A DNA stretch of 58,805 nt from Octopus bimaculoides (taxonomy: Eukaryota), in contig NC_068981.1 in NCBI RefSeq assembly GCF_001194135.2, forward strand, positions 56,404,748 to 56,463,552, read 5' to 3'. Numbering within the stretch: the stretch's first letter is position 1; every line of letters starts with the position of its first letter. A model generated the notes under the pieces. The model saw only the letters and a list, made by a program, of their open reading frames with translations. It was not told the DNA's origin and searched no databases. A program made the position numbers and the translations under genes. Shown here piece by piece: positions 1 through 58,805 of this stretch.

Positions 1-69
1 GAAAAGCTCTACTTTGTAATTTGTCCATTTTCTGTATTTAGCCCTGTGTGGCTATAATAAAAAGATATC

Positions 70-167
70 TATCTATCTATCTTTCTATCTGTCTGTGTGT
101 CCGTCTGTGTGTCTGTCTGTGTGTGTGTCTGTGTGTGTGTGTGTCTGTGTGTGTGTCTGTCTGTCTA

Positions 168-219
<52 letters not shown>

Positions 220-335
220 CTAACTAGCCACTCTATACAAAACACCCAACGGTCCACCTACCTACCTACCTACCTACCTGCCTACCTACCTACCTACCTA
301 CCTGCCTACCTACCTACCTACCTACCTACCTACTT
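70..335. repeat. Compound microsatellite (TCTA/TCTG/TG, then CCTA)
   Basis: Directly visible tandem di- and tetranucleotide units; explains ORF 97..387. Confidence 0.95.
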
Positions 336-2769
336 ATCTGAATATTCTTTCTGTAAGATGTATTTTATAATTTGCACGATCATATAGTCTTTTAGAAGTT
401 CGCATTTTCTCTTGTTAAAAGTGTATTTTCGTTAAATAAGTATTTCTTTTTGACTGTTGCCATTAACAAGTTTGGAACTGTGAAACAAAAAGTTTCAAAA
501 TCTCAGCATATTAGCGAACTATATAGATCTGAACTATACACAACTTCGCAGTTTTAATCCAGAGGTAGCAAAAGCTAAACACCTTCCATAATTATAGAGC
601 TGAACTTTACCTATAACATAAATTTCATGTTATATAACTAGAGAAAAGAGGCTAATTTAATTCATCTGTCGAAAAGCTGCTCCATCAGAAGCTAAAATAA
701 TTAGCTTGGAGACTAATCCACTACTGAAACGATGTGGCGTATACGGTTAAATTATGCAGCGAACAACATAAGAAGGAAAGCAAAGTTCAAACAATTGCTT
801 TTGACATGTTGGTGCAAGGGTAGACGAAAAGTGAGGTTAGAAATAGTAATGTTTGTTATACAGAAATACAATGTGATACATAAACTCAAAATATTTACCC
901 TTATAAAATGTTGAAAAATCTAAGTAGATTACTGATATCATCACTTAAAGGGACTTTATATTTTATAATATGCTTACATACATACATACATACATACATA
1001 CGTACATACGCATATAAACGTGAGTGCGTCTGTATATGCATATGCATAAATATGCATCTGTGTGGGCGTGAATGTGTCTATACAGGTAGTAGACATATGT
1101 CCGATGCAACACATCTTATTCCTTACTACGTGATAGTTTGACCGGGTAGAAATATTGGACAAATTCCCCCTACCTTCAAATCTGACCTTACCTTAAAATG
1201 GAAGGACACAATTATGAGCCTATAAGATATACTGGTTATGATTTCATCATATTCTTGCTCGCATAGAGCTGGCCTGGGGCTAACCGACAACAATAACAAC
1301 AACAGCAGTAGCTAAGAAAGTAACAACATACGAGTTAAGATAACCAATCTAATTAATAGGTTGTCTGCCAACGAATTAAGAAGACGATGGAACGTTTAAT
1401 CATAGGTGTCTTATTATTTTTCGTTTTTTGGTCTTGCACTTAAGTCTCTTTACAGATTTAAACACAGGCTGGATTGTTGCAGTGGTTGGCTTGTAACGTT
1501 GGATTCAGTTTCCCCTACAAAGAAAGCCACCTCTAACTGACTAGCTTCTTACCCAGAGAAAAATTTACTCTCCTTTATTAAAAGCTATGGAGTTAAGCAC
1601 AATTGTACTAAGTCTCTGTTATTTGGGAAGGATTTACTGTTTTCGAAATTACAATAAAATAATGATTTCAAAATTGTTGAGAGGCCATGGAAAGATAATT
1701 TTTTTTTAAGACTAATTCTTTACAAAGAATTTAGTTGAAATACTCACAACAGGAAGAATTTTTTAAGGGATAGTGGACATTAAGAAATAATAAATATGAA
1801 CAGGTGTTCGAATCTCTAACAGTGGTTCAAAACAACTCGGTTAGTGATTGCTGGAAGCAATACTATTGGTGATAAGATAAGCGAAATCAAATTCTCAAAA
1901 TATATCAGATTGAACATAGTGCCGTTGAAGCTCAGCAAATATTAAAGCAAATTACTCTAAAATTATCATACAGTTCACCATTGCAGTGCATTTTTATTTC
2001 CCTGCTAAGCCTTTATAATTAACGCTTCTGACTGAAATGATGTACAAGTTTTAAGCACCCAAACCGCCAAAGGCAACACACTTTTAGACTTCTTCGCCTG
2101 GAGCTAACCGAACAGCACTGTGGGATATTAGCAATGAAATTTCCGGATCTATAAAGTTAGTTAATAGGAATACAGTATTTTTTCTTCACTCTGGTTGCAA
2201 GAAATCAAATTACTAGAAGAGATCGACTATGAAATCTCGTTACTTTAGGTAGAATGTATTTTATAAAGCGTTAGTGGTGTTTTAAGATCGCCGATGTTAA
2301 TGTCAAGTTATTTGGAAGATATTACAAAATAAAACTTTGGACATTTTAGCAAGTTTTTATTGGCACTAAACCCATACAACCTAATAGAGAATTTATGTTG
2401 CAAATAAAATAACTAAAATTTAACCTTAATGTCAGAAAATGAAATTTGCGGAAGGTAGTAGCTTGGAGCAAAACATATATTAAAGGAATAAGAACAAATT
2501 ATTTGATAATAAATGTTTCATTAAATAGTATTAGTTGTAGCAAAGTTTAGGAATTTACACATGTTATACACTGTTTATTTAATGTTTCCTCTACTTCTCG
2601 ACTATAATGTTTTTCTGAGTAGCATTCTACATTCGTTGCCTATATTGCATCCAACTCCACACTTCACATACGGGGAAAAAGTCCCCTTCAAAACTATTCC
2701 TACAAAACTATCCTTTTCCATTGCACCAAGTTCAACCCCATACTTGCATAAACATTAGGAACAAAAACA

Positions 2770-2842
2770 TTAAGTTAGCCATTGCTAACAACCAAGCTTT
2801 GACAATGCTGTCAAAGCTGGTTGTTAGCAGGGGCTAACTTAA
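2770..2842. other. Near-perfect 73-nt hairpin
   Basis: ttaagttagccattgctaacaaccaagctttgaca-atgc-tgtcaaagctggttgttagcaggggctaacttaa; ~34-bp arms with 2 mismatches and 1 bulge. Confidence 0.9.
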
Positions 2843-2959
2843 CTTCTGCTATTCTCAATTATTCACCCCAGAGCTAGCTAGCCTCTATACTCAATTCTGC
2901 AATCTCAGTCATTTTTTTCTCTATTTTTTTTATGTATGGAAACACGCTATACAGAGGTA

Positions 2960-3760
2960 AATTCTCTGATTGCCATCAGGGCTAAATCCTCTGATTGAAT
3001 CTCCTTTTATGACCACCAGTGCAGCTTTCGTTAAGTTAAATCAGCATGTAACCAACTCGAATACGTCACTCTAATGTGGGCTGTGATAGTGTTATTGTCT
3101 TCAACATCAACAAAGCTTTCGACTGTTTCTGCACTAGTATCTTCTGTTAAAATTGATCACACACGGGCTCCATCCATCTATCGTCTCTTAGTTAAATGTC
3201 TCATTGTCAGCTCACACTATCGCGACATGTTATAACGAAGTACACTGTCAACTCCACTCTATCAGTTCTGATGTATTGGAGGATTCAATTCCCCACCGAC
3301 ACTCTCTCCCTCCTTTAAATCAATGATATACTAATATTTATTTCCAGCCAATTAATTTGCCCCACAATCGATACCACCCTTCCCTTTCCCACACCAGCGC
3401 CATTTTATGTAGGCTAAATACCTCAAGTTGAATTTGCACTGACACGATTGGAAAACTCGAAACCTCTAATAGGTTGTGCCAATAGTCTCTTCAACAGAAA
3501 GAAAAAAACTCAGTCACTGTACATATCAGGTTACATTATCGCACCTCGTCCCGGTTAAACCTGAGCAGCATGTAATTAGAATTCTCTTGAATGATCGCAC
3601 ATCTTTAACATAGCAAAAAGGACTTTTGTCTCAACGACTGGATTTTCTCTTAAGAGCGAGAAAATACTTCATCCCACTCTCCAACGACTGCTAACGATAT
3701 TCATATAATATCCACAACAGAGTGCCGCTGTCACACTGGGATACAGCTGCTGCTGTTATA
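2960..3760 (+). mobile_element. Degraded LINE reverse transcriptase fragment (CR1/L2/Jockey-like)
   Basis: Decayed RT motifs: 'tatgaccaccagtgcagctttcg' (DHQxxFR), 'aacatcaacaaagctttcgac' (INKAFD), and a QGSxLSPxLF-IND-like stretch near 3280-3330; many stops and frameshifts. Confidence 0.6.
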
Positions 3761-4253
3761 TATACGTTTGATCCGTGACAGTATCCCAAGAAACGCATCT
3801 AATAATAGAATTAATTACTGCTCTGGGAACGTTAAAAATTCTATTACTGTAATGTAAGTTTTCGTTCGGTTTGTGATAAGGATGTGATGTGTGTATGTGT
3901 GTGTGGTTTCAGCTTTGGTAAGGCACCACACTTTTGCTTGTTACCCTTTTAGGGTTGATAAAACAAATTACTAAGTACTGGGTTCGATGGAATCGATTAA
4001 ATCCCTTTCGTTGACCGTGTGTCAAAGTATGAAACCATTCTTAAGGTTGTTGTTGTTTTGCTATTGTTTACAGTATACTGACAATATCAACATTCATAAT
4101 AATTACAACGGTTATCAATTTGGAGATTAAAGATAATTTTATGAAAAAAAAAAAAGAAAAATTAACAATTGCAGCGTGGAAGGTGTTTATAAACCATTAA
4201 AAAAAACACACACAAAAAACGTTAGATTCACTTCAAAATTTAAATTTAATTTA

Positions 4254-4300
4254 TGTCAAAATATTTTCGTCGCTTTGAAACCGTGACCTGTTCACTGACA
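4254..4300 (-). ncRNA. Minimal type I hammerhead ribozyme-like motif, G3:C8 core variant
   Basis: Minus strand reads UGUCA-GUGAACA-G-GUC(13 nt)GAC-GAA-AAUAUU-U-UGACA: 5-bp stem I, core, stem II and palindromic stem III. Confidence 0.6.
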
Positions 4301-4329
4301 ACATTTCGTGCTGCATCTGAGAAAGTTAG

Positions 4330-4620
4330 TTCATGATTTGTATGTATGTATGTATGTGCATGTATGCATGTAAGTATGTGCGTATGCGTATGTGTACATG
4401 CGTATGCATGCATATACACCTATACGCATGTATGTATGTATATACGTATGTATGTATATGCGTATGTATGTATCTATGTATGTATGTATGTTTGTATGTA
4501 TGTACTTATCTATGTAGTTATGTATGTATGTGAGAATTTAGGTATGTGTGTAGATGTGTTTGCGTATATGTATATGTGTAACGTTCATACAAACGTATAT
4601 TTACGTACTGATATGTGTGT
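4330..4620. repeat. (TATG)n / (TG)n degenerate microsatellite
   Basis: Visible tandem units. Confidence 0.9.
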
Positions 4621-4934
4621 ATGTTCAAATTGTCACCGTCTAACGGTGAATGGATACAATGTCCTTATATACATGCATGCAAATATAAGCTTGCCTATGC
4701 ATTTGATTTTACAAGAGTTTATATTTCATAATCTCATATATTTTAAATAAAATAATCAGTGTAGGTCTTTGTTTTTCTTACAAAATATATCTTGTATATA
4801 TTACAGTTTCTGTGATCCTCGGTCTTACTGATTACCATCCTTAAGTTACATCTTTTATAAAGCATGTATTTTTGCTGGTTTTATGTTTTCCTTCGACGTT
4901 TCTAATTCTATTTTTTTGCTGTCTTTGTAGGTAC

Positions 4935-5257
4935 AGTCTAGCTGTTGGTAAGAAAATCGCTTCCTAACCATGGGGTCTCGGGTGCAGTTTTATTGCGCGA
5001 CACCTAGGGTAGGTGCCTTCCTTATAGTTCCAAGCCGACCAAATCCTTGTGACTGTTGTTGTTAGAGAGAATCTGAAAGAAGCTCATCGTCGTATACATT
5101 TATATATATATAGGAAAGAGAGTTTGAGACTGAAGATGTCTTTTAAAGAGTCAATAAACATCATTAAAAGCCCTCTGCATTTTCAAACTCTCTTTCCTAT
5201 ATATTTTCACTCGTGCGGTACCTTGCAAGTTTACTTTGTTATACATACATACATACA

Positions 5258-5307
<50 letters not shown>

Positions 5308-5880
5308 NNNNNNNNNNNNNNNNNNNNNNNNNNNNNNNNNNNNNNNNNNNNNNNNNNNNNNNNNNNNNNNNNNNNNNNNNNNNNNNNNNNNNNNNNNNNN
5401 NNNNNNNNNNNNNNNNNNNNNNNNNNNNNNNNNNNNNNNNNNNNNNNNNNNNNNNNNNNNNNNNNNNNNNNNNNNNNNNNNNNNNNNNNNNNNNNNNNNN
5501 NNNNNNNNNNNNNNNNTATATATATATATATATATGTATGTATATATATGCTAGCGCACGAAACTTGCGGACATTGAGTCATTCTGTTGCTTCTGCTAAA
5601 TATTAATAAAAATATGTATATATACATGTATATATGTATGTGTGTGTGTGTGTGTGTGTGCGTGTGTGTGCGTGTGCGTGCGTGCGTTTGTGTCATGTTT
5701 GCACCACCATCGCTTGACAACCGATGTTGTTTGTACACGTTCCCGTATCGTATGGGTTCAACCGAAAGAAGACTAATAAAATAGGTACTGAGCTCGATTT
5801 GTTCGACTGAACCATTTAAATCCGTGCCCCAGCATAGCCGCAGTCGATTGATTGAAATAAGAAGCAGAAATTAAAAGAAT
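4935..5880 (+). mobile_element. tRNA-derived SINE (family B) with an expanded internal microsatellite and gap
   Basis: Head 'ggtaagaaaatcgcttcctaaccatggggtctcgggtgcag...gccgaccaaatccttgtga' at ~4935-5100; central (TA/TACA/TG)n; 3' half 'ccaccatcgcttgacaaccgatg...gccccagcatagccgcagtc...tgaaa...aaaagaat'. Confidence 0.7.
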
Positions 5881-6285
5881 AAACTCAGTTGATTTATTTA
5901 CTCACGTGTGCACAATGTGTGGTCTTTAAAATGGCAGTAACCTTATAAGAAGCTAAACACAATCATTTACATCCGAAGAGGATGGAGTAGAGTAATAGTG
6001 TAATTACTGTGAATTTTCCGCATTGAAGTGCCGTTTATTGTTTTACTTACTATAGCTATAATATCGTGTAAATTTTATGAAAGAAGATAATGGGTTTATG
6101 GGATATTGATGCCTTTTACAAAGACATGTCCAGTTACTTATATATGCCAATCACTTATATATGTACTTGCATACACATCAATACACACTCATGATTTATT
6201 TTCTGTCTCTCTCTTTCTCTCTTAGATTTTTTTACGACGATACACGCTCATTATATATATATATATATATATATATATCTTTCTC

Positions 6286-6344
<59 letters not shown>

Positions 6345-6639
6345 GTCTATCTGTCTATCTATCTAGCTACCTATGTCTGTCTGTCCGACTATATGTCTTG
6401 TCTGTCTCTATCACAACACATTTAATGATAGGTATGTTCAATCGGAGTCCTTTTGAGGGTTAAAAAACAATAATAACGAGAAACTCAATTATTAGGAACA
6501 TTCACGACAATGTTTTTCAAAAAGCAAAAAAAAACAAAAAAAAAAAAAACTGTTTATCCCTTTAGTGAATCGCGGTTAAACTCATATCTGAACACTGCAA
6601 ATTTATGGAGGAATCTGTTTAATTTATTTGAACGTTAAT

Positions 6640-7430
6640 GACTAATAACTTTAAGAAACCATGCATCTATCATGCATATTAGCTTATTGATTTGTAGATG
6701 ACATTTCGTTCAACAGATTTGTTGTTTTGAAATAATCCTCTGAGACAAACCGATTTCCCTTTTACTAACAGGCATATTTTTGTTCATTTCCGAAGTGGCT
6801 TTAATTACTAGCAGCATTAACAGCTTGTCCAATACATATAGCTATTAATTCTTTCTTTATCTTGGCGATCTTACGGTGTGCTTTAATATCATTAAGGACA
6901 AACGGAATATTTTGTCCCATCGGATAATAGCAAATAATAGCTTTTTGCCAAATATCGTCAGTGAAATAATGGTTTAGAAATGATCGTTTTTATCTGTTAG
7001 TAGATGAGAGATGTTATATCATGCTACATATTTCCAATTCTTGATGAAATACTTAAAAATCAGATATCCTATTTAGCTGAATCTGCTGTAAATTCTTCAC
7101 ATTCAAGCACATTATCATTTTTACTTACAATTCTATAAACATGTTATGTTTACAGGCCTCATCTCTACTTATTCTCAACTTCAATTTTTCTAGTAAATCG
7201 GAGTGTTTCTTTTTTTTTGGTGTTTAGGCTATCAAATAATAAGAAGCAGCATTGCTTTGAAACAAATTTACTTCATTTTAGAGTTCGGAACCAAATATTT
7301 AGGTAGAGAACTGTTTACGTATGTTATCACATTTTATGTTTCTGTTAAAGATTACCGCATATGATAGTTAATATTTTGTGCAGCCATGTGCAGCAAATAG
7401 CTACTCTTCCTACTCAGTCGAAGGACCTTC
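6640..7430 (-). mobile_element. Highly degraded hAT (Charlie/Buster-like) transposase remnant
   Basis: Frameshifted minus-strand peptides IAKIKKE..IG/DKLLMLLVIKATSEM..EIGLSQRIISK resemble the hAT IAKxKKPHTIGExLxxPA...IPLSxxTISRRI block. Confidence 0.4.
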
Positions 7431-8708
7431 ATCCGACACATTAGACGTTTTCAGTTTTCACACCAATCAAACTCTCTTTAGGTAAATATGTAGAACGGCA
7501 AACTTAACATGCAAGACTTTCCAAGACTATACCATTACTCCTCTTTATACAAAAGGTTTAAGAACATAATTTGAAATATAATAGATTTGCTTTGCTTAGA
7601 TGTACGGTAAATAAATCTAAAAGCTTTAGTACATTCACTAATGCAATAACCGAGAATCACATAACAAGAACATGAGATCACATTCATATGAAAAACGAAC
7701 AGCTGATATATTGAAACAATGATACTCTAAGAATGTTCTCATCAAAATTGTTCAGTTCAAATATGAAAGTATTTATACAACTTTTAGAATGAATAACATA
7801 AAAAAAGTGAATTCTTTTGCTGAATGAAAAATAAAACTAAAATATAAAATTAATGTAAGAAAATTAAATGCTGTAGAACTTCTAGCGTCTTAGTTGAACA
7901 ACATTAAATGTATAATTCACCGCAAGTTATCGAAAATAACGAAGAAATCATTATACATTCTATCCATGTTATGAAGACACATTGTGTTTATTTCCTGCAA
8001 TTATAATACACACTTGTTTGTTTTACTTTCCTTATAGAGAAAACACCTTCAAGCGTATTGAAGATATAGATAAGTGTATTGGCAGGAACTACTGAAATAA
8101 AAAGAAAGAAAAACGGAGGCGAAGTGCGTTGCTTGGGAGATAACTACGGGCTGTTGGACATGTTTTGAATTGAGAATTACAGATAATTACTGAAAATTAT
8201 TGAAATATAGGCAAGACAAAGATGTTGAGATGTTGCGGTGCAAATTTTTTCATTGGGTGTGATTTCTTTCTACACCCAAGAAGAAAATACAAAGAAAAAA
8301 GTAAAGAATTTGAACGCAATTTACCGCCAACTCACATCTTGCCCACAGACGTGTGTGCATAAATGTGTGAAGTTCAGATGGCTTGTTTGTATGTATGTGT
8401 ATGCATTTATTTATGCGTGTGGTCGAGTTTGTGTATTTGGTGTGTTTATGTAAATAAATGTATGTATATGTAATACATAAAATACAAGCCAATGATATCT
8501 ATGAAACAACAGCGACTTCGAGAATGCAAATCAGAGAAGTACAACTTGACGCCAACAGTAACTTAAACTTTGCACTTAAATTTCTAGCGGAGAAATAAAG
8601 GAATGTTTGTATAGCAATGAGACCATCGGAATAAAGCATCAGTAAGATGCGACGTCCGATGACTGGAACATGCTAGTGTTCTTCAAAACAAAATATAAGG
8701 CTGGCTAC

Positions 8709-8780
8709 ATACAAGGGGGTGCTGGAAAGTTGGTTGGAGGCCTGGTCGGAGGTTCAACCTTCCGAGTTCTTTTACAGGGC
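8709..8780. mobile_element. Partial end of a mariner-derived MITE
   Basis: 'tacaagggggtgctggaaagtt' resembles TACGAGGG-type mariner termini; recognised from recall of an octopus MITE and unverified. Confidence 0.4.
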
Positions 8781-9104
8781 TTTATTGTCTGTCTTCCCTT
8801 TTTTAATACGACAGGGCGTGATTTTAGTGAGATTTGGTTGCTATTTCTTGTAGGATGATTGAACACCTAGGGGATCCCTTCCCTGATTGGTTCGTTGATG
8901 AATGAGTAGTGAATGAAGGCAGAAACTTCAGTTTCAATTTTTATAGAGTGATAAAATAAAATAGATATACAATAAAACGCAATGTTTATATTAATAAGAG
9001 TGGAAGGATCAACAATTATATATCTTTTAGGCCATATCCAATCTAGTGAGATTAATATGCCTCATGTTTAGGTTGAAATAGTTAAGTTCGAGAAAATGTT
9101 TTTT

Positions 9105-9295
9105 TAATTCTACCCCAAAGGATCAAAACAGAAAGGAACTGACTAGTAACTCGGGATTCTTCTGAATTTAGCGATAAAATGCAATAAAACAGAATAAACA
9201 GATGCCAAAAAAAAAATAAAAATACTACTCAACGCCTGAAATACCACGAAGAATGTTGTCTTGCGTGCTAACGCTTCTGCCAGCTTGCTACCTTG
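9105..9295 (-). mobile_element. Degraded tRNA-derived SINE (family A)
   Basis: 'gcgtgctaacgcttctgccagcttgctacctt' matches the head of the intact copies at 22854 and 48785. Confidence 0.6.
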
Positions 9296-9959
9296 ATAAT
9301 AATAATAATAATAATAATGTAATAGAGATCAAGCATTTGTTATTCCAGGAATAAGTTATAGTTATAATATCCTTAACTAGAAACTAAGTGAATTAGCAAG
9401 ATCATACAGAAAAACTAATGACTGTATTTTGAATAGCATCACTGAAAGCCAACTTAGAAAGATTCTATTTACCAGTAATACAGGAAGATAGGTTTCTTCT
9501 GCTTCTATATTATTATACAATAAATACTCTAGAATTACAAAAATATCTAGTAAAGATTAATGGGAGACTAATCCACAAAGATAAAAATATCTGAATGAAG
9601 CAATAATTACTGTTTCTGCCTTCAGGGAAGCTAATAAATACACAAAAGAGACCGCAGTAACAAACAGCTCTGAGGAAGATAAAGAAGAAATAGAAGAAAC
9701 TATTATAAACCTAAACAGTAAAGTGTAAATGGGATTTCAAAATGTCATAATGAAAGAATATCGAGGGGACTATGCACAGCCACTTACTTTATATAGATGT
9801 TATTGAGTTATATCAACAATCCGAATAACAAAGCGAAAACATTTTCCAAATTGTAAAATTGTGTAACTGACTACAATATCGATTTGCCAAATGCATCAGG
9901 ACCACTTTGAAACCGAGCAAGGCGACCATATCGATAAATTCTGGCAATAATATTAATTA

Positions 9960-11057
9960 TATTGGGTTGGCAACTAAGTTTCCGTGTTTTTTTTTTAATT
10001 TAATTTTTTAAAGGTTTAATAAAAAAAATAACAACTAATTAATCAATAATGCATTCACCCTTGTTGTTTGCAACTTCTTCCCAACGTTCAACAAGATTTT
10101 CAATACCTCGTTGGTAGAAATCACCCGATTTCGACTCGAAAAACTGATCGAACCAAGCTCTCAATTCTGCACCAGTATTGAAAGAAACTCCACGCATAGC
10201 ATTTGAAAGAGATCGAAAGAGGTGGAAATCCGTTGGTGCCAAATCAAGAGAGTACGGCAGGTGTGGCAGCACTTCCCAGCCATGCGTTTGAATGGCTTCC
10301 TTGGTCATATTGGCGATATGAGGGCGGGCGTTGTCGTGCAGCAGAAGAACTCCATGCTGCCGATTAGGTTTTATCTCTTGAATAGCCGTGTTGAGTCGTT
10401 CTGTCTGTTGAACATAGAGTTCCGCGTTGACCGTTTATTTCTGTTCAAGCAATTCGTAATGGATAATCCCTTCCCAATCTCACCATACGCACAACATCGT
10501 TTAATGCGGATGAAAATCTTGTTTCACGCGCGGTGTCGCTTGTTTACCGGGGCTAAGCCATTCCTTACGCTGCTTCATATCGATGTATAGGCACCATTTT
10601 TCGTCGCCAGTAACGATTCGGTAAAGAAATCGTTGCTTGTGTCCATGAGTTGAGCGGTGACGAGAAGCAAACCAGCGGAGATTGTAGCTCGTTGATTTTT
10701 GTTGTTGTCACTTAAAGTATACGGAGCCCATGCTCCATACTTATGAACCTTCCCCATCGAGTGAAGATGCGTCTCTATAGCAGAGTGGGAACATTCCATT
10801 TTCTCTGCCAGTTCCCTTGTCGTTTGACGAGAATTTTCGTGCAAAAGTTGGTTTAATCGCTCTTCATAGAACTGAGCTGGACGGCCAGAACGAGGTGCGC
10901 CTTTGAGGTCAAAATTAACTAAAATTAACTAGAAAAAAAAAAGATTCCAAAATGATTCAAAAATAGAACTCTCGAAAATAATAGATTCCAAAATTTAAAA
11001 ATGCAATAAATTCCAAAATTTAAAAAAGACGGTGGAAACTTAGTTGCCAACCCAATA
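9960..11057 (-). mobile_element. Mariner DNA transposon (D,D34D), defective and N-terminally deleted; mellifera-like
   Basis: Perfect 24-bp TIRs (tattgggttggcaactaagtttcc / ggaaacttagttgccaacccaata) flanked by TA. Transposase motifs PRSGRP, RIVTGDEKW, HDNARPH, YSLDLAPTDFHLF and C-terminal GECIID; frameshift near 10650 and internal stops. Confidence 0.95.
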
Positions 11058-11074
11058 TATTAATGGTGTTAAAA

Positions 11075-11985
11075 ACAGACGGGATTTACATATATCTGGG
11101 TATCAACGAATATGGACAAAGTCAGTACGGTAGGATTAAAGAACTAACCTGAAAAAAATACATATGATGAACTAAGATGATCCTCAAGAAACAAATCTAT
11201 ATAAAAAAGAATATCATTAACACACTTGCTCTCTCAATAGTATGATGCAGTTTCAATGTAGCAAACTAGAATATGAAAGAGAAAAGAAAGAAATAACAAA
11301 TACATAAAATCTACTAACGATATTCAGTCTCCACCGTCAAAAACTGACACAAATAGAGTATATACAACTTTATGCAGACTGATTGCACTCAAACACTATA
11401 CTCTCGGGAAATGCACTTGATGTACCAGTATCCAAAGTAAGTGTGTACCCAACTGAAAAGGCAAAACAAATAAAAATACAGATAAACAAATTAACCACGA
11501 ATACGCTAAAAATAAATGGAAGCAAAATACACTGCATGGAAAATACCCTATGAGAGCTAGGGGCCAAGATACATACTCATTCTTACTCATCAGTGGCTGG
11601 TATGTTCTGATCTCAAGCCAGAAGCTGAAGGTCATATTATTGCTGCTCGGGATCAGTGCCTTTCAATTGAGAATTAGCAGAGTAATTCTCTGAAGCATGA
11701 AAGTAGTCCATTGTGCCGCATATTCAGAATACATCCAAAGACGACCACATATTTTCTGGATTCTCCCGACTGACGCCAACAGAGTAATTGCAAAGACATG
11801 ACAGAGCTGCTCAGTACGTATGCTGGTTAATATTCCTCACATACAGCCTATCCCACAAAGAGAATTGGTGGGAACATGAACCACTTCAAGCAATCTAGAA
11901 TTCTGAAATTAACGCACTTTAGAATTCCAGAGTTCAGGCTTATTGAAAAGATCATCATAGCCGACCAGATATGATTGTGGGCTGT
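11075..11985 (+). mobile_element. R4/Dong-type RLE retrotransposon fragments
   Basis: YIYLGINE; WKQNTLHGKYP; LKPEAEGHIIAARDQ; zinc-knuckle/RHD remnants; heavily disrupted. Confidence 0.75.
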
Positions 11986-12044
11986 ACTTGTCCAGATGAA
12001 AGGGTGGAAGAGGTTTGGTTAATTGTCAGGATCGTATCAGAGCG

Positions 12045-12718
12045 GAATGTGTGGTGAGAGGGGTGAAACGATATGGCACATCGTCTGCGAATGCCCGAAA
12101 TTGGCACAACGCCAATACGAAAGACAGCATAACAATGTGACAAGAATGATCCATTGGGAGCTTTGTGCAAATCACGGCCTACAAAGAGCAAAGGCATGGT
12201 ATGAACAAACCCCAGAAGGAGTCATCGAGAATGGAAAATGCGAAATCCTGTAGGATACAATGATTCAGTGTGATTACCTGACAAGACATCGAAAACTGGA
12301 TATTGTTGTGGTGAATAAAAAAGAGAGAACATGCATGATAATCGACATAGCATGTCCCGCTGACAACAGGATCAAGGGGAAAGAAGGAAAAATGAATAAC
12401 TCTGACGATTTGAAATATAAAATACGAAGGCTGTGTCAATGAGGAGAGCAGACGTGATACCAATAGTAATTGAGGCACTTAGAAGTACCAGCACACAACA
12501 ACATAGCTCAAAAAGATTGGTACAAATGTAAAGGCAGAACACCAACGAAAATCAGCATTGCTTGGTACTGCAAGAATCATTCGCGATGTTCTTGAAGCAT
12601 GACCAGTAAACAGGTGTCACCTTAGTCTGTTGGCTATGGATAGCTGACATTTTCCATCATACCCATCAAAATATGTTGTGAGTTTTCATGTAATAATAGT
12701 AATAGCAATAACAATAAA
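12045..12718 (+). mobile_element. R4/Dong-type element, 5'-truncated (CCHC + RLE + 3'UTR + TAA tail)
   Basis: MCGERGETIWHIVCEC...RQHNNV, WYEQTPEGVIEN, KLDIVVVNK..IIDIACP; ends in (TAA)-like repeats; same family as 57991-58625. Confidence 0.9.
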
Positions 12719-12739
12719 TGCACTGATGCAGTACCACAT

Positions 12740-15580
12740 AGATAATTTAAAGAAAGCAATGAGTAAAAAAAAGAAAGAAAAAGATTACCAGAATCAAAAG
12801 ATGTTAATAGAAGGAAGTTACTAGATACTATTTGGAAAGTAGATTCTGTTATCTGTGGGATCGATATTAAAAATATAGGTAACAATAACTTATGCAGGAT
12901 GGTTAGTAGTTACAACCAGAATAAGTATTCCTCAACAAAAGAAAACGAAGGAGCAGATGTGGAAAGGGAGAAAAGAAAATAAAGTGAAGATTTTAAGACA
13001 AGATCTGAGTAGAATAGAAGCCTGGAAACAGAAACAGAATAATTAAATATTCTTTTGAGGAAAAGTACTTAATCAAAAAGAAAGGATTTGAAATAGTCAT
13101 GGAAGAGCTAAAACAACGTATCATAGCAATAGTAAGTAAGCTTTCCAGAAATCAGAAAAGAATTGATCAGTATCAACAGATGAGACTGCTTGAGACAAAT
13201 CAGAGAAGATTTTATTGCCAAATAAATAGTGTAGACGAAACTATTGAGGCTAATGCAGAGGAGGCTAGCAAGTTCTGAAGTGATGTTTGGGATAAGCCAA
13301 TTAACCATAATGGAGATGCAGCGTGACTAAAGAAAGTGAGAGAAGTTAGTGAGAAGCAGCCAGATCTAAAACTAACTAGTGCATTAATGAGTAAAGGGTT
13401 GGGGAAAATGCCGAATTGGAAAGGCCAACGACCAGATTTAGTCCAAGAGTAATGATTAACGAAATTTAGTAGCTTATATGCGAGAGTGAGGGAACAACTT
13501 CAGGATTGCCTGAATGGAGGAGTCGTAACTAATTGGATTACTAGAGAGAAAACCATAGTTTTTATGAAAGATAAAAGCAAAAGAAATATAGCTAGTAATT
13601 ATAGACCAACCACATACTTACTATTGGTGTGGAAGCTGCTAATAGGAATGTTCTCAGAAAACATTTATAAGCACCTTGACAGCTAGAATTTACTTCTAGA
13701 GGCACAGAAAAGATGCATGAAGGAGGCTAGAGAAGCGCGTGGTCTATTATACTTAGACACAGCGGACCTAAAAGAAGTCACATCGAGAAAGAAAAAAATA
13801 ACAATTACAGATTGATTATAATAAATAGATTATAACAAAGTCTATGATATGATCCTACCCTCATGGATAAGTGAATGTCTGAGAAGATTCAGTATTGTAG
13901 ACAACAAAAGAGAGTTAATTAGCTATAACATGAAGAAATGAAAAGTAGATCTCTACTCAGGTAATACAGCCTTAGGCAAAGTTAATATTGAGAGAGGAAT
14001 TTCCAGAGAGACTTGTTATCCTCTTTAATATTTGTGTTTTGTTTAATCTCTCTCATTTTAGTATTAAAATAGATAACGGCAGGGTGTCAGTTCAGAAATA
14101 GTAAAGGAAAAGTTGACCATTTGCTCTACATGGATGACCTGAAGCTTTTTAGTAAGTATAAAAAAATAGATTCCTTATAGATATGGAATTTGGCATAGAC
14201 AAGTACGCAATATTCCTCATAAAAAAAAAGGGACAAGTAGTCAGCAGTGAAAGTATTAAATTACCAGATGGACAGACTTTACTATCCACTGAAAGAGGGA
14301 GGTTATAAGTGTCTTGGAGTATTAAAATCTGAAAGAGTACTAAGTACAGAAATCAGAAGGATGAGGAAGTTAATGAAGGCGAAGTTAAATGGCCTGAATC
14401 TAGTGAAGGCTGTAAAAACTTGGGTAGTGCCGCTACTTAGATATTTAGCAGCTTTTGTAGATTCGACAAAATCTGAATTAGCAAATCAAGACAGAAGAAC
14501 TAGGAGTGAATTCAATATGAATGGAGGACGTCATCCAAGAGCAGGACTAGCAAGACTATATTTACATAGAACGGAAAGTGGTAGAGGTTTGATATCAGTA
14601 GAAGACTGTTAGCTAGAGTAGATATAGCATCCTATGTAGGTAATAATGAGGAAATTTTATTAAGAACCGCAAGAGTAACTATAGGTAATACAGAAGCCAA
14701 AAAGCCAAATGAAGTTAAATACCAGAAAAAAGAGCAAAAGTTACCTGACTGGCAAGAGAAGGTTTTGCATGGCAGATTTGCAAAGATAGTAACAGAAAAT
14801 AGTAATAGTGAGACATGCTGTGGTTGCAGAAAGGAAGCCTGAAAAGAGAGACGGAAAGTTTGCTAGTAGCAGGACAAGATCAGGCATTGAGAATTAATTG
14901 GATAAAAGCCAGGATAGACAACAATCAGGTATATTCCCAATCTAGGTTACGTAAATCAAAGGGGGGAAATATTACTCATATAGTTTGTAAATATTGTAGG
15001 CCGGCACAGAAAGAATACAAGAAAAGACATGACAACTTCGGGAAAATAATCGACTGTGAGTTATGTAGAAAGTTAGGATTTGACCATACTGACCATGAGT
15101 ACGAACCTAGTAGAGTACTAGAAAGTAAGAAATATAAGATGTTGTGGGACTTTAACATTCAAACTGATAGAGTAATAAAAGCTAGAAGGCCTGATTTAGT
15201 AGTAGAAGATAAATAGAATAGAAAGTGCTAGATAATTGACTTTACAGTCCGAAATGAAGAAAGAATCAATATGAGAGGTATAGAGAAAATATAAAATTAC
15301 CAGAACTTAGCCATTGAGTCTCAGAAGCTATGAAAAGTGCGGATAAAATGTATCCCTTTAGTTATAGGTGCAGTAGGAACAATTCCTAAAGATTTGAATA
15401 GATAGAGGAAGTAAGCATAAAACCTAGTTTAGTACAGCTCCAGAAAACAGTGTTATTAGGGACATCTAGGATACTTTGGAAGGTCCTTGATATCTAAGGT
15501 TACTTGTAACCTGATGTTAGTTTTTCTTTTCTAACAGTCTAATATGTTGTCCGTATATGAAGAGAAAATAATAGTAATAA
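12740..15580 (+). mobile_element. Long degraded R4/Dong-type non-LTR retrotransposon (RT + RLE)
   Basis: ASNYRPTT, HLLYMDDLK (ccatttgctctacatggatgacctgaag), KAVKTWVVP, RLYLHRTESGRGLISVEDC, LKRETESLLVAGQDQAL, LWDFNIQTD..ARRPDLVV. Confidence 0.9.
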
Positions 15581-15783
15581 TTCTTTCTACAATAGGCACA
15601 AGGGCTGACATTTTGTGGGAGGGGACCAGTTGATTATATCGACTCTAGTGTGTAACTGGTACTTAATTTATCGACCCCGAAAGGATGAAATGCAAAGTCG
15701 ACCCCGGTGGCATTTGAACTCAGAAGGTGATGACAGATAAAATACCGCTAAGCATTTCACCCGGCGTGCTACCGATTCTGCCA
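15581..15783 (-). mobile_element. tRNA-derived SINE (family A)
   Basis: Core 'ctggtacttaatttatcgaccccgaaaggatgaaa.gcaaagtcgacc' and head 'cggcgtgctaccgattctgcca'. Confidence 0.9.
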
Positions 15784-15894
15784 AATAATACTAATAATGA
15801 CGATGGTGACGACAACGACGACGATACTGAAGAGGATTTTATTTTTGTTTAATAATTGCTAACCCATTAAGTGTTTACTCTTTATTTGCAGAAG

Positions 15895-16400
15895 AGATAT
15901 GCCACTGTTTATATGAGAAAGATAATGTCTGTAAACAGAAAGCTCGTCGAAAAAAAGAACATAACAACAGAGGATGAAGATCGATCAAAATGGTCTTGAG
16001 AAATACAAGAAAGAGAATGACAAATTTATGCACTATGTGGATCGATCATAGAATATGACCTAGTTCCACACTCGTGGATCAAAAGTTGCCTAGAGATGTT
16101 CAATTTCTGGAAGATGTTTAGATGTCTTTTAGAAAATACAATGCAACATTGGCGAGAAGAATTAACACCGAGAGGAGAAACGGTATTAGGTGTATAGATT
16201 AGAAGGGAAATCCTTCAAGCGGGCAGCATCTCTCCTATCTTATCTGTAATAATACTGGTCTCTTTGTCGATTATATTAAGTAAAACAAAAGAAGGACATT
16301 CAGGAGGAAACAATTGGGAAAAATAAATAATCTGCCGTTTATGAACGATTTATAGCTTTATGGTTAAGTCAAGAATCAACTAGATTCTTTAGTGCTATTT
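15895..16400 (+). mobile_element. R4/Dong-type RT core fragment
   Basis: Decayed 'DYRKAYDxVPHSWIxxCL' (tatgacctagttccacactcgtggatc) and RGIFQGDxLSP-like segments. Confidence 0.7.
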
Positions 16401-16800
16401 CTATGAGGTTTTCTTGACATGTAGCAATTTCCCTTATGGCTCATATATATATACATGATATTGTAAGGTGTGATTCGAGGGACATGCAGCCGTTATTTCT
16501 ATTAGGTGAAGATAGTATGTAAAGATTCTCACGTTGGTCAATACAAGCATATATACACACGCACATATATTAAATAGTTGAGTACAATAATATGAATTGT
16601 TTTCACCACTCAATAAGAAGCTTACATAGCTTAATTACAGATTAACAGATTAACAGTTAAGTCGATGGGTCTGAAGAAATCTTTCGAAATAATCTGCAGA
16701 TATACGATTAATTTCGAAATCTGAAGATCGTTAAATTGTATTATCGAGATGATTGATGTATTACATCAATACTTATAAGAACTATGGTGCATATGACTTT

Positions 16801-16946
16801 TCGGTCAAACTAAAGTGTCTGACCCGAGCAAAAAACTAATTAAAAATTAGTGTAATAGGTGTAAAACAACTTGCTATAAACGAATACGAAAAAAATGCGC
16901 GTTCGCGTAGGGGGAGGGAGAGGACTCAGAAAATTCACATCGTCAG
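16801..16946. repeat. Dispersed repeat, inverted partner of 22136-22282
   Basis: ~146 bp matching the reverse complement of 22136-22282 at roughly 85-90% by eye. Confidence 0.9.
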
Positions 16947-17310
16947 ACATATATATATATATATATGAGTATATATATAAGAGTATATGTGCGTGTATGA
17001 GTGGGTACATGCATGCACGTATGAGTATGTGTGTAAATATATGTATACTACATGTATGTATACTACATGTATGTATATATGTACATATATATGTATATGT
17101 ATAAACAATTTTTCAAAATTGCGAAAATAGTGGCATATATATGTGTAGATGGATAAGCGTATATATGTGTATACTTTAATATTATACGTATATATGTGAG
17201 TGTGTATACGTGTTTATATGATTTTGTATGCTTGTACGTAAGTATAGATAGGTTTATATTAGCATGTATCTAAGACATTGTATCCATTCACCGTTAGACA
17301 TTTGTGAGAA

Positions 17311-17349
<39 letters not shown>

Positions 17350-17611
17350 CACACACACACACACACACACACACNNNNNNNNNNNNNNNNNNNNNNNNNN
17401 NNNNNNNNNNNNNNNNNNNNNNNNNNNNNNNNNNNNNNNNNNNNNNNNNNNNNNNNNNNNNNNNNNNNNNNNNNNNNNNNNNNNNNNNNNNNNNNNNNNN
17501 NNNNNNNNNNNNNNNNNNNNNNNNNNNNNNNNNNNNNNNNNNNNNNNNNNNNNNNNNNNNNNNNNNNNNNNNNNNNNNNNNNNNNNNNNNNNNNNNNNNN
17601 NNNNNNNNNNN

Positions 17612-17647
<36 letters not shown>

Positions 17648-17735
17648 GAGAATATACAAATAATAACAACAGACGAGGACAGGTGGTGTAAATAACAAAA
17701 GGATATATTAGTATGACGCTCGGGAATACGGAAAG

Positions 17736-17772
17736 TCTTTGACGTTTCGAGCTACGCTCTTCAACAGAAAGA
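17736..17772 (-). ncRNA. Minimal hammerhead-like motif (CUGUUGA core) in a PLE-type repeat
   Basis: UCUUU-CUGUUGA-A-GAGC-GUA-GCUC-GAA-ACGU-C-AAAGA: 5-bp stem I, 4-bp stem II, palindromic ACGU stem III, GUC triplet. Confidence 0.55.
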
Positions 17773-18461
17773 ATACGGAGACACAGACACCAGAATAAGC
17801 ATATAAATGCGAAACAAGGTGGAAAAAATAATACTCGAATACCAGAAGTAGAGTAATATGCTTTATTAAAATGCATCAAAAATATCACAAAACCTGTTAC
17901 TCAGAGTTTTACGTTCCCGTTATTCAGATAGTTTTATGAGGAGCTTTGCTAAAAACCCAGCAGGATTAGAAACAAGACCTGTTGAAAGGTCAGATGAACC
18001 TAGTGCAGGCTCAACGGCTATCTAGTAATAGCACGGATACGTAGAAATTTCGGAATGGCGTCCGGCGTGCTGAAAGACCACTGGATTGTGGCAACCCTCA
18101 GCTTCTATTGAAGCGTGTCTCTAGGAGAAGGTCACTTTGATATAAGAGCAGATATGCAGGGAATAGCATTGGACATTTTGGGGATTTTTGGTTTGTGCTA
18201 GAGATCATGTCGCTCCCACATGCCTGAGCTTGCGATTGATATCAGCACCAAACATCTTGCTCCGGCTTGTCTCTGGATAATGTCAATAAAGTGGACAGGG
18301 TCTATGAGGTGTTATGCCAGCCGTATTGGGCCTCAAACTCTGTACAGGCATTGCCGACCTCTGCTTGATATGTGCGTTTTTTGATTTTTTTCTTGCCTAT
18401 ATATATTTATTTTATTTTTAGTATATATATTTATATATTTTTAGTACATTTCTTTTTATAC

Positions 18462-21400
18462 GGAAGTCCTGTGGCGATAGGAAGGTGATAAAGCATGCAG
18501 ACTGACGGGTTTGAAACATGTAGTCAGCGACCTGCACGCAGGCGGCCCATGCTAGATATAAAGTCGTCTCCTTGTCACCCAAGACAGCGGTAGGATTCGG
18601 TTGCTGCATGGGTGTCTCGGCGTGGTTGCGGCGTCGGTTGCGGAGCGGCGGCGGTAACCTGTTCGGCTCGGCACGCGCAAGCTCGGCGGTGGAACGCCGT
18701 CACGTCCNNNNNNNNNNNNNNNNNNNNNNNNNNNNNNNNNNNNNNNNNNNNNNNNNNNNNNNNNNNNNNNNNNNNNNNNNNNNNNNNNNNNNNNNNNNNN
18801 NNNNNNNNNNNNNNNNNNNNNNNNNNNNNNNNNNNNNNNNNNNNNNNNNNNNNNNNNNNNNNNNNNNNNNNNNNNNNNNNNNNNNNNNNNNNNNNNNNNN
18901 NNNNNNNNNNNNNNNNNNNNNNNNNNNNNNNNNNNNNNNNNNNNNNNNNNNNNNNNNNNNNNNNNNNNNNNNNNNNNNNNNNNNNNNNNNNNNNNNNNNN
19001 NNNNNNNNNNNNNNNNNNNNNNNNNNNNNNNNNNNNNNNNNNNNNNNNNNNNNNNNNNNNNNNNNNNNNNNNNNNNNNNNNNNNNNNNNNNNNNNNNNNN
19101 NNNNNNNNNNNNNNNNNNNNNNNNNNNNNNNNNNNNNNNNNNNNNNNNNNNNNNNNNNNNNNNNNNNNNNNNNNNNNNNNNNNNNNNNNNNNNNNNNNNN
19201 NNNNNNNNNNNNNNNNNNNNNNNNNNNNNNNNNNNNNNNNNNNNNNNNNNNNNNNNNNNNNNNNNNNNNNNNNNNNNNNNNNNNNNNNNNNNNNNNNNNN
19301 NNNNNNNNNNNNNNNNNNNNNNNNNNNNNNNNNNNNNNNNNNNNNNNNNNNNNNNNNNNNNNNNNNNNNNNNNNNNNNNNNNNNNNNNNNNNNNNNNNNN
19401 NNNNNNNNNNNNNNNNNNNNNNNNNNNNNNNNNNNNNNNNNNNNNNNNNNNNNNNNNNNNNNNNNNNNNNNNNNNNNNNNNNNNNNNNNNNNNNNNNNNN
19501 NNNNNNNNNNNNNNNNNNNNNNNNNNNNNNNNNNNNNNNNNNNNNNNNNNNNNNNNNNNNNNNNNNNNNNNNNNNNNNNNNNNGATGCCCAATCCTTATG
19601 CCCGCTATGGAGCTTTTCTACAGGGGAAGGCTCTCCACTCCTGGCCTTGAGGTGGATCACTCCGACTACTCGTCCTCCTCCAAGATGGATAACGATCCTA
19701 TTTTGCGACCGTTCTCCGGGCAGGAGGTGAAAATTAGTCGGAGATAAATGAATCCTTCCTCAGCGGCGGGTCCTGATGGACTTAGCGTTCGTGAGGTTAA
19801 GTCCATGGACCCCTGTATCCTCGCCAACGTGTGTAACTGCATGTTGCTGGCCAGAAAGGTTCCCGATATCCTGAAGCGAGGAAAGTCCGTCCTGATACCT
19901 AATAGGGCGGACGATCCTATGGATATCACCAATTGGCGACCACTGACGATATGTTCTGCGGTGTATCGTCTCTTTTCGAAAATGCTCGCCAAGAGGATGC
20001 TTCAGACAACTCCCCTAAATCCTGCATAACGCGGATTTATCCGGGCTGACAGCTGCAGTGAGAACTCTTTTCTCATGCGGCAGTTGATCAACCGAGCGAT
20101 GAGGAGGCCAGCATGGCTGAGAATACCACGTCTGGAGGTGGCTTTCATGCATCTCACCAAGGTCTTCGATAAGTCACACACTCGTTAGTGTATGTGGGAC
20201 TGCGAATGCTTGGCTACCACGAGTACGTTATAGCGCTCGTGGAGGGGATCTATTAAAGTAGCACTACCAGATTCTCAGTCGGTGGGCAACTTAGCGAGCC
20301 CATCGAGATTCGGCGTGGTGTTAAACAAGGGGACGCGCTCTCACCAATCCTCTTTAACATTGCGACCGACCCGCTTTTAGATGTTCTGTCGGACAGCAGA
20401 GGTCTCAGTATTGAGGGGATCAGAATAGCAGGACTCGCGTACGCTGACGATTTGGTCCTAGTCGCAGGGTCGCACGACAGTCTCCAGGCTCTTATGGATA
20501 GATGCCTGGAATTCTATCGCGCAGTCGGGCTAGGAATCGACATCGGTAAGTATGCGTGGTTCTTCATTCGTGGCTGGGACAAGTCCTATCTTGTCAACGA
20601 TAGCACTCCGCCGAGTCTCGATGGCATCGAGATGAAAAAGCTAGAACTGAGAGAGGTGTCCTACCTAGGACTTAATGTTCGTGTATGAACTTCGAGCACA
20701 AATCTGGAATTTTGTTTAGATTCGGTGGAGCAGGTGTCCCTGAATATCGATAAGATTTGCAGGGCTCCACTGAAACCCCGATAGTTTAAGCAGTATTATT
20801 TGCCGAGACTATTTCATAGTCTCACGCAGATGCTGTCAAGAGGAATTCTCGAGAGACTTGACACGGTCATCCATGTAGGAGCTAGGCGGATTCTTCATCT
20901 CCCGTATACCACTTCTACCTTTTTATATAGCAGCCGGCGTGATGGCGGGTTAAGTCTTCACCAGATGGGTGAGGCTGATCCCCAAATGTGTCATCTGCCG
21001 TAATCTACGCCTTCTGACGTCGGGATACGCCTCCGTGAAAAAGATTGCTGATTCTGCAGGATTAGCCGAACAGAATCAGCAATTAGTAGCTTCCTTCGAT
21101 TTGCTGTTGCTCCCAGCTGACGCTACCAAATACGACCCTGACATCCCGCTGGTGCATTCCCATAAATGCACGGGGGCGTGTGCGGCGGCGTTTCGTGTGG
21201 ATGCGATTGGCAATAGTTGGATCAGTAGACCGGGTGGGATTACGAAGTGCTTCTTGAATTTACTCAAGATGCGCTCCGACATATTTCCCTCCCGAGAGAC
21301 CTTGACACGTGGTGACCGAGGGGACTCCACTTGTCCAAGGTATAAAATAGGGACGGAGACAATATCTCACGTCAGTGGAGTTTGCGACGCTCTTAAAGGG

Positions 21401-22037
21401 CCACGACTTGCCAGACACAACAAAATCTGTAATCTGGTAGCGAAAGAAGCTGCCAACTATGACTGGAGTATCAGTGTGGAGCCTTCGTACATTGTGGGAG
21501 GCTCCAGGCTGATACTCGACTTAGTCTTTAATCTTCCTAAGAAAGTAGTAGTAGTAGTAGTCGATGTGACCGTTCGGTTGGAGCAGGGAGAAGCCTTGAG
21601 AGAGGCATCTTTTGAGAAAGTGCACAAGTTTCGACCGCTCATGCCATTGTTTTTGCAAGAGTTTGATCGGTTGGTAGAAGGGCATGGATTCCCAGTCGGT
21701 GCCTGTGGTGCCTGGTGCCGGCCTGCGAGTGGGGCGCTAGATGCCTTGGGCATTAAGGACAGGTCATTCCGACGACTACTCAGCAGGACGGCTCTCAGCA
21801 TGGGGAGCTTGCGAGCAGGATCCCTGTATGATGACTAGGAGTAACTAAAATAAAATGACAATAATACCGGATTGACAAAATAGGTGGTTCACATGTTCCC
21901 TTGGCGGGTCAGTGGGAGTCGCTCCAGGAATGACTTTTTTGTAGTGCCTGCGTTCGTGCGTGTCACTAATGATGGGGCATGAGTGGGATCACCTATTATA
22001 ATCAAAGGGAAAGAATTGGCAAAGTCAATATTCGCAA
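18462..22037 (+). mobile_element. R2-clade site-specific non-LTR retrotransposon (RT + CCHC + restriction-like endonuclease), degraded, ~3.6 kb including an 876-nt gap
   Basis: SAAGPDG, NWRPLTICS, GVKQGDALSPILFN, AYADDL (YADD at 20440-20451), RRDGGL, ETISHVSGVC..RHNKIC, (P>L)DLV..VVDVTV, EKVHKF, GFPVGACGAW; ORF ends at 21838; ~200-nt 3'UTR followed immediately by TAGCCAAATGCC. The 5' boundary is approximate (GC-content shift). Confidence 0.9.
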
Positions 22038-22053
22038 TAGCCAAATGCCCCGT
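22038..22053 (+). other. 28S rDNA R2 target-site remnant (downstream half)
   Basis: tagccaaatgccccgt vs canonical 28S TAGCCAAATGCCTCGT (15/16); the match stops there and flanks are not rDNA. Confidence 0.8.
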
Positions 22054-22059
22054 TTATTG

Positions 22060-22282
22060 TACACCTATTACACTATTTTTTCCTTTTCTTTTTTTTTTTG
22101 GCTCGGGTCAAACACTAGAGTTTAAAGGTCATTGCCTGACGATGTGAATTTTTTGAGTCCTCTCCCCCACCCCCGTTCGCGAGCATTTTTTTTCATATTT
22201 GTTTACAGCAAGTTGTTTTACACCTATTACACTAATTTTTAATTATTTTTATGCTCGGGTCAAACACTTTAGTTTGACCGAT
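22060..22282. repeat. Dispersed repeat with internal duplicated subunit and terminal hairpin
   Basis: Two copies of tacacctattacacta...gctcgggtcaaacact; ends in hairpin ggtcaaac-acttta-gtttgacc followed by a T-run. Confidence 0.8.
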
Positions 22283-22639
22283 TTTTCTTTAGAGATTCAG
22301 TGTCATTTGAAAAAAAACATCATGAAAAGAAAAAGGAGCTCTTCATAGAAGCCAACAAACCCGAATACAATCCATTTTTTTCATACGTAACAAATTATTA
22401 CAAGGACTACCATTAAGAAAAAATCACTTGGCGCATGCAGACATCTCACCGATTTCCATTGATACAGGAATTCGGTAATGAAGAACTGAAAAATGTTGAC
22501 GTCATATTCATTATTCTTTTTTGCTTTACATTGTAGTTCATGGAAACTTGGTCGAACCAATAACTGTCACCAAGTCAGTCAAGTCGATATATTCATTATT
22601 TATCATAGAACTTTTTAGTTCAATACCTGGTTGTAGGGA

Positions 22640-23640
22640 AAACTTCCTCATGGAGCATGTTCCAGAGAGCTGTAGTTCTGCAATAAACGTTTGAACAATG
22701 CGATTAGTGGGGAAGTTTAAGGAAGAAACTCAGTACTCTTAGCAAGAGGAGGAAATTAAACTATTGGACTATAGAATTAGATAGATTTTGACAGAAATAT
22801 TACACATCTTACCTGTCCAGAAAAGCATACAGTGTTGTAGAATAGCAAATAGAGGCGGCGAGCTAGCAGAAACGTTAACAAGCCGGGCAAAATGCATAGT
22901 GGTATTTCGTCTGCCGTTACGTTCTGAGTTCAATTCCGCCGAGGTCGACTTTGCCTTTCATCCTTTCGGGGTCGATAAATTAAGTACCAGTTACGTACTG
23001 GGGTCGATGCAATCGACTTAATCCCTTTGTCTGTCCTTGTTTGTCCCCTCTGTGTGTAGCCCCTTGTGGGCAGTAAAGAAATAAGAATAGCAAATAGAGA
23101 TTGTAGATGAGGGTAGAATAACTCTTCAACTATGATAATCGATCTTCTTGTTCTTCTTTCCAGGCAAATAATGGGTTCCAAGCAGAGGCAACATGCTATC
23201 AACGAGATCTTTACGAAGGAGGTGCTGCATGCAGACTAAGATCCATAGAAGGCTACATAGAAGGTTGTTTACGAAGATGACCAAATTGATAAGAGCAATG
23301 TGTATAAATCAATGAAGAAGATTACAAAGGAAGAAACTAGCATTGCAGACAAGTCACAGTGGAAAACCATCAACTTTGACCGCTGACATAAGTTGTCAGA
23401 GAGTGGACGAATTTATATGAGTTTTCTGCACAAATAGACTATAGTCAATAAATTACAGAAGATGATGGAATGCATTATAGTCAAGGAAACCAGCTACATC
23501 CCTACTTCGAGATATTTCCCTTTCAGCTACAATTAGAAGTCATTGTGATGCTGCATTATCTGAACCCAACGAACTGTGGTTACTTGATCTGCTAGAAATA
23601 GTGGCCAAGCCACTTTCAAATCATAACCATATCTTTAATA
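22640..23640 (+). mobile_element. Degraded RTE-clade LINE RT fragment interrupted by a SINE
   Basis: Decayed EHVPES(QCGFR), CPEK, NGVKQG-like ('aataatgggttccaagcagagg') and ISLxTK..LLYG.E.W-like segments. Confidence 0.5.
22854..23083 (+). mobile_element. Full-length tRNA-derived SINE (family A) with 15-bp TSD
   Basis: Head ggcggcgagctagcagaaacg; B-box-like gagttcaattcc; TSD agaatagcaaataga at 22839-22853 and 23084-23098. Confidence 0.95.
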
Positions 23641-23677
23641 CAGAGGGGAAAACGCTTTGAATAATGCAGTGCTAGAT

Positions 23678-24060
23678 TTGTCGTTGGCACTCCGTCGCTT
23701 ACGGCGAGGGTTCCAGTTGATCCGATCAACGGAATAGCCTGCTCGTGAAATTAACGTGCAAGTGGCTGAGCACACCACAGACACGTGTACCCTTAACGTA
23801 GTTCTCGGGGATATTCAGCGTGACACAGTGTGACAAGGCTGACCCTTTGAATTACAGGTACAACAGAAACAGGAAGTAAGAGTGAGAGAAAGGTGAGGTG
23901 AAAGAGTACAGCAGGGTTCGCCACTATCCCCTGCCGGAGCCTCGTGGAGCTTTAGGCGTTTTCGCTCAATAAACACTCACAACGTCCGGTCTGGGAATCG
24001 AAACCGCGATCCTATGACTGCGAGTCTACTGCCCTGACCACTAGGCCAATGCGCCTCCAC
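23678..24060 (-). mobile_element. Full-length tRNA-derived SINE (family C) with 12-bp TSD
   Basis: Minus-strand head gtggaggcgcattggcctagtggtcagggc...ggtttcgattccc (A and B boxes); TSD gcagtgctagat at 23666-23677 and 24061-24072. Confidence 0.93.
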
Positions 24061-24647
24061 GCAGTGCTAGATAGATTATACCTAAAAGAATTGATAGGAT
24101 ACTCATGGCTAGAATGCATTTGCTTATAGATCTGCACAATCCAGGCTGTGTAGGAGCTAAACAACAACTATAAAAAAGCTTGAATTGAAAAATACATTAC
24201 TTTTGATAAGTTGCAGTATAACATGTCTATATAGTATTATTATTGTATTTTGTTAATGAAGTTCTTTCTTAGAGAGTTTCATGTTTTTCTTACTTTTATT
24301 ATCTGTTAGTCTAAATCTCAAACGCAATTTTCTTTTGAATCGACTGTTTAAAATTCTTAAATGAACATTTGTTTTGCAACTTTACTTCAGAAGTTTAATT
24401 ATTTAACAGTAGCAGACAGTAGAAGCTCCTGGGTTTAAAGACCCATTCCTGTTGGAGAGAGAAAATAACAATAAATAAAACAAAATGCAGTTAGTGTTAG
24501 TAAATTCCCAACTGATTCTGCTGATGTTTACTACACAGCACTTCTTTTTCTTACTCACTCTATATATACACACGTGTTACTACTGCTTAGAAGTGGCTCG
24601 CAGGTTCGACTCCGTAGTACCTACCTCCCGTTAAGTATGTATGTATG

Positions 24648-24684
<37 letters not shown>

Positions 24685-24829
24685 ATACACATAAACACTC
24701 AAACACACGCGCGCGCATCCATTCTTAATAGTTCACAAAGTTATACCCATTATTCAGATTTCACATAAGAAAAATAAAAGAAAAAAAGGAAAAAGAAAGG
24801 CATGAAAATATGAGGTACATACTTAATAT

Positions 24830-25930
24830 GGGGACATCTGTTAATGATATAAAACGTACCTCTAGAAGTGTATTTCATCTCAAGTTTTCTACACATCGTT
24901 GAATCTTCTGGACACTGTTGGAGCTCCGCTCTAGTTAGACTATTAGGACCTTACCAAAGCTTATATAATAAGCAATTAACTAGCAACCAATACAGTATTT
25001 ACTGACTTTGTGTCCTCTGCTTGTTCTATTCAAGAGAATATCAGAGTATGAAAGACGGAACATTTTGATTCTATTGTTTTGTTTCCATAACTTGTTTATT
25101 CTTTATTTTCGAAGATGACAAAGATTTCACATCTTGAATACTTTTTATGAAAAGAAGGGAACTGATTTTCAGGCAGTATAAGTCACTTGAATACTTATGC
25201 GGTCTTAATGTAATTCAAAAAAGTAGTGGCTAAATAAACTCTCAGAATATATGCCCATAATATTCAAATTTTTATCTATATTCTTTCATAAGTTGTTTGT
25301 TTCTCAGTTATGTACTCAATCGTATAAAACTCCGAATGAATGATGATGCATAAAATTACGTGAATCACCAAATGTTTAATTCTGGTGGCACATCTGATAT
25401 TTTAAATTTCAGCACCCACCTCCCAAGGGAAGGAAAAGATCCTGATGTTTGCACTGGACCATCGAGTGTTTTGGGCCCAGTGAGGAAGCTCACTTCTACA
25501 GAACCATATTGTCTCCCTCGTGTGAAGAAATCAATATCAGTCCAATTACCTTTCAAGCACTTTTCTACCTGGATGTGTGACGCATTGAAGATTTCCCTCG
25601 ACACACATTTGTATACGATGGCCCTTCTGGCTGTCTTCTCCCTCAAATCTGAAGGAATTGCCAGCTTGGTCTTCCTATCCCTTCTATTGAGGAGTTTTTC
25701 TGCTTCACTCAGGTACGTATGTTTTCCATCGAGGGAGTTTTGCTCCGGCAATTTTGTTACTACTGCAAAGGAGTTGTTTTTATCATTACTGTTATTGTTG
25801 GTGTTAATTATATCGTTTCTGCTGCTGGTGTTGTTCCTGCCGTTGTTGGTGTTAGTCGGAGCCAGAGCGACGCTATTGCTTGTGGTGATGTTCATATCGT
25901 TGGCCGAAGTAGCCAAGCTACTTGCCAACG
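24830..25930 (-). pseudogene. Gag/ORF1-like remnant (possibly L1/Tx1-type ORF1)
   Basis: 187-codon open segment (N-rich N-terminus, then ...GRWVLKFKISDVPPELNIW) resembling the RRM-like part of LINE ORF1, followed by disrupted sequence; family assignment is inference. Confidence 0.4.
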
Positions 25931-26227
25931 AGGAGAAATCATTTATATCGTACCTGTACTGTTATTTGTCTCTCCCATCAAAGCTTTACTGTTGTTGCTG
26001 CTGCTGTTGCTGTTGTTGCTGCTACAGTTGTTTTTGTTGTCCGTAGTGGTAGTGGCAGAGGTGATGATGGCGGCGGTGACGGAGCTGCTGTTGTTGTTTG
26101 TGATTGGGATGGTCATCTTGTTTTGCCNNNNNNNNNNNNNNNNNNNNNNNNNNNNNNNNNNNNNNNNNNNNNNNNNNNNNNNNNNNNNNNNNNNNNNNNN
26201 NNNNNNNNNNNNNNNNNNNNNNNNNNN

Positions 26228-26750
26228 ATATATATATATATATATATATACCAGAAATATACACTATATACGTATACACATACACACATATATATATACA
26301 TAAATATATATATATGTATATATTTAGTTATATATATATATATATGTATGTATGTATTTTTATAGATACACACACAATCACACACACACACAAATGTGTG
26401 TGTATAAGCGTGTGTGTGAGAGAGAGAGAGAGTGTGTGTATGTGTGTGTGTCGGTGTAGTTATTAATTGCATACACATACATCCATACAGTAGTGTAACT
26501 TCGCACACACTCCACCCTTATAGATATTCTTGTATGCGTAGAGATATTGCAGCTTTTCTCTGTGTACCTGAGTATCAATTCAGTCATACACACGCACATA
26601 CATACGTACATACATACATACACATACATACATTCACACATGCACACATATACATACATACATATATATATATATACATATATATACATACATACAAATA
26701 AATGAATATAATAGTTATTGAATTATTATATGTGTTATTGAGGATGGGTG

Positions 26751-26786
<36 letters not shown>

Positions 26787-27575
26787 CTATCTCATTCTCT
26801 CTCTCTCTCTCTATATATNNNNNNNNNNNNNNNNNNNNNNNNNNNNNNNNNNNNNNNNNNNNNNNNNNNNNNNNNNNNNNNNNNNNNNNNNNNNNNNNNN
26901 NNNNNNNNNNNNNNNNNNNNNNNNNNNNNNNNNNNNNNNNNNNNNNNNNNNNNNNNNNNNNNNNNNNNNNNNNNNNNNNNNNNNNNNNNNNNNNNNNNNN
27001 NNNNNNNNNNNNNNNNNNNNNNNNNNNNNNNNNNNNNNNNNNNNNNNNNNNNNNNNNNNNNNNNNNNNNNNNNNNNNNNNNNNNNNNNNNNNNNNNNNNN
27101 NNNNNNNNNNNNNNNNNNNNNNNNNNNNNNNNNNNNNNNNNNNNNNNNNNNNNNNNNNNNNNNNNNNNNNNNNNNNNNNNNNNNNNNNNNNNNNNNNNNN
27201 NNNNNNNNNNNNNNNNNNNNNNNNNNNNNNNNNNNNNNNNNNNNNNNNNNNNNNNNNNNNNNNNNNNNNNNNNNNNNNNNNNNNNNNNNNNNNNNNNNNN
27301 NNNNNNNNNNNNNNNNNNNNNNNNNNNNNNNNNNNNNNNNNNNNNNNNNNNNNNNNNNNNNNNNNNNNNNNNNNNNNNNNNNNNNNNNNNNNNNNNNNNN
27401 NNNNNNNNNNNNNNNNNNNNNNNNNNNNNNNNNNNNNNNNNNNNNNNNNNNNNNNNNNNNNNNNNNNNNNNNNNNNNNNCCTATATATAAAGATATTTGT
27501 GTGTATGTATATATGTATATATACATATATATATATTTATGTTTATATGGATCTACCAACATACCCATCTACCTG

Positions 27576-27628
<53 letters not shown>

Positions 27629-28361
27629 TAATCTATCTATCTATCTAGCTAGATAGATAGAGAGATAAATGTCTACATACATACATACATACATACATAA
27701 TTACGCACACATGGACACCTACTGCATATACATACATATATATAGTAAGCGACAGATAGAGAAAGCTATACACAAGAAAAGCCCACATACATACACACAT
27801 ATACACACCCTTCCCATATACACAAATTATACAACATTGTCGATTGCTTAATTATATACCAGTATTCTCTCGGTTCCCTTTACTTCTTTGCTCTGTGAGC
27901 GCGTGTATGTATGCATACGTTTGTGCTATAGTATGTATGCGTGTGTGTGTATGTGCGTTTGTTTGTTTGTTTGCTTATAAATCCCTAGTTCGCTTATGTG
28001 AATGAGGGGTAAATAAAATAGCTATCTATTTACATAATTAGCATTTATGTACGTGCGTTTATCATCGTACAGTAAACATGGAAACACGCATACGCGTACG
28101 CACAGAAACATGCATATAACAAGCCAACAACAAACACACGCGGTAGGACCGACATTCATTCATGCATATCTGCGTGTCGACATGCAGAACAGCTTGTACG
28201 CAAACTTAATCAACCATATTAATATACACACAAGTGTTTTAACGTTACGTTACACATGTAAATGTGTAGCTTTATAATCTCTGTACAAATATCTTATATA
28301 TTACAATACACGAGAGTATGGTATGCGCACACACACGCACACATACACACACACACATACA

Positions 28362-28402
<41 letters not shown>

Positions 28403-28447
28403 GTAATAAATATTGATAACTATGCGCACATATAATCTCAGTATATT

Positions 28448-28489
<42 letters not shown>

Positions 28490-28678
28490 AATATATATTT
28501 GTTTTTAGTTAAATGTTATGTAATACGAATGTATATCTGTGCGTGTTGAAATTACTTCATATCACTGATTAATGACGCTATATGCAAATATTATCACTTA
28601 TGCATATATCAGTACATATATATAAATATTTATGTAAATACATATACATATATACGCATATACATACACATACATACA

Positions 28679-28745
<67 letters not shown>
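26228..28745. repeat. Microsatellite-rich tract (TA, CA, TACA, TCTA) with N gap
   Basis: Visible tandem units; source of many spurious ORFs. Confidence 0.9.
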
Positions 28746-28748
<3 letters not shown>

Positions 28749-28809
28749 TAAATAGTGTGTGATTATGCGTTTGTTTTCTAGGTTATATATAATACACAGG
28801 GATTACCAC

Positions 28810-29980
28810 CGATGGAGCCTCGTTTTGGTCGATCAGGCGACCATGCACGTCAGAGCGTTGAAAAATAATAGAATTGCTCTAAGCAGATTGTTGTGTGTTA
28901 TGTATTATGCATTAAGTTGGAGATTCTCTTCAAAAATTCCCTTGGGAGAATTCGGCATGTATTTGTCACTTAGATCTGCTTCGTTTCTTGTAATTAAGAG
29001 AAGCGATGAGGAGTTTCTTCACCAAATATTATTCCCACATAAATGGCCGTGCCATATCTAGCACTTCATATAAAACGCGTATAGCCTCAAATTTTTAATT
29101 TCATATTTGTTTTGAAATTACTGCAATGTTTTGCGCGTGCCTATAATGGAACGAGTTGTTGTGTTGGTGCAGGCAACGCTTGAAGAATTGTTCTATTAAT
29201 TTTGTTGATCATCCCGCGGAATATGTGTCTAATCGGGCAATGTTTTTCGCTTAAACGGAGGAAAACATTTTAATACTGTCTTTTTTCTTTTTTTGCAATA
29301 ATGTTGCATGGTGGGTTATACCATATAACCTTCCTTTGCTTAGTAATGTAGAGCCACTGCTGGATGATGTTGGCTAAATATTCTATTCTTTATTATTCTG
29401 AGCTATGGTATAGTCTCTCGGAATCATACTCTACAACCCTATTGAAGGTGGCTTTCGTAGCCCTGGAAAAGAATTCTAATGCCTTTATCTTGTTGTGCAT
29501 ATTTTCATTTACGTGTAGTGAAAGTTTGGTGGGTGGTACGAAATGTTGTGTATATACAATGGGACCGCCGATTAGTGTCTTGAATGATTCGTATGAGTTC
29601 GAGTTTCGTTTAAGTGTGACATACATAGTTATAAGTCTCTGTTTAATCGCCACCTTCATGCTGGCTCTTTTAGCTATTCGTTTCCTTATGGATAAACCCT
29701 TCAAGGAGCCGAACCGTATATTATATACAGCTACATTCGTTGCGTCCACTCACAAATCATGTATTATACTCTGACAAAGCAACTTTCAGAGAGCTACTGA
29801 GAACTATTGCGAGGTACCATCAACAAGGTTTCGAAAGATGCCTAAAGCCGATTTCAACGAGGAATATAACACTCACCAGCGCCAGATGTCGACTGCTCCA
29901 AAAACATTAAGAAGAGATGTTATACGGTACAACCTTCCATGCATCAACACATAACACGCCATACAATATCAATGCTGTGC
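28810..29980 (-). mobile_element. Penelope-like element fragment (RT thumb + GIY-YIG remnants)
   Basis: YVTLKRNSNSYESFK..PIVY..PPT (LDVTLNLxxxxYxPYxKPN..HPP-like), RKVIWYNPP motif, FKRCLHQHNNSF (FKxRxxNHxxSF-like). Confidence 0.8.
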
Positions 29981-30356
29981 AGTGACAGATTGTTAGCTAG
30001 CTTGATATGTAGATATAGATAGACAGGTATAGATGGCTAAATAGATGCAGGTGCATAAAGAGATGGAGAGACAGAATGGAGGAAAGAGAGAGGGTAATCT
30101 GAGGGCTTCATTTTCTAGTTGGTAGCATCACTCTATCGAATGTTTATTTGTCTGTGTTTTTTTTTGCTGTATTACTACACAATTAAACAATTATGATGTT
30201 TACACTATTGGTTACGAGTGAATACACACATATGTAGACATTGTGTACAACAATCAATATATATTATATATATATAAATATATAAACATATACATATATA
30301 TATACATATATGTGTATACATGTATATATATGCATCTATGTATATATGTATATACG

Positions 30357-30400
<44 letters not shown>

Positions 30401-30563
30401 TGTGTCTGTGTCTGTGTCTGTGTGTGTGTGAGTATACATTGTATTCATGCACACATTGATATGTGTATATGTATGCGAAGATGGGTGTAGAAAATACAAA
30501 ATATATGTGTATGTACATATTTACATACATATGCACACATAACATAATACATAGTATATATAC

Positions 30564-30619
<56 letters not shown>

Positions 30620-30621
<2 letters not shown>

Positions 30622-30905
30622 TAATAGATTAACTGTTATCCCAGTAGTTGTATGGGCACTTGCAGCACTAACAACCAGGTTCGAGAAATATGCATATGCC
30701 GAAAAAACTGGCAGGACCGGCCTAAAATCAGCTCTGTTGGGGACAGCTAGGATTTTGTGATTGGTACTTGGTTGAGTGTCTTTCCACAATAAGTTATCAT
30801 CCAATTACCTAAGCTTATAATTTGCAGAAAGAGACCAATGACAACAGGCTGCCGTCCGCCGTCACGGCATCAAGGAAAGCAAGTAAGACCGAAAGTTCCT
30901 GGAAG
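30620..30905 (+). mobile_element. R4/Dong-type 3' end between two (TAA)n tracts
   Basis: IPVVVWALAALTTRFEKY...KSALLGTARIL; (TAA)n at ~30570-30620 and ~30908-30945. Confidence 0.75.
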
Positions 30906-30908
30906 TAA

Positions 30909-30948
<40 letters not shown>

Positions 30949-31369
30949 CAGTACCAGGCAGGGATCTTTTCTGCTTGGTTGCCAGCGGCTGCCAGCGTCA
31001 ATTTTCTGTTCGAATTGATTTTATATTCAGTGTAATGATACACTTTTATAGGCTAATTAATGAGGTGAAAGTAATTTTCGCTATAAATCAATCAATAAAG
31101 AATTATCTATATCTATATAAAAGAGAGTTGTATGCGTGTGCATTCCAAAAACCGAGTTGCTGATTTTGACGTATGCGGTATCAAAAGATTCAGTAAGATT
31201 TTGGCTACCAACTAAATTATATTTTCATTCACTTATTTGCATTACAAAAATTTAACATTATCATGTTTCTTTTAATCACCTATTACAGACATATATTACC
31301 AACACCACCACAACGACGATGACGTCACATATTCTATATGTGTGTCTTATTGTTAAAGCGAACTTAACA

Positions 31370-32140
31370 GAACAAGGTATGGATATAAAATTGGTGACAA
31401 GAAAATAAGTCATCTATTTTATATAGATAACTTAAAACTCTATGGCAAAGACAATAATGAGTTTGAAGGTCTACTACATACTGTGAAAACATTCAGAGAT
31501 GACATCGAGATGGAATTTGGTCTTGATAAATGTGCAAAGGCCACTTTCCACAAAGGGAAATTGAAGACCTCACATTCATTGTTGTTGGATGTTGACATAG
31601 TCATAAAAGAACTCGAGCAAGAACAAACTTACAAATATCTCGGAATGAATGAAGGCTCTGGTAGTCATGTTACAAGCATGAAAGACAATATCAGGAAGGA
31701 ATGTTACAGGAGAGTTCGAGCAGTCATAAAATGCGAGTTAAATGTACGTAACAAGGTGTTAGTTATATATTCCTTAGCAGATCCGGTTGTTATTTACAGT
31801 TTCAATGTGTTGAACTGGAGTATAAGTAAAATAAGGAAGATTGTCTGGAAAATTGGTAAGCTGCTGACATTGCTGATTGCAATGAGATGCACCACCCAAA
31901 GGCAGACGCAGTTCGTCTTTACCTGTCCAGGGCTCAATGAGGTCGAGGCTTGATCCAGTTTGAAATCTGCTACAAAGCCACCACAAATGGACTGGCAAAA
32001 TATCTTGAAACATCTAAAAACTGGATGCTAAAGCGTGTTGAAAGCCATGAAAAACGCAAGAAGCTTCATTCTCTTGTGAAGGAGAGCAAAAAAAATTCAA
32101 GTGAGTTTATGCATAATACCCAGGTTGAACAGTGTGACTG
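31370..32140 (+). mobile_element. R4/Dong-type RT fragment
   Basis: GYKIGDKKISHLFYIDNLKLY, FRDDIEMEFGLDKCAK, TYKYLGMNE. Confidence 0.9.
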
Positions 32141-32254
32141 AAGTGCGGTAACTATAGTTTATACAAAGACAAAACAATGTACATGATAACATTTCCAATC
32201 AGTTAAGATCAGAAGGCATGAAAGCCACTGTCTCATTATTAAAGATATGTTGAG

Positions 32255-32460
32255 GGACGGATTGGCAGAGTCGCTATCATTAAAGCAACAGCAATAATGT
32301 CGTGATATTTTGTTTTGTTTCCGTTATGAGTTCAATTCCTGCTGTCTTTTACCCTTCCGGGGTTGATAAAATTAAGCACTACTCAAGTACCAGGGGCAAT
32401 AAAATGTATTGTTTTCTTCTTTACAAATTTCTAGTCTTGTGCCTATATAAGAAACATTTA
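32255..32460 (+). mobile_element. Degraded SINE (family A)
   Basis: 'gagttcaattcc...cccttccggggttgataaaattaag' core and tail. Confidence 0.6.
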
Positions 32461-32494
32461 TTAACCTCATGTGATGTATCGGTGCTCTTTCATT

Positions 32495-32532
<38 letters not shown>

Positions 32533-33166
32533 TTCATACGCACACACAGAGGCACATACCAGTGTATATGAGCAAATATACTTTTCGTTCCATAATATAT
32601 ATGCCTGTCTCTCTTTTAGTCTCTCCCATTCTCTCTATCTATCTATGTATTTATGTATGTATTCGTTGTGTGTGTGTATATGTGTGTACGTGTGTGCAAG
32701 TGTACGTGTGTTTGTGTGTCCAAATTGTATGCATGTATATTCGTATGTTTTATGTATCATTTAAATAGCCGTCTTTTATAGATCGTTAAACACAAAACTT
32801 TCTCTGTGCTTTCCACACATAAAATGCATCTATGCTGTTTAAGAATGATGTAAGCAATAATTTCCCACACGGCATATCAACCACGTTAGTTACAGCTGGG
32901 TCCTCGTTAGTAAGTATATCATCTTGACATACAAACCAATTTAGATTTTGATGTATCCGACAACTATAGCATTGCTCTTAAGTTCTGGCTTTTGGTTTCT
33001 ATGAAAATCAAATATTGCTGACAAGTTGATTATACAGCTCCAACTTCGTTTCATAAAACTAGTCTCTTTCTCATTGTGCTTCTCTTTCTTTTTCCTTCAC
33101 TCTTTCTCTCTTCACTCTGTGTCCAGTGTTTCGTCATCTGTCCACATTCTGTTTCTTTTGTAAACA

Positions 33167-33220
<54 letters not shown>

Positions 33221-33564
33221 NNNNNNNNNNNNNNNNNNNNNNNNNNNNNNNNNNNNNNNNNNNNNNNNNNNNNNNNNNNNNNNNNNNNNNNNNNNNNNNN
33301 NNNNNNNNNNNNNNNNNNNNNNNNNNNNNNNNNNNNNNNNNNNNNNNNNNNNNNNNNNNNNNNNNNNNNNNNNNNNNNNNNNNNNNNNNNNNNNNNNNNN
33401 NNNNNNNNNNNNNNNNNNNNNNNNNNNNNNNNNNNNNNNNNNNNNNNNNNNNNNNNNNNNNNNNNNNNNNNNNNNNNNNNNNNNNNNNNNNNNNNNNNNN
33501 NNNNNNNNNNNNNNNNNNNNNNNNNNNNNNNNNNNNNNNNNNNNNNNNNNNNNNNNNNNNNNNN

Positions 33565-33606
<42 letters not shown>

Positions 33607-33614
33607 GCAGCAGC

Positions 33615-33703
<89 letters not shown>

Positions 33704-33710
33704 TAACAAT
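33565..33710. repeat. (AAC)n(AAT)n trinucleotide tract
   Basis: Visible tandem units. Confidence 0.95.
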
Positions 33711-33714
33711 AACA

Positions 33715-34884
33715 AAATCTCGCGTGCAATCGCAGTAGTTCGGTGTGGCGCTGGAATCCTGAAGTGGACAGAGGATGATCTAAAGGAGATAGACAGGAAG
33801 TCAAGAAAACTTCTAACGATGCATGGTGCCAATCATCCACGTTTGGGCACAGATCGCCTACACCTGACGAGAGCAAATGGAGGAAGAGGACTGATAAGTG
33901 TGAAAGACTGCGTGCGTATCGAACTCGTGAGCTTAATGAGATGTCTAGCTCAAAGTAAGGAAACCTTGCTAGTGATAGTTATGAACGAGGGAGTATTGAA
34001 AGTATGAAAAAAAGCAAAACAAAGGAAGAAGTACAAAAAAGACATGAAGAATTACGCAATAAGGGATTACACAATCAATTCCATTTACCCACAACAGAAG
34101 TTGCTGGAAAAATAGGTGGGATTGGCTGATGAAAGGAATCCTAAAAGAAGAGACCGAAAGCACCATACTAGTAGCGCAAGACCGAGCTTTGGCCACGAAC
34201 TGGAGGGTCAACCTTAGGAATGAGCAAGTGTTTCCGCTATGTCATATCTGCAATAGAGTGGATGAAACCATTGCCCATATCACAAACGAATGCCCTAGGC
34301 TTGCCCCAAACCACGACAAGTTGTGGTGACACGACCAGGTAGCGAAAGTGCTACAGTGGAAACTGTGCGAAAAGTTGGGGCTAGAGAGAGCAAGATGTGG
34401 TATGAGAACAAACCGCAGAGAGTGGCAGAGTAGGAGACTAGTAAAATCAGATCAGGTGCTAGAGCATAACAGACCAGACCTAAGTGGTGGTGGACAAGGT
34501 GCACCACATATGCTATATAGTTGATGTTGCATGTCCCTTTGACCCACGAATAGTCAAGAAGGAAGACGAAAAGATAGATAGATACAATCATCTTAAGTAT
34601 GAAATAGCCCGGATATGGGAAATGAAGAAGGTGAAGATAGTGCCAATTACGGTTGTGTCCTTGGGAACAGCATCAGAAGGCATCAAGGGGGATATAAAGG
34701 AAATTGGAATAGAGTGTCCAGTAGAACTGTTACAAAAGGTTTGCCTCCTTGGCATGGCCAGAATAATCAGAAAAATATTAGATAGCTTAAAAGAACGAAT
34801 AGCATGATACTGTAGGCTGCAGGTAGTAAGCCAGCTATGTATGTAAGACTTCAGGATCTCCAACAAAACCTGTGACAAAGAGAA

Positions 34885-34886
<2 letters not shown>
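33715..34886 (+). mobile_element. R4/Dong-type element, 5'-truncated, flanked by (AAT)n
   Basis: RLHLTRANGGRGLISVKDC, LKEETESTILVAQDRAL, CHICNRVDETIAHITNEC, IVDVACPFD, QKVCLLGMARIIRKIL; (TAA)n tail at 34887-34926. Confidence 0.92.
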
Positions 34887-34927
<41 letters not shown>

Positions 34928-35055
34928 GGAATGATAAAAAAGGCACTGAAACCTATTTGAAAATGATACCAGGCCTGCCATCCCCACATGAAGTGCAAAA
35001 AATCGTGTTAACTGGAACAACTCATATACTGCGAAGAGCATTATCGCGGTGAAAA
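34928..35055 (+). mobile_element. Very short R4/Dong-type 3' end
   Basis: GMIKKGTETYLKMIPGLPSPHEVQKIVLTGTTHILRRAL directly after the TAA tail of the previous copy. Confidence 0.75.
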
Positions 35056-38000
35056 CAACATCGATTCATGAATTTATTTCTTTATTTATTAATTTAAACA
35101 GTCTACCGTTTATTAGCAGCGGACCAGTCCACTTCTCGCCTAGAGCCGCCATAACACCTCTCCCTTTAAGATTATTTTTTTAGGGGCACATTTTTTTTTC
35201 ATTACTATTTTTTCTTCCACAAGAATTATTTTTCTTTCGAATAAGTTCCAGTCTTGCTATTTCTTCAAGTCGATGTTGTATTTCACTTACATACAAATCC
35301 TTCACACGAACTTATTATTTTTCTCTTAGATTTTTTCTTGTTCGACACAGAATTATGTTTATTATTTCTTCCCAGCATAAATATATATATTTTTTCATTT
35401 CTACGACTTTTCCCTTCGTTACACTTTTCTTGGCATAAACTGGATCGGTTATCGGCACTTTCATTATCTTTTAAAGTGTTTGCATTAGAATGATTCCTCA
35501 ATGAAGTATTAACAGATGACTCAGATTATCTAATTTCAGAATTTTCTACATCGTGTTCTTCACCAGTGACTTACATCGACATTTCGTCTGGAGTCTTTTC
35601 ATAGAGGACTTGTTTAGTATCCTCAATCACAAAATGGCTTGCGTTTTCTTTGTCCATTTTAACTTTCTTAGCAACTGGTTCGTTTTCAATTTCAACAGAT
35701 ATCTGCTTACGTTTGAAATCTTCTGGTATGATTTGCTTTAAATGTATCGTAAATTCTTTTCCATTTTTCTTTCTTCTAACCAGAATTACTTTTTTCTGCA
35801 CAGAATTATTATTTTTTGTTCCACACAGACCCATAGTTTTTTTTTCAAAATGCCCGCAGGTAGTACCAAGTATTACATTATTACTGGTAGCGCTACTACA
35901 TATAGCGACCTGATTTATAAATCCTTCGAACGGACTTATTATTAATACTGTTCTTTTGTTCCACACAGAACTTTTTCAAAATCTTTCTTCAAAAGAGTTT
36001 ATACATTTTTCACTGTGTGTTGTTCAAAAATTATTTTCACTGCGTGAACTACGAATCCTCGTCATCACTGATATCAGTAGGTCACATGTATATATATATA
36101 TATATATATATATCTATACATGTATATATATATATATANNNNNNNNNNNNNNNNNNNNNNNNNNNNNNNNNNNNNNNNNNNNNNNNNNNNNNNNNNNNNN
36201 NNNNNNNNNNNNNNNNNNNNNNNNNNNNNNNNNNNNNNNNNNNNNNNNNNNNNNNNNNNNNNNNNNNNNNNNNNNNNNNNNNNNNNNNNNNNNNNNNNNN
36301 NNNNNNNNNNNNNNNNNNNNNNNNNNNNNNNNNNNNNNNNNNNNNNNNNNNNNNNNNNNNNNNNNNNNNNNNNNNNNNNNNNNNNNNNNNNNNNNNNNNN
36401 NNNNNNNNNNNNNNNNNNNNNNNNNNNNNNNNNNNNNNNNNNNNNNNNNNNNNNNNNNNNNNNNNNNNNNNNNNNNNNNNNNNNNNNNNNNNNNNNNNNN
36501 NNNNNNNNNNNNNNNNNNNNNNNNNNNNNNNNNNNNNNNNNNNNNNNNNNNNNNNNNNNNNNNNNNNNNNNNNNNNNNNNNNNNNNNNNNNNNNNNNNNN
36601 NNNNNNNNNNNNNNNNNNNNNNNNNNNNNNNNNNNNNNNNNNNNNNNNNNNNNNNNNNNNNNNNNNNNNNNNNNNNNNNNNNNNNNNNNNNNNNNNNNNN
36701 NNNNNNNNNNNNNNNNNNNNNNNNNNNNNNNNNNNNNNNNNNNNNNNNNNNNNNNNNNNNNNNNNNNNNNNNNNNNNNNNNNNNNNNNNNNNNNNNNNNN
36801 NNNNNNNNNNNNNNNNNNNNNNNNNNNNNNNNNNNNNNNNNNNNNNNNNNNNNNNNNNNNNNNNNNNNNNNNNNNNNNNNNNNNNNNNNNNNNNNNNNNN
36901 NNNNNNNNNNNNNNNNNNNNNNNNNNNNNNNNNGTGTATGTGTGTGTGTGTGTGTGTATGTGTGTGTGTGTGTGTATGTATGTATGTGTGTGTATGTATG
37001 TATGTATGTATGTATATCAAACAAAGAATTACAGGCTTCTGCATAAATATAATCAACTCCAATAGCATTTCTTTACACCATTAAAATGTTGAAATATGTA
37101 TTGCTGTGTGTTTATAACTGATATGCTGCTACCTATCAGTAGGAATCTTCAATTTACTGACAGATGCCATCTATATTGATTGAGAATGTGAGTAAGGTAA
37201 CACAATGGATCTCCGCTTGTCTCAACTGTGCTATTGCTATTCCCAAGTGTTTATCAAGATATAATTACATGAATTTATTTATGCGCAAATATCTCCTGAT
37301 AATTGCCAGAAAGCAATAACTTTACGAGGTTGATGAGTTCAACACTGATGAAAACTACCGTGTCTATTTTAAGAATTGTGAGGAAGAACACAGGAAATAT
37401 TTTTTTAACTTATTTTCTTTTGTTGAAATTATTAATTTTGATATCTATTTGTTTTCTTCACTGTTTGTAAACTATGTCAACGGAACTCTCTTTGAGTGAA
37501 AATCTACTGTTAGTATCTTTAAAATGAAGTATTAACAATAAAAAGGTTAACAATAAAATAATGACACGTATTTTTTATGAGTAAAGAATGATTTCTAAAT
37601 ATAGAGTATCTAGTGTTTTTACAGGATGTTCCATTGTGAGGTTTTATCACTAACGTTTGTTCTGAACAAACAGTAAATATATTTATACATATTCATACAT
37701 ATAAGCATCTGTATTTGCTCAATCTATTTTTTAATGATGCAAATCATACTTGCCAAAAATTATTCATACCTCTGTATATGTAAACATCTGTCAATTGATC
37801 GGCAGACACGTTAATGTGTTGTATGATAATGAAGAGTAATAGATAGAAAGCAGTACATGGTTGTGCTTTGTACACAAAAACCACACTTTATTCCCCTACC
37901 TCCAAAAGCATGTAGATTAAATTTTGTGAGATGATTTCTTACTTTTTTACAAAAGAAATTATTATGTTTTTTTTTTAATTTGAGAATTGCCAAACACTAC

Positions 38001-38361
38001 TACGACATTTTCATTTTCTTTCTCCAAGAAATAGAAATTTTAATTCATTAAGAATATGTTACTCACGGTATTCGGTGCATTACTATTGTGGCTTACTTAA
38101 GTTAATACCCTCAATTCGTATTTCTTTTGTAATATACTGAAGACCCGAAGTTGAATGAACTTCGCGCGATAAACTGCGTGATGGCGAAGTGTTTAAGAGT
38201 GTTATGCAACTTATGATCACCATTTTCGAAGGCAGCTTTTTTTTTCTCATTATTATATACACTTATAAGAGTGTACCTTTGAGAACATTTTTCGAAAATA
38301 CGAAATTAGCAAGCGAAAGAACAAGGTTAAACTCACACACAAACACACACACGCACGCACG

Positions 38362-38428
<67 letters not shown>

Positions 38429-38969
38429 GCACACACACAAAGAACTTAAGTCAAAAGCAATTCAATTACAAAATTGTTCGAAAGCTCCATAAAATCAGAG
38501 TGAAAAACTAATACAAATTATTAATAAGGCAACGTTTCATAGGAAAATAGAAATTCTTCACCGAACAGAAGTATGAAAACATGCTAATAAATACAACGAT
38601 TTTTCTCGAAATAAACAACTAAAATAGACTAACATTGGCATAGTGTATTGTGGGAAATGTTTTTTAGGGCTATATAGTTCCTTCCCTCAACGTTATTTTT
38701 AAAGTTTCTTGCGTAAACATATTGCGTTAAACTATATTCATTTAATATTTATCCCCTGGAATTTAAATATAAATTACATTACCCGAAATATAGTCAGGTA
38801 TATTATTATTCGGTTTCTATTGTCTCTAAAAAAATACCGAGTGTTCCAAGTTATAAAATATTAGATAACTTTCTTAACTTCAGACCATGATGAAATCCTA
38901 CTAGTGATCCTGCATCATTGGCACGAAATTTTAAATAAGATTTTGAAAATAATATTGATAAAAGACTTA

Positions 38970-39269
38970 GTTGTGGGATTAAGAAGTTCACTTTGCAATT
39001 ATCTGGTTAAGAATTCTATCCTACTGCGGGGGTATATTGGCCAAGGTTCTTGCACCAAAGCTTTGAATTCACCAATACCATATGAATGAAATTTTTTGGA
39101 AGGAAACATGCAGTAGTCCGTCTATGTATGTATGTATGTATGTATGTATGTATGTATGTATGTATGTATGTGTGTATGTAGGTATACATGTATGTATGTA
39201 TGCATGGTGTATGTGCGGAGCTCCAGCATGGTGCCAGTCAAATGATTGAAACGAATAAAAGAACAAAAG

Positions 39270-39280
<11 letters not shown>
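38970..39280 (+). mobile_element. Degraded SINE (family B) with internal (TATG)n
   Basis: Decayed head, microsatellite, and tail 'gctccagcatgg..cagtcaaatgattgaaac..aaaagaac'. Confidence 0.6.
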
Positions 39281-39306
<26 letters not shown>

Positions 39307-39344
39307 TACTCAAAGAAATTCCAACTTTGATTTTCACGTTTTAT

Positions 39345-39630
39345 TTACAGTCTTATAATATAAGATAACACCACAACTCACCGATTTCAAGCCCAAACGC
39401 AGCAACTTCTACGGCTTACCGAAAATACATAAATCAAAAGATATTCAGCATGCAGTAAAGAACAAAGAAGTGAGTACATAAAATTACTGCATCCAAACAA
39501 TTTAAAACTTAGACCTATCATAGCTGGTCCAGCATGCCCTACCCACCGTCTAAGCAGTTTTATTGACATTGTTTTGAAACCACTATGTACCTACATACCC
39601 AGTTTGGACAAGATGACATCGTTTCAAATT
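39345..39630 (+). mobile_element. Penelope-like element RT fragment
   Basis: NFYGLPKIHKSK...LRPIIAGPACPTHRLSSFIDIVLKP, a hallmark PLE RT motif. Confidence 0.85.
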
Positions 39631-39862
39631 ACATTTGTTTACGTCCACGCTGTATTGTTTTGTTTGCTCGAGCCCTAATTCTACGCAAATTTTGCGAAGT
39701 CCTCAGTCTTATCGTTAAAGGCATGGGACTGAGTATTAGTATTTTGGTCCATAACTGATGAAGGGTTGGAGTCCTTCTGTGCCTGTCCTGCGTGTACGTT
39801 TTGTAGTATTTAATGCATTTTTCATTTATTGAATAACTGAACACTATGCATCCCGACTTTTG

Positions 39863-39912
<50 letters not shown>

Positions 39913-40674
39913 TCACAGATTCATCTCGATAAAACCGAAAACCGGTACTGTTTGAACAACTGTTTTTTGTTATGGTATTTTTTCTACTCCTTTGACATTA
40001 TTGCTCGGAATTATTGATTGGCTCATTGCAAACATGTATCCAAGTATCTTATTGCTCATTATTTGTCATATAAAATAAATACCTCCTTTAATGCAAAATG
40101 TCTTTTCTGGAAACTTTTGCAGTAAATTTTGATGAACTAAAGCATTTACGTGATCGCTCACTTATATGCAATTCATTATCATCTAGTTTAGTGCTAAATA
40201 ATTTAACGATTTCTGGTAAAAGATTTAAAAGGTGAGGAAAAGAGAAATGGACAACATATGTAAATGCAAATAAGTGTAAACATAAAAAGTTCTCACATTT
40301 TTTCCTTCGCATTGCAAAATCCGGGGAAAATTAAGTGTACAGTTGTAGCAATTTATTCGTCATCATTTGTATGGATGTCTCTGATTCTCAGGTTTCTGCA
40401 GTAAAGAACTATGCACCGTCTATATTTGTAGTGTAATGGATTTAGTGAAGAATTACTTTTCAAGACAAGTTACATTTTCAAGATAAATTCAAAGTTCTCT
40501 CTCTAGTTGTGTTGTCTATAATATGGTCAAATCTGCGTAAAGTTGTTGGTTAATTTGATAAACGAAGATTTAGAGTAGATAAAATTGCGAGAATTATTTG
40601 TTTTTTTTTATTGAAGGCAAAACATGCTAAATGCCAATTTCTTTTTCTAAGCGTTGAAAACATTCTTTCTACTT

Positions 40675-40712
40675 GTTGAGTCCTGAGGAAGTGGCCTGAA
40701 ACCGGTAAGCTT
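40675..40712 (+). ncRNA. Minimal hammerhead-like motif (canonical core, decayed stem I)
   Basis: CUGAGGA-AG-UGGC-CU-GAA-ACCGGU-A; palindromic stem III and GUA triplet. Confidence 0.4.
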
Positions 40713-42328
40713 GATGCTGTTAATATATGAGCAGGGAAAAAATTCAGAGAATCTATGTACTGGTAACAAAGGTCTGGGCATAATAAAGTTGTTGGACGCA
40801 CCAAGTGTGACGAGAAGTGGAAAGGTAGAGCGAGTGCCTGGGTAGAAGAGTTATAAAGTCAACCAGAACAAAGAAACAGAAGCCTTTATAATACTGATCG
40901 AAAAGACAGAGAGAAAAAGCAGCACGCTTGTAGGTCAGAGATTGAAACATGACTGTTAGTGATTGAGTCAAGTGGCATGATCATTCTCTGGATGTAGTCC
41001 ATATGTCTGCATGCATAGCAGCAGCGCTATCCCAGAAGTAAGATTAAAACTTCATTGTGGGTCAAACTTGTGTCTTGTAGAGTATCAGCAGCTTTTGGAG
41101 CTGAAATATTTTCCGGCGCGTTGGTGCCATATTTAGAATTAAATCCGTTTTTTGACTGTTGCAACAGGAAATTTGCAGCACTTATTTATCTGGGTTCGCA
41201 GATAGAAAAAATTATAGGTGCATTTTATGAGTCTAAATGTCTTAGCGATAAATAGTTGAAATATTCCTTTTTCAATATCAAATAAGATGTGAATTTCATA
41301 CTGGGCTAAGATGTTTAAGCTTATGAAATACGTCAACAGTCCCTTATCAGCAAAAACAAATACAGAAATGTACTCATCACCTGCTGTAAACTTCTGTTTG
41401 CATCAGCAGGAAGATAGAATTAATCCTGAATAAGCACCAAAAATAAGAAAGAAGTAGAAAAATAATGTGCAATTTATTTTCCCTAAAGCCTCACTTTTAT
41501 GCTTCTCACTTATGCTACAAATGACAGTTGTGCATTTTAAATGTTTTCAATATGATCTCTTAGGAGAAATAATGGTGATCATTTATGCAATCCTGATTCA
41601 TTTTACCAAACCCCATTGGCCTGCGAAACTTAGAATGATATTCCTCTCGGTAGTTGTGTAAAATGCTTTGGAGACTAATCTGTTAAAACATTTATCTATT
41701 GATCTATTCAATTGTAATTTGGAATGTTTTTATGAAATATTTCTACGCTTTGCTAATAAACTGCATCATTGACTCTTAAACAAGTGAAATTATATTCTGT
41801 CCGAAAATTGCATTGCAGTGTCTATTAATGAAATTCTGTTTAATATCCCAGAACTGGAGAAAATTCCCAAGTGCTAAGCTTTCTATTTCATACATTCTCT
41901 GTAGATATGTACTCGGTAGTACTTAGTAATTTGATGTATCTTTTAATAGCTGACTGCCCAACACTGTATCACACTCAGCTAATCAGAATATTTGCCACAA
42001 AAGTATCCTGTCTTTGTGACTGATGTTTGGAGTAGAGACAATCCTGTTGAAACTAGTAGAAAAACTGGGGATTTGTTGCATATATTTAAAGCAGAACTAT
42101 TTTCATTCCTGGGAGGTTTTAGTAAAAATTTAGAAAATTCTAAAGGAATGTTGTAAATCTGAGAAAGTAGAATTAGGGTGGGTGGGACGCAGCAGAAAAT
42201 CTTGTATTTGTTCTATTATTCATATCATGCAGTGTTCTAACTGTTTTGCAATTGTTAATAATCAATCTGGACAACTTATATGATTATCTCCAGAACTCAC
42301 GTTTTATATTTCGGCCATCAAATATATT

Positions 42329-42379
<51 letters not shown>

Positions 42380-42384
42380 TATAT

Positions 42385-42500
42385 GAAAGTGTGAAAGCAA
42401 AGTCGATCTCGGCGGAATTTGAGCTCAGAACGTAAAGACGAACGAAATGCCACTAAGCATTTTGTCTCGCGTGGTAACAATTCTGTAAGCTCACCGTCTT
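42385..42500 (-). mobile_element. SINE family A, 5' half
   Basis: 'gcaaagtcgatctcggcggaatttgagctcagaacgtaa...ctaagcattt'. Confidence 0.8.
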
Positions 42501-43194
42501 AACTTTTGGTCAAATATCATCTAGTAAGGAAAAGTTTGTGTTTACATAAGATTCAAACTTCGTGTTTCGGTTTTTACTCAACTGTGTGTTTGTTTTGTTT
42601 GAATCAATGTATTCAAATAAGGTTCGGGCTAGATCTTGTACAAAACCTTAAGCTTACCGGAGCTACTTGTTGTATTCAGTGTCTCGGATATTTAAAATTA
42701 ATATTCATACCTCCTTATAACTTTAATAAATTATTCCTCTTATGGCACATTCAAAATTTATTGCTAAACATTTACATTCATATATAAAATGTTGCAAAGA
42801 TTTATCCCTAAGTCTCCCCACTGATCCATGCACTACATTGACTACTTATCTACACCATAGAGCTAGGTACGACGCTATTGTCGACGAATCCTTTATATTT
42901 CTATTTTAGTGGTTCTGTATTATACACTCTACAGATCAAAATGGGTGTGTATCAACAATTATTGCTCCGTGTCTGATTTCTGATTTCAAAGAAATACACA
43001 TACGGCATATTGGTGTGCTCAAACTGAAACGTAGATGACTGTAAGGAAATAATTTTTTGTTAAACAAAGCCTTTATGTATTTACACTTAGTTCAATTAAT
43101 TCTCTTATCAATAAACAAATAATCACAGTTTAATGCAATGCTCTTCATAGATTCGAATGATAACCTTAGAGATATTTAATAATAGTTTCAAATT

Positions 43195-43395
43195 TTCGTA
43201 CAAGGCTAGTAATTTCGGAGGAGGGGTTAAGTCGATTACAGCGAGCCCAGTGTTCAACTATTACATATTTTATCGGCCCCAAGAGGATGAAAGGCAAAGT
43301 CGACTCCAGTGGAATTTGGTCTCAGAACGTAAAGTCGGGCGAAATGTTGCTCAGCGTTTTGCCCGGCGTGCTAACGATTCTGCCAGTGCACCGCA
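43195..43395 (-). mobile_element. SINE family A
   Basis: 'aagtcgattaca...gatgaaaggcaaagtcgac...cccggcgtgctaacgattctgccag'. Confidence 0.88.
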
Positions 43396-43623
43396 TAAGA
43401 GACATTTTATTTACACAGTTCAGAACAAAATAATTCCACACGAAGAATATTTAACAAAAATGAAGTAATATAAACTACGAAGCTAAAGCATTTATGCAGA
43501 TATGAAAACCATATTTACATTGATATAAACAAAACTTTTTGTAGTCATCTTGTGTATATATTAATGTAATTTTTATTGTTATGGTTGAATTATTTTAAAA
43601 TCATTTCTTGCAACTAATTTACT

Positions 43624-43670
<47 letters not shown>

Positions 43671-43829
43671 ATGTCTGTGTGTGTATGTGTGTGTGTGTGT
43701 GTGTATGTGTGTACAGAGTTGCCAGGTTGATTTCCATGAAGAAAATCAGAATTATGTGTAAATCATATATCTGTGTGTGTGTGTATGTGCGTGCGTATGC
43801 ACGCGTTTGTATATAAGATAAATTGACTC

Positions 43830-44341
43830 GGTGAAACAGATGAGCTACTGGGAGAGGCTACAAGAATTGAAGCTCTAATCCCTGGAGAGAAAGCAAGAAA
43901 GGTATGTAGTAGAGGTATAGAGATACACATATGGAAGACCCTGGACGGTCTAGTTCCCAACTTTGGACTCTAATTCCCAACCATCGAACTGGACGGCACT
44001 GTATAATACCAAAGATACCGTCTTTTTCATCTCAGATAAGGACCCAATATTGCAACAATTTGGGTTCCAGGGGACCACAACAGTTTAACATCCTGTCAAG
44101 GAAACTACAAGATCTGCAAGGTGTAGATGTGAAAACGGTCAAAAAACACTTGGATAAATTTTTATCTGCAATCCCAGATGAGTCCACATCTGGACGGCAT
44201 AAAGAAAGGCAGCTTCATGCAACTCGCTTCTTTACCAAAAAACGGTACCGAAAGGAGACCCCATAACACGGAAAGGTGGTGCTCCAGCATGGCCCCAGCC
44301 TCTGACTGAAGCCAGTGATAGAAGGAAAGAATTGAAGCTAG

Positions 44342-44345
<4 letters not shown>
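43830..44345 (+). mobile_element. CR1/L2-type LINE 3' end
   Basis: YWERLQELKLxSLER..., NHRTGRHCIIPKIP..RGPQQFNIL..LDKFLSAIPDE; 3'UTR ends 'gtgctccagcatggcc...tgactgaa...aaagaat'. Confidence 0.85.
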
Positions 44346-44378
<33 letters not shown>

Positions 44379-45623
44379 CACATAAGTTTATATATACATA
44401 CACACACTCACACACATATATTCATGTACGTATGTATAGATGCCTGTTTGTGTAGATGTAGTCGCTTTTTTCTAATTTAACAAAATTCGAAAGTATATAT
44501 ATATTTGTTATTTTTTTTTTTTACTGAATAATATATAATTAAATTAATCTTTTCCGTGTTCTCCCCAAGAGCGTTATCGCATTTAAAAATATACGTTATC
44601 GCACTTGTCGAAAATTTATAGTAATAAGTGAAACGCTTTTTGTTCGAGTCAAACCATCCTGAAAATGTTTCTGCTTATAACTATGTATTTCGTCTCTAAA
44701 GCAACGTATTTTACTGCTGTCATTCAGAGCAAACTTTGGGGTGAAAACCTATTTTTAGACATGAATCTTAATGAATCTTTCAAAGAAAGAAAAGGAACAG
44801 CAAATAGGAATTTCAAAATCAGCGTAACAACAAGTGAAATTGACAAAATTTTAGATTGTAATATTAATGGAATAACCATCTTTAAATGCAAAATCTTTAA
44901 AAACTCTTAGTGCAATTTGTAACTACATATTTATGCGAAAAACATTTCACTTCATATAATGTCAAAGAAGAAATTTATATATAGACCGAATATGGAAGCT
45001 GATTACAAATAACATCCATAATTCTAAATATTAAAATACTCTGTGACTTGAGGCAAGCTCATTCGAGTCATTAACTATTAATATTTTAGTTATAAAGTTG
45101 AATGTTTGAAAATTACGAAAGTAAAAAATATTTATATTATACTAACACAATGTTATTTTAATGTGTATTGCAGAATCTCTACAATATTTTTTGAAATAAA
45201 TTTTAGTTTCCGATTTTTTTTTCTCCAAAACTAGATGATTCTATGTATGCGAACATTTCCCGAAGCCCTACTCTCTTCTAAAAGCTAAAGTATCTTCTTT
45301 ATCTGCAACCCAAATAGATGAAATCAAATTTATTAGATACAAGATAGCTAATAAGATTCCTTTTTGCTTTCTTCCAACTAAACATTCTGTAGATTGTTGA
45401 TTTGCTGACAAGTTTTATCGTTTTCACTCCATAATCAGTGCTACGTGAAAGCCCAAGAAGCCTAATTTTCAAATGATCCAAACCATTTAGCTTTAAGTAC
45501 GTATCTAAGGACACGGAACATTGGTAGAAGAAAAGATGGTACATAAGTAACGAGTATGCCGTCAACCTACAGAAGAAAAAGAATATACTCAGTCAAGCTT
45601 ACTTGTTTTAGATACCTCAAATA

Positions 45624-45672
45624 GTGACAGCAGCAGGACATTCTGGCGGCCAGCAAGTTATGCTGCTGTCAC
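45624..45672. other. 49-nt hairpin with a 12-bp perfect base stem
   Basis: gtgacagcagca-ggacattctgg-cgg-ccagcaagtta-tgctgctgtcac. Confidence 0.85.
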
Positions 45673-46509
45673 ATAGAACAAGAACTAAAACTAAGAGTCT
45701 TCCTCCTATCTTTAAAAAAGCTATATTACTTACATCTCACGATCATTGTATCGCTTTATCGAACAAACTGTCGGATGTTGTCATACACCACTAGCCATAA
45801 TGCGCTTCTTCGCATTGTTGTTGCTTTCAAACTATCTTTTCATTGGCTAGGCGGGCAGGCCAAAATACCCCTAGAACAGAACGCCAGTCCATTGCAGAGT
45901 TACCTATTTACAGTTGAGTGGACTGGAGCAATGGGAAATGAAGTGTTTTGCATAAGAACAGAACGCACCGGCCACCATATATTTATATAATAGTATAAAT
46001 TTGAATTTTAAATGACACAGTCGTATTTATGAAATTTTTATATCAAAGAATTGATTTGCAATAGCCGGAATAGAAATTGAATCCGAAGCGAGGAGGTAAA
46101 CATGGACAAATTTGTCTACTAATCTTCATAAACTATAGAATCATTTTTATCATTTATATAAGCTCTGAACTTCAACATTTCTCTGATTGTCGGTCTGTAT
46201 AGATCTCTGACTCTCTCTCTCTTCTTATAAACTGCTTTATTTTAATTTTTTGATTGTTTGATCATACAGGTGATAAAGATGATGTTGACTGCACGATTTT
46301 CAATTAGTTTTCTATCTTTCTGGTATAAGGTTAGCTTTGGTTAGCTTTCGTTTAGTTGGAACCTAACAAATTGAATCCTGAACGATGAAACTGAGAATTG
46401 GATAACATAAAAAAAAATATTCTACATACTATTCTCTGAGGTCAAGATAGGTGAAACAGAAAAAAACATTACACATTTCTGAATAAATAATGCTATCAAT
46501 GCTCAATAA

Positions 46510-46716
46510 GAATGATTTCAAATTTTTGCCTCAAGGGTAGCTTTGGAGAAGAGATTAAATCGATTACACCGACCCCAGTGTTTCACTGGTACTTAATTTA
46601 TCGACTCCGAAGATGAAAGGCAAAGTCGACCTCAGTGGAATTCAAACTCAGAACGGCGAAATACCGCGAATCATTCCATCTAGCGTGCTAACGATTCTGC
46701 CAGCTCGCCGCCTTCT
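46510..46716 (-). mobile_element. SINE family A with ~12-bp TSD
   Basis: Family A core; TSD aatgc(t/a)caataa at 46498-46509 and 46717-46728. Confidence 0.88.
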
Positions 46717-47178
46717 AATGCACAATAAATATATGAAGTAAAAAGTTAACATTAAACAAGCGATTTGGTTTGGAAGAATACGTGATTGAATCCACCCCAA
46801 AAAATTGAATTAAAGGATTTAGAGGGACACTCAGGTTGATATTCCACCGATTCTGATATTCTTTCTTAGAATCAGCACAAATATTTTACTTCACTTCAAT
46901 ATATTTTTTGGACCCTAGGTAAATAACTAGAAAGGTAATTCCAGACAGTATCTGAATTTACATCACATAAAAACTTACAAGGTAATATTTTTTGGTTTCC
47001 TACCATTTCCAGCATTCACCACAACTGAAATAAAGATTTTTGACATGGAATTATTATTTATTGGTGAACATATTTCATGTGCAAAGTTAATACTGGTGGA
47101 ATTTGCCCATAGTGTAAAGTTCGTATCTAAATACTGCAAAGTATTTTCTATGCCTTTTTATAGAGTATTTGCTTAGAT

Positions 47179-47431
47179 TAGTGGTTCTTCTCAATCGGAG
47201 TACACAGGGAAGGAGGCGGCATATAAGATTTTGTTGTTAAAAACTATGTGCAGTAAATTGGTTATACTTCTGCAGTACACAAAATATTTTAACGAATTAT
47301 CTATAAAATTCATAATAATATTTTATAAAAATTTGATAGTATTTTTTAAACATCAAATTGCTATGGGCAAATACCAGAGTAAAATAGGAATCAAAGGGCT
47401 TCATAGACAAAAAATTGGTTGAGAAGCACTG
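47179..47431. mobile_element. hAT (Charlie-type) MITE
   Basis: Imperfect TIRs tagtggttc(tt)ctcaatc / ggttgagaagcactg; flanking 8-mers gcttagat / gtctaaat resemble the NTCTAGAN target. Confidence 0.55.
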
Positions 47432-48267
47432 GTCTAAATGAAGAAGCTCTGTATCAATGGGCCTCACAGGCCTTCTAAAACAGGTGACATTGACATTGCT
47501 ATTGTTTCTCCTCTACAACTGCACGTAAAAAAAGAAAATGGAGTGGAATTCTAGAAAGCCGGTGTTCTGAGGTGGAACGACTAGGCGTATGGTTAGTTGC
47601 AGGGCCTGCAACATGGACAAAATATAGGTGACAAGAAAAGAAGTAACAAGTGAATCAGCTAGATTTTCAAGCTAAACAAAGTCATTTATTCAAAATCAAA
47701 ATGTCAGGTTACTCCTGTCAATGTGAGATATGTACTATCACATTAGTGTCCAATACTCTAGGGTTGAATTCTCCTTGAAATTACTTCACTTCATATAAAT
47801 CAATCGCTGCATATATCACGACCTTTTTTTCCCTCTCTTTTTATAAAGTTATTTTGCAGAAATGCGATGTAAAATTTATGTCGCAATAGGAACAGGAAAT
47901 AAAATGCATATTCAAATATAGTGCGGAAAATAGTTCAGACTGATAATCCTTAGAGAAAGAGAAGGGGGTGAGAACGAAAGAGGGGGAGGGTGAACGAGAG
48001 GTAAGGGATAGTGAGGATGTGTAAGTTTAGCAATAAAGCTCTGATGCAAGATTCTACATTTAGGCTTTTGTTGCGTTGTTTTCTGATCCCATTGCTAAAA
48101 GAATGTTGTTATAAAGAGACGGACATTTAGTAAGTATTAAAACATTTATATGCCTGCAGCAAGTTACTTTCACATCGAAAAGAGCTTTTCCCATAAGATA
48201 TATTGAAATATTTAAAATAATTCTCTTACTCAAATGATAATTTCTAACTTTGTTAGCCAAATCATAC

Positions 48268-48334
<67 letters not shown>

Positions 48335-48607
48335 TCAGTAGTGAAGTTGCTGAGTGGAGGGACGTATACGCTTGAACAACGGAAATTATGAACATATAAA
48401 GTGAAATTGCCGATATATCACCACAAACGCTTGCAATAAACTGAGAATATATATTGTTTTAGAATATTTTACAATAAAATACCCCCACCAATGAAATATT
48501 CATAATGATATATTTAAACGATATAGACTACGAAAACTGGTCTTATGATTGAAAATTATATATTGTTCACACAAGATAATATTATGCGATAAAAATAGAA
48601 ACGCAAG

Positions 48608-48653
48608 GCATATTTGCGTAAATTTGAGTTGTCTTAAATTTACGCAAATATGC
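48608..48653. other. 46-nt near-perfect palindrome (21-bp stem, 4-nt loop)
   Basis: gcatatttgcgtaaatttgag-ttgt-cttaaatttacgcaaatatgc; one G-U pair. Confidence 0.9.
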
Positions 48654-48784
48654 TCAACCATATTACTATTTTAAAATATTTGATAATATGCAGATACAAG
48701 TCCGCGCAAAATTCGTGCATACATTGTACATAGATGCAATAATAGATATGTAACATATATGCATATATATTTGTATGAATATAA

Positions 48785-49020
48785 ATTTCTTATTTATTAC
48801 CCACAAGGGGCTAAACATAGAGGGGACAAACAAGGACAGACAAAGGATTAAGTCGATTACATCGACCCCAGTGCGTAACTGGTACTTAATTTATCGACCC
48901 CGGAAGGATGAAAGGCAAAGTCGACCTCGGCGGAATTTGAACTCAGAACGTAACAGCAGAGGAAATATCGCTAAACATTTCGCCCGGCGTTCTAACGATT
49001 CTGCCAGCTCGTCGCCTTAC
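48785..49020 (-). mobile_element. Full-length SINE family A with 9-bp TSD
   Basis: Near-identical to the 22854 copy; TSD tgaatataa at 48776-48784 and 49021-49029. Confidence 0.93.
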
Positions 49021-49323
49021 TGAATATAATGGAATATAAATTCCATTAGTGATTTAACCTTGGAATTTCCTTTTCAAAATTCGTCCATGAGTATCGGCTA
49101 TGAGAAGTTATCATATATCGGAATTGGATCGTTTTACTGATGACATATCTGATGATCCGTAATAACAAGGAAAATGGAATAAACAATGCGTTTTATTGCA
49201 TAATTCTACAATTGTTTCATCTATATTTTACCAGAAGATTATTGCTACAGTACTTTTAAATAATATTCCAAATAATACATGCATACACACACACCTACAC
49301 CCATGCACATATACAAATATGTA

Positions 49324-50225
49324 TATGTGTTCTGATCAATAAGTATCCGAACTGTTGCTATAGTAACAAAGCTAAAACATGCAGAATAAAGCCGCTTGGC
49401 ACAGATTGACCTTGAACTCTGCTGTGCATGCGCACTAAGTTTTAAGTTCTATCTCACTTCTGCTGTTTACAGCAGTACTTGGAAGGCAGGCGTGTAGCGT
49501 GTGATCGCTGCATTGAGCATGACAGGGAAAGTTGAGTAGAGAATGTGCATAAAATGCTGCCAAAAGCTTGGCGATATCTGCTCAGAGGCTTACGCAAAGT
49601 TTTAAACAACTTTTGATCGTTCTCGACACAATGAAAGTGACCTTGTGTAACTGGAACCCGAGTTTTTTTATTTTATTTGGTCAGCTGAAAGCAGTTTTGA
49701 CACAAACTTAGCTGACATGCGTTTCATACTCAAATCTTCAATGATAATGAACTAAACTGAACTGTAATTAATCTGCACATCTTCTGATAACTCACGGATG
49801 GTGATTCGACGATTTCCCCTCGGAGCTGCACGCGCATATGCGATATTTTTCTCAGTTCTGCTGGCTGCAGGTCTCCCAGAACGTTCGTCAATGACGACAT
49901 TTTTTCGGCCATCTTGGAAACGTCTGAACCACTGATACACTTGTGTGCCCCTCATACATTCCTCTCCATACACTTCCAGCAACATTGTATAGGTCTCTGA
50001 GCACGTATCCCTATAACAACTCCCTCTGTAATTGTCAATGAGACGATCACACACTGCACATCTTCCTTCCAATCACTGCTGTAAACAGCGGAAGTAAGCT
50101 AGGACGTTAAAACTTAGTGCGCATATACAATGGAGTTCAAGGTCAATCTGTGCCAAGCAGCTTTACTCAGCGTATTTTACGTTTGTTACTATGGCAACAG
50201 TCCAGATACTTATTGATCAGACCTC

Positions 50226-50228
<3 letters not shown>
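49324..50228. mobile_element. Non-autonomous mariner derivative made of two convergent 5' ends (long inverted arms)
   Basis: Arms of at least 150 bp (homology to ~250-280 bp) with terminus tacgaggtctgatcaataag. Minus strand encodes SETYTMLLEVYG..WFRRFQDG..RSGRP..RITIREL..MKRMSAKFV; plus strand encodes (E)xRMCIKCCQKLGDICSEAY. Confidence 0.88.
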
Positions 50229-50820
<592 letters not shown>

Positions 50821-51152
50821 ACGTGCCCGCGTAAATTTGTGTGTGTGCAAGTGCGTGTTCATAAGGGCTGTAATATTCGCTGGTATTCTCTCGGAACAGT
50901 TTATAAGGTAAATCCATATCATTGAAATCAGATAGTAGGTTCAGGCATATATCATAGGTAACAGCCAAAGGTGGATAAGAAGATATGCCTATAGTAGCTT
51001 GCAATTTTTTCTGAGATAGATAGTGCAATTCCCAGTTCGATTGAAACAGACGATCCTCATTTAAGCTGGCATAATTTCCTTGCATTTTTTGTTGTACTTC
51101 AAATTGTAATCTAGGTAGTAAGACATTCTGACCACTCGGTCGTGGTATTAAC

Positions 51153-51190
<38 letters not shown>

Positions 51191-51194
51191 GCAA

Positions 51195-52308
51195 ATAAAT
51201 AACAAGGATGTCCAGATATCAGTGCATTACGGCCGTTTCATGCGGCTCCACTCCATTTAATCGATCAATGCAAACATTACATCAATTTGAAATAAACCGC
51301 TCCCCTCGAAAGCATTCGACAATATAGATTTCCAACATACCGGATACTCCATTATGATTTATTAGCAAATTAGTCTTTGGTTTTGATCCAATAGAAAATG
51401 TGTACCCCTACTCGGATATCTGAATTTATTTATAGGTTCATTGTTGAATAGTTTTATCAGGACCACCTTAAAATTATGCAAAGAAGAAGCATGATGAGGT
51501 TTCTATTTTATATAAAAGTACCCGACTTTTATGGTTTAGATTGCTTTATATATCCTTCTCCTCTTACTTGATCCTTAAATCCTTTTCTAACTTCTAATAT
51601 TTTAATATCTAAATATTGCTAAGTTTCGATGCACATTTTCCCCGTACTTTTAATTCCCGCACTTAGATCTCATTGTGATCTCCTTTGTTTTCCATTTTAG
51701 GACCCTTTTAGTTGATAAACATATGTCAAGTCACCCCTGCCCTACCTCTTTCTGGTTATCACCTCCTCTCTATATATCATTATCTTGTTAACATTTTTAA
51801 AGACATGTAGATATGGCTGATTTTAAGATCACAGTAAAATAGAGGTAGATTATCTGGCATTAATTAATTTATCGCCAAAATCAAGAACTTAACTGTCAGT
51901 TCCCAACGGTTTTAATTCTAAGGGGATGTAGACTACTTGCTGCATTGGGTCTTTTAAATGTGATAAGGATAAAGATGAATGCAGTTATATCACCATTCAT
52001 CTTTCTTGAGCCCATTATTTTCTTCTGCCGCTCTAAATTATAGTAGGGTTTAAGTATTGTTTCCCCCAAATTCATTCTGTTACAATAATAAGAAAAAGAA
52101 ACAATGTAATTATTTTAGTCTCTAGTATTGATAAAAAATTTACTAAAATATTATAATGAAGTATCCTGTATGTTGGAAATCTTTATGATTGTATGCGTCC
52201 GAGGAGAGCGGTTTATTTAAAATTGATGTAATGTTTGCATTGATCAATTAAATGAAACCTCTTGAAACGGCTGTAATGCACTGATACGTGGACATCCTTG
52301 TTACTTAT
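51195..52308. mobile_element. Probable PLE remnant bounded by ~175-bp inverted repeats carrying hammerhead-like motifs
   Basis: 51195-51371 matches the reverse complement of 52137-52308; each arm has TGCAT...GAAACGGC(C/T)GTA-ATGCA. The interior is not confidently translatable. Confidence 0.55.
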
Positions 52309-52354
52309 ATGTTTTTTATTCACCTAATTTGGAGCTGTGCGGACNNNNNNNNNN

Positions 52355-52424
<70 letters not shown>

Positions 52425-52757
52425 TGTATATGCGTCACAAACCTAGACACCAATATTTAAAAATTGCGTATGCCTAATTAGGTTGCCTATGAAGAAAACC
52501 AAACAATACCAAAGTAAGCGATCCCCACAAACAATGAATCCACAAGAATGAAGGACAACCCAAAATAACGAGACTAAGATATAAGAAATTCACACACGAA
52601 CATATGTACATTCCCATCATCAGCTACCCAAACAGATATTACTATGGTTTCGACACTTGGGTAGTGCAATTCAATCCAGCAGAATTTTGTGTATGTATGT
52701 AGGAATGTACGAATGTATACGATCATTTATACACACACATACATATACATTTAAACC

Positions 52758-53177
52758 GCAAATATACTTCACGATTCCGTACTGCTACTGTTTACTTCCC
52801 GTTCAGAGAGTTAATATTGCTTGTTTCTCCTTTTTCGAGATCAGTGGCAATTTATTACTGGGAAAAGCATATAGTATTTTGCGTTTGGAATGAGTTCTCA
52901 TCGCTAGCTGGTGATTATCACACACTGATGACGTGTGACTGCCCAGAAACCCAGGTCTTTGGATATCGCGTAAAGCTACAGATAGGAACGATGATTTCCC
53001 TTCGCAAATACTAATCAGACATAGACAGTGTGTCGTTAGCCAGCTAGAGGAGATGTTTCCTGGGGCTATAAACAACAGTAGCATCGTCCCCTATAGGACC
53101 GCCACATTTAGGTGGCAAATACACTTCCCGATTCCGTGCTGCTATTGTTTACTTCCCGCTCAGAGATTTAATATTGC
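52758..53177 (+). repeat. 63-bp direct repeat pair (52758-52820, 53115-53177)
   Basis: gcaaata(t/c)acttc(a/c)cgattccgt(a/g)ctgcta(c/t)tgtttacttcccg(t/c)tcagaga(g/t)ttaatattgc; ~89% identical. Confidence 0.9.
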
Positions 53178-53178
53178 G

Positions 53179-53256
<78 letters not shown>

Positions 53257-53419
53257 TTATGAAGGGTAATGGGGTCAACCAGACTTCTCCTGGAACAGCC
53301 TTACATTTTTACTCTACATACCTAAACTCTTTTCGGATTCAGCACAACCCCCTCCTCTCAATGACTGTTACTACACCTTACTTAAAAAGTAACTATCTAA
53401 CCTATCCTATTACTACACA

Positions 53420-53800
53420 TTTATTTATTATTTTTATTCATTTTTTAATAACTTTTATTGTTTATTTATCACTTTTTTATCATTTATTCTTTTATTTCTT
53501 ATCCGGTTCTTTTTTATTACTTTATAATTCGCTTTTTATTCGTTATTTCTGTTACTGTTGAACTTGTTTATTTTGATCCTTTTATTTTATCTTTTTATTT
53601 TACTTTTTATCTATTTTATTATTTTATTTTTATATCATTTTTATTTATTTTATCTTTCTATTTTTATTTTATTATTTCAGTTTTTTTTTTATTTACCTCT
53701 GTCACTAATTTGTTCATACAATCATTTCCCTTCATGGTTTTATTTTACCAATTCCTACATATTATTTGTACTATTTCTACTACTTATAAACATAGGGATT
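53420..53800. repeat. T-rich (TTTA/TTAT) low-complexity tract
   Basis: Base composition directly visible. Confidence 0.85.
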
Positions 53801-53829
53801 ATTTTTTATCGCCTATTCCACCCACCATA

Positions 53830-54865
53830 CACCACATACAACCACTCCTCTCCTTCTCACGCACGCACACGCACACACGCACACATGCACGCACTCACAC
53901 GCACGCACACAAAACCCTCCACACACACGCACCCATACACGCACACACACGAATGCACACGTACCTCCACACACACAACCATCCACGCACAACACACACA
54001 CAAAACGCATACAAATACACACATATACACACATATACATCAAATACATATACTTCCATACACACACATGCGTAACAGTGATACACAGAGATAAGTACAC
54101 ACATACACATATTTATACAGAAAGAAGGCGCAACACAATGACACACAGATATAGACACACACACACACACACATACACATCCATAAATGTGCACACACAC
54201 ACGCACGCACATGCACATTCCCATTCCATCCATGCACATATGCCAACACATACACACACACACGCAATCACCCTTACCCATTCACATAACCACACTCATC
54301 CATTCATACACACACGTACATACGTGCACACATATACGTATACACACGCACACACACACAATGACGCACATATAGCTCCACACACACAACCCCACGCACA
54401 TACACACACGTACACACATGTACACACAGACATGCATGTGCGCACACATGGGACTCACATATACCTCCACACACACAACTCACACATACATGCACTCACA
54501 TACATACACTTCCACACTCACTCAGATGCACATCCACACATACATCCCCATACACAATCACAAACACATACATATACATATACAGATAAACACAGAGAGT
54601 GTGAGACACACACACGCACCCATACACATGTTCATTCACACATACACACACTCTGTCTATGTACACATGCCAACACCCCTTCAGACTGCCGCTCAAGCAC
54701 TCTACCACTCACACAAACACATGTAAAAAATGAATACCACACCACATACACACGCACACACACACACCCACACACACGTCACGGTATCACATGCACCCGC
54801 CACCACCACCACACGCACACACGTCACCAAGCACACACGCCACCACGCACACACACAGGTACCAA
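53830..54865. repeat. ~1-kb cryptic (CA)-rich simple repeat
   Basis: Degenerate CA/CACG/CATA units; the His-Thr ORFs are a by-product. Confidence 0.9.
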
Positions 54866-55007
54866 CCATTCTTTATATTCTCCTGTTCCAGAAAGCACTT
54901 TCTCTTTGTCCATCTACTTCCGGTCATTTCAAAAATGTAATTACAAGTGGACTGTTGGCGATTTTTGTCCTCCTATGTTCTTTTCTTTTGGACTTTCCTA
55001 TGTCTCC

Positions 55008-55043
55008 TGTTTCCGAAAAAGAGCTATGCTCCAAACGTAAAGC
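55008..55043 (+). other. Decayed hammerhead-like motif related to 17736-17772
   Basis: ttt-CCGAAAA-A-GAGC-UAU-GCUC-CAA-ACGU-A-AAG; stems II and III kept, core mutated. Confidence 0.3.
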
Positions 55044-55192
55044 AGCCACTCTTTCTTTTCTTCTCTAGGCGTCTCGTTAATGCTTTGCATGCACTACGCT
55101 CTCGCGTTGCTGATTTTTGTCTTGCCTTTTTTCCCGTTTTTTCTTTCAATTAATTACATAGGCGCAGCCAAATGACTGAAACAAATAAAAGA

Positions 55193-55267
<75 letters not shown>

Positions 55268-55455
55268 AATTCATCTATCTATCTATCTATATTGTAAAGA
55301 TATACAAAAACAAGGTGCACACATGTTTTCTTTGCCTTTGCTCTACTTTTACTTATTTCAGTTTTTCAACTGTGGCCATGCTGTTGCACGGCCTTGAATT
55401 TTAGTCGGCTGAACCCAACCCAGTACTTCTTTTCTTCTTTTTTTCATTCTAAAAC

Positions 55456-55657
55456 TGAATGTGATTGGAATAGAATGCTCGATAGAGCTCCTACAGAAAT
55501 TTTGTCTCTTAGGGAAGCAAGGATTATCAGGAGGGCTCTGAGCACTTGAAAGACTGCTGACAACTTGTGGATACATGTTACAAGTAGTAACCCGCTACCC
55601 GCATAAATACTACCAGGAATAATACCAAAACTGAGCCAAACCAAAATAATAATAATG

Positions 55658-55692
<35 letters not shown>

Positions 55693-55712
55693 TATTATTA
55701 TAATAATAATAA
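55456..55712 (+). mobile_element. R4/Dong-type 3' end + (TAA)n tail
   Basis: IGIECSIELLQKFCL.G.ARIIRRAL, then 3'UTR and (TAA)n. Confidence 0.8.
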
Positions 55713-55713
55713 T

Positions 55714-56425
55714 CAAAAGAAGAAAGCGTTACTAATATAGTAAGTGAATGTAGCATGATGGCAGAGAAAGGATACAAGAAAAGATATGAAATCTACGGAG
55801 AGTACTGGGAGCTGTGTAGAAAGCTAGGATTTGAACATACTGATAAATGGTATGAACATGAACCTAGTAAAGTACTATAAAGTAAGGAATACAGAATGTT
55901 GTGGAACTTTAGCATTCAGTGCCATAGAAGCTAGAAGACCTGATTTGGTAGTAGAAGATAAATAGCATAAGAAGTGCCAGTTAACTGACTTTACAGTCCC
56001 AAATAATAAAAAAATATAATATGGGAGGTATAGAAAAATAGCAAAGTACCAGGACCTAGCCATCGAATTACAGAGGCTATGGAAAGTGCGGATAAAATGT
56101 ATCACAGTAGTTATAGGTGCATTAAGAACTATCCCTAAAGATTTCAACAGATGCATAGAGAAAATAAGCATAAAACCCACTTTAGTACAGCTCCAGAAAA
56201 CAGTGTTATTAAGGACAGCTAAGCTACTTAGGAAGGTTCTCGGCATCTAAGGTTGCTTGCAGGATACTTAGGAGGGTGCTTGGCATCAGAAGCTACTTGT
56301 TGTGGCTTGATGTTAGGGTTCTTTTCTTTTTCAACACTCTAATCTGTTGAGTGTATATGAAAATAATGATGATGATTATAATAATAATAATAATAACAAC
56401 AACAACAACAATAATAATAATAATA
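55714..56425 (+). mobile_element. R4/Dong-type RLE + 3'UTR + (TAA/AAC)n tail
   Basis: IVSECSMMA, WYEHEPSKV, LWNFSIQ..RRPDLVV, QKTVLLRTAKLLRKVL; same subfamily as 12740-15580. Confidence 0.88.
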
Positions 56426-56659
56426 GACCACGCGAATAGGAGGAACGCAGCTAATAGCAAACAGCGTGGATGTATGACAGCAGGAAGACAGATAAAATCT
56501 GAAACCAATACGAAGCAGGAATTAAGAACAATGAAAGAAAACCCATGATTTAATGTAAGCCCTCAGGAAACCGAAAGATTTTTCTTATATGTAGTATATA
56601 TATATATATATACATATTTACATATACATACCCCCCCACATATATATATATATATATAT

Positions 56660-56745
<86 letters not shown>

Positions 56746-56869
56746 CTTAACTTAGATCCTTAGATGCGCCGCCACAACAAAACGTACGTGAAAATGTAAA
56801 CACATGGACTGCAATACTTGTATACGAAGACTGCAAAAGAAATATATTCCTTAATACAGTGTAAGACAC

Positions 56870-57911
56870 TTTAGCAAAGGTATAAGTATGTAATTTGACA
56901 TAGATAAGTGTGCAATATTAGTCATGAAAAGGGGACAGGTTGTCAACTGCGAAGGCATTCAATTACCAGTAGGCCAGACATTAAAATCATTGAAAGGAGG
57001 AGAGTGTTATAAGTATCTTGCTGTATTAGAATCTGTCAGAGTACTAACTATAGAAGTGAAAATAAAAATTGAGAAGGAGTACATCAGAAGGGTGAGAAAA
57101 CTAATGAAGTCAAAGCTAAATTGTCCGAATCCACTGAAGGCTGTAAATACTTGGGCAGTATCATTACTTAGTTACTCAGTAGTTTCGTAGATTGGACAAA
57201 ATCTCAATTCGGAAAGCTAACAGAAGAATTAGGAACTCCACCCAAGATCAGGAGTAGCAATATTATACTTAACTAGAAAAGAAGGCGGAAGAGGGTTAAT
57301 ATCTGTAGAAGACCGAATGGATTTAGCTAGAGTAGATGTAGACTCCTATGTAGGTAATAGTGAATAGAGTTTATTAAGAGCTGCTAGAGTCACAGCAAGA
57401 CATAGGGAAACCAAAATGCCAAACGAAGTTAAGAACCTGAAAAAAGAACAAAAGTTATCTGACTGGCAGGAGAAGACTTGCATGGTAGATTCCCAAAGAG
57501 ACTTGCAGCAAATAACAGTAGTAGTGAGGCATGGTTATGGTTTCAGAAAAGAAGGCTGAAAAGGACGACAGAAAGTTTGGTAGTAGCAGCACAAAGTCAA
57601 GCATTAAAGACTAATTGGATAAATACCAAGATAAACAAAACCAAGTAGATTCCCAATGTAGGTTATGTAAATCAAAAGAGGAAAGTTTTACTCATATAGT
57701 AAATGAATGTAGCATACCAGCACAGAGAGAGAGGATAAGAAAAAAGAAGCTAGAAGGCCTGATTTAGTAGTAGATAAAGGGAATAGAAAGTGCCAGATAA
57801 CTGACTTTATAGTCCCAAATGATGAAAAAATCAATATGAGAGATATAGAAAAAACAGCAAAGTATCAGTAGCTGCCATTGAATTACAGAGACTGTAATAA
57901 TAATAATAATA
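56870..57911 (+). mobile_element. R4/Dong-type RT-RLE fragment with internal deletion, ending in (TAA)n
   Basis: YKYLAVLES, KAVNTWAVSLLSYS, RKEGGRGLISVED, RRPDLVV. Confidence 0.88.
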
Positions 57912-57915
57912 ATGA

Positions 57916-57993
57916 GAAGAAGAAGAAGAAGAAGAAGAAGAAGAAGAAGAAGAAGAAGAAGAAGAAGAAGAAGAAGAAGAAGAAGAAGAAGAA
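57916..57993. repeat. Pure (GAA)n tract, ~26 units
   Basis: Directly visible. Confidence 0.97.
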
Positions 57994-58625
57994 TGTGTGG
58001 TGAGAGCGATGAAACGGTATGGCACATCGTTAGCGAATTCCCTAAATTGGCGCAACGCGATTACAAACGACGCTATGACAATATGGCAAGAATGTGGAAA
58101 TCACGGCCTACAAAGAGCAAAAACTTGGTATGTGTAAACCCCAGAAGGAGACATCGAAAATGAGAACTGCAAAATCCTGTGGAATGTAATGATCCAGTGC
58201 GATCACCTGACCAGACATAGGAAACTGGAAATTGTTGTGAATAATAAAGAAAGAACATGCATGATTATCGACATATCATGCCTCGGTCACAACAGGATGA
58301 ATGTGAAAGAAGAAGAAAAAAAAAAGCAACTATGACGAGTTAAAGTGGGAAATATGAAGGTTTTCGTCAATGAAGAGAGTAGACGTGATACCAATAGCAA
58401 TTGGTGCACTTGGAAGTATCAGCACTCAACTACCCACACGGATGAAAAAGATCGGTACAAGTGTGAATATAGAACACCTACAAAAATCAGCATTGCTTGG
58501 AACTGCAAAAATTCTTCGCAGGGTTCTTGAAGCATGACCAGTAAACAAGTGTCACTTTAGTCTGCTGGCTGTGGACAGCTGCCAGTTTCCATCATACCCA
58601 GCAAAATAAATTGCGAGATTTCATA
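57991..58625 (+). mobile_element. R4/Dong-type element, 5'-truncated; sister of 12045-12718
   Basis: MCGESDETVWHIVSE; shared 3'UTR 'gttcttgaagcatgaccagtaaaca(a/g)gtgtcac'. Confidence 0.9.
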
Positions 58626-58629
58626 TAAT

Positions 58630-58805
58630 ATTATTATTATTTAGTAGTTTTATTTTTATAGCGTGCGTTCACTTCACTACCGAGCGCAGCTCTGTGTGCC
58701 TTGGGTATGTGCTGTGGTTTGCTGTGATGCTCTTATGGTTACTGTATTGAAAGTGTTTTGCGTAGGATGTGTGCAGTGCCCAGTAGTGCAATTTTCTGTA
58801 TGTTA
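58630..58805 (-). mobile_element. R4/Dong-type 3' end, tail-to-tail with the previous copy (runs off the window)
   Basis: Minus strand NIQKIALLGTAHILRKTLSIQ*, then 3'UTR and TAA tail. Confidence 0.85.

What the first reader, a model, noticed from the sequence alone, without database searches (positions are those of the whole stretch)
18462..22053. R2-type retrotransposon outside rDNA that retains the 28S target sequence at its 3' junction
Seen: a single RT-CCHC-RLE reading frame (now with stops and frameshifts) with R2-like motifs (RHNKIC, VVDVTV, EKV, GFPVGAxGxW). Its ~200-nt 3'UTR is followed immediately by TAGCCAAATGCC(C)CGT, then unrelated repeat DNA. I see no upstream 28S half-site (GACTCTCTTAAGG) and no other rRNA sequence nearby. 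Established: R2 elements insert at the 28S site TTAAGG/TAGCCAAATGCCTCGT and are co-transcribed with rRNA. Inference: either an rDNA-resident cephalopod R2 lineage retrotransposed ectopically and copied ~16 nt of read-through 28S RNA, or its endonuclease cut an off-target mimic of the downstream half-site. Either would indicate an R2 family with relaxed specificity. At ~3.6 kb (gap length as assembled) the copy could be near full length.
Basis: partly seen in the sequence, partly recalled or inferred. Interest (0 to 1): 0.78.

Follow-up and report, generated by a model that had tools for sequence, protein, structure and literature searches.

The report
Dead R2 copy with 28S tag
This is an old, broken copy of the ribosomal-gene-specific jumping element R2 that landed once outside the ribosomal genes and kept a 16-letter piece of 28S rRNA sequence at its tail; this is a known kind of accident, not evidence that the family has loosened its target choice.

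Summary
The core observation holds. Window 19584-21838 (+) is a decayed R2-clade reading frame (RT, CCHC, RLE) with 5 in-frame stops and 2 frameshifts. A 199-nt 3'UTR follows, then TAGCCAAATGCCCCGT (22038-22053), a 15/16 match to the 28S sequence just 3' of the canonical R2 site. No rRNA is detected anywhere in the window.

Three parts of the finding do not hold.
- The sequence left of the gap (about 18480-18707) is a repeat at 100-400 times single-copy depth, whereas the R2 body is single copy. The start at 18462 and "near full length" are therefore unsupported. The R2 continues at least 418 nt into the gap and is probably 5'-truncated.
- The junction is not a sign of ongoing relaxed specificity. 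It is real (an independent contig spans it) and old (orthologous contigs in several related species).
- At least two paralogs share the same tag at the same point in the same flanking repeat. That points to one event followed by DNA duplication. Across all copies the tag consensus is 16/16 to 28S.

Best reading: one ectopic target-primed reverse transcription of a 28S-R2 read-through transcript. Ectopic R1 insertions are documented with up to 14 nt of 28S in the same way. Capture of a DNA fragment from an R2-occupied rDNA unit is not excluded. A separate multi-copy R2 relative exists in the genome, but I could not test whether it lies in rDNA.

The parts
19584..21838 (+). Decayed R2-clade ORF (RT, linker, CCHC, RLE). 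It has 5 in-frame stops and a 1-nt deletion near 20171 and a 1-nt insertion near 20967, both relative to paralogs. It is cut off at the gap on its 5' side.
   Evidence: Translation and stitching. PDB R2 proteins match at E 1.6e-91. BLASTP to the 28S-resident R2 protein P0003 gives 31% identity over aa 420-1163.
19925..20679 (+). Reverse-transcriptase domain. Motif A aspartate is lost (FMHLTKVFD, 20141-20170). YADD is retained (AYADD, 20437-20451).
   Evidence: Pfam RVT_1 E 7e-19, aa 114-366 of the stitched protein. Motif coordinates. Paralogs read ...DLAKAFD at the motif A position (loose ends).
21332..21385 (+). CCHC zinc knuckle, with the second Cys mutated to Tyr (CPRYKIGTETISHVSGVC).
   Evidence: Aligns to CRNCTASYESLSHILGQC of R2 protein 9nl2. 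Coordinates.
21512..21631 (+). Restriction-like endonuclease core: (P>L)D at ILDLVF, D in VVDVTV, K in EKVHKF.
   Evidence: Second aligned stretch with R2 protein 9nl2, i-Evalue 1.4e-26. Coordinates.
21839..22037 (+). R2 3'UTR (199 nt), ending ...AATATTCGCAA.
   Evidence: Read directly from the sequence. Single-copy depth. Paralog B differs at 13 of 97 positions in 21930-22026.
22038..22053 (+). 28S-derived tag TAGCCAAATGCCCCGT, a 15/16 match to the 28S sequence 3' of the R2 site. The consensus over paralogs is 16/16.
   Evidence: not chance. Position 22050 is T in paralogs B and C and in most copies in other species. Paralog C reads TAGCCAAATGCCTCAT. An independent contig spans 22011-22111 with 0 differences.
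22054..22135 (+). Partial copy of a ~150-nt high-copy SINE/MITE-like repeat, entered about halfway along the unit. This is the target DNA of the insertion.
   Evidence: Alignment to the family copies begins at 22054. Word depth is hundreds to thousands. Family members read ...CATATTCGTTTA(C/A)..CA.G before TT(A/G)TTGTACACC, with no 16-mer.
22136..22281 (+). Full copy of the same repeat family. Another copy lies at 16801-16946 on the minus strand.
   Evidence: Self-BLAST, 88.7% identity over 150 nt.
18708..19583 (.). Assembly gap. The R2 continues at least 418 nt into it from the right, and the left-hand repeat continues at least 88 nt into it from the left. The R2 5' end lies inside the gap.
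   Evidence: Contigs of 1093-1130 nt in X1, X3, X4 and X6 run 395-418 nt beyond 19584. Their last 30 nt before 19584 are CAGTAGTACTTGGCGAGGATGCGGAGCAGG. An X4 contig runs 88 nt beyond 18707.
18480..18707 (.). Not part of the R2: a member of a different, very abundant repeat family.
   Evidence: Word depth is 1,500-32,000 against 12-70 for single-copy DNA. At 18577, 7-9 contigs per run carry the family's G. No Rfam match even at E<=1. No copy elsewhere in the window.

Best explanation
This is a dead and ancient copy of an R2-clade non-LTR retrotransposon lying outside the rDNA. It is probably 5'-truncated, and by similarity it is closest to the three-zinc-finger 'A' lineage.

Its 3' end carries 16 nt copied from the 28S rRNA sequence that normally lies just downstream of an R2 insertion. 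The most likely history (inferred) has three steps.
1. An R2 resident in a 28S gene was transcribed as part of the rRNA co-transcript, and its RNA kept a short 28S tail.
2. On one occasion, reverse transcription was primed at a nick in a copy of a ~150-nt dispersed repeat instead of at the 28S site. Priming started on the tail about 16 nt past the R2 end, with at most 1-2 nt of pairing. The tail was therefore copied into the genome together with the R2.
3. The insertion was later duplicated at the DNA level together with its flank, giving at least two paralogs. It decayed and was inherited by several related species.

It has no present function and shows no sign of transcription.

Shown: R2 identity, the 28S origin of the tag, the non-rDNA context, a real junction, orthology in related species, and paralogs sharing one junction. 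Inferred: RNA read-through rather than DNA capture, and 5' truncation.
For: R2 identity:
- PDB R2 proteins 9nl2, 9nl3 and 9dou match at E 1.6e-91 to 2.2e-88, and R2Bm at 1.8e-55, all across RT, CCHC and RLE. L1 ORF2 reaches only 1e-12.
- The nearest database proteins are about 31-33% identical. Ten of 11 of their contigs continue into TAGCCAAATGCC(TCGTCATC) right after the element. L001 is flanked by LSU rRNA on both sides.

The tag is real and came from 28S:
- It is unique in the window, with 0 matches in 100 shuffles. P is about 1e-8 at a fixed position.
- It starts exactly where 28S starts in the relatives.
- The consensus across copies is 16/16.

The locus is not rDNA: no rRNA match in 58.8 kb.

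The junction is not a misassembly: an X3 contig spans 22011-22111 with 0 differences at single-copy depth.

The insertion is ancient and orthologous:
- An X20 contig of 3032 nt covers 21690-22420 across the UTR, tag, repeat and unique flank.
- An X15 contig covers 21815-22174, and an X14 contig covers 22004-22277.

One event: paralogs B and C carry the same UTR end, the same tag and the same entry point into the repeat.

The tag came in with the R2 and was not already in the target. Intact repeat-family members have unrelated sequence (...TTCGTTTACTGCAAG) where the locus has the 16-mer, and homology begins at 22054. No contig shows the 16-mer without the R2.

Precedent:
- Ectopic R1 insertions carry up to 14 nt of downstream 28S. 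This was interpreted as 28S sequence on the transcript's 3' end. Non-rDNA R2 copies occur in five Drosophila species (PMC2718515).
- That paper's reference list includes Luan & Eickbush 1996 on downstream 28S sequence on the R2 RNA template.

Decay: 5 stops, 2 locus-specific indels, RT motif A Asp lost and CCHC Cys lost. Indexed RNA runs hold 0.00-0.01 of the locus words.
Against: - The 5' junction is hidden in the gap. Neither 5' truncation nor the upstream half of the target repeat, which the model predicts, has been seen.
- Nothing here distinguishes an RNA-copied tail from a DNA fragment of an R2-occupied rDNA unit broken 16 nt into 28S.
- I could not show that this family, or any R2, currently sits in this organism's 28S genes. 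The multi-copy relative has an unseen 3' junction, and its 3'UTR is not alignable to this one at 80%.
- No empty site was found in any of the species sampled.
- The ancestral 13th base (T or C) is inferred by parsimony only. The lineage of this locus has C in all species.
Confidence: 0.55

Rival explanations
1. DNA-level capture. A piece of an R2-occupied rDNA unit (a partial R2 plus the first 16 bp of downstream 28S) was excised or copied as DNA and joined into a break inside the dispersed repeat, for example by end joining. No reverse transcription took place at this site.
For: - Non-rDNA R2 copies that are 'frequently incomplete' are known (PMC2718515).
- The junction between tag and repeat shows at most 1-2 nt of overlap, which is also typical of end joining.
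- Later history at this locus was clearly DNA-level, since the paralogs share the flank.
Against: - A random break in an rDNA unit would rarely fall within 16 bp of the R2 3' end. Short 28S tails are exactly what read-through RNA predicts, and they have been seen for R1 (up to 14 nt).
- No other 28S sequence lies anywhere near.
Confidence: 0.25
2. Off-target cleavage. The R2 endonuclease cut a pre-existing genomic mimic of the downstream half-site, so the 16-mer is target DNA rather than copied RNA.
For: - A given 16-mer is expected about once by chance in a genome of a few Gb (my arithmetic), and 12-mers hundreds of times.
- Some repeat-family variants read ...ATAGCAAGTTG, a faint resemblance to TAGCCAAATG.
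Against: - Intact family members do not contain the 16-mer. Homology to the family starts only at 22054.
- No contig shows the 16-mer without an R2 attached.
- No upstream half-site is seen.
- The model would need a 5'-truncated repeat copy to abut a chance 16/16 mimic.
Confidence: 0.08
3. One reading: this marks an R2 family with relaxed target specificity that inserts repeatedly outside rDNA.
For: - Non-target-specific R2 families exist (R2NS-1_SMed and R2NS-1_CSi; PMC5035012).
- Several single-copy paralogs of the R2 body exist in this genome, and more in organism E.
Against: - All copies that retain this 3'UTR share one junction and one flank.
- The copies are old: about 87% identity between paralogs, and orthologous across species.
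- No young copies with unrelated flanks were seen.
Confidence: 0.05
4. Artefact: misassembly or a chance 16-mer.
For: The scaffold is full of gaps (8 N runs). Short-read unitigs break around 22026-22040.
Against: - The breaks are explained by paralogs sharing 21997-22040.
- An independent run has a contig across the junction with 0 differences.
- Four other species show the same junction.
- Chance P is about 1e-8.
Confidence: 0.01

Closest known systems
Canonical 28S-resident R2 elements. By score the closest are the vertebrate 'A-clade' R2 proteins with solved structures (PDB 9nl2, 9nl3 and 9dou/R2Tg; an A-clade structures paper is PMC12180492).
   Same: Single ORF with RT, CCHC knuckle and C-terminal restriction-like endonuclease. 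The 3'UTR abuts TAGCCAAATGCC... at the exact canonical position.
   Different: This copy is not in a 28S gene. Only 16 nt of 28S follow it, it is degenerate, and its N-terminal DNA-binding region and 5' ribozyme are unseen because of the gap. Identity to any known R2 protein is only about 31-33%.
Ectopic (non-28S) R1 insertions and non-rDNA R2 copies in Drosophila (Stage & Eickbush 2009, PMC2718515).
   Same: An rDNA-specific non-LTR element lies outside rDNA, often in repeated DNA. A few nucleotides of downstream 28S (up to 14 for R1) are carried at the 3' junction, attributed to 28S sequence on the transcript's 3' end.
   Different: In that paper the 28S tail was documented for R1, not R2. 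Those R2 copies were young (1-2% diverged). This one is ancient, duplicated and shared between species.
[quoted passage not shown] 2016, PMC5035012).
   Same: R2-clade elements found away from 28S genes. R2 has been reported in Mollusca.
   Different: R2NS families have many young copies with unrelated flanks and no 28S tag. Here there is a single junction, with a 28S tag, multiplied by duplication.
Fish R2 lineages with 28S-like sequence inside the 3'UTR (PMC5035012).
   Same: 28S-derived sequence is associated with the R2 3' end.
   Different: In those lineages the 28S-like stretch is an internal, diverged part of the UTR of elements still inserted in 28S. Here it is a terminal tag, exact in consensus, followed by non-rDNA.

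Membership tests
R2 clade of non-LTR retrotransposons | R2-type reverse transcriptase | tested here: met
   Pfam RVT_1 E 7e-19. Best PDB matches are R2 proteins at E 1.6e-91, against 1e-12 for L1 ORF2. NWRPLT, GVKQGD and YADD motifs are present. No formal phylogeny against R4/NeSL/Hero/Utopia was possible because no reference sequences were on hand.
R2 clade of non-LTR retrotransposons | C-terminal CCHC knuckle followed by a PD-(D/E)XK restriction-like endonuclease | tested here: met
   Aligned to 9nl2 residues 883-1093, i-Evalue 1.4e-26. The motifs are degenerate: C..Y..H..C, LD for PD, with VVDVTV and EKVHKF kept.
R2 clade of non-LTR retrotransposons | N-terminal zinc finger(s) and Myb DNA-binding region | not testable with these tools
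   The query starts at residue ~420 of P0003 and ~320-375 of the PDB R2 proteins. That part lies in the gap or is absent.
R2 clade of non-LTR retrotransposons | Insertion at the conserved 28S site ...TTAAGG/TAGCCAAATGCCTCGT... | tested here: not met
   This copy has no rRNA around it and keeps only the first 16 nt of the downstream half-site. Its nearest relatives do meet the criterion, in 10 of 11 contigs. So it is a displaced member by descent, not by location.
R2 clade of non-LTR retrotransposons | 5' HDV-like self-cleaving ribozyme | tested here: inconclusive
   No Rfam match at E<=1 in 17900-22400. However, the true 5' end is in the gap, and the sequence left of the gap is another repeat.
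Non-target-specific R2 (R2NS-type) family | Multiple similar copies whose 3' ends abut unrelated sequences | tested here: not met
   All contigs matching 21985-22056 at >=80-85% identity, in 5 runs of organism A and 4 runs of related species, carry the same tag and the same flank. The one exception is an X20 contig that breaks off inside the UTR at 22030.
Read-through-tagged ectopic insertion (as described for R1 in PMC2718515) | An intact element 3' end followed by a short stretch of the downstream rDNA target, then non-rDNA | tested here: met
   UTR end, then 16 nt of 28S, then repeat. An RNA origin for the tag is inferred, not shown.

The most novel reading that the evidence does not exclude
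The 16-nt tag may record the natural 3' end of this lineage's R2 transcript, meaning a defined processing point about 16 nt into 28S. In that case the copies sharing R2, tag and part of the flank would have multiplied by retrotransposition from an ectopic master with 3' transduction rather than by DNA duplication. That would be an R2 lineage that was, for a time, mobile outside rDNA.
Probability: 0.06. Interest if true: 0.6.

Novelty: new member of a known kind. Interest (0 to 1): 0.27.

Why it matters
The locus adds a natural example, in an R2 lineage only about 31-33% identical to any described R2 protein, of an rDNA-specific element caught outside rDNA with a piece of its co-transcript's 28S tail. 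That is modest independent support for the view that R2 templates carry downstream 28S sequence. This is relevant to how R2-based gene-insertion templates are designed. It also gives a dated molecular fossil shared by several species. It does not show relaxed target specificity, and the copy is inert. The more useful lead is the multi-copy R2 relative, whose copy number varies between individuals and which may be the living rDNA-resident element of this organism.

Tried and rejected
- I tried to lay this organism's reads on the 28S stretch that flanks a relative's R2 (L001:6542-6690), to see what occupies the R2 site in its rDNA. I did not look for another route, so rDNA occupancy is untested.
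- Exact-protein look-ups of two window ORFs, meant to recover contigs reaching into the gap, found nothing.
- A second protein search with a neighbouring LINE ORF, meant to identify the host taxon, returned only unnamed metagenome proteins. 'Cephalopod' therefore remains unverified. The only hint is a weak hit to a cuttlefish protein (P0116).
- Rfam scans for rRNA or HDV-like ribozymes found nothing.
- I considered that the repeat homology might extend upstream into the tag and UTR end (TATTCG / AATATTCG). Shuffle tests gave 1084/3000, 484/3000 and 69/3000, so I treated it as chance.
- I considered that CGT at the end of the tag belongs to the repeat. Better-matching family members align only from 22054, so at most 1-2 nt overlap.
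- I considered a later SINE insertion into a longer 28S fragment. I rejected it because no 28S follows the repeats.
- No supplementary tables were held for the 2025 R2 survey, so I could not check whether cephalopod R2s are already catalogued.
Full report
**What is in the sequence**

On the + strand, 19584-21838 translates into a single R2-like polyprotein remnant that needs two frame changes. It has five in-frame stops at 19745, 20027, 20254, 20686 and 20782. The stitched 753-aa product matches Pfam RVT_1 (E 7e-19).

Among solved structures, the best matches are R2 retrotransposon proteins 9nl2, 9nl3 and 9dou/R2Tg, at E 1.6e-91 to 2.2e-88. Two stretches align, covering the RT/thumb region and the CCHC plus restriction-like endonuclease region. 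Bombyx R2 scores 1.8e-55 and L1 ORF2 only about 1e-12.

The copy is clearly dead:
- the RT motif A aspartate is lost (FMHLTKVFD where paralogs read ...DLAKAFD);
- the second Cys of the CCHC knuckle is Tyr;
- the PD of the nuclease is LD.

Relative to paralogous copies in the same genome, this copy lacks one base after 20171 and has one extra base at 20967. Both frameshifts are therefore private mutations of this copy.

The stop codon (21836-21838) is followed by a 199-nt 3'UTR, and at 22038-22053 by TAGCCAAATGCCCCGT. This matches 15 of 16 bases of the 28S sequence immediately 3' of the canonical R2 insertion point. It is the only such match in the window, with none in 100 shuffles. At a fixed position its chance probability is about 1e-8. 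Rfam finds no rRNA anywhere in the 58.8-kb window, and nothing at E<=1 in 17900-22400. There is no upstream half-site.

**The gap**

The scan's note asked that the gap be tested first. Public short-read assemblies of the same organism (names are coded) show that the two sides of the gap are different things.
- The R2 body sits at single-copy word depth: 12.4, 65, 72 and 19.6 in four runs.
- 17960-18707 sits at depths of thousands, 100-400 times single copy, with many variant contigs.

The apparent common reading frame across the gap only reflects the arbitrary gap length of 876 = 3 x 292.

Contigs of about 1.1 kb extend the R2 395-418 nt leftwards into the gap. A contig from the left side extends 88 nt rightwards. 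The window's frame begins at residue ~420 of the 28S-resident relative P0003 and at residues ~320-375 of the solved R2 proteins. A full-length copy would therefore need roughly 1.0-1.5 kb upstream of 19584. If the gap estimate is right, at most about 790 nt are available. The copy is thus probably 5'-truncated and lacks the zinc-finger/Myb region and the 5' ribozyme, but this depends on an estimated gap length. 'Near full length' is not supported.

**Is it really R2?**

Database proteins are only about 31-33% identical, so this is a poorly sampled lineage. I fetched contigs for six of the nearest relatives.
- Ten of eleven contigs, covering five of the six proteins, run from the element's 3' end straight into TAGCCAAATGCC(TCGTCATC...). 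The eleventh ends before reaching the element's 3' end.
- One contig is flanked on both sides by eukaryotic LSU rRNA.

No reference sequences for R4/Dong, NeSL, Hero or Utopia were available, so a formal phylogeny was not built. The placement rests on similarity and on the insertion site of the relatives.

**The 3' junction**

The junction is not an assembly artefact. In an independent run, a contig spans 22011-22111 with no differences at single-copy depth. The unitig breaks at 22026 and 22040 that first looked suspicious are explained by paralogs that share 21997-22040 exactly.

At least two further copies exist in this genome, each at single-copy depth, and both carry the same arrangement.
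- Paralog C reads ...TAGCCAAATGCC TCATTTGTTGTACATCTATTACACTAATTT.
- Paralog B differs from this locus at 13 of 97 UTR positions. After position 22055 it continues GTTGTACAACTATCAGAC....

All three copies therefore have the same UTR end, the same tag, and the same entry point into the same downstream repeat.

Related species (coded B to E) have contigs that cross the UTR, tag, repeat and unique flank:
- a 3032-nt contig covering 21690-22420 in X20;
- 21815-22174 in X15;
- 22004-22277 in X14.

The insertion and its duplications therefore predate the divergence of these species.

Position 13 of the tag (22050) is C only in the lineage of this locus. It is T in paralogs B and C and in most copies in the other species. 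The G-to-A change in paralog C is a CpG-type change. The consensus, and probably the ancestral tag, is TAGCCAAATGCCTCGT, a 16/16 match to 28S.

**The target**

From 22054 the sequence aligns to a ~150-nt dispersed repeat. A full copy lies at 22136-22281, and another at 16801-16946 on the minus strand. Its word depth is in the hundreds to thousands. Intact members of that family read ...CATATTCGTTTA(C/A)..CA.G immediately before TT(A/G)TTGTACACC. They do not contain the 16-mer.

No contig was found in which the 16-mer occurs without the R2. This argues that the 16 nt arrived with the R2 and were not a pre-existing mimic of the target. Overlap between tag and target is at most 1-2 nt. A faint similarity between the UTR end (AATATTCG) and the repeat is at chance level.

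**Mechanism**

The best-supported reading is a single ectopic target-primed reverse transcription. The template was an R2 RNA that retained a short read-through tail of 28S, and it was primed at a nick in the dispersed repeat.

This is a known behaviour of rDNA-specific elements. Stage and Eickbush (PMC2718515) found non-rDNA R2 copies in five Drosophila species. They also found ectopic R1 insertions carrying up to 14 nt of downstream 28S, and concluded that the transcript's 3' end often contains flanking 28S. Their reference list includes Luan and Eickbush 1996, on downstream 28S sequence on the R2 RNA template.

The main rival is capture of a DNA fragment of an R2-bearing rDNA unit that happened to break 16 bp into 28S. 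That would be an unlikely break position, but nothing here excludes it, because the 5' junction is hidden in the gap.

The evidence is for one old event multiplied by duplication, unlike the R2NS families, which have many young copies and unrelated flanks (PMC5035012).

**Other R2 in this genome**

At 80% likeness, the R2 body picks up several single-copy paralogs with various internal deletions. It also picks up one high-depth relative, at about 30, 20 and 11 times single-copy depth in three individuals. That relative matches only conserved patches (20158-20382, 20593-20624, 20978-21109, 21318-21551) and does not match the 3'UTR.

Multi-copy status with copy number varying between individuals is what an rDNA-resident R2 would look like. 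Its junctions were not seen. Indexed RNA assemblies of the organism hold essentially none of the locus's words.

**Verdict**

The thing itself is an inert, ancient, displaced R2 pseudogene with a 28S read-through tag. It is a new example of a known kind of event, in a little-sampled R2 lineage. R2 is already reported from Mollusca (PMC5035012; PMC12247875). Whether it is catalogued in this particular taxon could not be checked. Interest is modest.

Noticed in passing
window 20158-20382, 20593-20624, 20978-21109, 21318-21551 (as matched by reads): A separate R2 relative is present at about 30x, 20x and 11x single-copy depth in three individuals. It is at least 80% alike only in conserved patches and is not alignable in the 3'UTR. 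It may be the living, rDNA-resident R2 of this organism.
   Followed up: partly
window 17960-18707: Very abundant repeat family (word depth 100-400x single copy) directly left of the gap. Its 5' boundary is near 18480-18500. It has no Rfam match and no second copy in the window.
   Followed up: partly
window 22136-22281 (+), 16801-16946 (-), partial copy 22054-22135: A SINE/MITE-like repeat of about 150 nt with an internal hairpin (GGTCAAAC...GTTTGACC). It is present at thousands-fold depth in this and related species.
   Followed up: partly
window 14247-15216 (+), 31483-31953 (+), ~33800-34007 (+): Remnants of another LINE family with 'ARRPDLVV' and 'GRGLISV(E/K)DC' motifs. The relatives are unnamed metagenome and genome proteins, some carrying Pfam zf-RVT.
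   Followed up: partly
window 21792-21793: Several paralogs, in this species and in organisms B and E, carry 32-33 extra nucleotides here (e.g. ATGCTACACACATAAAATATGCTTAGAAGTTA). Either this copy has a deletion near the ORF end or the others share an insertion.
   Followed up: no
window 21930-22026: The paralog B contig (13 differences) is seen in runs X3, X4, X6 and X8 but not in X1. This could be a presence/absence polymorphism or a coverage effect.
   Followed up: no
window 22026-22033: The UTR-terminal 8-mer AATATTCG also occurs in the flanking repeat family's consensus, about 11 nt upstream of the joining point. A shuffle test gave 69/3000 against the read-derived consensus, but 484/3000 and 1084/3000 against the window's own copies.
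   Followed up: yes
runs X18 and X20 laid on window 21975-22062: Run X18 is labelled organism B, but its contigs at this locus match those of X20 (organism E) rather than X14 (organism B). This may be a labelling or taxonomy issue in the public records.
   Followed up: no
whole window: There are eight N gaps (209, 237, 876, 100, 661, 344, 795 and 10 nt). Most are bordered by TA/CA-type microsatellites, and overall GC is about 30-37%.
   Followed up: no
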